Part shown: one piece after another, positions 1 through 64,000 of the stretch | Position numbering within the stretch: position 1 is the stretch's first letter | Layout of the letters: each line of letters begins with the position of its first letter | NCBI GenBank assembly: GCA_958009085.1 | Contig: OY253670.1 | Coordinates: 1,240,001 to 1,304,000, forward strand | Length of the DNA stretch: 64,000 nt | Direction of reading: 5' to 3' | DNA from: Protoeuglena noctilucae | Lineage: Eukaryota | Notes under the pieces: generated by a model | Told to the model about the DNA's origin: nothing | The model's input: only the letters and a program-made list of their open reading frames with translations | Database searches by the model: none | Translations under genes and position numbers: made by a program

Positions 1-434
1 CGGGTCTTGATGAGGCCACTGGAAACACTGGAAGCCATAAACGGTGCAACGAGAGGCGGCCGCGAGCCAACGAGAGCGTTCTGCGCTCAACAGCCAGCGG
101 ATGGCAGCCGCACCTGACGGCCTTCATTTCCTCTCTCAAGCTGTTCTCGGACAAAAGCGACGTTCTCCCAGGACGTCGTGCGTCGATGCCAATGTATGCT
201 GCTGCGCGATCCAGACCCCAGGCCCTTCTGCGGGCTGGTACACTCGCCAGTGCACGATGGTGCCAGTGTTTGGCGAGCGGGACCAAACCGGGCGCTGGAT
301 CCGCGGCGCAGCACAGAGACATCTGCCCGCGATCGTGCGGAGCAACAGCGTGGAAGGCGGGCCCAGGGGAGTTGAGACTCGACACACAGGGGCAGGCGGA
401 GCAGGTCGCCGCGGGCGAGGGTGCTGCCCCGACG

Positions 435-3400
435 ATGGCGCCCGAGGTTGACACGACCAGGCTCGCGCCGGAGCCCAGAGCCGGGTCCGCGCTCCCGGCC
501 GAGCCTCCCAAGGGAGCGGAGGAATGCAACGTGTGCGTGGCTGTCCACGTGCGGCCTCTCATCCACGAGGAGATTATTCAGGAATGCAAGGAGACGATAT
601 CGGTCACCCCGAACTCCCCTCAGGTGCGAATAATTGCGCCCGCTTTCGGACCCCTGGACCCCCACGCATTTTGAAAGCCACGGCTCGACACCCCGCCCAT
701 CGCTTTCCAAGCCCGATCCTGTCGCTCGAGTGTACGGTTTCCTGTTCATCGCCCCGCTTCGTCCCCTTGGCGCCCCACCCGGCGCTGAGGGGCGGCCCAG
801 GTCAGGACGTTGTCGTGGGCCGGACCCGCCGCGCCCATCCGCGCTTCTCGTCCCCCCGCAGGTCACGCTGTCGTCACTTCATCAGTTCACCTTTGACTAC
901 GTGTACGGCGGGGACCACGGCCGGCCACCTTCGGAGCTCTACGGGCAATGCGTGAAGCCGCTCGTCGAGGGACTCTTCCGCGGCTATAACGCCACTGTGC
1001 TGGCCTACGGGTACGGGGCGGTGCATAAAAAATGATGTGCTTGCATGTGCTGTACTGCAAAGGAAGCCGCGTTGTCCTCCACCCTGCCAAAGCAACCCTG
1101 GGATGCCACCCTGCCCGTCTTTCGCCCTGGGCGCAGCCAGACGGGATCCGGAAAGACTTACACGATGGGCAGCGCCTTCACTCCTGGCGGCCCCAGGTGC
1201 GGCGTCATCCCCGAGGCCATGACGACGCTCTTTGAGATTTGCCGGTACGTCCCTCCAGCAACAAGACGCAGCAACAGACACACCCCTTACCGACCCGCTC
1301 GCTCACGCTCACGTGCGTAAACCATGCGCCCTGGCCCCTGCACACCCGCATGCACCCATCGCCCCTGACCCTCGCCCTTAGCGCCGCACCTACCCCCGCC
1401 ACTCCTTACCCCCTCTGCCCCACCTTTGCAGCCGCGAGTCGGACATGTATGACTTTTCCATCAGCGCATCGTTCGTGGAGATCTATCGGGAGGACATCCG
1501 GGACCTGCTGGCCCCCGCGGCCCCCCCCGTGAGCGTGCGGGAGCTGCCCGGGGGTGGCGTGTGCCTGGCTGGGGCCACCGAGCAGCCCGTGGGCAGCATG
1601 GAGGACATGGCGCAGCTCATCGAACGGGGCACGCTGTGCCGCGCCACGTCGGCGACGGGCATGAACAAACGCTCCTCGCGGTCCCACGCCATCTTCACCA
1701 TCTCGCTGGAGAAGCGCCGCAGGGACACAAGCGGGCCGTCACCCTCGGGGCCCGCCGCGTCCGACGACAGCGGTGGCGCGGGCCTGGGCCACGCGGTCGA
1801 GTCCCCCCGGGATGCAACCGCGGCGGAGGACGAGGTGGGAGAGGCCGACTACGTGTGCGCCAAGGTGAGCTTGCGGGGGGCGAGGGAAGAGGGATGCGGG
1901 ACTTGGCTCACGGCTCCTGGGTCCTCGCTCTGTTGTTTCCCACTTCACCTTAGCACCGCTACCCGCCGCGTCACCCCATCGCCCACCCCGTCACCCCACC
2001 ACCCACCCCGCCACCCCACCACCCTCCCCTTCGCCCCACCACCCGCCCCTGCTCGTCTGCCCAGATGCACCTGGTGGACCTGGCGGGTTCCGAGCGCGCC
2101 AAGCGCACCAAGGCGGAGGGCGTGCGCCTGAAGGAGGGCATCAAGATCAACCAGGGCCTCTTCGCCCTGGGCAAGGTCATCAGCGCGCTGTGCGACGACA
2201 CCCGGCGGGGCGCGCACGTTCCCTACCGCGAGTCGCGGCTCACGCGGCTCCTCCAGGACAGCCTCGGGGGCAACTCCCGCACCGTCATGCTCGCATGCGT
2301 GTCCCCCGCTGACGTCAACTTCGAGGAGACCCTCAGCACCCTCAAGTACGCCGACCGGGCGCGCATGATCCGCAACAAGCCCACCGTCAACCGCGACCCC
2401 ATGGCAGCCGAGGTGTCCTCCCTCAGGCGAGACGGGGACGCAGGGCGCGGCGGGCCGGGCCGTGGCGTGGCTGGGGATGCTCCCACGGTGGGTGCGCTGC
2501 GGCTGGGCTGTTGTCGAAAAGGTGCTGTGACGCTTTGCCATCTCGCAGGCAGCAGCTGGCGCTGGCCAAGGCGGAGCTGGCGGCCGCGCGCGCCGCGCTG
2601 TGCGGGGCGGCCCCCGCCAGCGTGGCGTCCCTGCGGGCGGGCGGTGGCGACGCGGCGTGGGAGGCGGCCGTGACGGAACTCGAGGCCAGGGCCCAGCGGG
2701 CGGAGGCGGAGGTGAGGGGCGGCGGACATGGATATAGTCACAGAGACTGGCGGTGCGCATGCCTGTCAGGGGAGCGGCCACCTGCCTACCCCTACAGCCT
2801 TGCCACCCCCGCGACCCGACCCTTCCGTCGCGCCCCACCGCAGGTCTCTCGCCTGCAGGCGGAGCTGCGCACGGCCACGTCGCGGCTGGTGGAGGCGCAG
2901 GCGCAGCGGGACGCCTGGGAGGGTCGCTGCCGGGACTTGCTAGACAAGGCGCGGGAGCGCGGGTGGGACGCCAGGGCGGACCTGCAGCTCGCGGGGGAGG
3001 AGCCCAGCAAGCACGGGGCGGAGGTGTACCTCGGCCGCATCGCCGAGCTCGAGGGGGAGTGCGCCAGGCTCAAGGTGGGGCCAGGGCACGGGCATGGGGG
3101 AGCGCCGGTGCAGATGGGGGGGTGCCGGGACCGCGGGGGGGGTGCCGGGACCGCGTGGGGGGTACCTGTGGCTGACACTCGCTGCACAGGAGCCGTGCAA
3201 GCGCGGTGGTCCTGCCGAGCAATGTCACCGCCCGTCACGTGCGCCCCGCCCCGCCCCGCCACCTCCCATCTCTAACCGCAAGCTTCCTCCACCCCCGCCC
3301 CCCCAGAACGAGGCCGCCGTCACCGAGGCCTTCCTGTCGGCCCGCCGCATGTCCATCGACCTGGCCCGCGTGCCCGAGGAGCCTCTGCTCGAGGCGGCCC

Positions 3401-6400
3401 AGGCGGCGGAGGAGGACGGGGTGGGGGCCGCGATGGGCGACGAGGTGGAGAGCGCGGTCGAGGAGCAGGTCTTCCTGGCGGAGCAGTCCAGGTGGGCGTT
3501 CATGTGAATTGGCAGTTCTAGCAATACTGCGTTAGTAGTACTCAAGAAGTGGTAGTATCGGTCGCAGTGGTGGATGAACTGGGGCAGTGGGGTGGGTGGT
3601 GGTGTAGTGGTTGGTGGTCTACGGCCACCCGATGCATGCCGCCTGCAACTGAAAGGTCTTTTGTATCTCCTTCGTGTCTCGCAGGCTGGGGATGTGCATG
3701 GAGGACTTGAACCGGCAGCTGCGGGCCAAGGAGGAGCAGGTCCGCCAGATGAGTCAGGTGTCGGTGGTCAAGGCGGTGTACGAGAAGAAACTGGCCGAGG
3801 TGAGAGAGGAGTGGGGATGATGAGGGTGATGAGAGGAGAGGAGTGAAGGGATGAGAGGGGCTGGCAGAGGTGAGAGAGGGGTGGGGGTGATGAGAGGAGA
3901 GGAATGGGGTGATAGTGAGAAGCTGGCTGACACTGCGATTGGGGTTGCTGGCTCAGTGCGTGGGTGGTGACTGTAGCTGTGGCTGTGGCTGCGATGTCAG
4001 GAGAATGGAGTAAGTCATACCGTTCCACGCATCTCTCGCCCCCGCAGCTGGAGGACGAGCGTGGGCAGCTGGAGGACGAGCGGTCGCGGCTGAGCCAGGC
4101 GATGCGGGACCTGAAGAAGACGGGGGCGGTGAACGCGACAGAGAGAGAGGCCAAGCACAGGTGCGGGGGGGGGGGGGGAGGGGGGGGGGTTACTGCGGGG
4201 GGGAAAGGGCCTAATGCATTGCGGCTGTGGCTGTGTTGTATCTGAAACAAGCACAGAGGCGCACACCTTCCTGTGATGGGCGTCCGCACCCGCCCTATGC
4301 GAGCGTGGCGACCGTGACGCCGGCGCTCCTCGCCTCGCAGGCAGCGCTTGGCTGAACTGGAGGGGCGCCTGCGGGAGCTGGAGAGGGAGCGCGCGCGGCT
4401 CCGGGACCTGGAGCGGACCAAGGCACGCGCCGAGGAGGCGTGCAAGCGACTGGAGGAGGAGATCCGAGGGCTGAAGCAGCACAAGTGAGTGGGACAGTCC
4501 AGGGGTGAAGCGGCACTAGTGAGTGGGACAGTCGAGGGGGCGTTGGTGCAGCTGGTTTGAAACGTGGCATGTGGCACGTGGCACGCAGGGTGCAGCTGTC
4601 GCGTCAGATGGAGGCGGCTGCGAAGGAGTTCCAGGAGTTCAAGCGGACGAAGGAGAAGGAGATGATGCAGCTGAGGTGAGAGAGAGTGCAAACGGAACGA
4701 GATGAGGGGGGAGCGACGCGCCCCCTGGTTGTGTAGAGGGCCAGTTTGTTGGGCGCGGGCACGTGGCGACGGAGTGCGACCCCGCCTTGCGCCCTTCCTG
4801 GTTGTCGCAGGCGCGCGGGGCAGCGTGGCCAGCTGCAGGTGGAGCGCATGCGGGCGCTCCATGAGAAGCAACAGCAGGTTCTGCGGCGGAAGACGGAGGT
4901 GAGGGGCGCGCTTCTTACTCCCTATCGCACCGGGGGTGTTAAGCCACCACACATACAGCAGCACTGCAGTGCCACCACCTGTGGGTGCCATGGACCCCAC
5001 ATGACTTGCCAGGGATTCTATAAGACAATTTAAGGACCCCACATGACGTGAGCCACCCCGTGCCTGGTACCCAGGAGGCCGACGCGGCCCGGCGTCGCCT
5101 CAAGGAGCTCACGATGCGCCAGGCGGCGGTACAGGCCTCCCGGCCCCAGAGCGCCAGCAGCAAGGCGTCCGACGCGCCCGAGTGCCAACCCCACGGCATG
5201 GCCCCGCTGCTCAGGTGACGCTCGCAGTTAGATGCGGGTGCGGCAGGGCTGTTCGCAGGGCTGTTCACAGGACTGCTGGGTGATGAGGGTCCGTGCCATG
5301 AGATGACATGGCAACGGGGCTCTGTGGCGTGCAGGGACGAGCGCAGCCGGGAGGAGTGGGTGGAGGGCGAGATGGCGGTGGTGCTGCGGGGGCGGGAGAT
5401 CGAGAGGGTGCTGAGCGGGGAGACGGCGCAAAGGGCGGCCCTGGCCCAGGCCCTCCAGGCCAAGCGGCAGGCGAGACAGCAGCACAGCTGCACTAACACG
5501 AGGGTTCAGGCGGTCGTGAGACTGACCCCGTCCAGCTCAGCCACAGCGGTACCTGGGGCAGCTGTAAGTCTGATCTCAGCCGTTCCTGACTCTTTCACAG
5601 GAGCTGCGGCAGCTGGGGCAGTCCCCGGAGGCAGAGGCGGTGCGTGGCGCAGTGGCGTCGATGGAGGCCCGCATCGCCCAGCACACGGCCGACATCCGGG
5701 ACCTGCAGGAGCAGCTGGGACAGGCGAGATGGGGCGCAATGCCGCCCAGTGACTGGCATCACCACGCTCCTTACCCCACACCCCACGAATCGCGATGTGG
5801 CATGCCGTGTGCCCGCTACCCCACCCTCACCCCCTCCCTGCCCAACCTTGCTTGTGCCCGTCTGTTCCCAGGCCCGCGTGGAGCGTGGTGATGAGAAGAG
5901 CGTGGCCGCTTCGGACGTGCGCCGGTGGTCGGGCATCCGCAACACGATCGAGGGCCGCACGATGCTGCGGACGCTCTTCCGCGTGGCGGTGCGGGAGAGG
6001 GAGGCGAGGGCGGAGACGGAGGAGGCGTTAGTCGAGGTGAGGGAGCGAGGCGGGGGTGGGGAGACTGGTGGGGGCAGTCGTGGTGGTGAGGGATTGGTAA
6101 CGTGGTGCTTGGGTAACCAAGGTGGTGATGGTGCTAAGGACTCTCCTCTGGTGGGGTGGTGACATCTATCTTCGACCCTTGGCTGTTATACATTAATACG
6201 TGTCTGTGCCCACGCACGTGCAGGCTAAGGAGAGGGCCGAGCTGCTGACAATCGAGGTGGTGGCGCTGAAGAGGGAGCTGGCCGAGGCGCTGAGGCAGAA
6301 GGCGGCCGCGGAGGTGACGACCCGCGAAGCCGCATGGATTGCCCAGCTTTCCATCGGCACCTGCACCCACACGCTTCCGTGCCCACCTGTACCCGCACGC

Positions 6401-7829
6401 TCCCCGTCTGCTCGCCTGCCCACCCGCACCCACCCTTTCTCCGTCCCCAGGCGGCGTCCCACGCGGCCCTCGAGATGGCAAAGAAGGTCGCCACGCCGTC
6501 CAAGACCAGGCCCCTCCAGGACGCCACCAACGCCGAGGGTCCCGGTGCCGCGGCGCGTTCCGGGCCTGGGCCCATGCCCCCCCGGTCGCCGCTCTCCGAG
6601 GCCCTGGCGGGGGGACTGGCGCGGGCGACGGCCAACGGCGTCTGGCAGAGGTGCGGCGGGCAGCGTTGCCGTGGCAGGGCCCTGCACCTCTCGCTGTTGG
6701 GCCGTGCCGGATGCATGGGCGATGNNNNNNNNNNNNNNNNNNNNNNNNNNNNNNNNNNNNNNNNNNNNNNNNNNNNNNNNNNNNNNNNNNNNNNNNNNNN
6801 NNNNNNNNNNNNNNNNNNNNNNNNNNNNNNNNNNNNNNNNNNNNNNNNNNNNNNNNNNNNNNNNNNNNNNNNNNNNNNNNNNNNNNNNNNNNNNNNNNNN
6901 NNNNNNNNNNNNNNNNNNNNNNNNCTTCCTCGCCACCTGCAGTCCGGCGGCATCTCCGGCCAGCAGACGCCCCACCTGCGCCCTAACCACCCGCGGGCGG
7001 ACCCCGCGCGCTGGGCGGACGCCGTGGCGGACCTGCCGCCCGCGCCGGTCGCCGACGCCCAGCAAGACGTGGAGATGATGGACTGCGACGCGTCGCCCCT
7101 GCCCGCCCGGCCCCAGGGTCCGCCCCCCGGCGCCCGGCGCTACGCCAGCGGAGCGTCGGACCTGCCCAGCGCATCGGAGGGCGCCACGGGCGGGTCGGCG
7201 GGCGTCGCGTGCGCCTCCCCCGACTCCGAGGGTCCCTCCTCCGCGTCGACAGGCGCCTCGTCCCGAACCCAGGTGCAGCACTCGGCACCAGTGCTCCTCG
7301 CCCTCCCCACGCCGCCTGACTGGCCCGGCCCTGGCACCCCTTCGCCGCTGACATCTCTCGTCTTCACTGCCCGCAGCACCTGCTGCAGCGCGCCCAGGCG
7401 TCACGGGAGCGCGCGGAGGCGTTGCTGACACGCGCCCTGTCCGGGTCAACTTCCCAGGGATCCCGGGCCTCTGCCCCTGGCGCCACCCCCGACGCCGCTC
7501 AGGGATCGCCCTCGGGGGCCGAGAGCGGCCTGGCAGTCGCGGGCAGCTCCGCCGTCGCGCACCCGCGGGTGGTGAGTGCTTTATACTGCAACCCAGTCAC
7601 CGCATCCTGTGCATGGCAAGGCAGCAGGGGGCGACATGCAACGCGCGACCCCTTCCCTGCCCCGCAGTCTCCCCGCCGCAGCCCCCTCAGCCCCCTCTCC
7701 CCCAACTCGGTCCACAACTCCCCCAACGTCGGACCCCGCGCCAAGTCCGGCGCCGCCGACGCGACGGCCGAGCGAGTGGCGGAGCTCGCGGGCAAGCACC
7801 AGTTCACGTTCGCGCCCCCGCCGCAGTGA
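435..7829 (+). CDS. Kinesin-4 family (KIF4/FRA1-like) motor protein, multi-exon, spans an assembly gap
   Basis: Spliced exons give kinesin motifs [59 protein letters not shown] and [21 protein letters not shown], followed by a long coiled coil ([23 protein letters not shown]). The start could be 186 (same frame). C-terminal exons are uncertain around the gap. Confidence 0.9.
6725..6924. other. Assembly gap (200 N)
   Basis: Run of N bases within the kinesin gene. Confidence 0.99.
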
Positions 7830-7963
7830 GGGGCCAGAGAGGCCGACGCAGTTGAGCACACAGAGCGGCCGTGTGTCGTAACAGACGATGTGATCATCGC
7901 AGTTGATCCGTGATTTGGAACCAGGAGACGACAGCTGGCGGCAGCTGCTGCGCCATGACGCCG

Positions 7964-8788
7964 CTACCCAATCTCGAGAAGGGCGCTCTGAGCCCCGCTG
8001 CCGCCACACCCAGGACATGCCGCGATGCCCGTGCTCTGGCACCCCTTGCAGCCCTGTGTCGCTGCCACGCCCTGCTCCAGACCCTCCATCTCCGCTCGCG
8101 GCAGCCACCCGCTCGCCCACCGATCCCGATCCCGCAAAGTCTGCAAGAAACCGAAACGCATCCCTTACTGCTTTGCGTCAAAAGCTGCACCAACCCAAAC
8201 GTCCTGACCTCTGCGCGTCTCTCACCTTGACCGGAACCCACAGCTTGACGTCCTGGTCGCACGTGGCAACCAGCAGCGCGAGGCGTGTCTTCCCCAGCTG
8301 CCGAGATGCTGTCACGTGGAAGTGGCGCCAGCCAAAGGTCCTCTCCATCGCCGTCCACGTCGATCCCACCACGCGCCGCGAATCAAACGTGTTGCGCTTG
8401 TGGAAGCCTCCCCTGCACGAAGGCAACTCACTCGATGTGCGTGGGTGGAAGGAAAGCCACTGCAGCGCTCCCCGCCAATGGATGTCGAGCAGCGGCCGCC
8501 GAGCACTTGCCTTCCCAGCGTCCCTGAGCCTCCGCAGGCTGGACATACGACGATGCCTTCTCCGCTGCATCGGATGCACCGTGCCTCAGCCGTCTCCGCG
8601 TGCGCGGCTTGCGCAGGCCCTCGGGAGCGCGATGAGGCACGGGGGGACGCTGTCTGCGCCGTCCAGCTGGCAGTGGGTGGGCGCGCGTGGCCGACGTAGC
8701 AAAATCTAGGCTTAAACCGATGACCGTAAAAGGGCTGGATGGTGTGCGCGGTCAGGGTCAGGCTAGGAAGATGAGGGCGCCCGGCCAT
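7964..8788 (-). CDS. DnaJ-type CxxCxGxG zinc-finger protein with an inserted Trp-rich (TIGR02450-like) domain, 3 exons
   Basis: Exons 8788-8511 (GC donor), 8412-8226 and 8140-7964 join in frame: CIRCSGEG..CPACGGSG, GSTWTAMERTFGWRHFHV..LVATCD..LWV..LRDRDRWASGW, CKGCQSTG..CPGCGGSG. Confidence 0.75.
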
Positions 8789-9063
8789 TCTTCGTGGGGG
8801 CCGTGCCGTGCGCTCGAAATGAATCTCAGCAGTGCATGACAGTCAGCGGCTAGATGTACAAACGATTGTCCCAAGCATTATTGCGCGAGGCCAATGACAT
8901 CGGCAATTCGTGAAACCAGGTCAAGCAAGGGTGCGCCAGACACACTTACTCGTGCCTAGCCTGTCCCCTGCGCCTTTCCTCCCACAAACACGAAAGTCTT
9001 AGAGACACCTGCAGCACTCATTTCCTGACCCGGCCTTCAGCTCGTTATACGCATTTGCTGCCA

Positions 9064-10415
9064 ATGGCAGCGCCCAGAGCGGCGGCCCCTCCCGTTGTTC
9101 CCAGCCCGCCGCGTCCGCTCGAGAAGCTCTGGCGCATTCGCGCCGAAGTGCAGTACGATGGCGCCACCTTCGCGGGCTTCCAGCGGCAGCCGGACAAGAA
9201 CACCGTGCAGGGCGTGGTGGAGAAGGCGCTGCGGCGCGTGGTTGGCGAACACCGTGCCGTCTCTGCGGCTTCGCGGACAGGTGAGCGTCGCAAGTCTACC
9301 CCGCTGCACGCGTGATGATATCGCACGACTGCCACTGCCACTACCGTCCTCGCAGACACGGGCGTGCACGCCCACGCACTCACGCTGCACTTCGACTTGT
9401 CAGCCCCGCACCTGAGCCGGATCAGCGCGCTGCGTGGTGACGAGCCCTCGACATCCTACGATGGAGAGGAGGACATACGCGCGATTCTAAGCTTCATGGA
9501 GGCGCGTGGGAGGGGGTCAGCGCATGCGAGGTGCTGGTGGCCAAGCCTGGTGGCAGACGGTGGCAAGCACCTCCTGCCACAATCCCTTCGCAGTTGCGCC
9601 TCAACATCTTTTTGTTCCAAGAAACCCACGGCGCCGTGTGCGTCCGCGGCGTCCGGTGGGCTCCTGGGTTCAACGCGGTGACCTCCCGAGGGAAGCGCTA
9701 CACGTACAGGGTCTGCTGGGTCCCACCAACCGTGGAGCAGGCGAGGCGCACGTGGTGGATGGTCCAGCGGTGGCAGCAGCACCACCACCGCATGCCCGCG
9801 CACGTGGACGAGTGCCAGCTCTGCGTCGAGGCCATGCAAGAGGTCGCGGCCGCCATTTCGGGAACGAGAGACTTCCGGGCTTTCAAGGGAAGGCAGCGGC
9901 CTCACGGGCCGGGCAACAAGCGCAAGCAGTGGCTCAGGAACCGATCTAGGCTTGCCCGGCGGGAGGGCCAGCGTGAGGAGGGGCCCCGGGAGGACGAGGG
10001 CCACGATCAAGGCGAGGGCGAGGGCGACAGCGGGGGCGAGGAGGATGGGGAGGAAGTGCAGACCCAAGGCACGGACGGCGCCCTGGAGCGAAAGCCCGGA
10101 GTGCGGACCGTCCACATCACAGGCAAGACTGGGGACCCAAAGGGGCATTTGCACTGCGTGAGGGTCCCGTCTCACTTCCCCTGCGTGCGGCCCCTGGACG
10201 CAGTGGAGGAGGAGTCTCCCGGGCACGTGTTGTTCGAGTTCGTGGGAAGCGGGTTCATGTTCCAGATGTGCCGAGTCCTGGCATCGGTTCTGGTGGAAGT
10301 CGGTGTGGGCCGGCTAATGAGGGAAGACGTTTTGGCCCAAATGGAGAGGGCGGAGCCTTTCCCGCTGTACCCGGCACCCGCGAACGCGCTCGTGCTGGAA
10401 GAGGTGCTGTATTGA
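9064..10415 (+). CDS. truA: tRNA pseudouridine synthase, TruA family, 3 exons
   Basis: YDGATFAGFQRQ, spliced ASRTDTGVHA with the catalytic Asp, KRYTY, GTRDFRAF, GSGFMFQMCR, PAPANALVLEEVLY. Confidence 0.9.
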
Positions 10416-10549
10416 CCAATGGCACGCGACGACCGTGAGTTCAAGCGGATTTAGGGACTAGGTTGGGCGTGCGGCCGCGTGGCAGGGAATCACCCTGCTT
10501 TGCGCCTGTGCCTGCGGCGGTCACTCGGGTCCAACAGGCCGCGAGAGCC

Positions 10550-11677
10550 TCATGCGGTCGCCTGCTTGAGATAAGCGATGAGATCGGCCCGCTCCTGAGG
10601 CTTCTGCGAGGAAGGAGAGGGCCAGCGACACGGCTTTCCGCTCTCCCATCGAGCTGCGATGCGCACGAGCCGGCCCAGAGCTCTGACGACCGCTCGCGAC
10701 GCTGAGCGAGGGATGACGCGCTCACCTTGAGCCCCGCGAACACCATCTTGGTCCCCGGGATGTACTTCTTGGGGTTGAGGAGGTACTCGTACAGCGTGTT
10801 CTCGTTCCACGTCACGCCGCTGTTCTGCAGGCGCCGAAAGCGATGGAGCGGTCAGCAGTCTGTCACAGAAAGAGCGCGGCACCGGCGGCAGCGATGCAGC
10901 GGGCGGTACGAGGGCCCGCCCCCTTGCTGTCCACGCCCCTCCGCCACTGGCCCCGCGCAGGCTGCCGCGAGGGACTCCGCGAGATCCGACGTCACCAGCA
11001 GGCGACATCACTCGCCTTGTTGGCATCAGAGTAGCTGAAGCCCGCCGCCTGCCCCGACTGACGCCCGAAAAGGCCCCCAAGGTTCGGACCCTGCGCGACG
11101 AAATGGCGGGCACGGCGTGGGTCCGAGGCTGCAAGGCGGGTCGCAGAAGCACCACATTCGACGTGCCCATCGAATGAGAGCGCTTCTGCCCGGCCAAACG
11201 CGATGCGCTCTCCCGGCGCGGCGCAGGTGGCTGGGCCAGGCTGGCAGGAGGTGCGGCCCCAGAGACCCTGCCAGGGCTCGCGGGACCCAAAACCAGGCCT
11301 CGCGTCTCGAAACGAGTCATAACGGAGCCGACTCGAGCGTCCCGGACGCCATCGGCAAAATGCTTCGTTAAGAGCGCTCGGACGGCCTCGAAGCGCACGC
11401 GCGGCTGGCCCTCCCGACGCCCGGCGACCCAATTGCACCTCCTCGTCGCGCACGAGCGTCGGGAGGGCGCCCAGCTGAGCCCGCCGGCCCAGCCCGCCGT
11501 GGGGTAGTCAGCCTCGACAGGGCCCCGCGAGCGCTCGGGATTCTGCCCGCGATGGCGCTCGGTCACCTGCTTGTGCCCGCCCCCCTTCTCCGCGACGTGG
11601 CACTGGGCGCACTTCGTCTTGAAGATTTTGGCGCCGGCAGCGGCATCGCCGGCCGGCGCGTCCGCGAACGTCGCCAT
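10550..11677 (-). CDS. CYC1: Mitochondrial cytochrome c, 4 exons
   Basis: Exons 11677-11567, 11090-11016, 10824-10726 and 10603-10550: [59 protein letters not shown]. Confidence 0.98.
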
Positions 11678-11985
11678 CTTCCCTCCACACGCTGAGCAAC
11701 GGTAGCGTCTGCGGCGGGGTGGGTTCCCCTGAGCCTTCTTTTGGGCCACTGATGCCGCCAGACGGAGCTGCGCCGGTGCAACTGAGTTGGCCGCGCGCTG
11801 GCCTCCCCACAGGCCGCCCCATACCTTCCTCAGACGTGCGTTTGGAGCTCAACGATCTGCCCGCCCTGGAATTCTTCGCCTGGGCTTGGGCGGATCCCCT
11901 CCAGCCCGCTCACTCTCCAGCATCTGGCCTGCCGGCCCTGGGAGACCAGAGACGCTGTCCTCCCGCGAGTAGCACCTCATCGTGA

Positions 11986-13322
11986 ATGACGCTCGCGCGG
12001 GCAGGCCCCGCGCACTTCGGGGTCTGTCAGCGGCACGGCGCAGGCTCGCACGACCGACCGCAGCGTTGCACGCGCGCCTCCGCGGACGCGGGGGACGGCT
12101 TGACGCGCGGGCCTCCTCACGCCTTCCGCGTGCGCCGAGCACGACCCAGTGATGCCGATAACATTGCGCGGATCTGCGAGGAGTCGTTCGCCGAACAGTT
12201 CAACCACCCCGGACTTGTTCGGAGCCTCCTACTGCCGCATTCCGACCAGGGCGGCGTGGATCTGGCTCACCAGTTGCGCCTGGCGATGATGCGCAAGAGG
12301 GAGGCTGCCATGGAGCACCGCCTAAGCCGAGTGGAGAGGTGCGTTCCGTTGCCCAAGTGTGAGGGTACCATGGCCGGCAGCTGTCACGCGGGCGACGTGC
12401 TGTCCTCAGTCGTGCCCACAGGCAGCGGCGGGCACTGGCTGTGGCCCTGGCTGCGGCCCGTGGAGAGCCATCCATTGTGGGGCCATCGCCAAGGACGGTG
12501 AGACTCACACCTATGGACCCGATGCCGGCATAACTACCCTTCGGAGAGGCCCCATGCCGCTTGCCCAGGATGGCCATTCTGCCGACGCCGTGAACGCGCC
12601 TGGGGTCGCCACGAAGGGCTCCACGAGAGCAGCCATCCTGTGAATCCCCACGCAGGCACAGGAGCTGCGGCAGGAGGCGCGATGGGTCCACCGCCGCAAG
12701 TTTGCGTCTCTGGTGGCGGAGGACGTGGAATCCGGCGAGCTGGTCGCCTGCAGCACGGTGTGCATGATGGCGGCGGAGGCCCTGCTTCCGCCACCCTTCC
12801 CGACCAGCAAGCAGCCGCGCTTCTACGTGTCCAACATCGCGGTGCGCGCCGAGCACCGGCGGAGAGGGGTCGCCAGCACCGTGCTGCAGAGCATCGAGGC
12901 AAGCAACGCTGCAGCGTGTCGCGCACTCCTGGCCGGAAGCACGGCCTCCCCTGAGCTCTGGGAGCCCGGGCTGCAGACACCTCGGCCTCGCTTCCCTGCA
13001 GCTTCTGGCGGCGCGATGGTGCCAGTCTGGTGTGTGGATGCACGTCGACGACGACAACTTGGCGGCGCAGGCGCTGTACCGCAAGCACGGGTACCGGGTC
13101 CACTCCCTCGACCCGCTGTGGGCGTTCGGGCGGCGGCGCATGCTGCTGAGCAAACCTGTGCGGCCGTGGTCGCGCGTATTTGCCAGGACGGCCCTCCCAA
13201 CACCCCGCATGGTGGTCGCGACCCCTAGCGAGGGAGGCGCGAGGGCCCGGAGAGAGCCTGGGGTGTTCGTGTGGACGCGGCATGTAGGCGATGGTGCCGG
13301 GGAGGGGGCCGGCGATGCGTAG
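11986..13322 (+). CDS. GNAT-family N-acetyltransferase, possibly organelle-targeted, 4 exons
   Basis: FRVRRARPSDADNIARIC; AEALLPPPFP..RFYVSNIAVRAEHRRRGVASTVL (acetyl-CoA binding motif A); VWMHVDDDNLAAQALYRKHGY. Confidence 0.85.
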
Positions 13323-13868
13323 ACCCGCTGCCATGTAATGCTCTGTGCAACCATGCGACTGACTGGCAGCCTCCTGCGACTGACTGGCAAGCCCGTGCAC
13401 TTTCACGTTTTGACATAGAGATCAAGCTCAGGCTATCCAATCTCAATGCGCTCCGAATCTCTGACGCTACGACGCTGTTCTCACCAAGCAGGCAAGCCTT
13501 TGCAAGCACTGGGTCACTCGTGTTCACCAGCCACGCCCCCGTCTCCTCTAGGCGCAAGGGGATAGAGATATAGGGGTGTCTCGGGAAACTCCAAGGGCCA
13601 TGCGCTGATTGCCAAGGCGTGTTGGCCTCGGATGGCTGCGCTGGCTGGTCGGTGCGGGGTGCTGGGCAGGATTGTGGGGCGTGCTGGACGAGCCCAGTGC
13701 TGTGCGGGCTTCTCGAGCGACTCAAACATTCGCTGGTCAGCGGACGAAGAAACCCTGGCGGAAATCATCGATCGGCACATCGACAAGACGGCCTCTCGCC
13801 AAGACCAGGGTCCCGTGCGGCCAGGTGATGGGCAGTGCGCTCGCTTGGCCATCTCGTAAAGCTTTGAC

Positions 13869-14422
13869 ATGATTCGACCTGTCGCGACCCTCACATCCAA
13901 GTGAGCTCCGCTGCGGGGCTCGCAGGGGGCCCGCGAAGCGAGCCTCTCTTTGCCGCGATGAATGCTGGCTCTCACCGCTGCTTTCGTGCCGATGTTGATG
14001 CGCAGCGAGGTCAACAAGGCGCGAGGCCCTTCACTTGTACCACGACATCCTCCGCGCCGCGCAATTCTTCAACTATCCCAACGAGAGGGGCGAGGCCTGG
14101 CGCGACGTCATCGTCCGGAGCGCGCGGCAGGAATTTGAGGCCAACCGTCTCGTAACCGATCCAGCCACTATCGCCAGGCTTATCATCAGCGGCCGGGACG
14201 CGCTGGACCAGGCCATCGAGGCGAGCGTGGGCCGGCATGGGCACATCCGCAGCCTTGGGGAGACGGGACCCTGCTGGCAGAGTCGACGATGTGTTGTCCG
14301 CGTTATGACTGCGCTCAGGCTTGTCTTCTCTTTTCCCGCAGAGGGCCATTGAGAGGCAGAGAAAATTGGTGCTGGGGAACGCGGGCCATGCGGGAAGCGG
14401 CCCGAGCGGAGTGCCTCGATAA
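13869..14422 (+). CDS. LYR-motif (Complex1_LYR-like) small protein, 3 exons
   Basis: Spliced: MIRPVATLTSKREALHLYHDILRAAQFFNYPNERGEAWRDVIVRSARQEFEANR..IARLIISGRDAL..; ends in TAA. Confidence 0.75.
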
Positions 14423-15199
14423 ATGTTTCCAGTAGCCACCGATGCAGAGTGGTCTGGTCGAGCGACGGCATACGACGGCGGGGCGCGTATCGAGCGTGCC
14501 AGCGACACACATGTGGCGGGGCACGGCAGCGCCTTGAGATTGAGTGGGTGCGTGCCGTGCGCTGGACAGAAGCCTCTTTAGCGTTTGCGTGCACACCAGA
14601 TTAGTGCCGCGCCTAGGCATCCCCTACGCACTTTCTTAGCTGAAGCGACGTGCAACTTCGCGCCCGTCTGTGCGCGTGAAAGGCGCGTCAGAAGGCGCTT
14701 TTCGCTTACGTGTCGCGACGCGCTTCTTAGCAGGGTTCACCGCAGCCCTCAAGCTCAATGGGCTACCGGCCCTAGGGAGGCAGGTGGGAATGCGGAGCCT
14801 GGGGCGCGCCACCCGCTACACGCAGTCGCAGTCAAGTGTCAAGAGAGCACGGAGTCATGGCAGCGGGTCCCCGAGCCCAACTGCGTTCGCTGCTTCGCAC
14901 CACATTTGTGTCGACGTCCACGTTCCACAACAACTGCTCGCCCCGTGTCTTGCGCTGCTTCTGGGCGCGGGAGCAAATGCGCCGCGAAGCATGCTGTTCG
15001 TCGCTGTCATTACGAGGGACAACCGCGGCACGCTCGCAGGCTCGGCGCGGCGGACACGTGTGGGAGCGCCATGCAGGCGGCAGAGCGCACCGCCGGGACG
15101 GCGGAACCGTCCCATAATCCTCCGGAGACGACGGACCGCCGTCCTGTTGGCAGTCGTGGGCGCAGCGCCCCGCGGGAGCGGTACACGGGCCGCGACCGC

Positions 15200-18100
15200 A
15201 TGTCCGACTTGATTAGCGGATCGACACAGACCCAGTTGGACTTCCGGTGAGAATGCATGGACGCCGTACGAATGCGTGGAAGCCTCCTGAGCTGCTCAGT
15301 CCCACCAGCATCGCAAATGACGCCGCCTCGGGTCGTGGGACGCGTCCCTGGCCGCCTGTTGCCTGCAGCGGCGTCGATTTCGACAAGCTGGCCACGAAGG
15401 CCCTGCTGAAAGGGAAACGGCCCGAGTCGTCTTCCGGAGCTGGCGCCTTCTCCGCCTCCCATCTCCCCGCGTGGGACGGGTGCGTGGTTGCCCTCAGGGA
15501 CGGTGCGTAGCCGGGGTTGCTGCCCAGCGTTTGCTATCCTGTCCAAGCCGGACCTCCCCGCAGGGACGGCCATGCACTGGAGCAAGGGACCGGGGATGGC
15601 GCGGATGCTGAGGCGCGCACGGTGCCGCCGCCCAAGTCTCCCTCGCCACAGCAGGGCCTGAAGGGGGCGGTCAAGCAGGCTGGGAAGGTGGCCATGGATG
15701 CTGCCAACCGCATGCTCGGGTCTGCCGTGGAGCCCAAGAGGCGAGCGGTGCAGCCCTGGCGCAGAGCCTCGCCCCTGAGACCAACGCCATGGCCTGCCGC
15801 GTCCCTTGCGTTGCGTTTATGTGCCTTGCACTGGCCATGACGACCAGCATGACGCATGGGCATGTCTGCAGGATCGAGGAGGACCTCAACATGGAGATGA
15901 TGCTGCACCTGAAGCTGGCGTTTGACAAGGCGGACAGGGACAAGGGCGGGGGCTTGGATTTGGACGAGTTCCGAGATGCCTTTATCAACAGGCGAGTTGG
16001 CAGGCACCAGAGCGGCATCCGATGTGGCACTCGCTATGGCTTAAGTGTTGGCGGATCACGCACCGGGCTAACGGCCCTGAGGCGGCCGACCTCGTGACAT
16101 GTTGGGGGCCGCATGGCAGTGGCGGGCAGTGGCGTCGTGGGCCCATGGCATGCGGGGAGCGCTGGGGGAACACTCGCTGAGCCCTTCGCACCCGCAGCGT
16201 CCCCGGGAGCAACCGCGAGGAGAAGTGGGAGGCGGTGAGCAAGCTCTTCATGAAGGTGGACGCCGACAGCGATGGCATCATCACGTGGGACGAGTTCTCG
16301 ACGTTCATGATGCTGGAGAACCAGGGCACCGCGAAGCTGAGGGAGACGGAGGTGGGGGCCGCGCGGGGCAGGGGCAGCGGGCGGGTAGAGGCGTGCACGG
16401 CATGCCACCCGTGCATGCCGCATGCCGAGCGTCACCCATGTGCCCCTGCACGACCGCAGCTGTCCCTGGAGTTCGTGCGGTTGGAGGAGTTCCCCCAGGC
16501 CCCGGACAACGACGCCCACAAGGACAGCATCATGGCCATCGTCAAGATCCCGTCCCAGATCGGTCTCCACGACAAGTATGCCACGGTGTCCAAGGACGGG
16601 ACGATGAAGATATGGAGCGCCAAGGAGTTGACGCTGATCAAGACGATCGGTGAGGGGCAGTGGGGCGAGCGGGAGGTGGCGCGAGGGGCCCATGGCTTGT
16701 GCGCGTGTGCTGGGGCCATCACCGGTGCCAGCGCACCATGACCCTCTGCGTTCCGCTCGCAGTGGAGCCGAGTCACTGGGCGATCGAGGCCAAGGGCCCA
16801 CGCGCGCCCCACCAGAAGGGTGAGGTTGCTTTGGGGGTGGTGCGGGTGCACAGCACGGTGGCGTCATGCGCGACGACCACATGCTGCCGCCCCTGCGTGT
16901 GTTTGGAATGACGACCTTGTTGCGATCGTCGCCGCATCAGAGCCATCTGCCTACATACATATTTATCACTTTTAAGACCCACACGTGGCCCTGCTCGCAG
17001 CCGAGAGCGACGCGTGGATGACGGACGTCAAGCTCACGCCCCACAGCAACCGCCTTTTGACGGGGTCCTTCATGCGCATCCTGCGGCTCTACGATACGCA
17101 GAACTTCGACGTCGTGGGGTCACAGCACCTCGAGCACGCCCCCATGTCCCTGGACGTCTTTTACAGCGACCGGTGCGGCGCGCAACCTGTCAAATGCCGC
17201 TTGAGTGACTGGCTGAGCATGGCTGAGGCACCGTGGCATCCGTCGGGTGTCGCTTGATGGACTGCCTGCCTTATCTGTGCACCTCCGCCTGCGGGTGCGA
17301 CGTCAGCCGTGTCAGCATTAGATGACATCGAGACCCAATTGCGACCCCGCTCGCTCATGCCCCTCTCCACAGGCACCGTCGGGAGTTCGTGGTGGTGGGC
17401 GACGTGGGCGGCTTTGTCACGGTGTTCTGGCTGGAGGAGAACGGTTCCTTTGCCGACAAGGACCAGCAGAACGAGAGGGTCTTCTTCAGCAGGGTCACGC
17501 GTGGGAACCTGCACCTGATGCGCCGCATGACGAGGGTGAGGCGGCGTCGTGGGTGGGATGGGATGTGCGTAGAGTGGCACGCTGATGGACTCGCCATTGA
17601 CATGTACCCATGCCGTCACCGTGTAAGAGTGCGCTGGCCGTACCTGCACCACTCCACATACCCGCCCGTGCGTTCTCGCACCCAGGAGCAGTCCCGGCCG
17701 CAGACGAGCCTCACCGTGACGGAAGCGAGGGCCTCTGGCAGGAGTGGCAAGGTGACGGCGCAATTGAATACGCATGGCCATGCGTGGGTTCTAGCATCTG
17801 GTCCTGACAGATGGTACATAAGAGGCACTACTGGCCACTCGGGCCGCAGTCAGAGCCCTTGTGTCGCGATGCCTCGCCGCCTGTGTTCCGTCCGCAGCGC
17901 TCCCCCCCGCGCCCGGCGACGCGCGAGTCTGGCAAGTCGAACCGCCTGGACACCGTCAGCAGCGAGGGCAAGTGGGTGACGTCGGTGCTGTATTTGGACG
18001 GACTGGACGACCTGGTGGCCACCACCATGGACGGGGGGGTCTTCCTGCTCGACTTTAACCTCCAGGCAAGGCACACGGGGGGCGGGGCATGACGTGCGCA

Positions 18101-21100
18101 CATGAGAAGTTGTTGCCTCTGTGATGTGTGGGCCTGCGAGGCGCCCTGCGCGTGGTCTGTCGCATCTAACCACTCGCTCACCGGGCGGCGGCGATGGTGC
18201 CACTCCCTGTGGCCGCAGTGCACCCCTCCGATCGTTACTCACCCCGTCCCCGCATCGCAGGCGCCGCTGAGGCTCAAGCGCGAGTACAGCAGGCACAGCA
18301 AGGGCGTCTTCTGCTCCGCTTGGAGCAACCACTTCAACTTCCTCGCCACGGGCGGCATGGACCGGGTGGTGCTGCTCTGGACCCCTTACAACAAGGAGCC
18401 ACTGGCGGCGCTCACGGGCCACAACATGACCATCACCAACCTGCTGATCAACGACCGGGACGCCCAGATCCTGAGCCTCAGGCGAGCGACGAAGCGATGG
18501 GGAGACAGGGCGCGGGGTGCACCTCACGCGTGCAGTAGCCCAGTGGGCGTGTTGTTCGCCCGGTGTATGTTAAGGATATCTGGAACCCAAAGCGTTGACC
18601 CTTTCTCATCGTCCTCTTTCGCAGCACGGACAAGATGATCAAGGTCTGGGACATCCGGTCGCACCGTTGCCTCCAGACCATCCAAGGTGCGGGTGGCCAT
18701 TCTCAATTTGTGGCAGGGCACGCGGTTTGCACTGGCTATGTGTCTGCTATCATGCTGCTGCTTCTGTGCGGCTGCCCAATTCACCTGTCAATTGCTGTCA
18801 GCAACATGATGGCGACATACGTGTTTCGTCGCCCTGCTGTCCATGTGACTTGACAGCGATGGTTCCCACCACGCGCAGACACCATGCGGTACCGCCCCGA
18901 GGACGTCATCTCATCCATGTACTGGGACGTGAACCGCAGAGTCCTCTTGACGGGGACCACGCGACTCAGGTGACATCTGACGCGGGCCACGCTGCGTGGA
19001 CACACGTTCACATCGCACCTTCCGTTGACGCACGCCACGCTGCGCATACACACCCGTTGGCGTCGCACATTCGACACCCCCAACCTCAGAGCCGCCATCC
19101 AGCAGACTGTCCCCCGACACGCCACGCTCACGCTCCGCCCACACTCCGCCCCCAGGCCCTGGCCGCTGCGCTCGGTGATCAGCACGGGTGCCAGCGCCCA
19201 CGCCAAGCCCGTGTCGTGCGTGCTGTACAACCCTCAATTCCGGGAGGCGGTCACGGGCGACCACGAGGGCGTGGTGTGCGTGTGGGACGTGGCCACGGGG
19301 AACATGCGGTTCCGATTCCAGGACGCGCACGGGTGAGGGGGCAGGCAGCATAGCATAGCACTGACATGGGTGAGCGCATGCGATGAAAGCATGCCCATGG
19401 CCACCATGGAGCAGCAGCAGAGTCGCAGCTTCGCTCACAACCCATGATCACATATGTAGGACGCAATGCTGTTCCTCATTTCAGTCCCATTCCCAGTCAA
19501 TGCACTTCCCGCCTCCCTGCCGCACCCCACGCATGATTGGTCCCCTCCCTCTCCATGCAGTGGTGACCGCATCACGTCTATGGCCTTCGACACCAACTTC
19601 CGCCGATTGATTACGGGATCGGACTCCGGGGAGCTCCGCGTGTGGAACTACTCCTCCGGCAGCCTCCTGCGCGTGGTGTGCCCCAAGACGGGGCGCGAGA
19701 TCACCGGCCTGGTCGCTTCCTCGGGGTCCTACTCGGGGCGATTCATCGTGTCCGTCGGCTGGGACAAGCGAGTGACGTTTTACGAGGACGAGGCCAGCGC
19801 TGCCGTGCAGACCGTGGCGGCCACGAGGTTCCTCCAGGGACACCGCAGCGACATCCTGGCCCTCGCGCTCGGCCCGCACGGGATGCTGGCCACGGGCAGC
19901 GAGGACGGCGACGTGGTGCTGTGGAACCTGGAGAGCGCGGCGCTCAAACACCGACTGGTGCCGCCCGGGCACGGCGACAGGCGAGGGCAGCGGTCCCAGT
20001 TGTTTGACACGCAGCAGGGCTGCTGTGTGTGCCGGTCTGCGGCACATCGCACTGCTGCTTGCGTGCGGGCCCTGCAGCACAGCCCCTGTGGGCCATGGCG
20101 CGTCGACGCGAGCTTCGGTCATGCTGGTCGGCGCCCGCAGGAAGGCCGGGGAGCGTGCGTGCGAGGCGGTGGCTTTCTTCAAAACCAAGTCGATGTCCTT
20201 TGTGCTGGCTGCCGTCTACGCCGACCGGTTCCTGCGCCTGTGGAACGCCACGTCCGGGCACCTGTCTTTGGAGCACTACACCCACCACCGGGAGGGAGAG
20301 ACGGTGACGGCGCTGGCAGTGTCGGCAGACGACGAGCTGATCGCGACCGCGGACTCCAAGGGGTTCGTCAAGACGTGGCGCGTCGCAAACTACAACCCCA
20401 TGAAGATGTACAACCGGTGAGGTGGCGGCGGGGGTCACTTTTTATGCGGAAGTGCATGGCCTCTTGGCTTCGCCCTGTGGGTGTCACTGGTGTGTCACTG
20501 CTGTGCTGCCCTGTGGACATCAATCGCCCGTTGTCTGTCGTTTCTCTCTCACAGGATGCAGGGAGAGGGGTGCCTGGAGCGGCACGGCCACTGGCGGGCT
20601 CACTTGCAGGTGGTCACCGACATGGTGCTGGTGGAGCGGCAGGGGGCGCTGGTGCTGATGACGACCAGTCGGGACTGCATGGTGTCACTGTGGACGCCCG
20701 AGGGTGCCCACGTGGGGGACTTTGGGAAAGATCGGTGGTCGTTGATAGACCCGGGGACGTGGCGGCGCAGGGAACCTCAGCACGCGGCGGACGACGGCCC
20801 GGAGGCGGAGCCTACGCCGGAGATCTCTGCCTGGCTGATGCACGCCACGGCGCGGCAGCGGCAGGCGTACGTGGAGGCGGAGGCTCAGGGCGAGGCGAGG
20901 GCGGCGACGGCGGCGCTGGCGGTGGACGAGGAGCTGGTCAAGAAGAAGCGGCAGAAGGAGGTGAGGGGTGCAGTTGGTGTGAGGGTGGTGAAGAAGCGGC
21001 AGGAAGAGGTGAGGGGAGACGCGCGTGATGGGTGGCCTTCCCATGGGGGCGCCACAGCGCACGTGCAGCTACCATGCCCCTGGTACCATGCTACCGTGCC

Positions 21101-21895
21101 CCATCTCATGAGCACCCGCTTCCCTCGTGCTCCCGCAGCAAGCCGAGCTCCCTGCCCACCGCATCTTCATCGTGGACCCGTCGCGCTTCGACCGGGAAGT
21201 GAACTTCCCCTTCACCACTGGACGGCCCCAGTCCAGTTTCTTCCATCTCGTGCACATCACGCGGCCCGCGCCCATCCCCGACCGGCCCAAGGCGAGTTGG
21301 GAAGGAACGGAGCATCATGTTCACGCGACGAGCTGCTGACCTGCGCTGACCTTGCACCCCACGCCACGTCAGCGGTGGGATCAGTCGCCATGGGCCCTGA
21401 CACCGTCGCCTGGCCTCGACAGCGACAGCACTGGCGCCTCGCTGCCCGCAGACGTCGCAAGAGAAGATGGAGGAGGAGCGCCGCACGGCGCGGCGGATGC
21501 GGGGCCGGATCGGCACGGCGGCCACGCAGGCGGCGCGCAAGCGGGAGGCGGCGGCCGAGGCGCTCTTCGCCACGACCCAGGCGCTGGTGGAGTCCAAGAG
21601 CACGGCGGTCGCGGCCAAGTCGAGCATCGTGGCGCGGCTGCCGGAGATCCTGTCGGACCGGCGGGCGTCCACGCCGTCGTACATCAGCCCACTCATGCAC
21701 GCCCTGCGCATCTCCAACCCCTCCGGCATCCGGCAGACGGTGCAGGAGGCCGTGTCCACGCGGGAGCAGCCCCTCGGCAACGCCAAGCACAAGGGCGCGG
21801 CCGCCGCACGGGTCGTGTGGACGCACGACGCCACAGGCAGCAAGCCACCGGCCGCCGAGTGGCGAAGGGGGCCGGCCTCCGCGGCACCCGGGTGA
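15200..21895 (+). CDS. EF-hand plus WD40-repeat protein (WDR49/EFCAB8-like, probably ciliary), many exons
   Basis: EF-hands DRDKGGGLDLDEF and DADSDGIITWDEF. WD repeats include ATGGMDRVVLLW, GHNMTITNL, DKMIKVWDI, TGDHEGVVCVWD, TGSDSGELRVWN and GHRSDIL..TGSEDGDVVLWN. Confidence 0.85.
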
Positions 21896-22516
21896 CATGG
21901 GGACGAGTGCCCTTCCCAAGTCACTCCATATTCGGCGGCGGCCCTGGGGTTCGAACGCCCTAGCTTAGCTCGCAGCATAACTGCTGGCGTTGCTCGCGGT
22001 CTCTTGTGGCAGGGGCGCCGGGTCTCGCTTGCTGAGTCTTTCGCTCAGCGTTGCCGCTGATGAACGAGCGCCTCCACTTCAAAGGCGAATCCTGCAGTGT
22101 CCTTGGCAGCAGCCCCGCTACCCACGAGACGGCCGTGTGCTCATGGGTGCCTCGCCGGAGAGCTGCGTGACGAAAGGCGCGACTAGGGCATGCGGGAGGG
22201 TGGAGGAAAGGGTAGGTAGACAGGCTGAGAAGGTACAGGGCGGTTCCAGGCAGACGCTACTTGCACACGGAAGCGGCCACGCAGAGAGAAACCCAGAGAC
22301 AAGCGTGGGGAGCCTCCTGACCCCAGCGGGAGGGCGGCGCGGGCGCGGCCGGCCCGCGCCTGGCCCCACGGCGAGGGCCGCGAGCAGACCCAATCTGCCG
22401 CCCCTCCAGCGAACCGCCGCAGCGTCTCGGCTGCGCGCGTCCAGCGCCAATGGAGGAAAAACCGCCGCCCGCCGCCCGGCAAGGGCGTAGGCGGCCGACG
22501 CGCACAAGCTTGCGCT

Positions 22517-25500
22517 TCAGATGATAAAGCCGTCGGGGATGATCGAGTCCTTCGGAACGACGATGATGCCGTCCTTGATAATGATCCCCTGAGAGCGAAG
22601 GGCAGGGTGGGAAGTGGTCGCAACCCAGCGCGGCCACTGACGAGCAAGCGCGCATGGCCACGTACGCCCCGGCACTCGCCTCGCTCTCGCGGTTGGCCTC
22701 CGTGACGTTGCCCTTGTTGACGAGCTGCACGTCGCGGCCGATGCGCGCGTTCTTGTCGATGATGGCCTTGCGCACCACCGAACGGTTCCCGATGCCCAGC
22801 GGCACCCCCGCGCCGCGCTTGACCTCCTCGTTCGTCTCGTAGAAGTCAGCCCCCATCACCATCGCGTCCTGCACGAGCGCGCCCTCCCCCACGCACGACC
22901 GCAGCCCCACGAGCGAGTGCTGGATGCGCGCCCCCCGCCGAATGAGGCAACCGTCCCCGATGATCGAGTCCGAGACCTCCGCCTCGAGGATCTTGGACGG
23001 CGGGAGGAAGCGCGACTGCGTGTAGATGGGCGCGTCGCGGTCGTAGAAGGTGAACTGCGGCGTCGACCCGCACAGGCCCAGGTTGGCGTTGTAGAAAGAC
23101 TCGATCGTCCCGATGTCCTCCCAGTAGCCGTCGAAGAGGTACGCCTGCACGTGCATGCCCAGCTTCTCCGCCCCCGGGATGATCTCCCCGCCAAAATCGT
23201 TGGCCTCCGGGTAGTGCTTCAGCAGCAAGTCCCGCATGGCCGTGGCCTTAGCCACGTAGATGCCCATCGAAGCGATGTACGGCATCTCGGCGGCGCGGTC
23301 GGCCTCGAGGCCCAGGACCGTCGTGTCCACCTGCATGGCACGCAGGGCATCACCCTGCACAGACGGGGGCAAAGGGCGCACGACTCAGTCTTGCTTGTGA
23401 GAACGGACTCCTCCACAGCGCATGGGCACGCCTGTGCCAAGACATAAGCCTACAAGCGCCTTCGCATGCACAGGCACAAACACGCACAGGTGATGAGGGC
23501 GGCTGCCATGCAGGCTGGCATGCACCTTGGGCTTCTCCGCAAACTCGACGATCCGGCCGGAGTCGTTGATCTTCATAAGGCCGAAGGAGGAGGCGCGCTT
23601 CTCCCCGCACGGCAGCGCCGCCACCGTGATGTCCGCCCCAGCCGCGCGGTGACCCGCCACGAAGTTGGCGTAGTTCATGCGGTAGAGGTGGTCCCCTGCG
23701 ATGGCGGGAGCCGTCATTGACAACCAAACTATCAGCTGCGACCCAGGGCATCATCGTTGCCACCCTCGCTGACTGCACAGGCAGCCCACATGCGGACGCC
23801 ACGGCCACGCGCGCCCGCAGCCCCCCCAGCGACGACCGCGCGGGCACGGGCGCCGTGGTAGCAGGTTACGCCGCATTTAAGGCCATCAAATCGCTGTTCG
23901 CCTCTCGGCCTCACCAGACAGGATGAGGAAGTCCTCCACCCCGTTGGCCATGGCCTCCTCGAATATCCACAGGTACTGCCGAACCGCGTCCGCCGTGCCC
24001 TGCGTTGTACGAGTACGCGGCCGGCACCGTCACGAAGGTCATCGGACCACACCGGCATGGGAGGCCCAGGCGTGCGTGGTTCCACACACCGTCACCCTGA
24101 TTCGCCGCCCTGGCGACATTTTCCCCAAGCCCGAAGCCGCGCTCGCTCACCTGGAACCAGTTGGGGTTGACGGGCGTCTGGGCCGCTGCCAAAACCTCGA
24201 TGAAGCCCCGGTTCGTCACGGACGACACAGCGTTGTTGTAGGCAGTCGAGAGGTGGCGGTTCAGCGACGCGGAGTTGAACTGGGTGAGGCAGTAAACCTG
24301 CAGAGGGAAGGCGATGGCGGCGCGGCGGTCGGCGGGGCGGAGACGGAGCCATGGGGGGCACGGCCCCTTGCCACGTCATGCCCCCCGGAGGAGGCTCCCG
24401 ACAGCGCCCCGGAACAGCCGCGACGAGCGCGGCGCAGTCGCACATCAAAATATAAGGCCCGTCCGCGGCAAGGGCGGCGAGGGAGGGGGCCGCCGCCACG
24501 CGCGGGGCCCGCATATGCACGCGGATGGGGCATGGCGCGGCCGCGCCCGCCGCTGCCTGCGCCTCGCCTTAATGATGCCCGAGTTCAGGCAATTGGATAC
24601 GGGAATGTCGATCAGGCGGTAGTTGGCGCCGAGGGGCACGGCCGGCTTGGCGCGGGTCTTGGTCAGAGGGTAGAGGCGCGTCCCGGCCCCGCCCCCCAGG
24701 ATGATGCCGAGGACGCTCTGCGACACCTCCATCTCCCGCTCGTGAGCGAAAGTGGTCGCACGCGTAGTGTCCGCGACCGACGTCTCCTTGCCCTTGATGG
24801 AGGTCGAGATGGCGCGGGCCACGGCGCCCTGCGGATGCCGAGCACCAGGCCGGCGTGAGGGGCGCCCCTCGCGGCGCGAGGCGCAGTTGTGCGGAAAGAT
24901 GACGTCATCATCGCGCGATACGCGGGCCCTCGGGGGCGGGGGGACGCCCCGCGCGGCGCCCGCGCGCGCCCAGCCTGGCCAGCCTAGGGCGCCCGGAAAG
25001 CGGCGTCCCGGGGGCCTCCCCGCGGCGTCCGAGCGGCGCGACAACGAGAAATCGACGCCACGCAGCCCTCGCGAGCGGGGAGGCTGCGGATGCCCGCGCC
25101 CGCGCGGGCCCGAACGAGCGAACGATGTCGCTCGGTGCCGTGGCGGAGAGGGCGCGCGCGCAGGCCTCCCCGGGGACGGCGCCGGGCAATTGATCGCAAT
25201 CCCGCCGAATACTGCGGGGCCGGGTCGGGCCCGGGCCCACGCGATCCGTCGATGCTCCCCCCCGGACAGGTTGCGGCCCCCGTCAACCGCTCACCGCGCG
25301 AGCCGCCCGGGCGACCCCCGGGGTCCTCCAGCTTCCGAAGGAGCAGGCCGGGGAGGAGGACTCTGCGGGAAGGACGGGGCGGCCGTCTCGAGCCGGCGGG
25401 GTCCCCCAGGCGCAAGGCCGGGTTTGGGGCCCGAATGCGCGCCGGTCCGGGGCCCTCCCGCCCGAGATCCCTCGCAAACGCGTGGACGGGGAGGAGCGCG

Positions 25501-25724
25501 ACGCAACGCGACCGAACTACGAGCGAAGCGAGCCCCGGCGCGCGCGCCGCGACCCGAGACTGTTACGTCGACAGGCCCCGGCCGAATCGCGCTCGGGGGG
25601 GTCGATCGCGCCCACCCCTCCCGGCGCGTCCTGTCTCGAGGAACACAACGAACGCGGCGCGCGCCTCGCCTGCACGGGTGGGGGCCTGGGCGGCCACCGC
25701 GCACTTGGTCGCGGCCATCGCCAT
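22517..25724 (-). CDS. ADP-glucose pyrophosphorylase small subunit, plastid-targeted
   Basis: [92 protein letters not shown]. Two upstream exons encode a transit-peptide-like [13 protein letters not shown].. sequence. Confidence 0.95.
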
Positions 25725-25989
25725 CGCCGCGGTGTGCCTGCAGACTCCCTGGGTCGGGAACGGAGTCGACACGACGGCTCTGACCGCGGAGGTTTGTGGC
25801 GGCCCCGCGCGGGGCCGGGCTAGACGAACCCCGCTTCTGACGCCTTGACCTGACGTCCGCCTGCCCGCACGCGGTTTCGCCGCGACGCGGGGTCGACGCG
25901 GGTCCCCGCGGCGCACGGCGCCGCTGAAATCGACCACGCCGCGGGAATTGGCGGGACTCGACTTCGGGACCGCGCTCGGAGGGTTCGAC

Positions 25990-27255
25990 ATGGCGAGCTG
26001 CGCCCGCCTCACGCTGGCCCCTCGGGCGCCGGCGCCACGTCGCTACGTGGCGGCAAAAGCTGCTCCTCCCGCGTCCGTGGGGGCCCCGGCGAGCAAGTAC
26101 GCCGTGGTGGAGATCGGGGGCGTCCAGCAGATCGTCGAGGAGGGGAGGTGAGAGTCCCCGCGGGTCGGTTTCAGTCTCCTTGATGTCATGGGGGCGCGGA
26201 GCCTGCCGCGGGGCCTGGGGCGGACCCCGGACTCCGCTGCCAGTCGAGCCGCAGCGCCGCGACGCCCGCGCGCCACCCGGCCCCGCCGCCGGGGGACTCC
26301 GGAGGGTCGTGCGAAATATCAGCGTTGCTCCCCCCCGCCTCCGCCCTCCCGCGCGGCGCGCGGGTTGCGTCGGCCTCATGCTCCCCATCCGTTCCTCCCC
26401 GGGGCGCTGGGGCCTCTTGACGCGCCTGTTGCCGGCAGCGACCTCGCGACACTGCCCCGGAACTCTGTGCCGGACTGGAGGGGGGAGGACGACCTCCGCA
26501 AGCGTTCTCTCTGGTGCCGCAGGTTCTACACGACGGACCGGATGAACGTGGAGGCGGGGACGTCCATTCAGCTGAACCGCGTGCTTGCGTTGAGGGTGAG
26601 AGAGCGCCTGGAGCACGCCGCTCGGCGCGGCACGCAGAGGAGCTGCCGGCAGCTGGTTCGCGTGCACGACGTCTCTGCGCCGTTGCCTCATGACGCCCTT
26701 CCTACGCCCGACCGCAGGACGGCTCGGACTTCAAGGTGGGGATGCCTTACGTCGACGGGGCGGTGGTGGAGGCGGAGGTGCTGGAGCACACGAAGGGGCC
26801 GAAGGTGACCGGCGGCGCTGCACACCTGTCGAGGGGTTTGCGATGTGCCGGGCGGGCACCCAGACCAGCCAGCCGTGAACGGCTGTGTTATGCTCTGTAT
26901 GAACAGCCGTTCGACACGCGCGCACCCTCGTCCCCGCAACCGCAGCTGACCATCTTCAAGTTCCGGCCCAAGAAGCACTACAAGCGCAAGACGGGCCACC
27001 GCCAGCCCGAGACGAAATTCCTTGTCAAGAAGGCGAGTCTGCCGTGTATGGGGGGTTCACGGCGTCATGCATCCCTGCGATGCGCTGAGGCCGAGGGCGG
27101 GGGCGGGCGCCCTGCTGGCCCTAGCTGGGCCCATTCCCGCGTGGCATGGCGCTGCACGTCGCGCGATTGGACGACCGTGTGGCGTGAGCATCACCGATTG
27201 TTGCGTTCAAACGAGAGCCAGCCCCTGGTCCCCTCGCGCGCAGATTTTGGCTTGA
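25990..27255 (+). CDS. RPL21: Plastid 50S ribosomal protein L21, about 5 exons
   Basis: Transit peptide followed by YAVVEIGGVQQIVEEGRFY..LNRVLAL..VGMPYV.GAVVEAEVLEHTKGPK..IFKFRPKKHYKRKTGHRQ. Confidence 0.93.
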
Positions 27256-27619
27256 CAGACGCATGCCTGGGAGAGAGGCCGATGGGGGGCCACCGAGGAC
27301 CGCCACGAAGCATGCACGTGTGCTGGGCATAGAATCGCTCCCCGCACCCGCCTGCCCCTGCGATTAAAGTGTGGACAGTCAGTCAGACAGCGGGCGGTGC
27401 CACAAATCTGGCCACCCGCGGTGCGGGGAGACGTTTTTCACTCTCCAGCGGCTAGACGGGCCTTGAAAGCGCGACAGCGGCAGCGTGCAGGCGATAGTGG
27501 GCCCGAAAGCGTCTGTGGACGTTGACCGCGACGATTGTCTGAGCGTTGGCACCTTACTCCACTGAATAATGCGCTGAGAAGCCGAGCCCGCTGCTTGAGC
27601 TGCTCAGCGGCGAGCTGGG

Positions 27620-29976
27620 ATGTCTGCCGTTGCGCAAGGTGCGCAAGCTGACCTTGCGGGCGACGAGTTCGGCAAACGGAATCGTAACGATCGCTATGTT
27701 GCTGTCGCGGTCGACGAAGGCGGGGAAGCGGGGTCCACCTCGGCACACTGCCCCTGCGACGCGGCCTCCTGGGCGCACTGCAATCGCGGGAGCTTGGCAG
27801 TCCGCCTCATGCTTGCTTGACTGGCCCCTCCGACCACAGGTCAACGCTTCCAGCAGCCGGGGGCGGGCAGTATGCAGCCCGGGGTGGGGGTTCAGGACGG
27901 CAAGCCCTTGCCGCGCAAGACCAAGTCGAAGAGGAAGAGTCTCGATGCCGTTCAGGCCTACGCAGCCGCGGAGGTGGCCCAGCAAATTCGGAACGCCATC
28001 GCGACCCACCAGGCAGGAGGGCCCCGCGCTGGCCTGGCCATGCCACGCCCCGCAGCCGCCCGCGCCGCCCCTCCCGCCGCCCCAACGCCCCGGAACCTCA
28101 CGACTTTCGTCTCCTGCGTCTCCCCCAGGGCGATGCGTCCCCAGCGTCTTCGCAAGGGCACGGGGAGGAGCCCGCGCCCCTGAAACCCTTGATCCAGGGG
28201 CCCGAGGACATGACCGAGGTGCCGGGCGCAGGCGACGCGCGACGCCTTTGGAAGGGTGCCGATCGGGGTCGTGAGCCCGCGCGCTCCTCCCCCGCAGGGG
28301 ATGACCCATCCGAGGACCATCCAGTGTGGCAACATGGTCATGACGTACGGCGCGGCGAGCTTCGTCGGGATGCACCCGACGCAGGCGGCCAAGGTCAACC
28401 AGGACGCGTGGGTCGCGGTGGAGAGTTTCCTCTCCAACTCCCGCAAGTGCCTCCTGGGCGTCTTCGGTCAGTGTGCCCTCGCTGGCCCACGAGCAGTGCG
28501 GCGCGCCTGGTGCCGGCGCCCACCGTCCCCGTGTGCCCTTTCGACGCAGACGGTCACGGCGCCAACGGGCACCTCGTCTCCAACTACCTGGTCGCTGCCG
28601 TGCCCATGGCGTTGGCGGCCGCGCTCGAGTCGGCCCCGTCCGTCAGTCAAGCGTGGGCCCAGGCCTTCTCGTCCTGCCACTCGGAGGTGAGCCAAGCCCG
28701 CTGCTCTGTGCAGCCGTGGCGCCGCGTGCGCACCCGGTGGCGGCGCCAGTTCCGACGGAACCTAACCACTCCGGGCTGACCGCAGCTCAAGCGCCACCCG
28801 ACCATCAACGCCAACATGTCGGGTTCCACAGCCGTCGTCTGCCTCCTGGACGGCAACGAACTCGTCGTGGGCAACCTGGGAGACTCCCGATGCGTCGTGG
28901 GGGGCATCCAGGACAACGAGACCACGGCACAGGTGCGGATGCATCTCAGTCGTTCCACGCATCGAGGGAGAGGACATGGCTGCCACTGATGCCACTGGTC
29001 GATCGATCCCGCTTGCGCAGGCCATGTCCAGGGACCACACGCCGGAGCTGGAGGAGGAGAAGCAGCGGGTGATTCAGATGGGCGGGGAGGTCCGGCCTCT
29101 GCTGTTCCGGGGGCAGGGGTTTGGGCCACCGCGCGTGTGGGTGCGGGGGAGCAACCGGCCCGGCCTGTGCATGACGAGGTCCTTTGGCGACATTGGTGCG
29201 TGCGGGAGACGCTGGGAGTGCTGGAGCGGGACGCGGTTGTAATTTTGGCCTTGCGACATCCACCGAACATCTCCCTTGCACCCGCAGTGGCCCACATGGT
29301 GGGCGTCTCGCACCTCCCCGAGCTGCAGTTCCTCACCCTCCGATCGACGGATAAGTACATCGTCGTGTGCTCTGACGGCATCTCCCAGGTGCCGAACCGC
29401 ACAAGCGCGTTGCATGGCACGGCAGGTGGCAAGATGCGCTGACCGTCGACGCCCTGATCTCCGGGCTCGCCCACAGTTCCTCGATGACCTCGCCATCATT
29501 GACATTGTCCACTCGCGCGCCGAGCTCGGCCACGAGCCCCACGAGGTGGCGCGCTACCTATGCCGCCGGGCGGCCGAGGAGGTGCGTGGCGCGGCGCGCA
29601 CTGCACTCTCCAAGCGCCGACGGCAGCCGCGCATTTTTTGTTCGACTTGGAGGAGAGCGATAGAGGTGGCTCTCATGTGACGTGTGCCCCCCTGTTGTAG
29701 TGGCGCAAGTACGACACGTCGATCGACGACTGCACTGCCATCGTGGCGTTCCTGGACGTGGAGGACGACGAGGGGGAGTGCAGCCGGTTCTCGGACGAGC
29801 ACAGCAACCACGTGGAGGACGAGCAGGGGGCACACACGTCAGCGGCGGCCAGGGCCGTCGCAAGGAGCGCGTCGATGCAGATCCAAGCCAACATGCCGCT
29901 GGCCACAGTCCCCAGCGCCACTGGCTCCGGCCACCGCATCCATCAGCGCCGCACGAGCATGCCGGGCCTCAGGTGA
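27620..29976 (+). CDS. Protein phosphatase 2C (PPM family)
   Basis: KVNQDA, GVFDGHG (spliced), SGSTAV, GNLGDSR, SRDHTP, GLCMTRSFGD, VCSDGI, DDCTAIV. N-terminal exons are less certain. Confidence 0.9.
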
Positions 29977-30646
29977 GCTCAGGCATGGGAGTCCGCGTCG
30001 TCTTTTGCGGGGAGGCGAGCAAGGTGTCGCAAGACTGGCCCGTGCCTTGAGTATCTCGCAGGCCACAGAACCCGGTGCTGCCGACTGAGTCCGGGGATAT
30101 GGCTGGGCAGCTGCCACCGGACATGCAGGGCTTCTCCATGCGCCGGCTGAAGGATGCTTTATCCCTCAAGTCCGGTGCGCTCGGGCGCATGTTCCGACGG
30201 AGAGTCAGCCTGCCCGGTGAGTGGCCGCACGAGGAGCAGTCGCGGCAATGAGGCAGAGCTTTCCGTCTCACGTGTCGGCCACCCCTGCGTGCCGCAGGTG
30301 GGCCACAGGCCGTGCGGAACATGCCGGGCCAGCCCTCGCTGCCCGAGCTCCCGAACGAGTGACGGCCGCGATTCGTGATAGACGTGACGACGTTTTCGAC
30401 CCATCCTGAAGCGCAGCGCCAAGCTTTTCTCTCGAGGTTGCGCGCGCTGACACATGCTTGCAATAGAAATCTGCTCTGTTGAAGACAGGACATCATTGGC
30501 ACCGGCCTTGCAATCTGCGGCTGGTTCAGCGACGCAATGGGGACCCTCGGTGAGGCACCAAGTTGTGCAAAAGGGTGCTGCTGCGCCCGCTGGGGCCACC
30601 AAAGGCCAATACTTCGTGCCATCATCGCGCAGATCTCGACACGTAC

Positions 30647-31948
30647 ATGGATGTGTGGTTCGCGGCCTGTGCGGGCCCGGACGCGAGGGCCCAGCTCCTC
30701 TCGAGGTTCTCTCGCGGGCAACTCGAGTCCTCGTGCCTCGCGAGCGGGCTCCGCGTCGCATCCAAGCTCACGAAGGCGGAGGTCGTAGATAAGGTCTGGG
30801 CGCGGACGAGCTTCCGCGACCCATCGATCCGCAGAGCGTGCGCAATTTGCAATGCCAAACTAACACGCTTCTGCCCTTCCCACAGCTCCTCTCGGAGGGA
30901 ATGGCGGCGCCCATTTGCGCCAACGGAGGCGTATCCATCGCGCAGGCGCAGCTGGCGCCTTCGGGGACCTACACCGGGGCTGTGAGCTTGCGCCGAACCC
31001 TGGGGCCTGGCTTCGCGCTGACCTTGCTGGGCGAGAGCGACGAGTTTTTGGTCGAGCAGGACGCCCACGCAAGGAGTCCCGCGCCGTCCCCTTCGCCGAG
31101 CGCACCGAATGTCGCTGGCCCCGGTGGCGAACCAGGTGGCACAGCCCAGGCCACGCCAGGCCAGGCCGAGGCCGCTTTGCCTGGGCCCCCCGTGGATGCC
31201 CCTGCGATGCCCACGTTACCGACGTGAGAGTCCATACCGCTGGTTTCCTGTGTCGCTTGCGGAAAGCACGATCGTCAGCACAGCACGTTTCGTTCTTGCA
31301 GGGAGGCGTTCCTGGCTGTCAAGGAGGACCTCGAAGCCCTCGAAGCACGGAACATTCTGCTGTTCTCCAGGCCCGATCTCAGTGAGGCGGCGGGGTCTTT
31401 GGAAGGATACAGGCGCGTCCGGGGCTGCCTGAACCAACAGCATGCGTGCTCCATGCGAGAGGGGTCATGGTGGTTTCCACTGGGCACCCGGATGCAGGGT
31501 TGTGGTGGCCATTCCGGAAGAGCTGGAGGCGGACGGCGAGGACGGAGTGACGGACTGCCTCGTCCAAGGCTTGCACGTGGGCCTGGTGGGGCCGCGTATG
31601 GGCTCCGACCACGACGCAGACGCGTGCGCCCCCGGTTGCTGCCAGTCCCACGAGTGGCACACGGTGTATTTCCCGTCGGCCCCGCGGGGACGCGTTCCCC
31701 CGAGCAGCAAGCGCAGGATGCTGGAGCTCCAGGCAAGCGATGGGTGCTGCACCCAGGCGTTCGACAGCCCCGGCGTGGTGGCTAAGAGCGAGCGTCAACA
31801 GCTCACGCCGACGGCTCACGTCGCGCAGGTCGACCTGGCCACCCATCTTCAAGTGACGGACCTGTCGCGGCTGCCGGCCATGGGGGTCGCCGAGCTCAGC
31901 GACATGTGGATCCTGGCCAAGCCGCCCCGGCACGGGCACCATGCCTGA
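30647..31948 (+). CDS. Hypothetical protein, about 5 exons
   Basis: Exons join in frame through GT/GC-AG introns (MDVWFAAC..KAEVVDK|LLSEG..|EAFLAVKEDLE..|RVVVAIPEE..|VDLATHL..). No family recognised. Confidence 0.55.
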
Positions 31949-32027
31949 GGGGCCATGACATGCGTTCTGCATGTGCGCCGTCGTTGGCCGATTCAAGTGT
32001 GCTCTGTGTGCTCTACTGCAGCGCCCT

Positions 32028-33376
<1,349 letters not shown>

Positions 33377-33497
33377 CGTGCGGAAGCTGGAGAGCGGCGG
33401 GAGGACGAGGCGGGGCACAAAACGCATATATTCAAGATCCACGGCGTCGGGAGCGCCGATACAGGGTGCACCACGAGCTCGCTAGTTTTCTGACATG

Positions 33498-35465
33498 TCA
33501 CTCGGCCGGCTCGGCCGGCTCGGCTGCCGGGGGCCCCTCGTCAGCATCCGGATCCCAGTCTTCGGATAGCCAGCGCGCCGCCTCCTCAGGGAACTCGGCC
33601 TGCATCGCCTCCACGAGGGTCTGTCGGATGTTGGGCACCGCATCGCTGGCCACCACCGCAGCCACCACAGCCGCGTCCGACACGTCCTCCGCTGCCACCT
33701 CCTCCACGCTCTCGGCGGCGGCGTCGAAGGCCCCTTGGACCTTCTCCTGCGTGCGAGCCAGGTTCCCCACAATCAGCCACCTGACATGCACATGCCACGG
33801 CTGCCAAGCGGCCTGGCCATCCCACGTTGCCCCACCTCGTACTCGTCGGAGCCCTCCTCGAGGCCCTCGGTTCGCGCCTCCTCGGCCGCGGCAGCCCGCG
33901 CCCGCGACCCCGCCTCCTGCCGCTGCGCCTCGGTCGCCGCCTGCGCCCCCTCTGCCGCACGCGCCTCCAAGTCCGCCCGCGTCTGCGCCGCGATCTCCTC
34001 CGGGATCGCGCGCGGTTCCATCTCGCCCAGGGCCCAGGAGGCGTGCACAGCGAAGAGACGGTCCTCCCGGAGCGCCTTCTTGCGACGCAGCTGCACGGAG
34101 GGACGCAACGTTGCACGTTTTCATCCGCCGTCTCAGCCGAGGCCCGACGCCCAGGAGCACGCCGGCAACCACCCGTTTGCTCACCTCGGCCTGCCTCCGC
34201 GCCTCCTCCTCGCGGCGGCGCTCCTCGTCCAGCCGCGCCTGCTCGGCACGCTGCTTCTCGTCCCGCAGCATGCGGACGGCCTGGAGGACGATGGCGTGCA
34301 CCGCGTGCCGGGCGGTCGCCTCCCGGCTGAGGTGCGCCGTCGCCTGGTCGAACAGCGCGGGCAGGAATGAGCCCTGCACCTCGCGCTCCACGGGGTCGAA
34401 GAACACGCCCTGGTCGCGCAGGTGCTGGAAGACGGTGCCCACGAGGCCGTTGAGGTAGCCGCGCGCGAACGCGCACGCCGCCACCTTCTCCCTGCGGGCG
34501 CGGTCGGCGCAGAGGAGTGAGGCTGCCGCCGCCCTGGCCGGGGGAACTCCACCTGTGCCACATGGCACGCGAGCTCGCACCGGACGGTCCTCTCGCGCTC
34601 GACCCGCTGGCGCTCCTGCGCGAGACGCCTCTCCTTCTCCTGCATCTTGCGCTTCTCGGCCTCCTCCATGCGCTGGGTGGCGATGAGCTCGGCGTTGCGG
34701 ATCTGCTCGAAGTGCTCCTGGTGCGCCCGCATGGCCGCCAGCTCCTCCTCCTCCTGCACCTCCATGAGACCCTGCTCCAGGACCTTGCCCACGAGCACCT
34801 CCAGGATGGGCTCCACCTCGAAGTCGAAGTCGAACAGGTCGCCCGGCTCGATCTGCGTCTCGGCGTCCATGCCCGTCTTCTGGGGCATGAAGAGCGGCGT
34901 CGGCGGGCGGTCGATGAAGGCCTCCGTCTGCGTCGTCGCGTCCTCCTCGGGCACGATGTCCGTCAGCTCCTCCAGGTACGCGTCGGTCTGGATGTCGATG
35001 TGACGCCGGCCCTCCACGGGCTCCGGGGCGCCCAGCGGCTGGGGCTTCACGCCCGTCGAGCCCCTCGTGCTCCGCTTGAGCGTCGACATCGTCGTCGTGG
35101 GCTCGACGGGAAGGATCTGCGGGTGGTACGAGGGCAGCGTGACGCACAGGCCCAGGGACAGGTCGCTCGCCCCTGGCAACCCGCCGTCGCTCACCCGTGC
35201 CGCGTAGGTATTCCCGCGAACGACGCGCCGATCAAACATGATGTTCGACGCCATCATGGCGGGGTTCTCCTCCGGGTCTCTGCACATGGACCAAGATGCG
35301 CTTGTCGCATTGCAGTCGAGCTCGCACGCATGCTTGCCGCCACGGCTCGCAAGCTGAGTGGAGTTCTAAACATAACAGAGACGGGGCTCACCGGTACTTC
35401 GCACGCCGCTGCGTCACGGCCTGAGGCTCGGACGCGTGCGTGTAGACCTGCTCCGTGTACGCCAT
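33498..35465 (-). CDS. RSP3: Flagellar radial spoke protein 3
   Basis: YTHASEPQAVTQRRAKYR, NIMFDRRVVRGNTYAAR, HIDIQTDAYLEELTD, DRPPTPLFMPQKTG.D.ETQI..GDLFDFDFEVEPILEVLVGK.LEQGLMEV.EEEEL. Confidence 0.96.
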
Positions 35466-35584
35466 TGACCACCCCGCTCCGACCCTGGGCCCCGCGTAGG
35501 AGCTCTAGCGCCGGGGACTCCGGAGCTGACCAGTCGAGACCCGCCGCCTCGCCGGGGCGCCTGCGCGGGGAGGGCCACCCTCGC

Positions 35585-36104
35585 ATGTTCAGAGCAGAAC
35601 GCCGCGCCGCGCGCGCGCTCGGGCCTGAGCTGGCACCGACTCAGAGCGATAGAACGCATAATTCCGTGCTTGACACACCTGAAGCGCTTGGAGCTGCTGC
35701 CGGGTCCCCGCCGGCGAGAGTGCCCTTGCCTGTGCGCCCTGCAGCTGTGCGGGAAAGCTACTCCAGCGGTGAGTGCGCGCGACTGGACGCGACGCCCAGC
35801 ACGTCCTCTACATGTACAGGAGCGACTGCATGTCAAGGGAGTCGGGCGGACGCGCTGGCGGGGACTGGGCGCGGTGCATGCACGGCTGACATGTTACTGC
35901 CCCCGCCCGCCGCCACGAGGTCTCGCTGGCGCCCCGCAAATGGCCTTCGAGGAAACACACATGGATAAGATATTCCTGGAGCCCGGCACTTCCCACAGGC
36001 CCCAACTGAGGTCGCAGGGGGCGAGGAAGGTCCCGCGCGCACCTGGTGCCGAGAAAGGCCCTGGCTCGACGGGCAATCAATCGCACAAATGCAAAAGCGA
36101 GTAA
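35585..36104 (+). CDS. Possible small hypothetical protein, 2 exons, divergent from RSP3
   Basis: ATG at 35585, strong donor G|GTGAGT at 35769, branch-like CTGAC near 35885 and an acceptor that keep the frame into MAFEETHMDKIFLEP... No known motif. Confidence 0.3.
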
Positions 36105-36624
36105 CAGCGAAGGCCCGCCACGCCGGAGAAGGCGGGCGAAGGCGGGAGATGCTCGGACCTCTCCTGGCTGCCGACAGGGGCCCGCACCGACACCGCAAGC
36201 CTCCAGCTGCTCTCTACATATCCGGTTATGGGAACGCAGGAGGGAAGGCGGAATGTGGGGCCCAGGCCTCACCTGCTGTCCGCCTGCTCGAGGATCCGCT
36301 GGGAAATGCACTGCAACGACTGCTATGACTCACACAAATGGTGATGTACAGGGGCGTGGCATCGCACGCCGCCTTGGCCGCATGCAGAAGGGCGCCCCGG
36401 CAGCGTCACTGACACGCAAGCTCAGGTGCATGCGGGTCGTCCTCCGGTGCCATCTGCCTCGCGTGGATGACGACATTTCTTAATTACGCTGCTTCGGCTG
36501 TTCACATTCCCTCCTCGCTTCGGCAACCGGCCCCAAAGGTGTTCGCACACATGGCTGAAGCACTGATGGGTCGCTTGCCGCCTCCCACGCGACCTCCTGC
36601 CACCGCATAGAGTCATGGGGTCCT

Positions 36625-39600
36625 ATGTCATCAGCGCGCGACTACCCCCGGTCTGAGGCCGCCTCGCTCGCCTCAGCGGAGACCGAGTCCGACCCGCTGC
36701 AGGTCTGGTGCTGCGCTGAGCGTTGTTTACGTGTGCGCGTTCGAGGCGTCGCAATGTACCTAATTGCCTGGCGTTGGAAGAGGGGCACGCAGCGCTTGGA
36801 TCCGCATGGGACCTGTATCCCACTCCCGCGCAGGTGGGCCTGCCGGACGGATGGTTTGTGGCCTACGACGACCAGGGCGATCCGTACTACTTCCACGAGG
36901 AGACGCGCGAAACGTCATGGGACCGACCGCCGGGTGAGGCTGGCGCTGCTTCCCTGGGGACAATGCTTGGGCTGGGGCATCGCAAAGGTTGCTCCCAAAG
37001 GGTTTCTCACCCAATGCCGCGGGCTCTCGATGCGTCTCATGCCTGCTCCTCTTGCAGGCTCATCTGCGCCCCTCTCCGCGGATGGTGCCAGGCCCACGCG
37101 CAGTGCGGCACAGCCGGGACCCGACGCGCCCCGGAGCCCTCCCCCAGCCTCCTCGTCCAGCCCAGCGCTGTCGCCGAAGCCGCCCGGCGATGAGGCCAGC
37201 CCCGCTGCGACGTCTGCCCCAGGGCAGGCGGGGCAGGGACCGCAGGACCCATTGACATCGCAAGGGGACGCCAGTGCCAACGCTGGGCCGCCCGCCCCAT
37301 CCAAAGGAGACTCTCCGAACTTCCGCGTCATGGACCACAACCCCTTCGCCATGCCCGCATCGCCGAGGCCGTCCGTGTCCGGCCCGGGCCCACCGTCACC
37401 AGGCCTCGCCCCGACCGCCGCGTCTCGGTGGCTGGAGCCGCTTGCCCGCACGATGCCCGTTTCGGCCGGGACGCCCGCTGGCGATGACGTCGACTTCTTT
37501 GAGGGTCTGCAGGACGCTTTCGGGACCGTAGCCGGCGACCAGGCGCCCGGCCACCCTCACGCCGCCCCGACCCACGCTTCGGGTGGGGCTGCCCCTTTGG
37601 CGCCCACGGCATCCGGCGGGTGGCCTGCGGGCGGGGGAGACTTCAGCAGACAGGCTGCGGCGTGGGCGGGCGGTGTGGGCGCGTCCGGGGGTCAGGTTGC
37701 TCAGAGCCAGCCGGCATACGGGGGAGCCCTGCCCTACACGCACACCCCAGGCTACGGGCTGGGGTATGCGGCTCACTCGCACGGTCCGCGGGTCGTCGCC
37801 GCGTCGCGTGTGTCAGCGGAGGGGCCCGCTTCGACGTCTGTCTACGGGGCGCATGGGGCATACGGTGCATACGGCCAGCAGGCGTGGGGCACGGGTCATG
37901 AGAGCACAGCCGTGGGGGCAGGGTCCTGGCAGTCTTCTGCGGCGACTGTGGGAACCAGCGGGGGCATGCCTGTGCAGGGCACGACGGGAGCGGGGTCCAC
38001 AGGTGCTGGGGCGTGGGATCAGGGAGGATCGGGCGGGGCGAATGGGGCGGGAGGGTGGGGCGGGAGCTGGGCTACAGGCGAAGCGAGCAGCGCAGCGGCC
38101 TCCAGCGCGTCGATGGCAGCGCAGCAGACCTCGCAGGGTTGGGGCGCAAGCACATATGCAGGCACAGCGACGGTGTGGGCCACTCCAGTGCCGTCGCGCG
38201 CCGCGGCCGGTGTCCCCTGGGTGCCTGGGACGGCGGCTATCGCGGGAGCAGCGCCGGTGACGTCGGCAGCGCCCTCTGCGGCCGCGTCGGGGGGTGAAGG
38301 CGGCTGGGGTGGCACTGGGCAGGGGAACACTTGGGCCCCTGCAGCGGCAGGGCAGAGCGGTGAGGTCGCGTGGGGGTGGGGATCGCAAGCATCGACAGGT
38401 GGCGGCCAGGAGCAGGCAAGCCAGGTCGGGGCGGGGTGGACCCAAAGCACGGACAGCGGGGGCGGGCAGCCGAGCGTCACAGCGTCACAAGGGTGGGGGG
38501 CCGGGCATGCGTCAGGCGGGCAGTCGTGGGGCGGGTGGAACTCTGAGACGTCCACGCACCCTGTGGCGGCTGCTGGGCAGGGCATGGCATCAGGGGCCGC
38601 ACATGGCAGCCACCCCGACCCCACGCAGCCCTGGTCGCCCCTCGGCGCGACGGGGACAGGGAACGCGGCCGCCTCCACCGCCCAGCTCTTAGCGGTTCCG
38701 AGTAACCATGCCGCGCCCGGTCCAGCGGGGCACCCTACGTTCATGCCGTCCCGGTCCGCCCGTACCCCAGAGATTGTCGACCGGCCGCCGGGGAGCTCCG
38801 CGGAGGCGCGCGTCTGCAACGTGGGGCGCGCGCCGGGCCTCGCCGCGTGCCTGGGCTTCGGCGGGCGGGTCGCCGTCGCAGGGGCCACCCCCGGTGCCGT
38901 GGGGGAGGTCATGGTGGCCCCTTGGCGGGCGTGGTGTTCGGGGGAGGCCCTGGGCCGAGCCTCCGCCGGAGCAGGACCGGAGAAGGAGGTGCCGGCGCCG
39001 GACGTGCCCCAGTGGGGCGGCGGCGCGGGTCCAGGGCTGCTGGCGGCGGGGGCGGGGACCTGGTCACGTGTGCTGGAGGAGCTAGAGGGGTTCCCAGCGC
39101 CCGTCTCGGCGTCGACCCGCGCCGCGCTGAGCGAGTACGTGGCCAAGAAGGCCGCGAGCGCAGACAGCGAGGACGCGGCGACGCTGTGGGGTCTGGTGCG
39201 GGCACGGCTTCTTGGGGAGTCGGGGCCGTCCTTAGCAGCGGTGCTGTTCCCACCGGCATCTGGGGGCCAGGCAGCCGAGGCGGCGATTGCGCAGTCGCTG
39301 CCGACGGCCTGGCTGGGCGGGCGGGGGCTGGCGGGGGCGGGGGAGGGGCCCTCGGAGGGTGCGACGCCGGGTGGGGCGACCTTTGAGGCGACCCCGGCAG
39401 AGATGGCGGCGGCGCAGTGCCAAGCTTGCCTGGTCCGGGGCGACATGTGGGGCGCGCTGCAGGCGGCGGCGCGGGGTCGTCTTTGGGGGGTGGCGGTGCT
39501 GGTGGCCTCGCGTCTGGGTGGCGAGGCACTGGCGCTCACGGCGGCAGCGATGGCGGCAGCTGACACCTCCCCGGGGTCACCGTTGCGGTGCGTGGGACAG

Positions 39601-42600
39601 GCGCCGAGCGGCGGGATGGTGATTGTGCTCTGCCACAGCATGGCGGGGCGAGCCAGCACACGCAACGCTCGCTTTGCCCACAGGTCTGCCCTGCTGACGC
39701 TGGGCGGCGCCCCGCAAGCAGCCTTCACGCCGCAGTCGGAGCTCATTGCGTCGATGGGGAAGCTCCTGGCCCCTCGAAAGGGCGACGATGCCGGGGAACT
39801 CAGCAAGGCGAGTCGGCACATGCAGCCACGCCCTCAGTCAACGCATGCGAGTGGTGGAGTCACACATGTGATGAGGCGTGGCATGGTCTCGTCACCCTGC
39901 ACTTGTCTGCCCCTGCCACGCAGACGGCGTCGTCCCTTGCCAGCATGGCCTTCTCTGCGCTGGGCCTGGCGCCCCGCGGGCAGAGGGCCCTGCAGCGGCA
40001 TCTGAGCTCCTCGTCTCTCAAGAGCACGAACGAGCATGGGGTGGCGAGCGGTGACACGCTCGATCTGGCGCCGTCACTGGCGCCAGCAATGGCCGCACCC
40101 CGCGCCGACCCCGCGCTCCTGGCACACTGGCGCCAGAACGCAGCGGCCCTTGTGTCGCTGCCTGGACCGAGCTCCGCAGAGGCTCTGGTGGCGCTGGGTC
40201 GGGCACTGCTCAGCGGGGCCGGCCAAGGCAGCGTGGCGCGGGGGCATGCGTGTTTGGTGGCGGCTGGGGCGGCGCCTGAGCCTCACGGCCCGAACGCGGG
40301 CGTCGTGCTGCTGGGCGGCGACCACCTGTTGGGCCGCGGGTACTGGACCCTGGAGGCGCTGCACCTGACTCAGCTGCACGAGGCCACGCTGGGACCCAGC
40401 ACGGCGCCGCTGGTGGGGCCGCGCGCCGCACGGGGCAGGGTCATGTGCTGCTGAACCGCTCATTCGGATGACAGTGCATGAAATGTGAACCCTCCATGCT
40501 TAGAGCTTGACTGGACTCCCCTGGATGACAGCTCCCTTGTCCCGACTGTCCTGCAGGGCTTGCATGTGCAGGCCTCCGTGCTTCCCTGGAGGCTCTTGCA
40601 CGCGCACTTGCTCGCGGAGATGGGCGTCTTGCCCAAGGCCCTGCAGTGCTGCTCTGCAATGGAGGCGTCGCTCAAGGCAAGTCCCCGATCCGGCGACCTG
40701 GGATGGGACGTCACAGGGTTATGCTGTGTTGCTTTGTTGACAAACGCGACTCGGCGTGAGATGCTGAGCTGCTTCGCGATGTGGAAGCTTCTCTGCCGTG
40801 GCCTCTCTCTTGCTGACTGCCATGGCACAGTGCGGTGTCACGCTTGCCCCCATCGCTCGTCTGGCGCCCGCAGGCGGTCGTGTCCGGTGGCGGTGGCATG
40901 CCGCCTTCTCTGGCGGTGTTCCACGACTACCTGACTCAGCTCAAGGACCGCCTCACCCACCACATGGGCGCCCTGGGATACGATGTCCAGCCGCAGGCGT
41001 CTGGGATCCTCGGCACCTTCACGCGGTGGATCGACATGGGGATCAACAAATTCGTCACCGGTGACCGCCTGGCTACTCTGCCTTCCCAAGTAGAGCTAGC
41101 GACACACGATGGTCGCCACCATGGCAGTCCCGGTGCATGCAAAACCCAGCTCACCTTCTGCCCTTTCTCACCCGCACGCAGGGTCCAGCCGGGCGCCCAG
41201 CCGCCCGCACTCCCGCAAGCCCTCCGACCTGCCCAACTCCTTCAGCGGCGGCCCTCCCGTGCCTCGCCACACCGCGTCGCAAATGGAGGCGTCTGCCCCG
41301 GCATCCTCACCCTCCGTCATCGCGGCGCCGTCGCCCGACAGCAGCGGCGCGGGCCACGCGGCCCCTGCGCCCCGCAGCTCAGGGCCCCGCTCTGCGATGT
41401 CTCTTTTAGGCCTCGGCAGGGACGGGGCACAAGACACCAGCGCCGTGGCTGCCAGCCCCAAGGATGCCACGCAAACGGAGGCGCTGGGCAAGCCCTCTGC
41501 GTCCTCGCCGCAGCTGGGGGACGTCAAGGGCGATGGACAGGACGGGGCCGGGAGCGGGGGCGGGTGGAGCATCCTGCGCGGGATCGTGAAGACGTTTAGC
41601 AAAAAGAAGGCGAGCGTTGGTGCTTTTGTGCCGTGTGTCGTGTCTATGGAGTCCATGTTAGTGGCCGGGGAACGTTGCGCGGCGCACAATCACACCGCCT
41701 CAGCTCGACTGGGCTGGGATTGGCTTGGCTGGGCTTGGCTGGGCTGGGTGAGGTGTGGGGCCTCTGATGTCGCATGTCGTCCCGTCGCAGGGCGGGAAGG
41801 AGATCAAGCTCGGGGATGAAAGCAAGTTCTTTTTCGACGAGAAGCTCGGATGCTGGAGGCAGGAGGGCGACGAGTCTGTCCCAGACGCAGGGCCCCCGCC
41901 GCCACCGCCCACCTCCGCCCCCGCCACGCCGACCCCCAGAGCCGACATCGCGGGCAGCGGGGGCGAGGCCAGCGCGCGGTCGTCCGCGACGGGCGCCTCT
42001 GCGTCCACGGCCGCTGCGGGGAGGCGGCCACGGTCCCGGTTCGTGGATGTTTTGGGAGAGGGGCCGCGTGACGCAGCCGCCCCCTCCGCCACTGCAAGCG
42101 TCAAGGGCCCGTCGCCGCTGGTCCCGGGCGCTGCAGCCGGCGCATCGGGTGCCGCGCCGGTCCCGTTCCGGCCGTTCATGCCCGTCGCATCCGACAGCGG
42201 CGGGGGTGGCGGCGCGTCAACTGGGGCGCCGCCCAAGCCCGCCGTCTTTGTGCCGGAGAAATCGTCGAGCACGCAAGGCGTGGGGGCAGGAGAGAAGAGC
42301 AACGAGCCGTCCACCGTAGCTGCGAATGGGTTTGGCTCTGGGGGCAATGGGGGCGCCGTCACGGGCAGCGAGGTCGGTCGAAGCAACGCACAAGATGGGA
42401 GCTCTGAGGTGGGACCTGGCGGTGAGGCGGAGTCCGCACCAGTGACGCGGCAGAGGTCTGCGGAGCCGTCTCTCGGGGGCAACGAGGGCGTCGGGATGTG
42501 GGGGGGACTTGGGTGGGGTGGCGATGGGGCGGGGGACGGTGGCGGTGCAGGCGTGGGTGGGAGTGGCTGGGGCGCCACGGGTGGGACGCCGAAAGTCGAT

Positions 42601-42786
42601 GGGGCGAGCGCAGAGGCTTGGGGGTCGTATGGGTACGCGCAAGGGGCCGGCGACGGGGGCGACAGTCTAGGGGCTGCGTACGGTGGGGTGGGTGGCGATG
42701 GGGTGGAGGGTGGGGTGGAGGGAGCGGCGAATGGCTCCGCTGGCTGGGGTGCGGTGGCAGCCGGCGACGACGGTGGCTTAGCATGA
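36625..42786 (+). CDS. SEC16: Sec16 (COPII/ER exit site scaffold)-like protein with an N-terminal WW domain
   Basis: WW exon LPDGWFVAYDDQGDPYYFHEETRETSWDRP. Sec16-like blocks: LGFGGR, LVRGDMWGALQAAARGRLWGVAVLVAS, HWRQNAAALVS, WRLLHAHLLAEMG, and C-terminal KLGDESKFFFDEKLGCW. Long Gly/Ala/Trp low-complexity regions. Confidence 0.78.
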
Positions 42787-42948
42787 CGAGCGACACGTGG
42801 TTGCAAGGCCACTCGTCCTTTCGCGGTGTTCGTTTCCTGACCAGCAGTTTCTTTCATGAGCAGGATTTCAGTTCACTTGGCCAGCATTCGCTTTCAACAG
42901 CCGAACTCTCGACAGCGGTCGCTATGCGAATGACTGAACCTCAGATGA

Positions 42949-44995
42949 CTAAGCCTTGCCGGTGGCTGCTTCCAGCATCGCCGCTGCCTTGTCTATGCTA
43001 AGGCGGTCCTCGGGCCGGCGACAGAGGAGGCCGCACAGCACCTGGATCAAATCTCTAGGCCAACTGAGGGTTCCAACCTCATCATCCGCCGCGCACCCGT
43101 CACTGCGCCGCGGCGACTGCCCCTCGTTTTCCGACACACCGGGCCCCGGGGCATCGCCCCCGTCAGAAACCAGGCGGGGAGACGAGCTGAGATGGCCCGC
43201 AGCTGCGATGCCCTCCTCCGCCGCTCCGCTCTCGTCGCCACAGCCTTGCCTTGAATGCCAAGCGTGCCTCTCGTCCTCACGACCCTGCTGTGGGTCCTGA
43301 AGAGAGATGGGCACACACGCGAGAGTGCCGTCCCAGCCCTCCAGAGCACGAAAGAGGGCGTCGGCGCTGGGGGACCAGACCGGCATGCAACCGAACAGGA
43401 GGAGGTGGAGAGTCACGCCCACGCACCTGCAATCACGCGACATCAGGGAGCACGTGACTTGGAAGATGCCTTGGAACAGAGCAAGCGCATTGCAAGGGGC
43501 GTTGCGGGGTTGCTTGATCTCTAGCGTCATCCTGCGTGCTGACCGCCCCTACTCTTCCCTGTGCCAGGTTGCAGTTCAGCACGTGGTGACCCCAGAAGGC
43601 ACACAGACTCACCATGCGTCGTATTTGAAGCCGTCAAAGGTCCCCCCGCGACAGCACTCGGGCGCAGTGAAGGCCGGGGTGCCAATGGACCTGTCGATCC
43701 GAGGGTCCGCTGGGTCCACCACCTGTACAGCGCCCTGCAAGCGTGCGGGCACTCAGCAAGTGCAATGGCTCTTGGACAACGATACACGGCTGCAGTTCGG
43801 CCATCGAGGCGGTCCGCAAAGCTCTGTGCGGGGCTAGTCGCCATGCATGGGGTTGAGGATGTCGGCGCCAGTGCATGCTGTTGGTCAAACACTGTGTGTT
43901 CCAGAAGCCCTCACCAGGTCCGAAACCTGGACCAATCCATCGGGCGCCAGGAGCAGATTGCTAGGCTTCACGTCCCCGTGCACGATGCCGGCGCGGTGCA
44001 GGTGCTGGATGCCCCGAAGCACGTCACGAATGCGGGTGCGCACCACCGGTGCAGGAAGGGCGGCGACGGCACGAAAGGACTCTGTGTCCACCGCCGGCGC
44101 ATCCGAGAGGACGAGCCGTCCCGTGGCCGCGTCCAGCGTGGGCGGCGGGTCGTAGGGCCCAGGCGACAGCACGTTCCCGCCGGGCAGAAGGTCCATGAGG
44201 AGGTACACTTTGGGACTCTCGGGGTCGCACACGGCCTGGTGGACGCGGACGACATTTGGGTGCCAGTCGATGCGTCCCCAGGCCAGGCACTCGCGCTGGA
44301 TGTCCGACAGGCCGGTGGCCAGGGCCCCCGTCCGCATCCGGCGCATGCGACGCTTGTGGTAGACCTTCACACAGCGGTAGGCGCCCGTGGCGAGGCACCG
44401 GTAGACGAGGAGCTTGCCGTGTGCGCCCTCGGCGAGGGGCCGCACGCGCTCGTGGCCGTTCAGGCGCTTGGCCGCGGATCCGTGCCCTGTCACGTCCGCG
44501 TCCATCGTGAAGCGCGCCCGGCATCCCGCGGGGCCCGCTCCGTCCCGTTCGAGGTCCCAATCCGTCGGACGGAAGTCGAACTGGAGCTCGGAGGCTGCGG
44601 AATGGGCGCAGACACTACGCCGGTCACGCGAGGGGGCGCAGCGCGCAGTGGGCACGCGGAGTGCATGCCGTTCTCACCTGTGGCGAATTTCTTGTGCTCG
44701 TGGGACTCCAACGACAAGTATTCATGGCTTTGTTGAGGCTCATCAGCTTGGGTCGTGCGCGTGCCCGCGGCGGAGCGGCAAATCGGGGGAGTCTGCGGGG
44801 TATCGTGAACCGCAGTGCCCGTCGCGAAGAGCTTCTATCGCAGTGAAATAATAGGCGCGATGTCATTTCGTAACATCAAGGAAACCGTTCAGTTGCACGT
44901 CTTGCCTCGACGAGCCCATCCGCGTCCACGGCAGGCACCCCAAGCACGTAGCCCTCGCCGTCGCTGCTGTCCTCGTCCGCGTCCGCCAGGGCCAT
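42949..44995 (-). CDS. Ser/Thr protein kinase, CAMKK/GRIK-like
   Basis: LAEGAHGK, CVK, HPNVVRVHQAVCDPESPKVYL, HGDVKPSNLL, spliced SDLG..GTPAFTAPE, YDAW.VGVTL, RPEDR. Start codon uncertain. Confidence 0.85.
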
Positions 44996-45279
44996 TGCAC
45001 AAGGGTTCCTTGCCCTGCGACTTTGCTGGAACAGGCTACTTTCTCCAAATGCCCCCCGCTCGCGTCGCTGCGGCCACGAAGAGGACTGGCACGCCGGACT
45101 GTTGCAAGAGAATTCGCTCGCTTCAGCTGATTGGAGCCCCTGCACCACCGACACTTCCAGAGGGATGCCATGAAATCATGGGACACTCTGTCTAGGATCC
45201 AGATGGAGCATTTTGGGCTGTTGTAGGCACCAAAGCAGCAACTCGTCGTGTTCGCGGCTGTATTCTTGCTGGAATCGCC

Positions 45280-46810
45280 ATGCCCGCCGCGTTCCTGACG
45301 CGACTTGCTCGGGCCCGGCAATTCACGCACGGCGCATGCGCTCTGGTGGACCCCGCGCTCCTGGGCCCGTTCAGCTCGGCAGGTCGTGCGTCTGGGTCGC
45401 TGGCGCCATCAGTGGGATGCGGTGCTCGTGCAAGAGAGCAGACCCACTCGTCTCCTTTCGTCGGCGGTGCCCGATGGCTCTCTTTCGGCGCGAAGCTGCC
45501 CGAGAAGGGGCGCCACAAGGAGCACTCGCATCCAGGTGCGCTGCGGGGCCGCGTCGTCGTAGGAGCTGTTGCAAAATGGCATCGTCACCGCGTGATTGCG
45601 TCATCGTGCCCGGCATCGTGCACGCAGCGCGACCGGTCGTGAAGGACGTGCATGGCGGTTCCGCCAAGGTGTGTGCGGGCATCGCATGGCCCACGCTTGG
45701 CCCCGTTCGGTTCAGCGGCTCTGCTCAATGATTGGGAGGATCCAACGGCCCGGCGGTGGCAGCGCGGGGAGCCCAGTCTGCGCCTTGATGTCCCTCGCAG
45801 GGTTTGGCGAAAGAGCGACCCAGCAAGGAGGGCCCGGTCCGGAGAACAGGAGGGCCAGCCGGGGCACCGGGGCCGCGACGGACTGCGTCGGGGAAGTATG
45901 CGGTGAACGGGGCCATCCGCGCCAACCACGTGCGGGTCGTCCGACCGGACGGGACGCACTCGGTCATGGCTTTGGCAGACGCCGTCCGCCAGGCGCGGGC
46001 GGCCGGGTCGGACCTCATGCAGGCGAGCGATGGGTGGAGGAGTCGCGGCTTGGATGGATGGATGGGTTGACAGAGATGGCAGCTGGGCCGGGCTGGGGCG
46101 TCGCGGCGAGCCTGGCCCTCCGGGCTCTGCGCTCGCAGCTCACAAGCGGCGAGCCGTACGAGGGTGGGGTGCTGGTGGTGTGCAAGCTGCTCAAGTGGGG
46201 TGAGAGGGCGGCGGTGGAGTCCCGGCCCCAGCGTCCCAGCGCCAAGCAAATGGTGGAGGTGGCGGAGGACTCCGGGGCCAAGGAGATGCGATTCACGGCC
46301 TCGATCGCGGAGCACGATCTGCAGACGAAGCTGCGGAGGGTGGTGTCGTTCCTGGAGGGCCATAAGGCGGTGAAGCTGGTCGTCAAGATGGGGAGCCGGC
46401 AGCAGGCTCAGGCGGCGGGGGGCGCAGACGACCAGGGCAAGGCGAGGCGCGGCGGGGCCGCGTGGGACGCTCGCGTGCGCGAATCCGGGCCGGGGCTGTG
46501 CGCCGACGGAGCTGCCCGAGGTGTGTGTGCGACATGGGCAGTAGCTCCACGTCATAAAGCAGTGATCGGTTTCGTCCGTGCCTCGCAGAGTCCGGCGAAG
46601 GAGGCGGAGGACACGCTGCGGGCCATCTTGGAGCGACCCGCAATTTCGGAACGGAGCCGGGTGGTGGTGCCCCCGCAGCGAGCCCGTGGGGAGTTCTTCT
46701 GCCTGATCGCGCCCAGCAGCGCGGACGACGCGGGAGCCCCCGAAAGTCCATTGGACGATGCGGGCCGCGCTGGATCTCCGCGCGAGTCTGAGCACCGTAC
46801 CACGGCCTAG
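45280..46810 (+). CDS. Organellar translation initiation factor IF-3-like protein
   Basis: VNGAIRANHVRVV..MALADAVRQARAAGSDLMQ..VVCKLL; KEMRFTASIAEHDLQTKLRRVVSFLEGHKAVKLVV. 5' exon structure and start are uncertain. Confidence 0.78.
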
Positions 46811-46893
46811 GATGGGACAGTGGGCGAGGCAGCGTGGTGCTGATGATGCACAGGTACACAGGTGCAGGTACACAGTTGAAACGCTCGACTACC

Positions 46894-47560
46894 TCAGTCC
46901 TGGATGTAATCGTAGGAACCGTCCAACAACGAGATCTCTGCCCTGCAATGAGGTCACGACGGGTCAGCCGTGAGATGCAAGGAGATGCAAGCGGCACCGA
47001 TGACCGTCGTGACGGGAGAGGCCGAGCCCACCTGGCAAACTCCCTCCCCAAATACATGGCGTGGTCGAGCTTGCTCACGCGCTTCGCCATGTCGGCCTCC
47101 AGCAGCACCTGCATCTCCTTCGCCGTGCGGGCGCGGTAGGTCGCCGTGGGCTCGCGCCGCACGCCGCCCGAGCATGGAATGGGTTTGCCGGTCTCGGGGT
47201 CGCAAGCGACGCCGTTCTTGTTGATGACGTTCGTGAAGAAGTCAGCGACGATGAGACGGTCGGATTTCTCGACGCGGATGACGAAATAGCCGGCCGGATC
47301 CAGGCTGATGTCCCGGCGACTAAACTCATCGTCCAGAGCCTTGTCCTGAGGGGCGTGGAAGCGGGCAGGAATGACAAACGAACTGTGCGACATACTGTGC
47401 GTCTCCGCTGATGAGTAAATGCCCCTCCACGCACCGCCCACGCCTCTTTTTTCCCCACGACGGCGCGGCAAGGCCGGCACGGCCGGGGCAGGCACCGTGG
47501 GCCCGGCCCAGCCAGCGCATGGCCCCGAGCTAGCGATGCAGCGTAGACGGAACACGACAT
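46894..47560 (-). CDS. DUF4346-like protein of cyanobacterial type with transit peptide, 3 exons
   Basis: DDEFSRRDISLDPAGYFVI, GVACDPETG, RTAKE, SKLDHAMYLGREFARAE..YIQD*. Confidence 0.78.
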
Positions 47561-47816
47561 GACCGAAACGGTCGCGAATCGCGACTATAAACTGACAAGC
47601 AGGGATGGCAGCGTGTCGCTTTTAGGGAGCTCTGTAACTGGCCAAGGCTTTGCTACGGAATCACAGCCACTCATGAGAGGGAGACTTGCCAGGGTTCCCT
47701 CTCGATCCCAGACGTCGTCCCAAGCTGCAACAGCTGGACCAGCAAGACCTCTGGCGCTGTGAACTTCTCTCATCGTTGCTTGAGAGCAAGACTCCTGGCA
47801 CTGTCCCCAAGACAGG

Positions 47817-50127
47817 ATGCGGGCCCCGATGCAGGGGATAGGGGCGAGCGCCAAAGCGGCGCGAGTTCGGGCGGGGTCGGGTCCCCAGCCCCGCGCCCCG
47901 GCCATCCGCCGTGCATCGTCCACCTCAGACACACATGGGAAGGAGGGAAGGGTCGAGGTGACAGGGGGGGATGCAGATGCTGCCGCGCTTGCGCGTGGCT
48001 GCCCAAACAGCCTGGATTCTCTGCCACCAGCAGGTCGCGCCGTGGCGCTTGATGAACCTGTTGGAGAGGTCGAAGGAGGACAAGAGCGTGGCCAAGTGAG
48101 ACATTCTTCCTCACCTGAGAACGTATTTGTCAAAATCAGGATGCTATGCGCGCTGCACGTGTCCCTCTCACCCCCTCTCACAGAAATCCCGATTTCGTGG
48201 GTTTGGCGGCAGCCGCGGCCCTCGCCGACCTCGCGAGCGTCGTGTCTCTTCTCGTCCCGAGCAAGAATGCGATTGTCGTGCGGCGGCGTCCTCCCCCGCC
48301 GCCGGCGCAGCCCCTGAAGGCGACGGAGGTCGTGGAGTTGGCGGTTTCGTCCGAAGCCAGCGCCGAACCGGAGCCGTCGACCTCCGGATCGGAGACCTCA
48401 GATGCTGCGGAGGCCATCGCCGCGCCAGCACCGTCGCAGGGCGCGCCGGAGGGGTCGCAGGCTGGTTATGTGCTGCGAGCAGACACACGTGTGGAGGTGG
48501 GCGTCGTGGAGCCGATCGGGACGCGCGACATAGAGCTGACCAGTCGGAAAGCGCGGCCCGTGGTCGAGCCCGCGGAAGCTAAGCCTGCGGGAGCCGAGCC
48601 CACGGGAGCCGAGCCCACGAGAGCCGAGCCTGCGGAAGCCCAGCCTGCGGGCCGCAAGGAGGAGGACGGTGGGCGTCGTGCGGGGGTTATCGCCACCGGC
48701 TCGGGTGGTGCGCTGGCACTGACCACCGACGCGGCGGACCTCACCGCCGACGACATGCGCGTGGGGCCCATGGTGAGTCGCTTGCGCTGGGAGACCGACT
48801 GAACTCGACGTGAGCCCAGCCGCTCATCTCGTGCCTCACGCCATGTCGCCTGCAGACGACGGTTGGGGCCTGCGTCATTGTGACAGCACTGGCGGGCATG
48901 ATTGATGCGGGGGTCATCGCCACGGTGGACCCTTACATGGGCATCTCCCTCCGCCTGCTCCTCCTCTCCGCGTCCGTCTGCGCCCTCCTCACGGCCATCG
49001 CCGGGCGCCTGCGCATGGAGCGCGCGGCCGGCGCCATCGCCGGTGAGCATGCAGGGGCCGCGAGCATGGTGGGCCCCGCACAGCGTGCGACTGCCGCAGA
49101 GCGTGTCGACTGCGACGGTGCTCGCAGTGGTGTGCGGCGCCACGCCCGGCCTCCTCTGGTCGTCCCTGCACCCGGTCGCGATCCTCGTGGCCCTCCCCAC
49201 GGTCCTCGCCTCTTGCCTTGGCTTTTTGGAAGACACCGTGGCAGAGACTAGGCGGGAGCGGTTCACGTGGGGCGCGCACGCCGCAGCAGCGCTGGCAGTC
49301 GCGGCGTCCGTCACCGCCGCGGCCGTGTCGCTGTCTGGGAGCCGCGCTGTCCCCGTGCAGCTGTGGGGGCCCCAGGGCAAGGTGCTGTCCCTCGGACTTG
49401 TGCCGTTCACGGCTATCTGCGGGGCCCTCTTGGCGGCGTTCACGGGGACGCTCAGGTGCGCCCGGTGCCATTACTGCTGAGTGAATGTCGCATTCTCTTG
49501 AGGGAAGCGCACCCGCACTGCTCGTGACTCGCTCGCGCACGCAGGGCGGCCGGGGGTCTCGTGGGCGTCCGACCAGGGGTGCTGTCTATGACGCTCATGG
49601 GCGCGGAGTGCGTGGTGGCCAGCGCCAACCCCTTCCTGCTGCCCCTGCTCGTTTGCCTCGCTGGCGCAGACCTGGGTGAGACACGGGGCGCGTGAAGGCG
49701 GCGGAACAGTGGGCCAGCCCCAGCATGTGCTCAGCTGAAGCGCCTGCCCTCCCTCACCGCCCCGCAGGTGTCGCTGTGGTGGGCAGCACGACCGGTGCCG
49801 TGGTGGGTCCGTCGGGGTCGCTGGCCGCTGGCGCCGCACTCGCAGCCGCCGCGATCTTCTCTGGGCTCCTGCCCTCGATGGCGGTGCTGGCGCTGGGGGT
49901 CGCGGCGCAGGCTGCCGTTGCCAGGTGCGTGATCATGTCTAGGCACGTGCATGCTCCATGCGCTCGGCGCCCAGAGATCTAAGCTTTGAGTTCTACCTCC
50001 CCTCGTGCCCTGCAGCAAATTCCGGGCGCGGGCTCCGCGCGCAGTCGCGAGACACGCCGTCTCGCTGGCGGCCGTCTACGCTGCGCTGTGCCTGGCCCGC
50101 GGCATGTGGACGCCAGTCGTGGCGTAG
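47817..50127 (+). CDS. Multi-pass membrane protein of unknown function
   Basis: Exons join in frame from MRAPMQG.. and contain several long hydrophobic segments (VGACVIVTALAG.., ISLRLLLLSASVCALL, PVAILVALPTVLA, LAAAAIFSGLLPSMAVLALG). Ends in TAG at 50127. Confidence 0.6.
48566..48651 (+). repeat. Coding 15-bp tandem repeat (about 5.5 copies, AEP[T/A][G/E] peptide)
   Basis: gagccc[a/g]cgg[g/a]agcc-type units encoding EPAEAKPAGAEPTGAEPTRAEPAEAQPAG. Confidence 0.85.
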
Positions 50128-50629
50128 GAAAGCAGGTTTAGACCGTGACCGACTTGACTTAGTCACCACTAAAAGTATTCGGAGTATTCTGTTTCGCGCT
50201 CGCTGTCCCATCGGGGACGCGGACAGGCCTGGCCTGCTGCTTGAGGCATCGACCGCGCCCTCATCCTCGCCCTGGCCCGCCTGCTCCTGATTCTTGTCCT
50301 CAATTAGCCTGTGGTGGTTTTCAACGTGACGGTGGAGCACAATAGGTCCACGCGCACGGACAGTTGTCCGATTGGGAATTGGCTGGGAAGGGAGAGCACA
50401 ATAGGTGACGGTCTTTAGAGGCATCGTGCAGCGTGAGCAGCTGACAATCCCACATCCATGCAGCGGTTCCAAGACCATTTGAGCAGACTCTAGTTTCCGG
50501 TCAAAAAAGTTCTCGACCATCCCTGCTCGCAGTTCACATGTCCGCACGAACATTGCCGGTGGAAAATTGGTGGCTGTGCGTGGGCGGATTCGCCCGCCCC
50601 TGCTGAGCGTCTGATTGACTGATTGAGAA

Positions 50630-53600
50630 ATGGAGGGACCTTTGCGCGTCATTGGTCCAGAAGACCTCGAGATAGGCGAGCTCCTGGGCTCAGGGTCACA
50701 AGGGAGTGTGTTCCGGGCAACCTGGCTGTCGTGCAAGCTCGCGGTCGCCGTGAAGCGTTTCGACGATGACTCTGGTCTCGATGGGCTGCTGGGGACCGGG
50801 AGGGAGGAAGTGGACAAGATGCGGAGGGTGGCGCAAGACAGCGCCCTCGTCGTACGGTGAGCAGGGAGCACGTCCGGCATTGCTAAGCTAGGCTTGCGGT
50901 GCCTTCGTAACCCTTCTCGTCACCGCGTTGCGCATGCAGCGTGTACGGCGTCGCCAGAGTCGACGGCCGCCTGCACATCGTGATGCAGCTGTGCGAGGGG
51001 TCCATGGCCCAGCGCCTGGCGGACTTGGGGCAGGGCCTGCCGAAGGAGGAGTTCGTGGACGTGGCCATGCGCGTGGTGGAGGGCCTGCGGGACCTGCACC
51101 GATGCGACATCCTCCACTGCGACCTGAAGCCGGAGAACATTTTGCTCGACCGAGATGGCCAGGCATTGCTGGCGGACTTCGGCCTGGCCAAGATCATGGG
51201 CCAGCGGGGGGCCGAGGCGAGTGCGCTGTTCTGACAGGGCGGATGCGCTGTCCCTGCCGACCCGTGCCGCGACTGTCGGGCCCCGCTTGTCGTGCACGCA
51301 GGGAGGTGCGGTGCGTCGGTACTTCCAGGCGCACCCCAACTACGCTGCTCCGGAGATGTGGGACGGTCTCGGGCGCATCTCTCGCGCCACGGATGTTTAC
51401 TGCGCCGCCGCCACGCTGTGCCACATTGCGTCCGGCAGGATGCCCTACGAGGGCCTCAACGTCCAGCAGATACAGCAGCACCAGCGCCTGGGCAGGTCAC
51501 CCCCGGTCCCCAACTGCGTGCCGGAGCCCCTGCGCGGCAAGCTGGCGCAGGCGCTGCGGTGCAGCCAGGAGGACCGAGTGTCGCTGGACGACCTGGTCGG
51601 GGCCGCCAAGGAGGCCAAGTGAGTAACGGTCGTGCCTGCGTGTCTGTCTGGCCAGTGTCAGTGACATCAGCTGTGGCATGTCTGACCCCCGCAGGGACAT
51701 CGTGCGGGGCCTGAAGCTGGTGGACTGCTTGGTCTGCCAGAGCAGCGTCCAGGAGGCGACCACGGCCATCTGCAGCGCGGGCAGGCACCGCCTCTGCGGG
51801 GCGTGCCTGGGGCGCGCCATCGAGCAAGCCGACGCGAAGCTGGACGAGAGCGGCCGCGTCGTCTGCGCCATGGGGTGCGCGCCGGACGAGAGCGTGTTCC
51901 GACGGGAGGACGTCATGACGAAGGCCCCCGTGGAGGCGCGCGTCACGTACCTGGACAAGGCCGGCCGGGAGCACGGCCGCCGGGCCATGGCGCAGCAGGA
52001 GGCAGAGCTGCGGCGTTTACAGGATGACCTCGACAGGCTTGTGATGGACGGGCAGGGCGGGGGCGCCCAGGCGGTGGCCACGCACACCCGGCTCATCGAG
52101 GATTTGCTTTGCGCATTCCGCTGCCCCGGGTGCCGGATCGTCTCTCAGGTCGAGGACTTTACCGAGTGCCTGGCCGTGTCGTGCGGGAGCTGCCGCGCGC
52201 ACTACTGCGCGTGGTGCCTGGAGGACTGCCAGTCCTGGGAAGGGGCGCATATGCACGTGCCAAGTGAGCATCCGAGCCTGGACTCCTACCCTTACCACCG
52301 ATCGCACGCGTCCCTGACACAGTAACCCATGCCCGCGACCACCTAACGCACACATCCCCGACACAGTAACCCCCGCCTCTTCCTTTGCGCAGGATGCCCA
52401 AAGAACCCCCGACCTGGGAGGGTGTTTGGCGAGAAGGAGGAGTTCGATGGGTACTGGCGCGCGATCAAGCGCGAGAGGGTGGTCCAGCACCTGATGGAGA
52501 TACGGCCCGACCTGCGGGAGCGCGTCTGGCGAGGCGTGTTGCCCACCATCGCCGACCTGGGCATCCAGTGGCAAGACGTGGCGCCACCCGCGAGGGATCC
52601 TGAGCCCCCGGCCGCGCCCATCGCTGACGACGACGGCCCTCCGGACGCCGTGCCGCCCGCAGCGCCCGCAGCGCCTGCAGCGCCCCCGGCTGTGCCCGGC
52701 TGGGAGGCTGTCGTTGCCAGGGCGGCTGCCAGAGGTGGCGAGGTGGACCTGCAGGGGGCCACGGTGACACTGCGGGCGGCCCTTTCGGTGAAGGGAGTGC
52801 GCCTGGTGGTCCGCAACGGGCAGATCAAGGCGGAGGGTGCCGCGGTGGGTGGGGTGTACGTGGTGCAGGCGCTGGCCGGAGGGGTGGTGGAGCTACGGGA
52901 TCTTCGGCTGAGGGGCGGGGTGCTGTGCGCCGAGGGTGGGAGGGTGGCAATAGCGGCGTGCATGGTAGAGGACTCGCCGAGGTGTGGCGTGCGTGTCACG
53001 GGTCGGGGCAGCGAGGCGACGGTGGACGCGGGTGTCGTCACCGGTGCCGCTGCGGACGGCGTCGAGGTTTCCCACGGGGCCCACGTGCAGCTCAATGGGA
53101 CACAGGTGGTGGAGGCCCGGCGATGCGGGGTCCTTTGCGTCGGGGAGGGCAGCAAGGCGGTGCTTGAGAACTGCCGCGTGGAGTTGGCCATGAAGGGCGA
53201 CGGCGTGGCGTGCTCCCTCGGCGGGTGCGCGGAGCTGCGGGACACGCACGTGGACAAGTGCATGGGATGCGGGGTGCACGTGGCCGGGCCCGGGAGCAGG
53301 GTGACGATGGAGCGGGGGAGCGTCGCGGGGTCCAAGGACTGGCACGGCGTGTGCTGCGAGCTCGCTGGCAGCGCCCAGCTCACCGACGTCGCCGTTACCG
53401 GGTGCCGCGGGGCCGGTGTCGCTATTGTGGGTCCCTCCGGGGCCCTACCCCAGGGCCGCGCCGTGGCTCCCACTCTGAGCGGCCCCCGTCGCTTTCTGAC
53501 CGAGGACAGCGCTGCGGAGCCCACGGCGCAGGCCTACCAGCAGCTGCGCGACCAGCTGAGGGCCAGCGAAGTGCCTCTCGTGACGGTCCAGGGCGGGGCG

Positions 53601-55757
53601 ATTGAGGGCCACGCGGGGAGCGGGGTGCGGGTGGAGATGAGCGGCCGGGCCAAAGTCGAGGCCCTGGAGATCAGGGGGTGTGCGGAGGCGGGGGCGACGT
53701 GCACGTCGGGGGGCGTCCTGGAGATGACTGGGGTGCAAGTCCATGGGGTGCTGCCACCCGAGGGAGGAGAGGGGCAGGGAGACGGGCTGGTGTGCGACGG
53801 GGGCGTCGTGAGGTTCCGTGGGGTCCCCGAGCAGAGGAGTTTGGTGGCTGGGGTGCAGAGGGGCGTGCTGTGTCAGCGGGGCGGGCGGGTGAAGTTGGCT
53901 CACTTTCGCATCGACCAGTGCGCTTCGCATGGGGTGCAGTGCCAGGGCTCCCAGAGCGCCGTGAAGGCGGAAGACGGGGCTGTACAGCACATCGGGGGTC
54001 ACGAGGGCACTGGCATCTCCGCAGAGGGCGGGGGGCAGGTGCACGCCGTTCGGGTCGAGATCTCCAGCATCGCGGCGCATGGCGCGAGGTGCTCCGCTAA
54101 GGGTGTTCTGACACTCGAGGACGTGATGGTGCAAGACGTCCTGGGTGGCACTGGCGTTCAGTGTGACCGCCAGGGCAAGGCGACCTTGCGACGGTGCACT
54201 GTGCGAGGGTGCGATCAGTTTGGGGTGCTGTGCGTGGGCAAGTCGAGCAAGGCGGTCGTCCACAGCGGGTCCATTGGCGACGTCCAGACGGGCGTTGGCT
54301 GCCAGGAGGGTGGCTGTGCGGAGATGCACGTCCCGGCCATTGAGGGGTGCAGGGAGCAAGGACTGCGCTGCCACGGCCCAGGCAGCGCCGTCGCTGTCAA
54401 AGGGGGCTCCGTCAGAGATACCGGGGGCGGTGTCATGGCTGGCGCAGGGGTTGATGGGGGGTGTGGCGTGCGCTGCGAGGCTGGTGGGGAGGCTAAGCTG
54501 GAGCGCATGACTGTGGAGCGGTCGCGGGGACCAGGCGTGGCGTCGACGGGCAGGGGCAGCCGAGTGACGCTGTCGGGAGCGCAGGTGCAGGGGTCGGGCC
54601 AGTGCGGCCTGCTCTGCGCCGACGGTGCGGTGATAGCCGCAGCTGGCACGGCCATCTCGCAAAGCGCCCGGTGCGGCGTCAGCTGCGGTGGGGAGGGCAG
54701 TGCGGTGGAGTTGCAGTCGGGGTGCCTTGTCAAGGCGTCGGGGTGGCACGGTGTGGAGTGCGTGGGCGGGGCCCGACTGGAGGTGGCGGCCACGCAGATT
54801 GAGGGTGCGCAGCAGTGCGGGGTGTTCTGCCAGGGCGCGGGCAGTCGCTTTAAGATGGAAGGCGGGGCCATCACGGGCGTGGCGGAGCTGCACGCGGTGT
54901 GGGTGCAGGGCGGCGGCATGGTGAGAATAAAGGAGGTGACCGTCAGTCGCTTTGCCCACCAAGGGGTGGCATGCTCTGGCGCAAAAAGTGAGGCGTACGT
55001 CGTGGGCGGCAGCATCGACGGCTCGGAGAGGGGTCAGTATGGGGTCGTTGGCACCGGTGGTGGCCTTGTGGTGGTGAAAAGGACACGGGTAGTGGGGTGT
55101 GCGGAGGGCGGGATCCTCTGCGAGCGTGCTGGGACCCGGGGGAGGGTGCGGGAGGTGGTGGTGTCAGGTACCCAGAAGCTCTACGGGGTGTGTTGCCAGG
55201 AAGTGGCAGAGATGGAGGTTGATAAAACGGAGGTCAGGGGGTGTGTGGAAGGCAGCGGGCTCGCGTGTTTCACGGGCGCCACGCTGGTCGTTCATCGCAG
55301 CAACGTCGCCGACTGCCGAGCCGGGAACGGCTTGTGCTGCACGACCGGCGCCAGCGCGACCCTCACCGAGTGTCGCATCTGGCGATGTGGCCAGTCGGGG
55401 GTCGTGTGCTGCGGGGAGGGGAGCCGCGTGGCTGTTTGCAGTGGCGTGGTGGAGGAATGCGGCCAGCACGGCTTGGCGTGCTCGGAGGCGGGTGCGATTG
55501 AGGCGCTGGGCACGCAGGTGAAGGGGTGCGGCGGCCGGGGCCTGTCCACCGACACTCCCAAATCTCTGCGGCACAAGGGCGTGTGTGTTACGAGTTGCAG
55601 TGGTCAGGAGGACATGGGGCAGCCGCTGAGCCCCGCTGCTGCGCTGCTCGTCGCTCTCGTTGCTCTGGCGGTCAGGCTGGCATGCGGGGCGGCCCGCGTT
55701 ACGGCTGTGGCCGATGCCGAGGGCAGCGGATGGACGTGGCTGCCGCCGAATGCCTAG
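50630..55757 (+). CDS. Protein kinase + RING + IBR/Rcat-like zinc-binding + right-handed parallel beta-helix fusion protein, 5 exons
   Basis: Exons about 50630-50856, 50940-51216, 51302-51618, 51694-52263 and 52393-55757. Kinase motifs [40 protein letters not shown]; then [21 protein letters not shown]; then about 1000 aa of (C)GV.C..GG..L repeats. Confidence 0.85.
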
Positions 55758-55818
55758 ATAGCGCAGACGGGATCGCGTGACGTTGAATGCACAAAACAAC
55801 GCTCCAGTTTGCAGCCGC

Positions 55819-58272
55819 TCAGATCGCCATGGTCAGCGCCGCCCGCCCCACTGCCTCCCTGAGCTGCGCCAGCCCCGAGGGCGAGTGGACGTCCACAGCC
55901 TCTCCATCTGCCGCGCAAATGATAACCACCCCACGAGATCCCTCAGCCCCTCGCCAGCTCTCCGCCGCTCCGCCGTCGCCTTCCTGACCACCGCGCATCT
56001 CCCACACATCCAGGTCCCGCTCCCATGCCCCCACACCCTCCTCAATTCCACTAACCGGCCCTCTTATCTCTCCCTCTCCTCCTTGCAGAGTCCCCCTGTC
56101 CCTCTCCTCGTCACCCACCGCAGCCCTGCCAGCGACACCCAACTTCGCATGTCCTCCTAACGCCTCCCCTTCCCTGTCACCCGCGACTTGCGCACCCACC
56201 CCGGCCGCCATCCCAGTCAGGTCGGGCACGCGACCTGACAGAGAGAAGGGGTCCGGGAGACATCCCACGCTGCACGGCAGCCACGACTCGGCACGCCGGA
56301 ACTTGCGCCGCGACCCGCCAGGCCCCTCTGCCTCCCCGACAGCCCCGCGCTTCCCAGCCGCGGCCCTCAGCTGCTCCACGGCGGCTCTGGCCCCGCCCAG
56401 CGCTCCCTCCAGCGCCGCAAGACGCTCGGCCTCCGCGCTGGCCCGGGGCCTCGGCTGGGATGCGGCACGAGCCGCCTGTCCCGCCATGGCCAGCAGCCGC
56501 GCTAGGGTCGGACCGGTCCCCCTGGCCCCGCTCCCTCGCCCGGTCAGGTGCCCCGCGATCGCCTGCACCAGCTGCGCCAGGGCCTCCTCCGCCTCCTCGC
56601 GACTGGCGCCGTCCATGGCCGCCTCGCCGGCACGGGAAGCGTGTGACGAAGGCTCACGCGCCGTCGCCATGCACTCCACCAGGACGGCCTCCAGTCGAGA
56701 CTCCACCTCCTGCGTTTGAAGGAAGAGGTGTGAAGATAGTACTGTGAAAGCACCCTCGTCTACTTCACCAGTTGTCCCACAGGGTTGCGCAGGATCCCAG
56801 CTGGCCATCTCGCGCCTCACCGCGGCAGACACGCCTCCCGCACCGTCGCTCCCCGCCGCGAGCATCTCCAGCCCCACTTGCCCCCACTCCACCAGCTCCC
56901 AACACGCGCCGCCGCCCTCCTGCCCGTCCGCCTCGCCATCGGCCCCGCACGTCGCACCCCGGACCCCCGCGCACGCCAGCCGGGAGGCGCGGCACACGAG
57001 GAGGAGCGGGAGGTGAGGGAACACCCTGGCAAGCGCGGTGACCGTCGCCCGCCACGCCTCCCTCTCGACCCCGCCCCCCCGGGGCGGCCGCAACGCGCCC
57101 CCGCCCACCAGCGCCGGGGCCAGCTCCGCCTCCGCCGCGTGCGCGGCCACGAGGGACCGCAGCGTCCCCATCGCCGCCTCCCGCCGCCGCGCCCGCTCCT
57201 TTTTGGACGACCCGGGCGTCGCTGCCGAGGGCCCCGCGTGGGGCGTGGCGTCCGGGTCGCCCTCCTCCTCCGTCTCAGAGCCTGCAGGTGGCGGTGTAGG
57301 AATATGAGCTTTACCAAAGTCAGCCGTGGGGTCTGCGGAGCGTGTCAGCTGTTCGCCCGGCTGCAGAGCGCACCGAGGGTCTCCAGAACAGGCGTGGTCG
57401 GGGCCTGCCGGGCGCGTGCGAGTCCCTCCACGCGCTCCGCGTGGTACGCCGCGATGGCCGCTCGCACGCGCTCCCGGCTCTTGCGGAGGTACGACTCCTG
57501 CAGCTCCCAGTAACTCTCCCGCAGCCACGCCAGCGCCTGGCGGGACGCCAGCCTGCGTGCGCCGGAAAAGGCGCAGGGTGAGTGCCCTCCATCGATGCCA
57601 TGCATAAGCAAAAGCTGGGGACTGCCAGGAGCGCTCGCCTGAGGACGGGCAGGGCCGGCAGCTGCTGGTGCGTGGCCGCATGGCGAATCTCCACGAGAAG
57701 CCTCGGCAGCCCCGCCTTCTGCGCGAGCGAGTCGACGGCTGCAGCGACCTTGCCCGACTGCTGCGAGTCCGAGATGCCGTTGACGAGCCTGCGCAGTGGA
57801 ACGGACGACAGGGCTGCGGCATCAACACTCGGCACGCAGCGTCGCAGCCCGGGCCCCGAGCGCAGCGCCCCAGCCGGTACCTGATGAGCGCCATGGAGTA
57901 CTGCATGCGCAGGAGCGTGTCTGAGACCCCAGCGTCGGCGGGGGCCCTCCCCGCGTCCAGCAAATGAGCCTCCGTGAGGGCCGCCGTGGCGTCCGCCGCT
58001 AGCGGCACGCGGCCGCGGACGCGCCAGCATTCGACGAGCCCCACGCCTGCACGATTATCGTCCGCGTCGTCTGAGAAGAGCAGCCGCCGGCATCGCCGCC
58101 ACTGCGCGCGGGGCGGGAGTCCGACGTGGAGGGCGCGGGCAGCGAGGCCCGCCGCCGCGCATGGCGTTAAGAAAGCGCAGTGCATCACAACATCGGCGTT
58201 GATTTGGTTCTAGCGAGGCTATCCTCCACGCACCTCCTCCCAGGAGAGCCACGGGACAACGCGGCCCACCAT
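55819..58272 (-). CDS. LAS1: Las1-like pre-rRNA processing HEPN nuclease
   Basis: Spliced MVGRVVPWLSWEE|W, WRVRGRVPLAADATA, LRMQYSMALIR.VNG, GLPRLLVEIRHAATHQQLP (HEPN RxxxxH), ALAWLRESYW. Confidence 0.9.
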
Positions 58273-58536
58273 CGCCTTGCTCTCCTGCTCCCCTACCCTG
58301 ATGCGGCAGCGCAGGAAGGTGAGCTGCTCGTGCTCGATCTAAGGATGAACGCTGGCATCGGTAAGGATGTAAATATTGGATTTGTTCGTCGATGCCAGCT
58401 TTCTGGCGACGGCACGACAGGGCAAAGCAGGAATTCCAAGCCTTTTAATCGCTGTCGATGTCCTGCGTTATCAGGAAGTCGTCGCCCGTTCTTCTAGCCA
58501 CCGAATGAAAGGATCGCCCATCGGTCTAGTCACTCT

Positions 58537-59171
58537 ATGAATCGCCCGCTGGCCGCCTTTGCGGGTCGCACCACTCCGGTCCTTTCCCCCCGCGGCTGCC
58601 ATCTTTGCCGCGTGCGCCTGACGCCATGGGACGATGAACCCAGTGGGTTCCAACGCGAGGAGCAAAGGGTCCGTCACACGCTGCGCTTCTGGAACTGCAA
58701 CCTCCGAAGGCAGGGGCCAGCAATCGACCGTCTCCCTCTCTTCGCTCCGCGTCTGCAGGAGCCGGTGCTTGTCGCCACGCAGAAGGGTGTGCCGGACGTT
58801 CGTCGGAGGGAGCAGTCGCAGCAGCGTCAGCGGCCCCCTTGCCAGCAGTGCGCCGGGACGGGCCGGGTCGTGTGCTCGCGATGCGATGGATACCAGCGCG
58901 TCAACTACATCGGGGTGGCGATGCTGCCGGAGGGCGTGTGGCCGCAGTGGTGCCCGCGATGCTTTGCCAGGTACCCTGCTGCTGCGTGTCCTGCCCCTGA
59001 GACTGCTTTCTCCCGCACTGGGTGCCAGTCATCAGAGAACGCGCTGGCCATCGCAGGGGGACGGAATGGTGCGCGGCGTGTCAAGGGACGGGGGAGCACA
59101 GGGACCCTATAGGGTTCTTGACGGCGGAGGAGCCCCCGCCCCGAGAGAAGCCCGCCAACCGGCCCTGGTGA
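58537..59171 (+). CDS. DnaJ-type cysteine-rich zinc-finger protein, probably plastid-targeted
   Basis: CQQCAGTG, CSRCDGYQ, MLPEGVWPQWCPRC, and after the intron WCAACQGTGEHRDPIGF. Confidence 0.78.
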
Positions 59172-59375
59172 CGGGACGGCGCTGGCTCTGGGTCCGGCAC
59201 CCAGGGCCCGCCCAGACCCCCAGAACGGCTCTAGCGCCAGGCTGAATGGCACTGGACATCGTTTGACAAAGGGTGTTGCTGGCGAGGGCAACCCCAGTTT
59301 GCTGTTTCTTCGGCGTCGACGCCCCTTCCCTTGCGCCACTCACGTCTTCAAGTTCTCCTGACTATCAAGTGCTCT

Positions 59376-59961
59376 GCGCCGACCGCCGGTGCCGCGAATC
59401 GCTCGCGGCTGAGAATATACGGCCTGAACCTGACCGGTGCGTCCCCCGAGAGACTGCGCCGGCGCGTGTTTGACAGTCGACCGCGGCGCCGACTCCCATC
59501 GGGCGCCGCAGGCCCGGCGCGGGGAGCCGTCACCCGGCCACACTCAACCGACTTTTTGCGCGCTCGTCGGCACTCTTTAGGCTTGCGAGTCCCATCTGCG
59601 CGTTCTTGATTGCGCGATTCGAGCCCTACTTCGCCCGTGGGCCCGCATTACGGTCCGTCGAGTTGGTTGGGCGCAGCCGTCACCCTTCGAACGGCCTCGC
59701 CCCGCCTCGCCCCGCCGCCCCTGCGGCACAGCCAGCTCTCTGTGTGCTTTTGGTGATCCCAAGAATGTGTATTTGGCCGCGTGGGCCCCTTCCGGCGAAC
59801 CTGGGGCCATGAGTCGGTTGTGTGTTAGCCTGCGGTCGCCGGGACCCCGCGACGGGCAAGTCGCGTTCCCGTCACTTTCGAGGCGTGCACTGCGGGGGGT
59901 GTGACGCCCGGCTCCCCTCGGATGGCTCGCAGCGTTAATACGCGCGTAGGGAGGTCGGTGC
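59376..59961 (+). ncRNA. TPP riboswitch aptamer interrupted by a 496-nt intron (59437-59932) in the 5' leader of the SSS transporter
   Basis: 5' half: P1 GCGCCGACC, P2 GCCG/CGGC, P3 GCCGCGA/UCGCGGC, UGAGAA, GAACCUGA. 3' half: CGU-UAAU-ACGCG, CGUAGGGA, GGUCGGUGC (pairs with P1). The insert begins GTGCGT and ends CTCGCAG. Confidence 0.88.
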
Positions 59962-60159
59962 AAGGGCTCCAGGCGTCCCAGACACCCAACAGGAACCGCC
60001 GTCTCGAGCGTGATACGTCACAAAGTGAGGCTATCTCCGGGGACCGGAATGCGGCTTCAGGACGCCCGCACCGCCGTGCTGGTGGACGACGCTGCGGGGA
60101 TGCTCTCATGGCGTTGAGCGCGGATCTGGAGCCCCCTCCGCCCACCGCGTGGCTGCAGG

Positions 60160-62672
60160 ATGGCGTACCTTACTCCCAACGAAGGCATGGCCGCGGCCTA
60201 CGCGACCCTGGCCTTCTTCTTCGTCGTGGCCACGGGGGTCGTGTCCCTGCCCCAGTTCCGCCACTTTTTGAGCTCCTTCGACCTCCTCCTGGTGACCGTC
60301 GCAGCGGCTCTGCGTGAAAACACATCCTCGCGCGCATCCGTCGCGGCGTCATCCCTCCCGCCCGTCGCGCCGCGCGCAGACGGCCCGCAAGTCGATGGGT
60401 TGGATCCGGCTGGGCTTCTCCTTCTTCGCCGGCGCCCTGGGGGCGTGGACGGTGTACAGCGTGCCTCAGGTCGGCGCCGACGTGGGCCCCTGGGGCATCA
60501 TTATGTACGCCGTCGCCCTCTTCCTCCCCTACGTGATCCGTGAGTGCTGTGCAGGGTTGCAAAGCAACAAGCCAGCACGCGGCCACAAGACGAGCATCCG
60601 GCCTACTGCGTCCCGCCTCCGCAGTGCCGTGGCTGGCCCCCCGCGTGCTCAAGCAGGCGCCGGAGGGCTTCACGGCTCTCGACTACGCCAAGAAGCGTTA
60701 CGGCACCGTCATGTACTACTTCGGTCTCCTCGTGTCCCTTTTTTACCTGTTCATCTACATGGTGGCAGAGGTGAGCGACCGTGAGGGTGCCGCGGGCTGC
60801 TGCGCGGCGTGGTGTGGTGGCCACGGCTGACATCGATGGACCCCTTGGCTTGGCCCTGCAGTACACGTCCGCAGGTGGGGCCATCTCCGCGCTCACTAAC
60901 TACACGCTGACGGACTGGCACGTGACCATCGGCGTGGCGCTCGTGTCGGCCACCTACACCGCCTACGGTGGCATGGCCACCTCCATCCTCACTGACATGG
61001 TGCAGGGCTGCGTCATGTTCAGCCTCGGTGAGTCGGCGGCGCTGGCTTGCTCGTCATGTTCAGCCTCGGTGAGTCGGCGGCGCTGGCTTGCTCGCACACC
61101 GCAGCGGCGACATGGGCGACTGCGGCGCGTGGCTGTCCACTCCTCTCCGCCCGACACCGCCCCGCCTCTCTGTCGCGCAGTGGTCATCGGCTGCGCGGCC
61201 GGCTTCCACTTCTCCAAGACGTCCGCGTCGGCCATCCACCACGCGGCGCGGTGGTCGAGCGTGGGCTTCAGCCAGTGCAGCCCCCTCATCATCGGCGTCG
61301 TGGCCTCTGGCCTATTCGACATGACCATGTGGCAGCGCGCCTACGCCGCCAAGAGCTCCCGCGAGCTGTGGCAGGCCAGCCTCCTCGGCGCCCTCCTCAT
61401 CATGCCCGTCATGATCCTCTTCGGCATCTCGGGCATCATCGGCGCCGTCATGAACCCCGCCGACGCCGCCACGGTGAGCGCCGCCGAGGAGCGGCGTGTG
61501 GTGGCGGCTGTGTACCCCGAGCGGCCCGTGAAGATCTCGTCAAGGATAAAATGGAACACCCACCGACCATTCGGATGACGATGGACCTTGATAGGGCAGA
61601 ACCTGAGGCCAGGGGCACGCCACCATCCCAGGGCCTGACGTCATCCGGTGCGAGCTGTCAAACGTGGCGCGCCTTTGTCCCTACCCCCCGCAGGCCTCGT
61701 ACCTGACCTTCTTCGACCTGGTGGCCCCGCTGGGCAAGGGCTGGCAGGGCATCCTGATCGTCATGGTGGTGTCGCTGGTGTGCTCGACCGCCGACTCGAT
61801 CCAGAACGCCATGACGACCATGATCTCGCTCGAGCTGGAGAAGATCCCGTGGGAGCCCCTCCGCAAGCATCCCCTCTACGTCGCCCGCTTCACCGCGCTC
61901 CTCATCCAGGGCCCCGCCCTGGCTCTTGCCCTCAAGGACATGAACGTCCTCACCCTCTTCCTCATCGCCGACCTCGTCGCCGCCTGCATCGCCATCCCCG
62001 TCTTCGCCGGGCTCTGGGGTTTCATGACGCCGGTGAGCGCCCCGCAGGCCGTCTCCAGCAAGCAGTGTGCTTTTCATGGGGTAACGAAGTGCGAACGCTG
62101 TCCAAGGCTTTTGCCTGGTATTCACAACACTCACCCGCCACCCTCGTCGTGTCTTGCCCCCAGACGGGCGCCATGTGGGGCTGCATCGCCGGCTTTGCGT
62201 CGGTCGTGGTCGAGGGCTGGGCCATCCGCGGCAACTTCGCCCAGGGCTGGAGCCAGTTCATCCTCCCCGCGGGCTCGTACGCCAACGAGACGGTCGTGGC
62301 CTTCGTCATCGCCGTGGTCTTCTCGGGCTTCGTCGGGTTCGCCGTCTCGGCCGCCGAGCGCGTCTACACCCACGTCGTGCGCACGCGCCGCTACGTCGAG
62401 ATGGTCGCGCGCCACCACAAGGTGCGCCGCGGATGCGGCCCCGCGTGCCGGCGGACACTGCGCACTGCGCGCCGTCTGCGCCCTCGCCATGGCCGGGCAA
62501 TGGTGCATGCGCGTGTCACACATCCAATGCCGCGGGTCATGGTTTTTCTCTGCAGGTGGACCTGGATGCGATCGAGGAGGAGTTCGCGGGCCTCGTGGAC
62601 TACCGTAACAAGAGCATCTTCGACAACAACAAGGACGGCACGAGCGCCACCGACGACGGGGACCAGGTCTGA
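60160..62672 (+). CDS. Sodium:solute symporter (SSS) family transporter, probably for thiamine or a thiamine precursor
   Basis: Multi-TM exons: FSFFAGALGAW, DYAKKRYG, LFIYMVAEYT, YTAYGGMATSILTDMVQG, FDMTMWQRAYAAKS, CSTADSIQNA, LFLIADLVAA. Substrate inferred from the upstream TPP aptamer. Confidence 0.88.
61011..61094 (+). repeat. Perfect 41-bp tandem duplication covering an exon end and 5' splice site
   Basis: cgtcatgttcagcctcggtgagtcggcggcgctggcttgct occurs at 61011 and 61052. Confidence 0.95.
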
Positions 62673-62924
62673 CCCGAACCCGCATCGTCGGCCGGCAGCC
62701 GGCCGCCCACGTCGAGCGCCACGCAGGCGGCGCGGATGCTTCTCTTCAGCTTTCGTGCCTCTTGCTGGATGACATGCGTGCTGCGTGCTCGCGTGGGCCT
62801 CGCGCGCGGGCCACTCGCTCTTGAAGACGGGTGGCTGAGAAAGAGCAGCACGCATGCTTTCAAACCACGAGCGGGGCCCAGCACCTCTCCCAAAAATGCT
62901 CTGGCGCCCCTTGCTGTCGTTCCA

Positions 62925-64000
62925 TCACGCTGCCTTGGCGACCCTCACCACCTCGTCGACGTCTGCGTACCCAAGGATGCCCTTGTCCGTGTGGAGCCAA
63001 ACGCGTTCCGGTCCCCTCATCACCAGCGTGCCACCCCGCTGCAGCAGCAGCTCGTCGTCCCGCGGCCGCAGGACCTCCCAGTCACGCAGAATGTCCGTCA
63101 TGTTCAGCAGCCTGCGTGTCACAGGAAGGACTTGGCAAGCCTTCCAGACGCGACACGCCTCGACGGTTGAGTTACGACAAACCACATGCTGAGACCAGCC
63201 CTCGCTCGCTGTCCCCTGCGTCTCACCGGAGCGTGGCGAGCTCGAAGGGCCGCTGGTACCCCTTGCCGACAACGTCAAAGAACGGGGCCCAGGCGATCTG
63301 CCGCGGATCCTGGGGGCTGTAGTTGAACACCTGGCCCGCTTGCCGGTCACCCACGTATCCTCGCAGCACCTCGGGGAGCGTGCCGGGGGACCCGATGCCC
63401 GCACACATTGCCAGCAGGCGCATGTAGGCGTTGACGCCCCCCGCCTGCAGCCCCGGTGACAGGCCGAGTGCCCGGTGTGCGGCCCCCGAGGGGTCTGCCC
63501 AAAGGAACTCCTTGGGGAAGGACGTGAGGTCGCAGAAGCGACGCGCAGCTTCCAGGGACCCGATGCCGACGCAAACGACGCGCACCTGCGGCGGACGGGT
63601 CGGCGAGGCTCGCACGCATCCCACGCATGCCTGGGTGCCGTGCGTGGTGCGTGCTCAGCGACCAAGCCACGGCTGGGTCACCTTGGCGTCCGCGAGCTCG
63701 GTGATCTTGGACCGCAGACGCTGCGCGTACTCCCACGAGTCGAAGTCGGCGAAATGAGTGAGGAGGGCGAGTGTCACGACTTGGTTCGCGCCCCACAGCT
63801 CCGTGAGGTTCTCCTCCACGCCAGACGAGCAGTGGAAGACCCTGATGCCCTGAAGCTTCGAAAACTCGGTCGATACGGGAGCCGGCGGTGGAACCGGGGC
63901 GGAGATGGGCGCAGAGGCCGAGGACGAAGAGCTGAAGTCCTCGCCCCTTGGCGTCGCACGCGCGAGCCCGCAGCCGCGCGCAGGGCGATCTGCAGGGACG
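62925..64000 (-). CDS. AhpC/TSA-like (peroxiredoxin-like, cyanobacterial type) protein; 5' end probably outside the window
   Basis: THFADFDSWEYAQRL, VVCVGIGS..AARRFC..TSFP, MCAGIGSPGTLPEVLRGYVGD, GYQRPFELATLRLLNM, LQRGGT. Confidence 0.8.

Follow-up and report, generated by a model that had tools for sequence, protein, structure and literature searches.

The segment at 60025-60158, directly upstream of the start codon of a sodium:solute symporter gene, is a real, ordinary and efficiently removed 5′-UTR intron, since RNA contigs join 60024 to 60159. Both leader introns are removed in all three RNA runs, which makes the predicted TPP aptamer of this gene exonic and leaves it uninterrupted in spliced RNA alone. 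Its sequence and modelled fold make it a candidate for TPP binding with a resulting change in output. An initial annotation of this region had proposed an expression platform in which TPP-stabilised P1 would govern the splicing of the second leader intron and thereby the exposure of upstream ORFs. The observation behind that proposal is partly confirmed and its interpretation partly supported; as the mechanism of this gene family, an NMT1-like platform of uORFs and alternative donors is unsupported. We favor, with somewhat less than even confidence and on modelled folds, a reading in which the splice-assembled aptamer of the spliced 5′ UTR is where TPP acts.

Leader splicing and the split aptamer

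The RNA evidence consists of contigs from the marine metatranscriptome runs X1, X4 and X5 (three RNA runs from two studies), with X9 as a DNA-like run. Contigs drop rare isoforms and do not make minor or condition-specific forms visible, so that absence from them is weak evidence. The joint of intron 1 (59435 to 59932, 496 nt skipped) and that of intron 2 (60024 to 60159, 134 nt skipped, GT..AG) are each present in three of three RNA runs and absent from the DNA-like run. RNA contigs begin at 59357, 59359 and 59366, with contigs of lower depth extending further upstream, and the transcription start is placed from these contig ends alone. The features are as follows, with positions counted in the window, the whole 64,000-nt stretch of DNA that was analysed.

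59357..59436, forward strand: leader exon 1, placed from contig 5′ ends and from the joint at its end; carries the aptamer 5′ half
59376-59384 with 59953-59961, forward strand: P1, 9 bp, plus a 5-bp extension in the MFE fold
59385-59388/59420-59423, forward strand: P2, in the MFE fold of spliced RNA
59391-59397/59403-59409, forward strand: P3, in the MFE fold of spliced RNA
59409-59414, forward strand: CUGAGA, joining P3 to the P2 3′ strand
Up to 59436, forward strand: J2-4, P4 and the first 2 nt of P5, at the end of leader exon 1
59437..59932, forward strand: leader intron 1, 496 nt, GTGCGT...CGCAG, three ATGs; joint in three of three RNA runs
59933..60024, forward strand: leader exon 2, the aptamer 3′ half (59933-59961) followed by the linker (59962-60024)
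59933-59961, forward strand: aptamer 3′ half, with P5, L5 UAAU, CGCGUAGGGA and the P1 3′ strand (59953-59961)
60025..60158, forward strand: leader intron 2, 134 nt, aaa/GTGAGG...CTGCAG/g, ATGs at 60049, 60100 and 60108
60159..60291, forward strand: G60159, start codon at 60160 and first coding exon (MAYLTPNEG...); protein P0002 maps exactly from 60160
60380-60539, 60625-60770, 60862-61027 and 61181-61473, forward strand: coding exons 2-5, exact spliced mapping of P0002
61694-62032, 62164-62421 and 62556-62669, forward strand: coding exons 6-8, exact spliced mapping of P0002; stop codon at 62670-62672

The encoded protein, P0002, is a sodium:solute symporter of 536 aa whose residues 45-422 match the SSF domain (Pfam PF00474) at 64.7 bits (cut-off 22.8; E = 9.2e-18). 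Its neighbours in the ESM Atlas are generic SSF clusters, one of them mostly fungal. The RNA contigs also contain the joints of the coding introns 60292-60379 and 60540-60624. A single leader isoform appears in the contigs of the three runs, and contigs that retain intron 1 or intron 2 were found in none of them. Depth over both leader introns is zero in the RNA contigs, which we do not count against retention; runs X13-X16, which carry the same species label, contain next to none of the sequence words of the locus, and we do not count this as low expression. The mature leader reads ∼19 nt, a 90-nt aptamer, a 63-nt A-rich linker free of ATG (59962-60024), a G and the AUG. Measured from the contig 5′ ends, the aptamer starts after ∼10-19 nt, and the first ATG of the mature leader is the main start codon at 60160.

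Intron 1 interrupts the aptamer between the second and third nucleotides of the P5 5′ strand. When 59429-59436 is joined to 59933-59961, unconstrained MFE folding predicts P4, a 5-bp P5, the UAAU loop, CGCGUAGGGA and the 9-bp P1. The spliced sequence reaches the canonical P1-P5 fold without constraints at -54.5 kcal/mol for 114 nt, the spliced sequence of the related lineage L001 folds likewise unconstrained (-34.0), and in the modelled fold of the mature leader the aptamer remains an independent domain; all three are consistent with action on the mature leader. The CUGAGA junction (“universally conserved cugaga” in the wording of PMC4260697) and the P2/P3 arm of RF00059 are present, while the P1-closed P4/P5 arm, with its UAAU-type L5 and CGUAGGGA, is present in spliced RNA only. 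Together, the RNA joint and the predicted fold describe an intron-split TPP aptamer that the spliced RNA carries intact.

In a cmscan of genomic DNA, the 5′ half is picked up as a partial TPP aptamer (59385-59468; 17.3 bits, E = 1.4), and model positions 11 to ∼70 are aligned at high posterior probability as far as the splice junction. At the Rfam gathering threshold of 54.3 bits there are no matches in the whole window, scored as unspliced genomic DNA, or in the genomic DNA of L001-L003. At E ≤ 10 the TPP match covers the 5′ half only, and none comes from the scan of the whole window or from L001/L002. The genomic RF00059 score is below threshold, a shortfall that the intron within the aptamer would explain. 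The exact motif GYGTAGGGA occurs once in the window, at 59944. A second aptamer in the 3′ UTR was not found, as a CTGAGA at 62835 lacks a partner and cmscan of 62500-63500 is empty; pairs of 5′ and 3′ aptamers are described for one Micromonas in the account of McRose et al. (PMC4260697).

We compared the window with two related environmental lineages, L001 and L002/L003, at 49-55% protein identity. Between the window and L001, the sequences of P1, P2, P3 and P5 have changed with pairing kept; P2, P3 and P5 are paired in L002 as well, although there the pairing was imposed by folding constraints, and P1 of L002 was not recovered by free or constrained folding. The motifs CUGAGA, GAACCUGA(C/A)CG, UAAU and CGCGUAGGGAG are kept across the lineages, and P2 reads GCCG in the window and GCGG and ACGG in the relatives. 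This conservation bears on whether the locus holds a working switch at all. It is possible that a conserved aptamer sits beside two plain constitutive leader introns and that any thiamine response is transcriptional. Diatom THIC and SSSP aptamers are reported, in the part of the literature covered by PMC9544697, to be well conserved and to show no thiamine response, the P2 found here is GCGG-like, a type described for diatoms in the same source, and the RNA contigs hold a single isoform. Against this, helices covary and ligand-contact motifs are invariant in three lineages, linker and leader are kept free of ATG, and in Micromonas, a different organism, SSSP and SSSF mRNAs that bear riboswitches are reported to increase over 10-fold when thiamine is absent (PMC4260697). 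We regard a locus with no working switch as very unlikely.

The second leader intron and its upstream ATGs

The initial annotation placed a second leader intron before the symporter start codon, and the RNA bears this out. The acceptor CTGCAG lies as described, with AG at 60157-60158, G at 60159 and ATG at 60160, and it is the site used in RNA. Three donors had been named, and the GTs at 59954, 59958 and 60025 all exist, the first two (gag/GTCGGT and tcg/GTGCAA) inside the P1 3′ strand at 59953-59961. The donor at 60025 is the one in use, whereas 59954 and 59958 are used in none of the three RNA runs. Splicing directly from 59437 to 60158, which would have deleted half of the aptamer, is likewise seen in none of them. 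A crude scoring matrix built from nine sites gives the nine real donors 3.5-10.5; on this scale 59954, at 0.9, is poor, and 59958, at 3.7, is a conceivable weak donor, about equal to the weakest real one. The latter score speaks for control of intron 2 and, to that extent, against action on the mature leader.

The upstream ATGs are also as annotated. Those at 60049 and 60100 share a frame and a stop (TGA 60115-60117), and the one at 60108 is out of frame and open in unspliced DNA to TGA 60315-60317. All three would precede the start codon if intron 2 were retained, which upholds the idea of uORFs in part, but the ATGs are intronic and their density is ordinary for the gene: intron 2 has three in 134 nt and the eight other introns 16 in 1,398 nt, so that ∼1.5 would be expected and a Poisson P(≥3) of ∼0.2 indicates no enrichment.

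It could be proposed from these elements that intron 2 is the regulated step, with the TPP-bound aptamer causing retention, or hiding or exposing a donor in P1, so that the uATGs stay, translation of the symporter is blocked and decay may follow. In favor of this proposal, a real intron starts just 63 nt behind P1, its retention would add three uATGs, one of them in another frame and reading across the main start, and L002/L003 have a predicted second leader intron that ends at the ATG, with no ATG in the leader exons and two in the putative intron. The TPP switches characterised in eukaryotes act through splicing, and the fungal THI5/NMT1 switch through uORFs, in the description given by PMC5997356. 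Several results argue against it. Neither retention nor the donors in P1 appear in the contigs of the three RNA runs, which is weak evidence, and either possible donor would in any case yield a leader free of uATGs, so that hiding one represses nothing by itself. Against the donor window of 60025, RNAduplex gives the two halves of the aptamer -12.4 and -10.6 kcal/mol, the weakest pairing among the nine donors of the gene, and the acceptor window of intron 2 falls within the range of the other acceptors. With the aptamer forced to form, the MFE stays at -174.3 and the predicted accessibility of the 5′ splice site of intron 2 at 0.45. Neither complementarity between the aptamer and the splice sites of intron 2 nor a competing fold was found in these thermodynamic models, and they showed no switch behaviour for intron 2 or for the mature leader; such models are coarse and can miss short regulatory pairings.

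The comparison of lineages adds to these points. L001 keeps the split aptamer, lacks intron 2 altogether and has a CDS of 569 aa free of introns; a mechanism shared by the family therefore cannot depend on intron 2. Alignments of the three lineages show no conserved block in exon 2 and intron 2, or in intron 1, beyond splice sites and aptamer. A blastn search of introns 1-4 against the window for introner-like repeats returned self matches and one 22-nt match only. Taken together, we consider control through intron 2 unlikely. That two of the three lineages have an intron immediately ahead of the AUG could nevertheless reflect function and not common ancestry, a point against action on the mature leader.

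Where TPP might act

The favored reading places the sensing and decision step at the splice-assembled aptamer of the spliced leader. TPP would lock a very stable P1-P5 fold near the cap, the locked fold would impede 43S loading or scanning, and the mRNA may be destabilised as a secondary effect. Intron 2 would be a leader intron spliced constitutively, with no effect of its removal but the clearing of three uATGs; if retained, it would cripple the message by default and not as the designed output of the riboswitch. In all three lineages the leader exons contain no ATG, which fits this reading. The linkers are G-poor, and those of the relatives are predicted to be weakly structured (-3.0 vs -20.8 ± 8.6 in L001, -10.3 vs -31.6 ± 9.0 in L002). 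TPP aptamers in the 5′ UTR of single-exon SSSP and SSSF genes, as presented in McRose 2014 (PMC4260697), and the “Type IV” 5′-UTR aptamers without splice sites, as defined in Mukherjee 2018 (PMC5882874), count for action on the mature leader, while the statement in PMC9544697 that characterised natural eukaryotic riboswitches all act via splicing, with none shown to act on translation, counts against it.

The intron within P5 lies at the same position in all three lineages, including L001, which is otherwise intronless and in which the donor would be a weak GC; the introns of L001 and L002 were inferred from sequence only, at 2859-3279 (GC..AG) in L001 and at 4660-5334 and 5460-5735 in L002. 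This shared position raises the possibility that intron 1 is itself controlled, whereby P1, and P4/P5 as well, would form across the intron, both splice sites lying in P5, and TPP would lock the structure and block splicing. Retained intron 1 would ruin the leader by its three uATGs and failed export, or by decay, and the intron carries three, four and nine ATGs in the three lineages. The MFE folds of unspliced RNA already hold 14 of 21 intron-spanning aptamer pairs in the window and 11 of 18 in L001, and in Candida DUR31, an SSS-family gene, thiamine is described as raising unspliced RNA (PMC5997356). On the other hand, the model puts the energetic cost of a complete aptamer built around the intron at +12.7 and +9.2 kcal/mol, intron 1 lacks a conserved block, and contigs retaining it are absent from the three RNA runs, the last being weak evidence. 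We know of no aptamer that binds its ligand with an insert of 400-700 nt in a P5 strand. Intron loss biased toward the 3′ end also predicts that only the 5′-most intron survives, without any function. Control of intron 1 therefore appears doubtful to us, to the same degree as control of intron 2.

Action on the mature leader could be combined with a role for the P5 intron. A tentative possibility is that this intron keeps the sensor silent in the nucleus and that the finished cap-proximal aptamer blocks the loading or scanning of ribosomes in a TPP-dependent manner. Covered by the same joint estimate is a variant in which the P5 intron itself would be a TPP-gated splice, and either way intron 2 would be accessory. 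We allow a small chance to some mechanism not considered here.

How eukaryotic 5′-UTR TPP aptamers work without a splice choice, as in SSSP/SSSF genes and fungal Type IV, has been a question since 2014. The locus provides an RNA-verified test case, with a mature leader of little more than the aptamer and a short unstructured linker, and its two separately removable introns could part nuclear action (splicing) from cytoplasmic action (translation or decay). The gene is one of a transporter family linked to the uptake of thiamine or its precursors in marine plankton, and how it is regulated therefore matters for the ecology of vitamin B1. Scans of genomic DNA with covariance models overlook such aptamers, with no match at the gathering threshold here, and the fixed position of the P5 intron across diverged lineages is a usable rule in the search for split ones, with a 5′ half that ends in CCUGAMCG/GY and a 3′ half AG/YGKUAAUMCRCGCGUAGGGA. 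If TPP does act on the mature leader, eukaryotes would have here their first natural riboswitch at the level of translation, with a ligand pocket built by the spliceosome.

Comparison with known systems

The THI4 and THIC genes of Chlamydomonas and plant THIC illustrate TPP sensing in thiamine genes of photosynthetic eukaryotes, the algal ones working by uORFs or premature stops. In the Chlamydomonas and plant switches an AG inside P2 (“AGGG”) serves as an alternative acceptor, as described in PMC9544697, whereas here P2 is GCCG and holds no splice site.

The initial annotation had invoked the logic of NMT1 and THI4. The Type I switches of Neurospora crassa THI5/NMT1 and THI4, as portrayed in PMC5997356 and PMC5882874, share with this locus a position in the 5′ leader, an acceptor just before the ORF and uATGs upon retention. 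Their aptamer lies in an intron, two donors flank an upstream uORF and P4/P5 pairs with the second donor (PMC5997356, PMC5882874). Here, by contrast, the aptamer is exonic and lies outside any regulated leader intron with two donors flanking a uORF, the uATGs are downstream of it, the contigs of all three RNA runs use a single donor, and no complementarity of the aptamer to that donor was found; L001, moreover, has no second leader intron. In the thiamin-transporter switches of Candida DUR31 and N. crassa NCU01977 the aptamer is within an intron (for NCU01977, within the CDS), in the account of PMC5997356, whereas here the intron is within the aptamer.

A close likeness is the SSSQ gene of Guillardia theta, with one or two introns, where a 5′-leader TPP aptamer on a PF00474 gene also contains spliceosomal intron(s), is possible only after splicing and has RNA support for its spliced form (PMC4260697). 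The authors conclude that this riboswitch is unable to function until splicing has taken place (McRose 2014, PMC4260697). That case comprises one species and one sentence, and the main text gives no intron positions within the aptamer (PMC4260697). A keyword search, not exhaustive, found no other intron-split aptamer in the literature that it covered. Unlike the published SSSQ gene, the one described here has its split at one fixed position in P5 in three lineages, and its second intron abuts the AUG.

After splicing, the leader resembles those of marine algal SSSP/SSSF genes (PMC4260697) and of fungal Type IV genes (PMC5882874), as characterised there, in having an intact 5′-UTR aptamer and no splice site left, and L001 would reach the same state once its single intron is spliced out. 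For such aptamers on single-exon genes, translational control has been suggested (PMC4260697, PMC5882874). The SSSP/SSSF and Type IV genes, in these descriptions, have no leader introns, whereas here two are removed first, and in L001 one.

Splicing of the symporter leader

The 536-aa sodium:solute symporter P0002 (PF00474, 64.7 bits) was found by a search with exon 61694-62032, over which it is identical to the window. Its coding sequence maps exactly, in spliced form, and GTG[A/C][G/C] starts and CAG ends are common to all nine introns of the gene. G+C is 64-74% across the whole window, and no thiamine-pathway genes lie near the symporter gene. In motifs below, hyphens mark splice boundaries.

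Gene features
55822-58209, minus strand: Las1-like gene, the upstream neighbour, in divergent orientation
60160-62669, plus strand: P0002 coding sequence from its ATG, eight coding exons
59357-59436, 59933-60024 and G60159, plus strand: mature leader, with its joints in RNA contigs

A perfect 41-nt tandem duplication at 61011-61094 (2.0 copies, 100% match) crosses from the exon into CDS intron 61028-61180 and so supplies a second identical donor 41 nt downstream, use of which would shift the frame. P0001, a 450-aa catalogue protein of the same gene, begins at M50 (MGWIRLG...) and is without ~37 residues inside exon 61181-61473 (SQCS...LLIMPV), a gap that reflects alternative splicing within the exon or else an artefact of assembly.

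Contigs from four public runs were mapped to 59250-60750. Three runs are marine metatranscriptomes from two studies (X1 and X4; X5), referred to here as RNA runs; the fourth, X9, spans the whole region unbroken, is probably DNA and may be where the window comes from. All four joints found have GT..AG ends, and none is present in X9.

Splice joints
59435 to 59932: 496 nt skipped; with the cut moved by +1, leader intron 1 at 59437-59932; three of three RNA runs
60024 to 60159: 134 nt skipped, leader intron 2 at 60025-60158; three of three
60290 to 60379: 88 nt skipped; two of three (the X5 contig stops at 60282)
60539 to 60625: 85 nt skipped; three of three

The initial annotation had placed a second leader intron before the start codon, and the sequence at 59000-61500 reads as it described: the acceptor CTGCAG ends at 60158, one G before the ATG at 60160, and GTs stand at 59954 (gag-GTCGGT), 59958 (tcg-GTGCAA) and 60025 (aaa-GTGAGG). 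This intron is real and uses the third candidate donor; the two donors within P1, 59954 and 59958, are used in no contig of the three RNA runs. Nor does any RNA contig carry the direct joint from 59437 to 60158, also proposed, or cover either leader intron. The ATGs at 60049 and 60100 do lie in one frame, closed by a stop at 60115-60117, and that at 60108, out of the CDS frame, is open to 60317 in unspliced DNA, but the segment presented as a uORF-bearing part of the leader is intronic and skipped in three of three RNA runs. Both leader introns are absent from the dominant RNA, the form that contigs show; rare variants are lost from contigs, and minor forms may exist.

The mRNA contigs have 5′ ends at 59357, 59359 and 59366. 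From there the mature leader has ~19 nt before the aptamer (90 nt), which an A-rich linker of 63 nt (25% G vs 35% for the window) joins to G and AUG; no ATG precedes the main start. RNA contigs of lower depth (5 and 8.5, vs 28-30 for the mRNA) cover 59250-59357/59334 and extend ~570 nt further upstream, between the Las1-like gene and the leader. This RNA, at ~58680-59357, is either an unannotated transcript or the product of a minor upstream start, which would add upstream ATGs.

The TPP aptamer is present in spliced RNA only

No Rfam match reaches the gathering threshold in genomic DNA. Under relaxed settings, RF00059 aligns with 59385-59468 (17.3 bits, E=1.4): P2, P3, CUGAGA and the beginning of P4/P5 are matched, and posterior probabilities stay high as far as the end of the exon. 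When the two exon parts are joined in silico exactly as in the RNA contigs, the unconstrained minimum-energy fold of the 114-nt RNA is the canonical TPP architecture (-54.5 kcal/mol), and the aptamer is an independent domain in the fold of the mature leader with 90 nt of CDS. Intron 1 lies between nucleotides 2 and 3 of the P5 5′ strand. Exact GYGTAGGGA occurs once in the window, in this aptamer.

Aptamer elements in the fold of the joined RNA
P1: 59376-59384/59953-59961, plus a 5-bp extension
P2: GCCG/CGGC, 5′ strand 59385-59388
P3: GCCGCGA/UCGCGGC
CUGAGA and P4: both present
P5: 5 bp, CG-CGU/ACGCG, loop UAAU
CGCGUAGGGA: further element of the canonical architecture

The exon-junction complex is usually deposited 24 nt upstream of an exon junction. 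Counted from the joint of exons 1 and 2, that position lies in the CUGAGA ligand-pocket junction (59409-59414), and a bound complex could mask the pocket until its removal. In the 3′ UTR, 62825-62880 holds GGUGGCUGAGA, then a 6-bp hairpin and ACCAC, resembling a P2/P3 arm; with no P4/P5 half nearby and no cmscan match, it is probably a chance likeness.

The split aptamer in related lineages

Three loci emerged when metagenome contigs were scanned with P0002 aligned to three relatives: L001 (49% identity), L002 and L003 (both 55%). L003 matches a part of L002 at all but one of ~2,000 nt, so the three loci represent two further lineages. The genomic sequence of the three loci gives no cmscan TPP match; both aptamer halves are present in both lineages.

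Aptamer halves
L001 5′ half: ...CUGAGAAAACCGUUCGAACCUGACCG-GCGAGA, 2858/2859; would be a GC donor
L001 3′ half: CUCAG-UGGUAAUCCACGCGUAGGGAG, 3279/3280
L002 5′ half: ...CUGAGAUCAUACCGCCUGAACCUGAACG-GUAAGA, 4659/4660
L002 3′ half: CUGCAG-CGUUAAUCCGCGCGUAGGGAG, 5334/5335

In L001, the candidate intron 2859-3279 would have GC..AG ends (ccg-GCGAGA...CTCAG-tg). An ATG-free linker of 62 nt (13% G) leads directly to the ATG at 3368, and the 569-aa ORF, identical to P0006, is uninterrupted, so this gene has neither a second leader intron nor a CDS intron. Spliced in silico, L001 adopts the same architecture in its unconstrained fold, with P1 GAGAC/GUCUC, P2 ACGG/CCGU (5′ strand 2806-2809), P3 GCUGCGUC/GACGUGGC and P5 CG-UGG/CCACG. 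These helix sequences differ from those of the window yet pair; the helices thus covary, and the ligand-contact motifs are kept.

In L002, P3 (CUGC/GCAG) forms once P2, P4 and P5 are constrained, 4 kcal/mol above the free minimum, and no convincing P1 could be drawn from 4575-4660 and 5353-5363. Its 3′ flank CACCC can instead pair with a GGGUG that shares bases with the P2 5′ strand (4608-4611, GCGG), a possible competing, anti-aptamer pairing. After the 3′ half, a 125-nt ATG-free exon precedes a candidate second intron (caat-GTGAGC at 5460 ... ACGTAG-ATG, ATG at 5736) containing two ATGs; the N-termini align (MASYLTNGE... vs MAYLTPNEG in the window). P2 stems are GCGG-like in diatoms and AGGG in green algae and plants (PMC9544697); judged by the P2 5′ strands GCCG, ACGG and GCGG of the three lineages, the source organism may not be a green alga.

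We infer an aptamer-splitting intron at the same position in all three lineages, those of L001 and L002 being predicted from sequence, and a second leader intron in two of the three, that of L002 being a candidate. Across lineages, the introns share no conserved blocks beyond the splice sites.

Candidate modes of TPP action

The initial annotation had treated P1-hidden donors and the uORFs of intron 2 as a candidate expression platform. Its anatomy holds and its observations are partly confirmed; the interpretation is partly supported, with some signs opposing the proposed regulation. Upstream ATGs are not enriched in intron 2: it holds 3 in 134 nt, against 16 in 1,398 nt for the other eight introns (expected ~1.5, Poisson P ~0.2), and 6 occur in the last intron, itself 134 nt long. 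In a matrix built from the nine real donors (leave-one-out scores 3.5-10.5), 60025 scores 4.9, 59958 3.7 and 59954 0.9, which would make 59954 a poor donor and 59958 a possible one. Either P1 donor, like 60025, would yield a product free of upstream ATGs, so hiding a donor in P1 would repress nothing by itself. Predicted duplexes with the two aptamer halves are weaker for the 60025 donor window (-12.4 and -10.6 kcal/mol) than for any other of the nine donors (-17.3 to -32.2 and -14.5 to -19.6), and the acceptor window (-30.1 and -32.4) falls inside the range of the other eight. The minimum-energy fold of RNA spliced at intron 1 and retaining intron 2 (-174.3) already includes the aptamer; when the aptamer is forced, the energy stays the same, as do the unpaired probabilities of the AUG (0.37) and of the 5′ (0.45) and 3′ (0.33) splice sites. 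These crude fold and pairing models lend no support to aptamer-controlled intron 2. The specific uORF and alternative-donor idea is weak, and we regard the model as unlikely. Because L001 lacks intron 2 and no aptamer/intron-2 coupling is detectable, we think that intron 2 is a constitutive leader intron, harmful by default if retained.

That TPP blocks removal of intron 1 is similarly improbable. Of the aptamer pairs that span the intron, the minimum-energy fold of unspliced RNA already has 14 of 21 in the window and 11 of 18 in L001, most of them in P1, and unspliced RNA of the Candida SSS-family thiamin transporter DUR31 accumulates with thiamine (PMC5997356); however, completing the aptamer around intron 1 costs +12.7 (window) and +9.2 (L001) kcal/mol. 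A conserved but non-switching aptamer, as described in diatoms (PMC9544697), seems less likely again.

We tentatively favor, short of calling it probable, a model in which TPP acts after splicing, on the aptamer assembled in the leader; for the family as a whole this would be the simplest mechanism. The ligand would lock a very stable near-cap structure and hinder 43S loading or scanning, and mRNA loss would follow as a consequence. McRose et al. (PMC4260697) suggest this kind of action for 5′-UTR aptamers on single-exon algal genes; of the intron-split SSSQ riboswitch in Guillardia they write that it “cannot operate before splicing”. The spliced-leader action proposed here also agrees with the “Type IV” class of fungi (PMC5882874).

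That sentence on G. theta SSSQ is the one published parallel found for an intron-split aptamer, and the paper's supplement may hold more. New here are the RNA-verified anatomy of such a leader, the apparently fixed P5 intron position in three diverged lineages, in one of which the gene would otherwise be intronless, and the recognition that the neighboring segment with upstream ATGs is a normally removed intron, not a demonstrable expression platform. The locus differs topologically from NMT1, THI4, DUR31 and NCU01977, where the aptamer lies inside an intron; here the intron lies inside the aptamer. It is well suited to studies of the still unsolved action of eukaryotic 5′-UTR TPP aptamers.

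Follow-up and report, generated by a model that had tools for sequence, protein, structure and literature searches.

A TPP aptamer interrupted by a leader intron of a sodium:solute symporter gene and complete only in spliced RNA

Intron-resident TPP riboswitches were reportedly described in 2007 by Croft, Wachter and Cheah for Chlamydomonas THI4 and THIC, the plant THIC 3'UTR and fungal NMT1 and THI4. To our knowledge, every eukaryotic riboswitch that has been explained experimentally is intact in the pre-mRNA, where it steers splicing or 3' processing. In many algae, TPP riboswitches are located on the symporter genes SSSP, SSSF and SSSQ, expression of the SSS-family genes of Micromonas increases by a factor of more than 10 when thiamine is withheld, and surface ocean water is described as poor in vitamin B1 and its precursors (McRose et al., 2014, PMC4260697). 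In diatoms, SSSP is reported to be needed for thiamine uptake (Llavero-Pasquina, 2022).

A riboswitch interrupted by introns has been noted for SSSQ of Guillardia theta, where it is split by "one or two introns" and "cannot operate before splicing occurs" (McRose et al., 2014, ISME J, PMC4260697). An initial annotation of the DNA described here had proposed an aptamer of this kind and left the search for earlier cases to the literature, in which the G. theta gene is such a precedent; a search of full-text literature, with subscription journals mostly outside it, returned no other intron-split riboswitch. Within the window, by which the whole stretch of 64 kb that was analysed is meant, a TPP aptamer that is complete only in spliced RNA is encoded in two halves, at 59376-59436 and at 59933-59961.

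Aptamer halves and the junction between them

Read from 59376, exon 1 carries the P1 5' strand, P2, the P3 hairpin, CTGAGA, the P2 return strand and AACCTGACCG, and ends at the donor CCG/GTGCGT, with the intron starting at 59437. After the acceptor CTCGCAG/CGT, the exon sequence resumes at 59933: a short hairpin is followed by GTAGGGA and then by nine nucleotides that pair with 59376-59384, which gives a P1 of eight Watson-Crick pairs and one G-U. The P2/P3 arm, which carries CUGAGA, lies in the first exon, as do the strands of P1 and P4 on the 5' side; their partner strands, the pyrophosphate-arm motif GCGUAGGGA and most of P5 are in the second, and the P5 5' strand is composed of two bases of exon 1 and three bases of exon 2 once the 496-nt intron is gone. 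With the removal of this intron, the ligand pocket is complete. All aptamer and splice-site elements listed in the initial annotation were found at the coordinates given there, including the branch-like GTGAC at 59901-59905, which is located 28-32 nt upstream of the acceptor. An overview of the features is given in Table 1.

Table 1. Features of the split aptamer, its host gene and the related loci (X1, X4 and X5 are RNA runs; L001 and L002 are related loci numbered in their own coordinates).
Feature	Positions	Strand	Basis or remark
5'UTR exon 1, minimum extent	59358-59436	+	RNA contigs begin about 59357-59366
Aptamer 5' half	59376-59436	+	Direct reading and RF00059 model 1-68, 25.1 bits
P1 5' strand	59376-59384	+	Aptamer 5' half
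P2	59385-59388/59420-59423	+	Aptamer 5' half
P3, 7-bp hairpin	59391-59397/59403-59409	+	Aptamer 5' half
CTGAGA	59409-59414	+	Aptamer 5' half, pyrimidine-sensing arm
P4 5' strand	59429-59431	+	Aptamer 5' half
P5 5' strand, first two bases	59435-59436	+	Exon 1
Intron 1, 496 nt, GT..AG	59437-59932	+	Inside P5 5' strand; joint in X1, X4, X5
5'UTR exon 2, 92 nt	59933-60024	+	RNA contigs, gene model
Aptamer 3' half	59933-59961	+	Direct reading and RF00059 model 69-105, 14.8 bits
P5 remainder	59933-59935 with 59940-59942; 59943-59944 with exon 1 bases 59436-59435	+	Pair list
P4 3' strand	59949-59951	+	Aptamer 3' half
P1 3' strand	59953-59961	+	Aptamer 3' half
Intron 2, 134 nt, GT..AG	60025-60158	+	Ends 1 nt before start codon; joint in X1, X4, X5
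CDS, 536-aa sodium:solute symporter	60160-62672	+	RNA joints; PF00474
Coding intron, GT..AG	60292-60379	+	RNA joints X1, X4
Coding intron, GT..AG	60540-60624	+	RNA joints X1, X4
Coding intron, GT..AG	60771-60861	+	RNA joints X1, X4
Coding intron, GT..AG	61028-61180	+	RNA joints X1, X4
Coding intron, GT..AG	61474-61693	+	RNA joints X1, X4
Coding intron, GT..AG	62033-62163	+	RNA joints X1, X4
Coding intron, GT..AG	62422-62555	+	RNA joints X1, X4
L001 putative intron, 421 nt, GC..AG	2414-2834		Pyrimidine tract and CAG; inferred from sequence
L002 putative intron, 675 nt, GT..AG	1919-2593		Predicted from sequence
P2 across three sequences			4/4 pairs kept in all; compensatory changes in 2 pairs
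P4 across three sequences			4/4 pairs kept, invariant
P5 across three sequences			4/5 pairs kept; one full compensatory change
P1 across three sequences			Window and L001 covary at 4/5 pairs; L002 broken at 3/5

At the gathering score of 54.3 bits, RF00059 has no match in the 64-kb genomic window, and in E-value mode the genomic interval 59300-60050 yields only 17.3 bits (E 1.1) by using intron bases as surrogate P4/P5, so that the initial expectation of a genomic covariance search blind to this aptamer is confirmed. When the stretches were cut at the splice sites and Infernal was used in truncated mode, 59375-59436 (from 59340-59436, cut at the donor) aligned to model positions 1-68 (25.1 bits, E 0.0017, 3'-truncated) and 59933-59969 (from 59933-60024, cut at the acceptor) to positions 69-105 (14.8 bits, E 0.53, 5'-truncated). 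The two half-matches are contiguous in the model, with neither gap nor overlap, and meet at the splice junction. Since these E-values refer to stretches of less than 100 nt and neither half is significant alone at the scale of the whole window, it is the combination of the two that carries the case. Together they total 39.9 bits as opposed to the gathering score of 54.3 bits, a sum that gives no credit for the junction-spanning pairs of P1, P4 and P5. In the pocket, CUGAGA follows P3 and ACCUGA...GCGUAGGGA belongs to the P4/P5 arm; both conserved motifs are recognisable in the window and in the related loci L001 and L002, by direct reading and in the model alignments. A separate hairpin at the donor (59434-59441/59455-59462) has about -16 kcal/mol, with 7 of its 8 pairs at probabilities of 0.95-1.0 and the terminal G-U at 0.06; this element, 59434-59462, is the surrogate P5 in the 17.3-bit genomic match.

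The RNA data were Logan contigs of three marine metatranscriptome runs from two studies, X1 and X4 of study P1 and X5 of study P2. The joint 59436/59933 is present in contigs of all three runs, preceded by 79, 77 and 70 letters in X1, X4 and X5, respectively (the X5 piece is 59366-59435), and the junction predicted in the initial annotation is thus supported by RNA from both studies. No contig of the genomic run X10 contains it, and a 28.7-kb contig of this run is colinear over 59100-61040 without any of the joints; because X10 may be the window's own source sample, it serves only as a control. Assembled contigs cannot show transcript ends, strand, minor isoforms or levels, and the lack of RNA contigs over 59481-59861 in X1, X4 and X5 is uninformative on intron retention, since contigs drop rare forms.

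Joined by script, the 90-nt RNA adopts the canonical P1-P5 shape at its minimum free energy (MFE) of -45.9 kcal/mol, and flanks of 10-20 nt leave this shape unchanged. Its stability exceeds that of 300 dinucleotide shuffles (z = -3.53), and the true acceptor gives the lowest energy among the 30 AG sites tried. The three-way junction, in which P1 closes the P2/P3 and P4/P5 arms, is the MFE shape of the joined RNA in the window and in L001; the alifold consensus of the three joined sequences likewise comprises P1-P5, whereas L002 folded by itself has a different MFE structure. Shuffling does not make the joined L002 RNA less stable (z +0.61), and the acceptor ranks 2nd of 13 by MFE in L001 and is outside the 5 lowest of 39 in L002. 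The ranking is therefore decisive for the window only. MFE controls discriminate poorly in GC-rich sequence; the window has a GC content of about 66-70%. Taken together, the RNA junction, the contiguous RF00059 halves, the fold of the joined RNA and the relatives with the same break described below bear out the original proposal that the sensor is completed by splicing.

With regard to the intron itself, an origin as a repeat or introner-like element was considered and rejected, as the only matches in the 64-kb window are of 29 nt or less and the three introns are dissimilar.

The host gene and its relatives

The transporter gene comprises 10 exons and 9 GT..AG introns, from the start codon at 60160 to a stop codon ending at 62672. 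Its translation is identical to database protein P0002 and matches positions 3-406 of the 406 positions of PF00474 (E 9.2e-18), the family of SSSP, SSSF and SSSQ, so that the aptamer is attached to a thiamine-related gene family and the SSS-transporter context recognised at the outset holds. The protein also matches TIGR00813 (sss superfamily), for which NCBIfam gives the superfamily level only, and a PDB search returned a weak match to SGLT1 only. Database relatives are few: two metagenomic proteins with 50% and 49% identity are followed by a chytrid fungal protein with 33%, the nearest one with a name, and chytrids also make up the nearest Atlas cluster. Prokaryotic (ThiV-like) relatives were not found when prokaryote genomes were scanned with a pattern, a method of limited sensitivity. 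On this basis, the protein tentatively leans to the fungus-containing SSSQ group and not to the bacteria-containing SSSP group. It is probably a transporter of thiamine or a thiamine precursor.

The RNA contigs of the gene begin 10-19 nt upstream of P1. After splicing, the leader of this gene is at least 172 nt long and that of L001 would be 162 nt long, with no upstream ATG (uATG) in either, and the aptamer ends about 64 nt upstream of the start codon. A separate RNA contig (59100-59357 in X1, 59100-59335 in X4) ends just upstream of the transporter contig and has a lower depth, 5 vs 28 in X1 and 11.8 vs 23.3 in X4; it may represent the 3'UTR of an upstream plus-strand gene or a longer transporter leader. 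A plus-strand ORF upstream, 58537-59112 (191 aa), contains a Cys-rich CxxCxGxG-like stretch, which suggests a gene for a small zinc-finger protein. Within the gene, one X5 RNA contig has a backward joint from 61976 to 61380 with 10 extra letters and is probably an assembly chimera. The X10 assembly breaks at 60928-61428. Here, a second contig of depth 94 agrees with the window over 60928-60961 and 61409-61428 only, these two matches being separated by 378 other letters, and short high-depth X10 fragments are found at 61024-61094. A repeat, a paralogue or a divergent allele around the intron 61028-61180 would account for this break.

One metagenome scan gave three related loci, of which L002 and L003 are the same sequence from two samples; the protein of L001 is 49% identical to the host protein and that of L002/L003 55%. 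Rfam in E-value mode (E <= 1) gave no match on the whole loci L001-L003, and the split aptamers of L001 and L002 were located with short motifs. In L001, exon 1 ends at 2413 (…CCTGACCG) and the exon resumes at 2835 with the P5 hairpin and GTAGGGA; in L002, exon 1 ends at 1918 and is followed by GTAAGA, the interval ends with GCAG (2593), and the 3' half is near-identical in sequence to that of the window. The L001 5' half aligns to RF00059 1-68 (21.2 bits, E 0.015) and its 3' half to 69-105 (10.0 bits, E 7.9); for L002, the 5' half aligns to 1-68 (22.3 bits, E 0.0077). The break is thus at model position 68/69 in the window and in L001, the L002 5' half likewise stops at 68, and when the joined RNAs of all three loci are aligned, their junctions occupy one common column. 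Both intervals would be spliced as in the window, judging from their boundaries, which in L001 are of the GC..AG type. The comparison with orthologues, which the initial annotation had left to be made, therefore yields two independent related loci with the aptamer broken at the same model position.

The helices of the aptamer are kept to different degrees (Table 1), and the covariation, which rests on three sequences, is supportive and not statistical. The three introns are mutually unalignable, as is the other leader sequence. Since the intron position is common to relatives at about 50% protein identity, it is likely to be old. The L001 CDS is a single ORF of 569 aa, identical to P0011 and without coding introns, and the gene has either lost such introns or never had them, yet it keeps the interval that splits the aptamer. 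During 3'-biased, reverse-transcript-mediated intron loss, the 5'-most introns tend to survive. The L001 interval could be kept by selection, but it could equally be a leftover of such a loss. Two further observations concern the surroundings of the L001 aptamer. A second CTGAGA at 2427 (2424-2432) lies 14 nt inside the putative intron, preceded by GCGG as at the real P3 end, and may be a decoy or due to chance. On the minus strand, 1885-2490 contains a long (SL)n low-complexity ORF run, which corresponds to a CT/GA-type simple repeat upstream of the aptamer.

Sensing before or after splicing

The reading we favour, and consider rather likely, is that of a genuine TPP aptamer split across two 5'UTR exons of the sodium:solute symporter gene, with sensing on the spliced RNA. 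In this case, TPP would be sensed by the spliced RNA only, and the bound aptamer would be placed near the 5' end of a leader free of uATGs, about 64 nt before the start codon. Plentiful TPP would then lead to a bound aptamer and to a lower transporter output, most likely because ribosome loading or scanning is hindered or the fate of the mRNA is altered; a choice of splice sites would be a less likely route than either of these. Engineered aptamers in eukaryotic leaders hinder ribosome loading or scanning when stabilised by their ligand. We know of no natural eukaryotic riboswitch for which an action on translation has been demonstrated.

A tentative extension, which we regard as possible without expecting it to hold, makes the intron a working part of the switch. 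The locus would then be an example of a eukaryotic riboswitch in nature whose action follows splicing and is directed at the initiation of translation or the fate of the mRNA. As the intron splits P5, nuclear pre-mRNA could not sense TPP under this extension and spliced mRNA could. In each of the three sequences, the exon junction follows the CUGAGA of the pocket at a distance of 21-28 nt (59409-59414 in the window, 2388-2393 in L001 and 1891-1896 in L002), and the exon-junction complex is normally deposited at about -24 from the junction. With CUGAGA in this zone, occupancy by the complex and ligand binding could exclude each other; this spacing follows geometrically from the placement of the intron in P5 and may nevertheless be functionally relevant. 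If the intron has this role, covariance scans of genomes only would systematically undercount eukaryotic riboswitches.

The initial annotation had offered as an alternative that the aptamer folds in the pre-mRNA with the intron looped out and masks both splice sites. In a fuller form of this alternative, bound TPP would mask or juxtapose the donor at 59437 and the acceptor at 59932, and retention or removal of intron 1 would be the switch. Retention would add three uATGs in the window and four in L001, an 8-bp hairpin covers the donor, and fungal SSS/urea-type riboswitches steer splicing by pairing over about 500 nt (Mukherjee, 2018, PMC5882874). In the unspliced ensemble (59358-60024), the 9-bp cross-intron P1 reaches a probability of about 0.30, but P2 has only 0.02 and the cross-intron P4/P5 pairs have 0.003 or less. 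Pairing of the intron ends that would loop intron 1 out is above shuffles in none of the three loci (z -0.13, -0.03 and +1.83), and the donor hairpin has to be rejected as a conserved element, as shuffled sequences do comparably well (z -0.97) and neither L001 nor L002 has it. The calculations of pair probabilities and intron-end complementarity thus gave this alternative no support and we consider it unlikely, although the folding evidence against it is weak because energy models ignore ligand and tertiary contacts. The unspliced ensemble, the unremarkable intron ends and the unconserved donor hairpin together are the reasons why sensing on the spliced mRNA is favoured.

The aptamer might instead be a conserved relic, or bind TPP without regulating the transporter gene under normal conditions. 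Diatom THIC and SSSP aptamers are conserved although their transcripts are thiamine-unresponsive, and diatom aptamers failed in a Chlamydomonas test platform, according to Llavero-Pasquina (2022). On the other hand, SSSP and SSSF of Micromonas are reported to respond to thiamine deprivation (McRose et al., 2014, PMC4260697), and in our three loci, with their unalignable introns and leaders, the motifs that contact the ligand are preserved, as are the helices, in which compensatory changes occur. A relic, or a binder without regulation, is unlikely but conceivable, given the unresponsive diatom aptamers.

It is also conceivable that the joined aptamer controls the removal of intron 2 (60025-60158), whose retention would place uATGs before the CDS. 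This intron is real in RNA, and in both the window and L002 its acceptor directly adjoins the ATG. Its retention would add three uATGs, and the reading frame begun by one of these runs across the main start; leader introns and uORFs are likewise used by TPP switches known from fungi and algae (Mukherjee, 2018, PMC5882874). However, L001 has only 88 uninterrupted nt from the aptamer half to the ATG, without a plausible intron, and because there is no room for one, the mechanism would not be common to all loci. No complementarity between the aptamer and the intron 2 donor was seen by eye. Control through intron 2 is therefore very unlikely.

A chance resemblance of two unrelated GC-rich stretches is effectively refuted, for although each half is weak against the whole window and the MFE controls in L001 and L002 are poor, the two halves meet in model coordinates exactly where RNA confirms the junction, the same contiguity is found in L001 with the L002 5' half behaving likewise, and the gene context (PF00474) fits.

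Comparison with known systems

The TPP riboswitches of Chlamydomonas THI4 and THIC, plant THIC and fungal NMT1 and THI4 resemble the aptamer of the window in that they belong to class RF00059, are eukaryotic and are located beside introns. In contrast to it, they are said to be intact in the pre-mRNA and to steer alternative splicing or 3' processing, and none of them is known to depend on splicing to be assembled. Where the aptamer comes into existence with splicing, it must act at a later stage. Counts of riboswitches made from eukaryotic genomes instead of transcripts will miss this split class.

The "type II" riboswitch of Neurospora crassa NCU01977 is similar in that a TPP aptamer is linked to a long intron of a gene for an SSS-superfamily transporter (Mukherjee, 2018, PMC5882874). 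The intron is of comparable size, with 650-900 nt in the fungal type II genes as opposed to 421-675 nt here, and in both cases elements about 500 nt apart must meet (PMC5882874). However, as described for the fungal genes, the whole aptamer is located in the intron, is spliced out, and pairs over a long distance with an element between alternative donors (PMC5882874), whereas the halves described here lie in the exons on either side of the intron and are retained in the mature mRNA. Rfam in E-value mode found no intact aptamer inside the intron 59437-59932, and since switches of the NCU01977 type are whole inside a long intron, the feature that defines them is missing here.

The single-exon SSSP and SSSF genes of Ostreococcus and Micromonas share with the window an exonic leader aptamer on a gene for a putative transporter of thiamine or a precursor (McRose et al., 2014, PMC4260697). 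As these genes offer no obvious choice of splice sites, an undocumented, possibly translational, mode has been suspected for them (PMC4260697). Their aptamers are contiguous in the genome, whereas that of the window needs splicing to exist. An aptamer acting after splicing bears on the leader riboswitches of marine algal transporters without a splice choice, a question left open by McRose et al. (2014). The transporter gene described here is expressed in marine metatranscriptomes, which is of ecological interest in view of the scarcity of vitamin B1 in surface ocean water.

The closest likeness is to SSSQ of G. theta, in which a TPP aptamer in the 5'UTR of a multi-exon PF00474 gene is also split by introns and joined in the mRNA, although the organism is another one and the window has the high GC content given above. 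The comparison of the host gene with SSSQ is made by family and by its chytrid relatives, hints which fit the fungus-containing SSSQ group. In the text of McRose et al. (2014) on the G. theta gene, a conservation of the split across species is not mentioned, whereas here the split is found in three loci. The aptamer of the window is therefore not unprecedented but a well-supported further case of a rare and barely studied kind noted once before (McRose et al., 2014), to which it adds splicing verified by RNA in environmental transcriptomes and one break position in three divergent loci.
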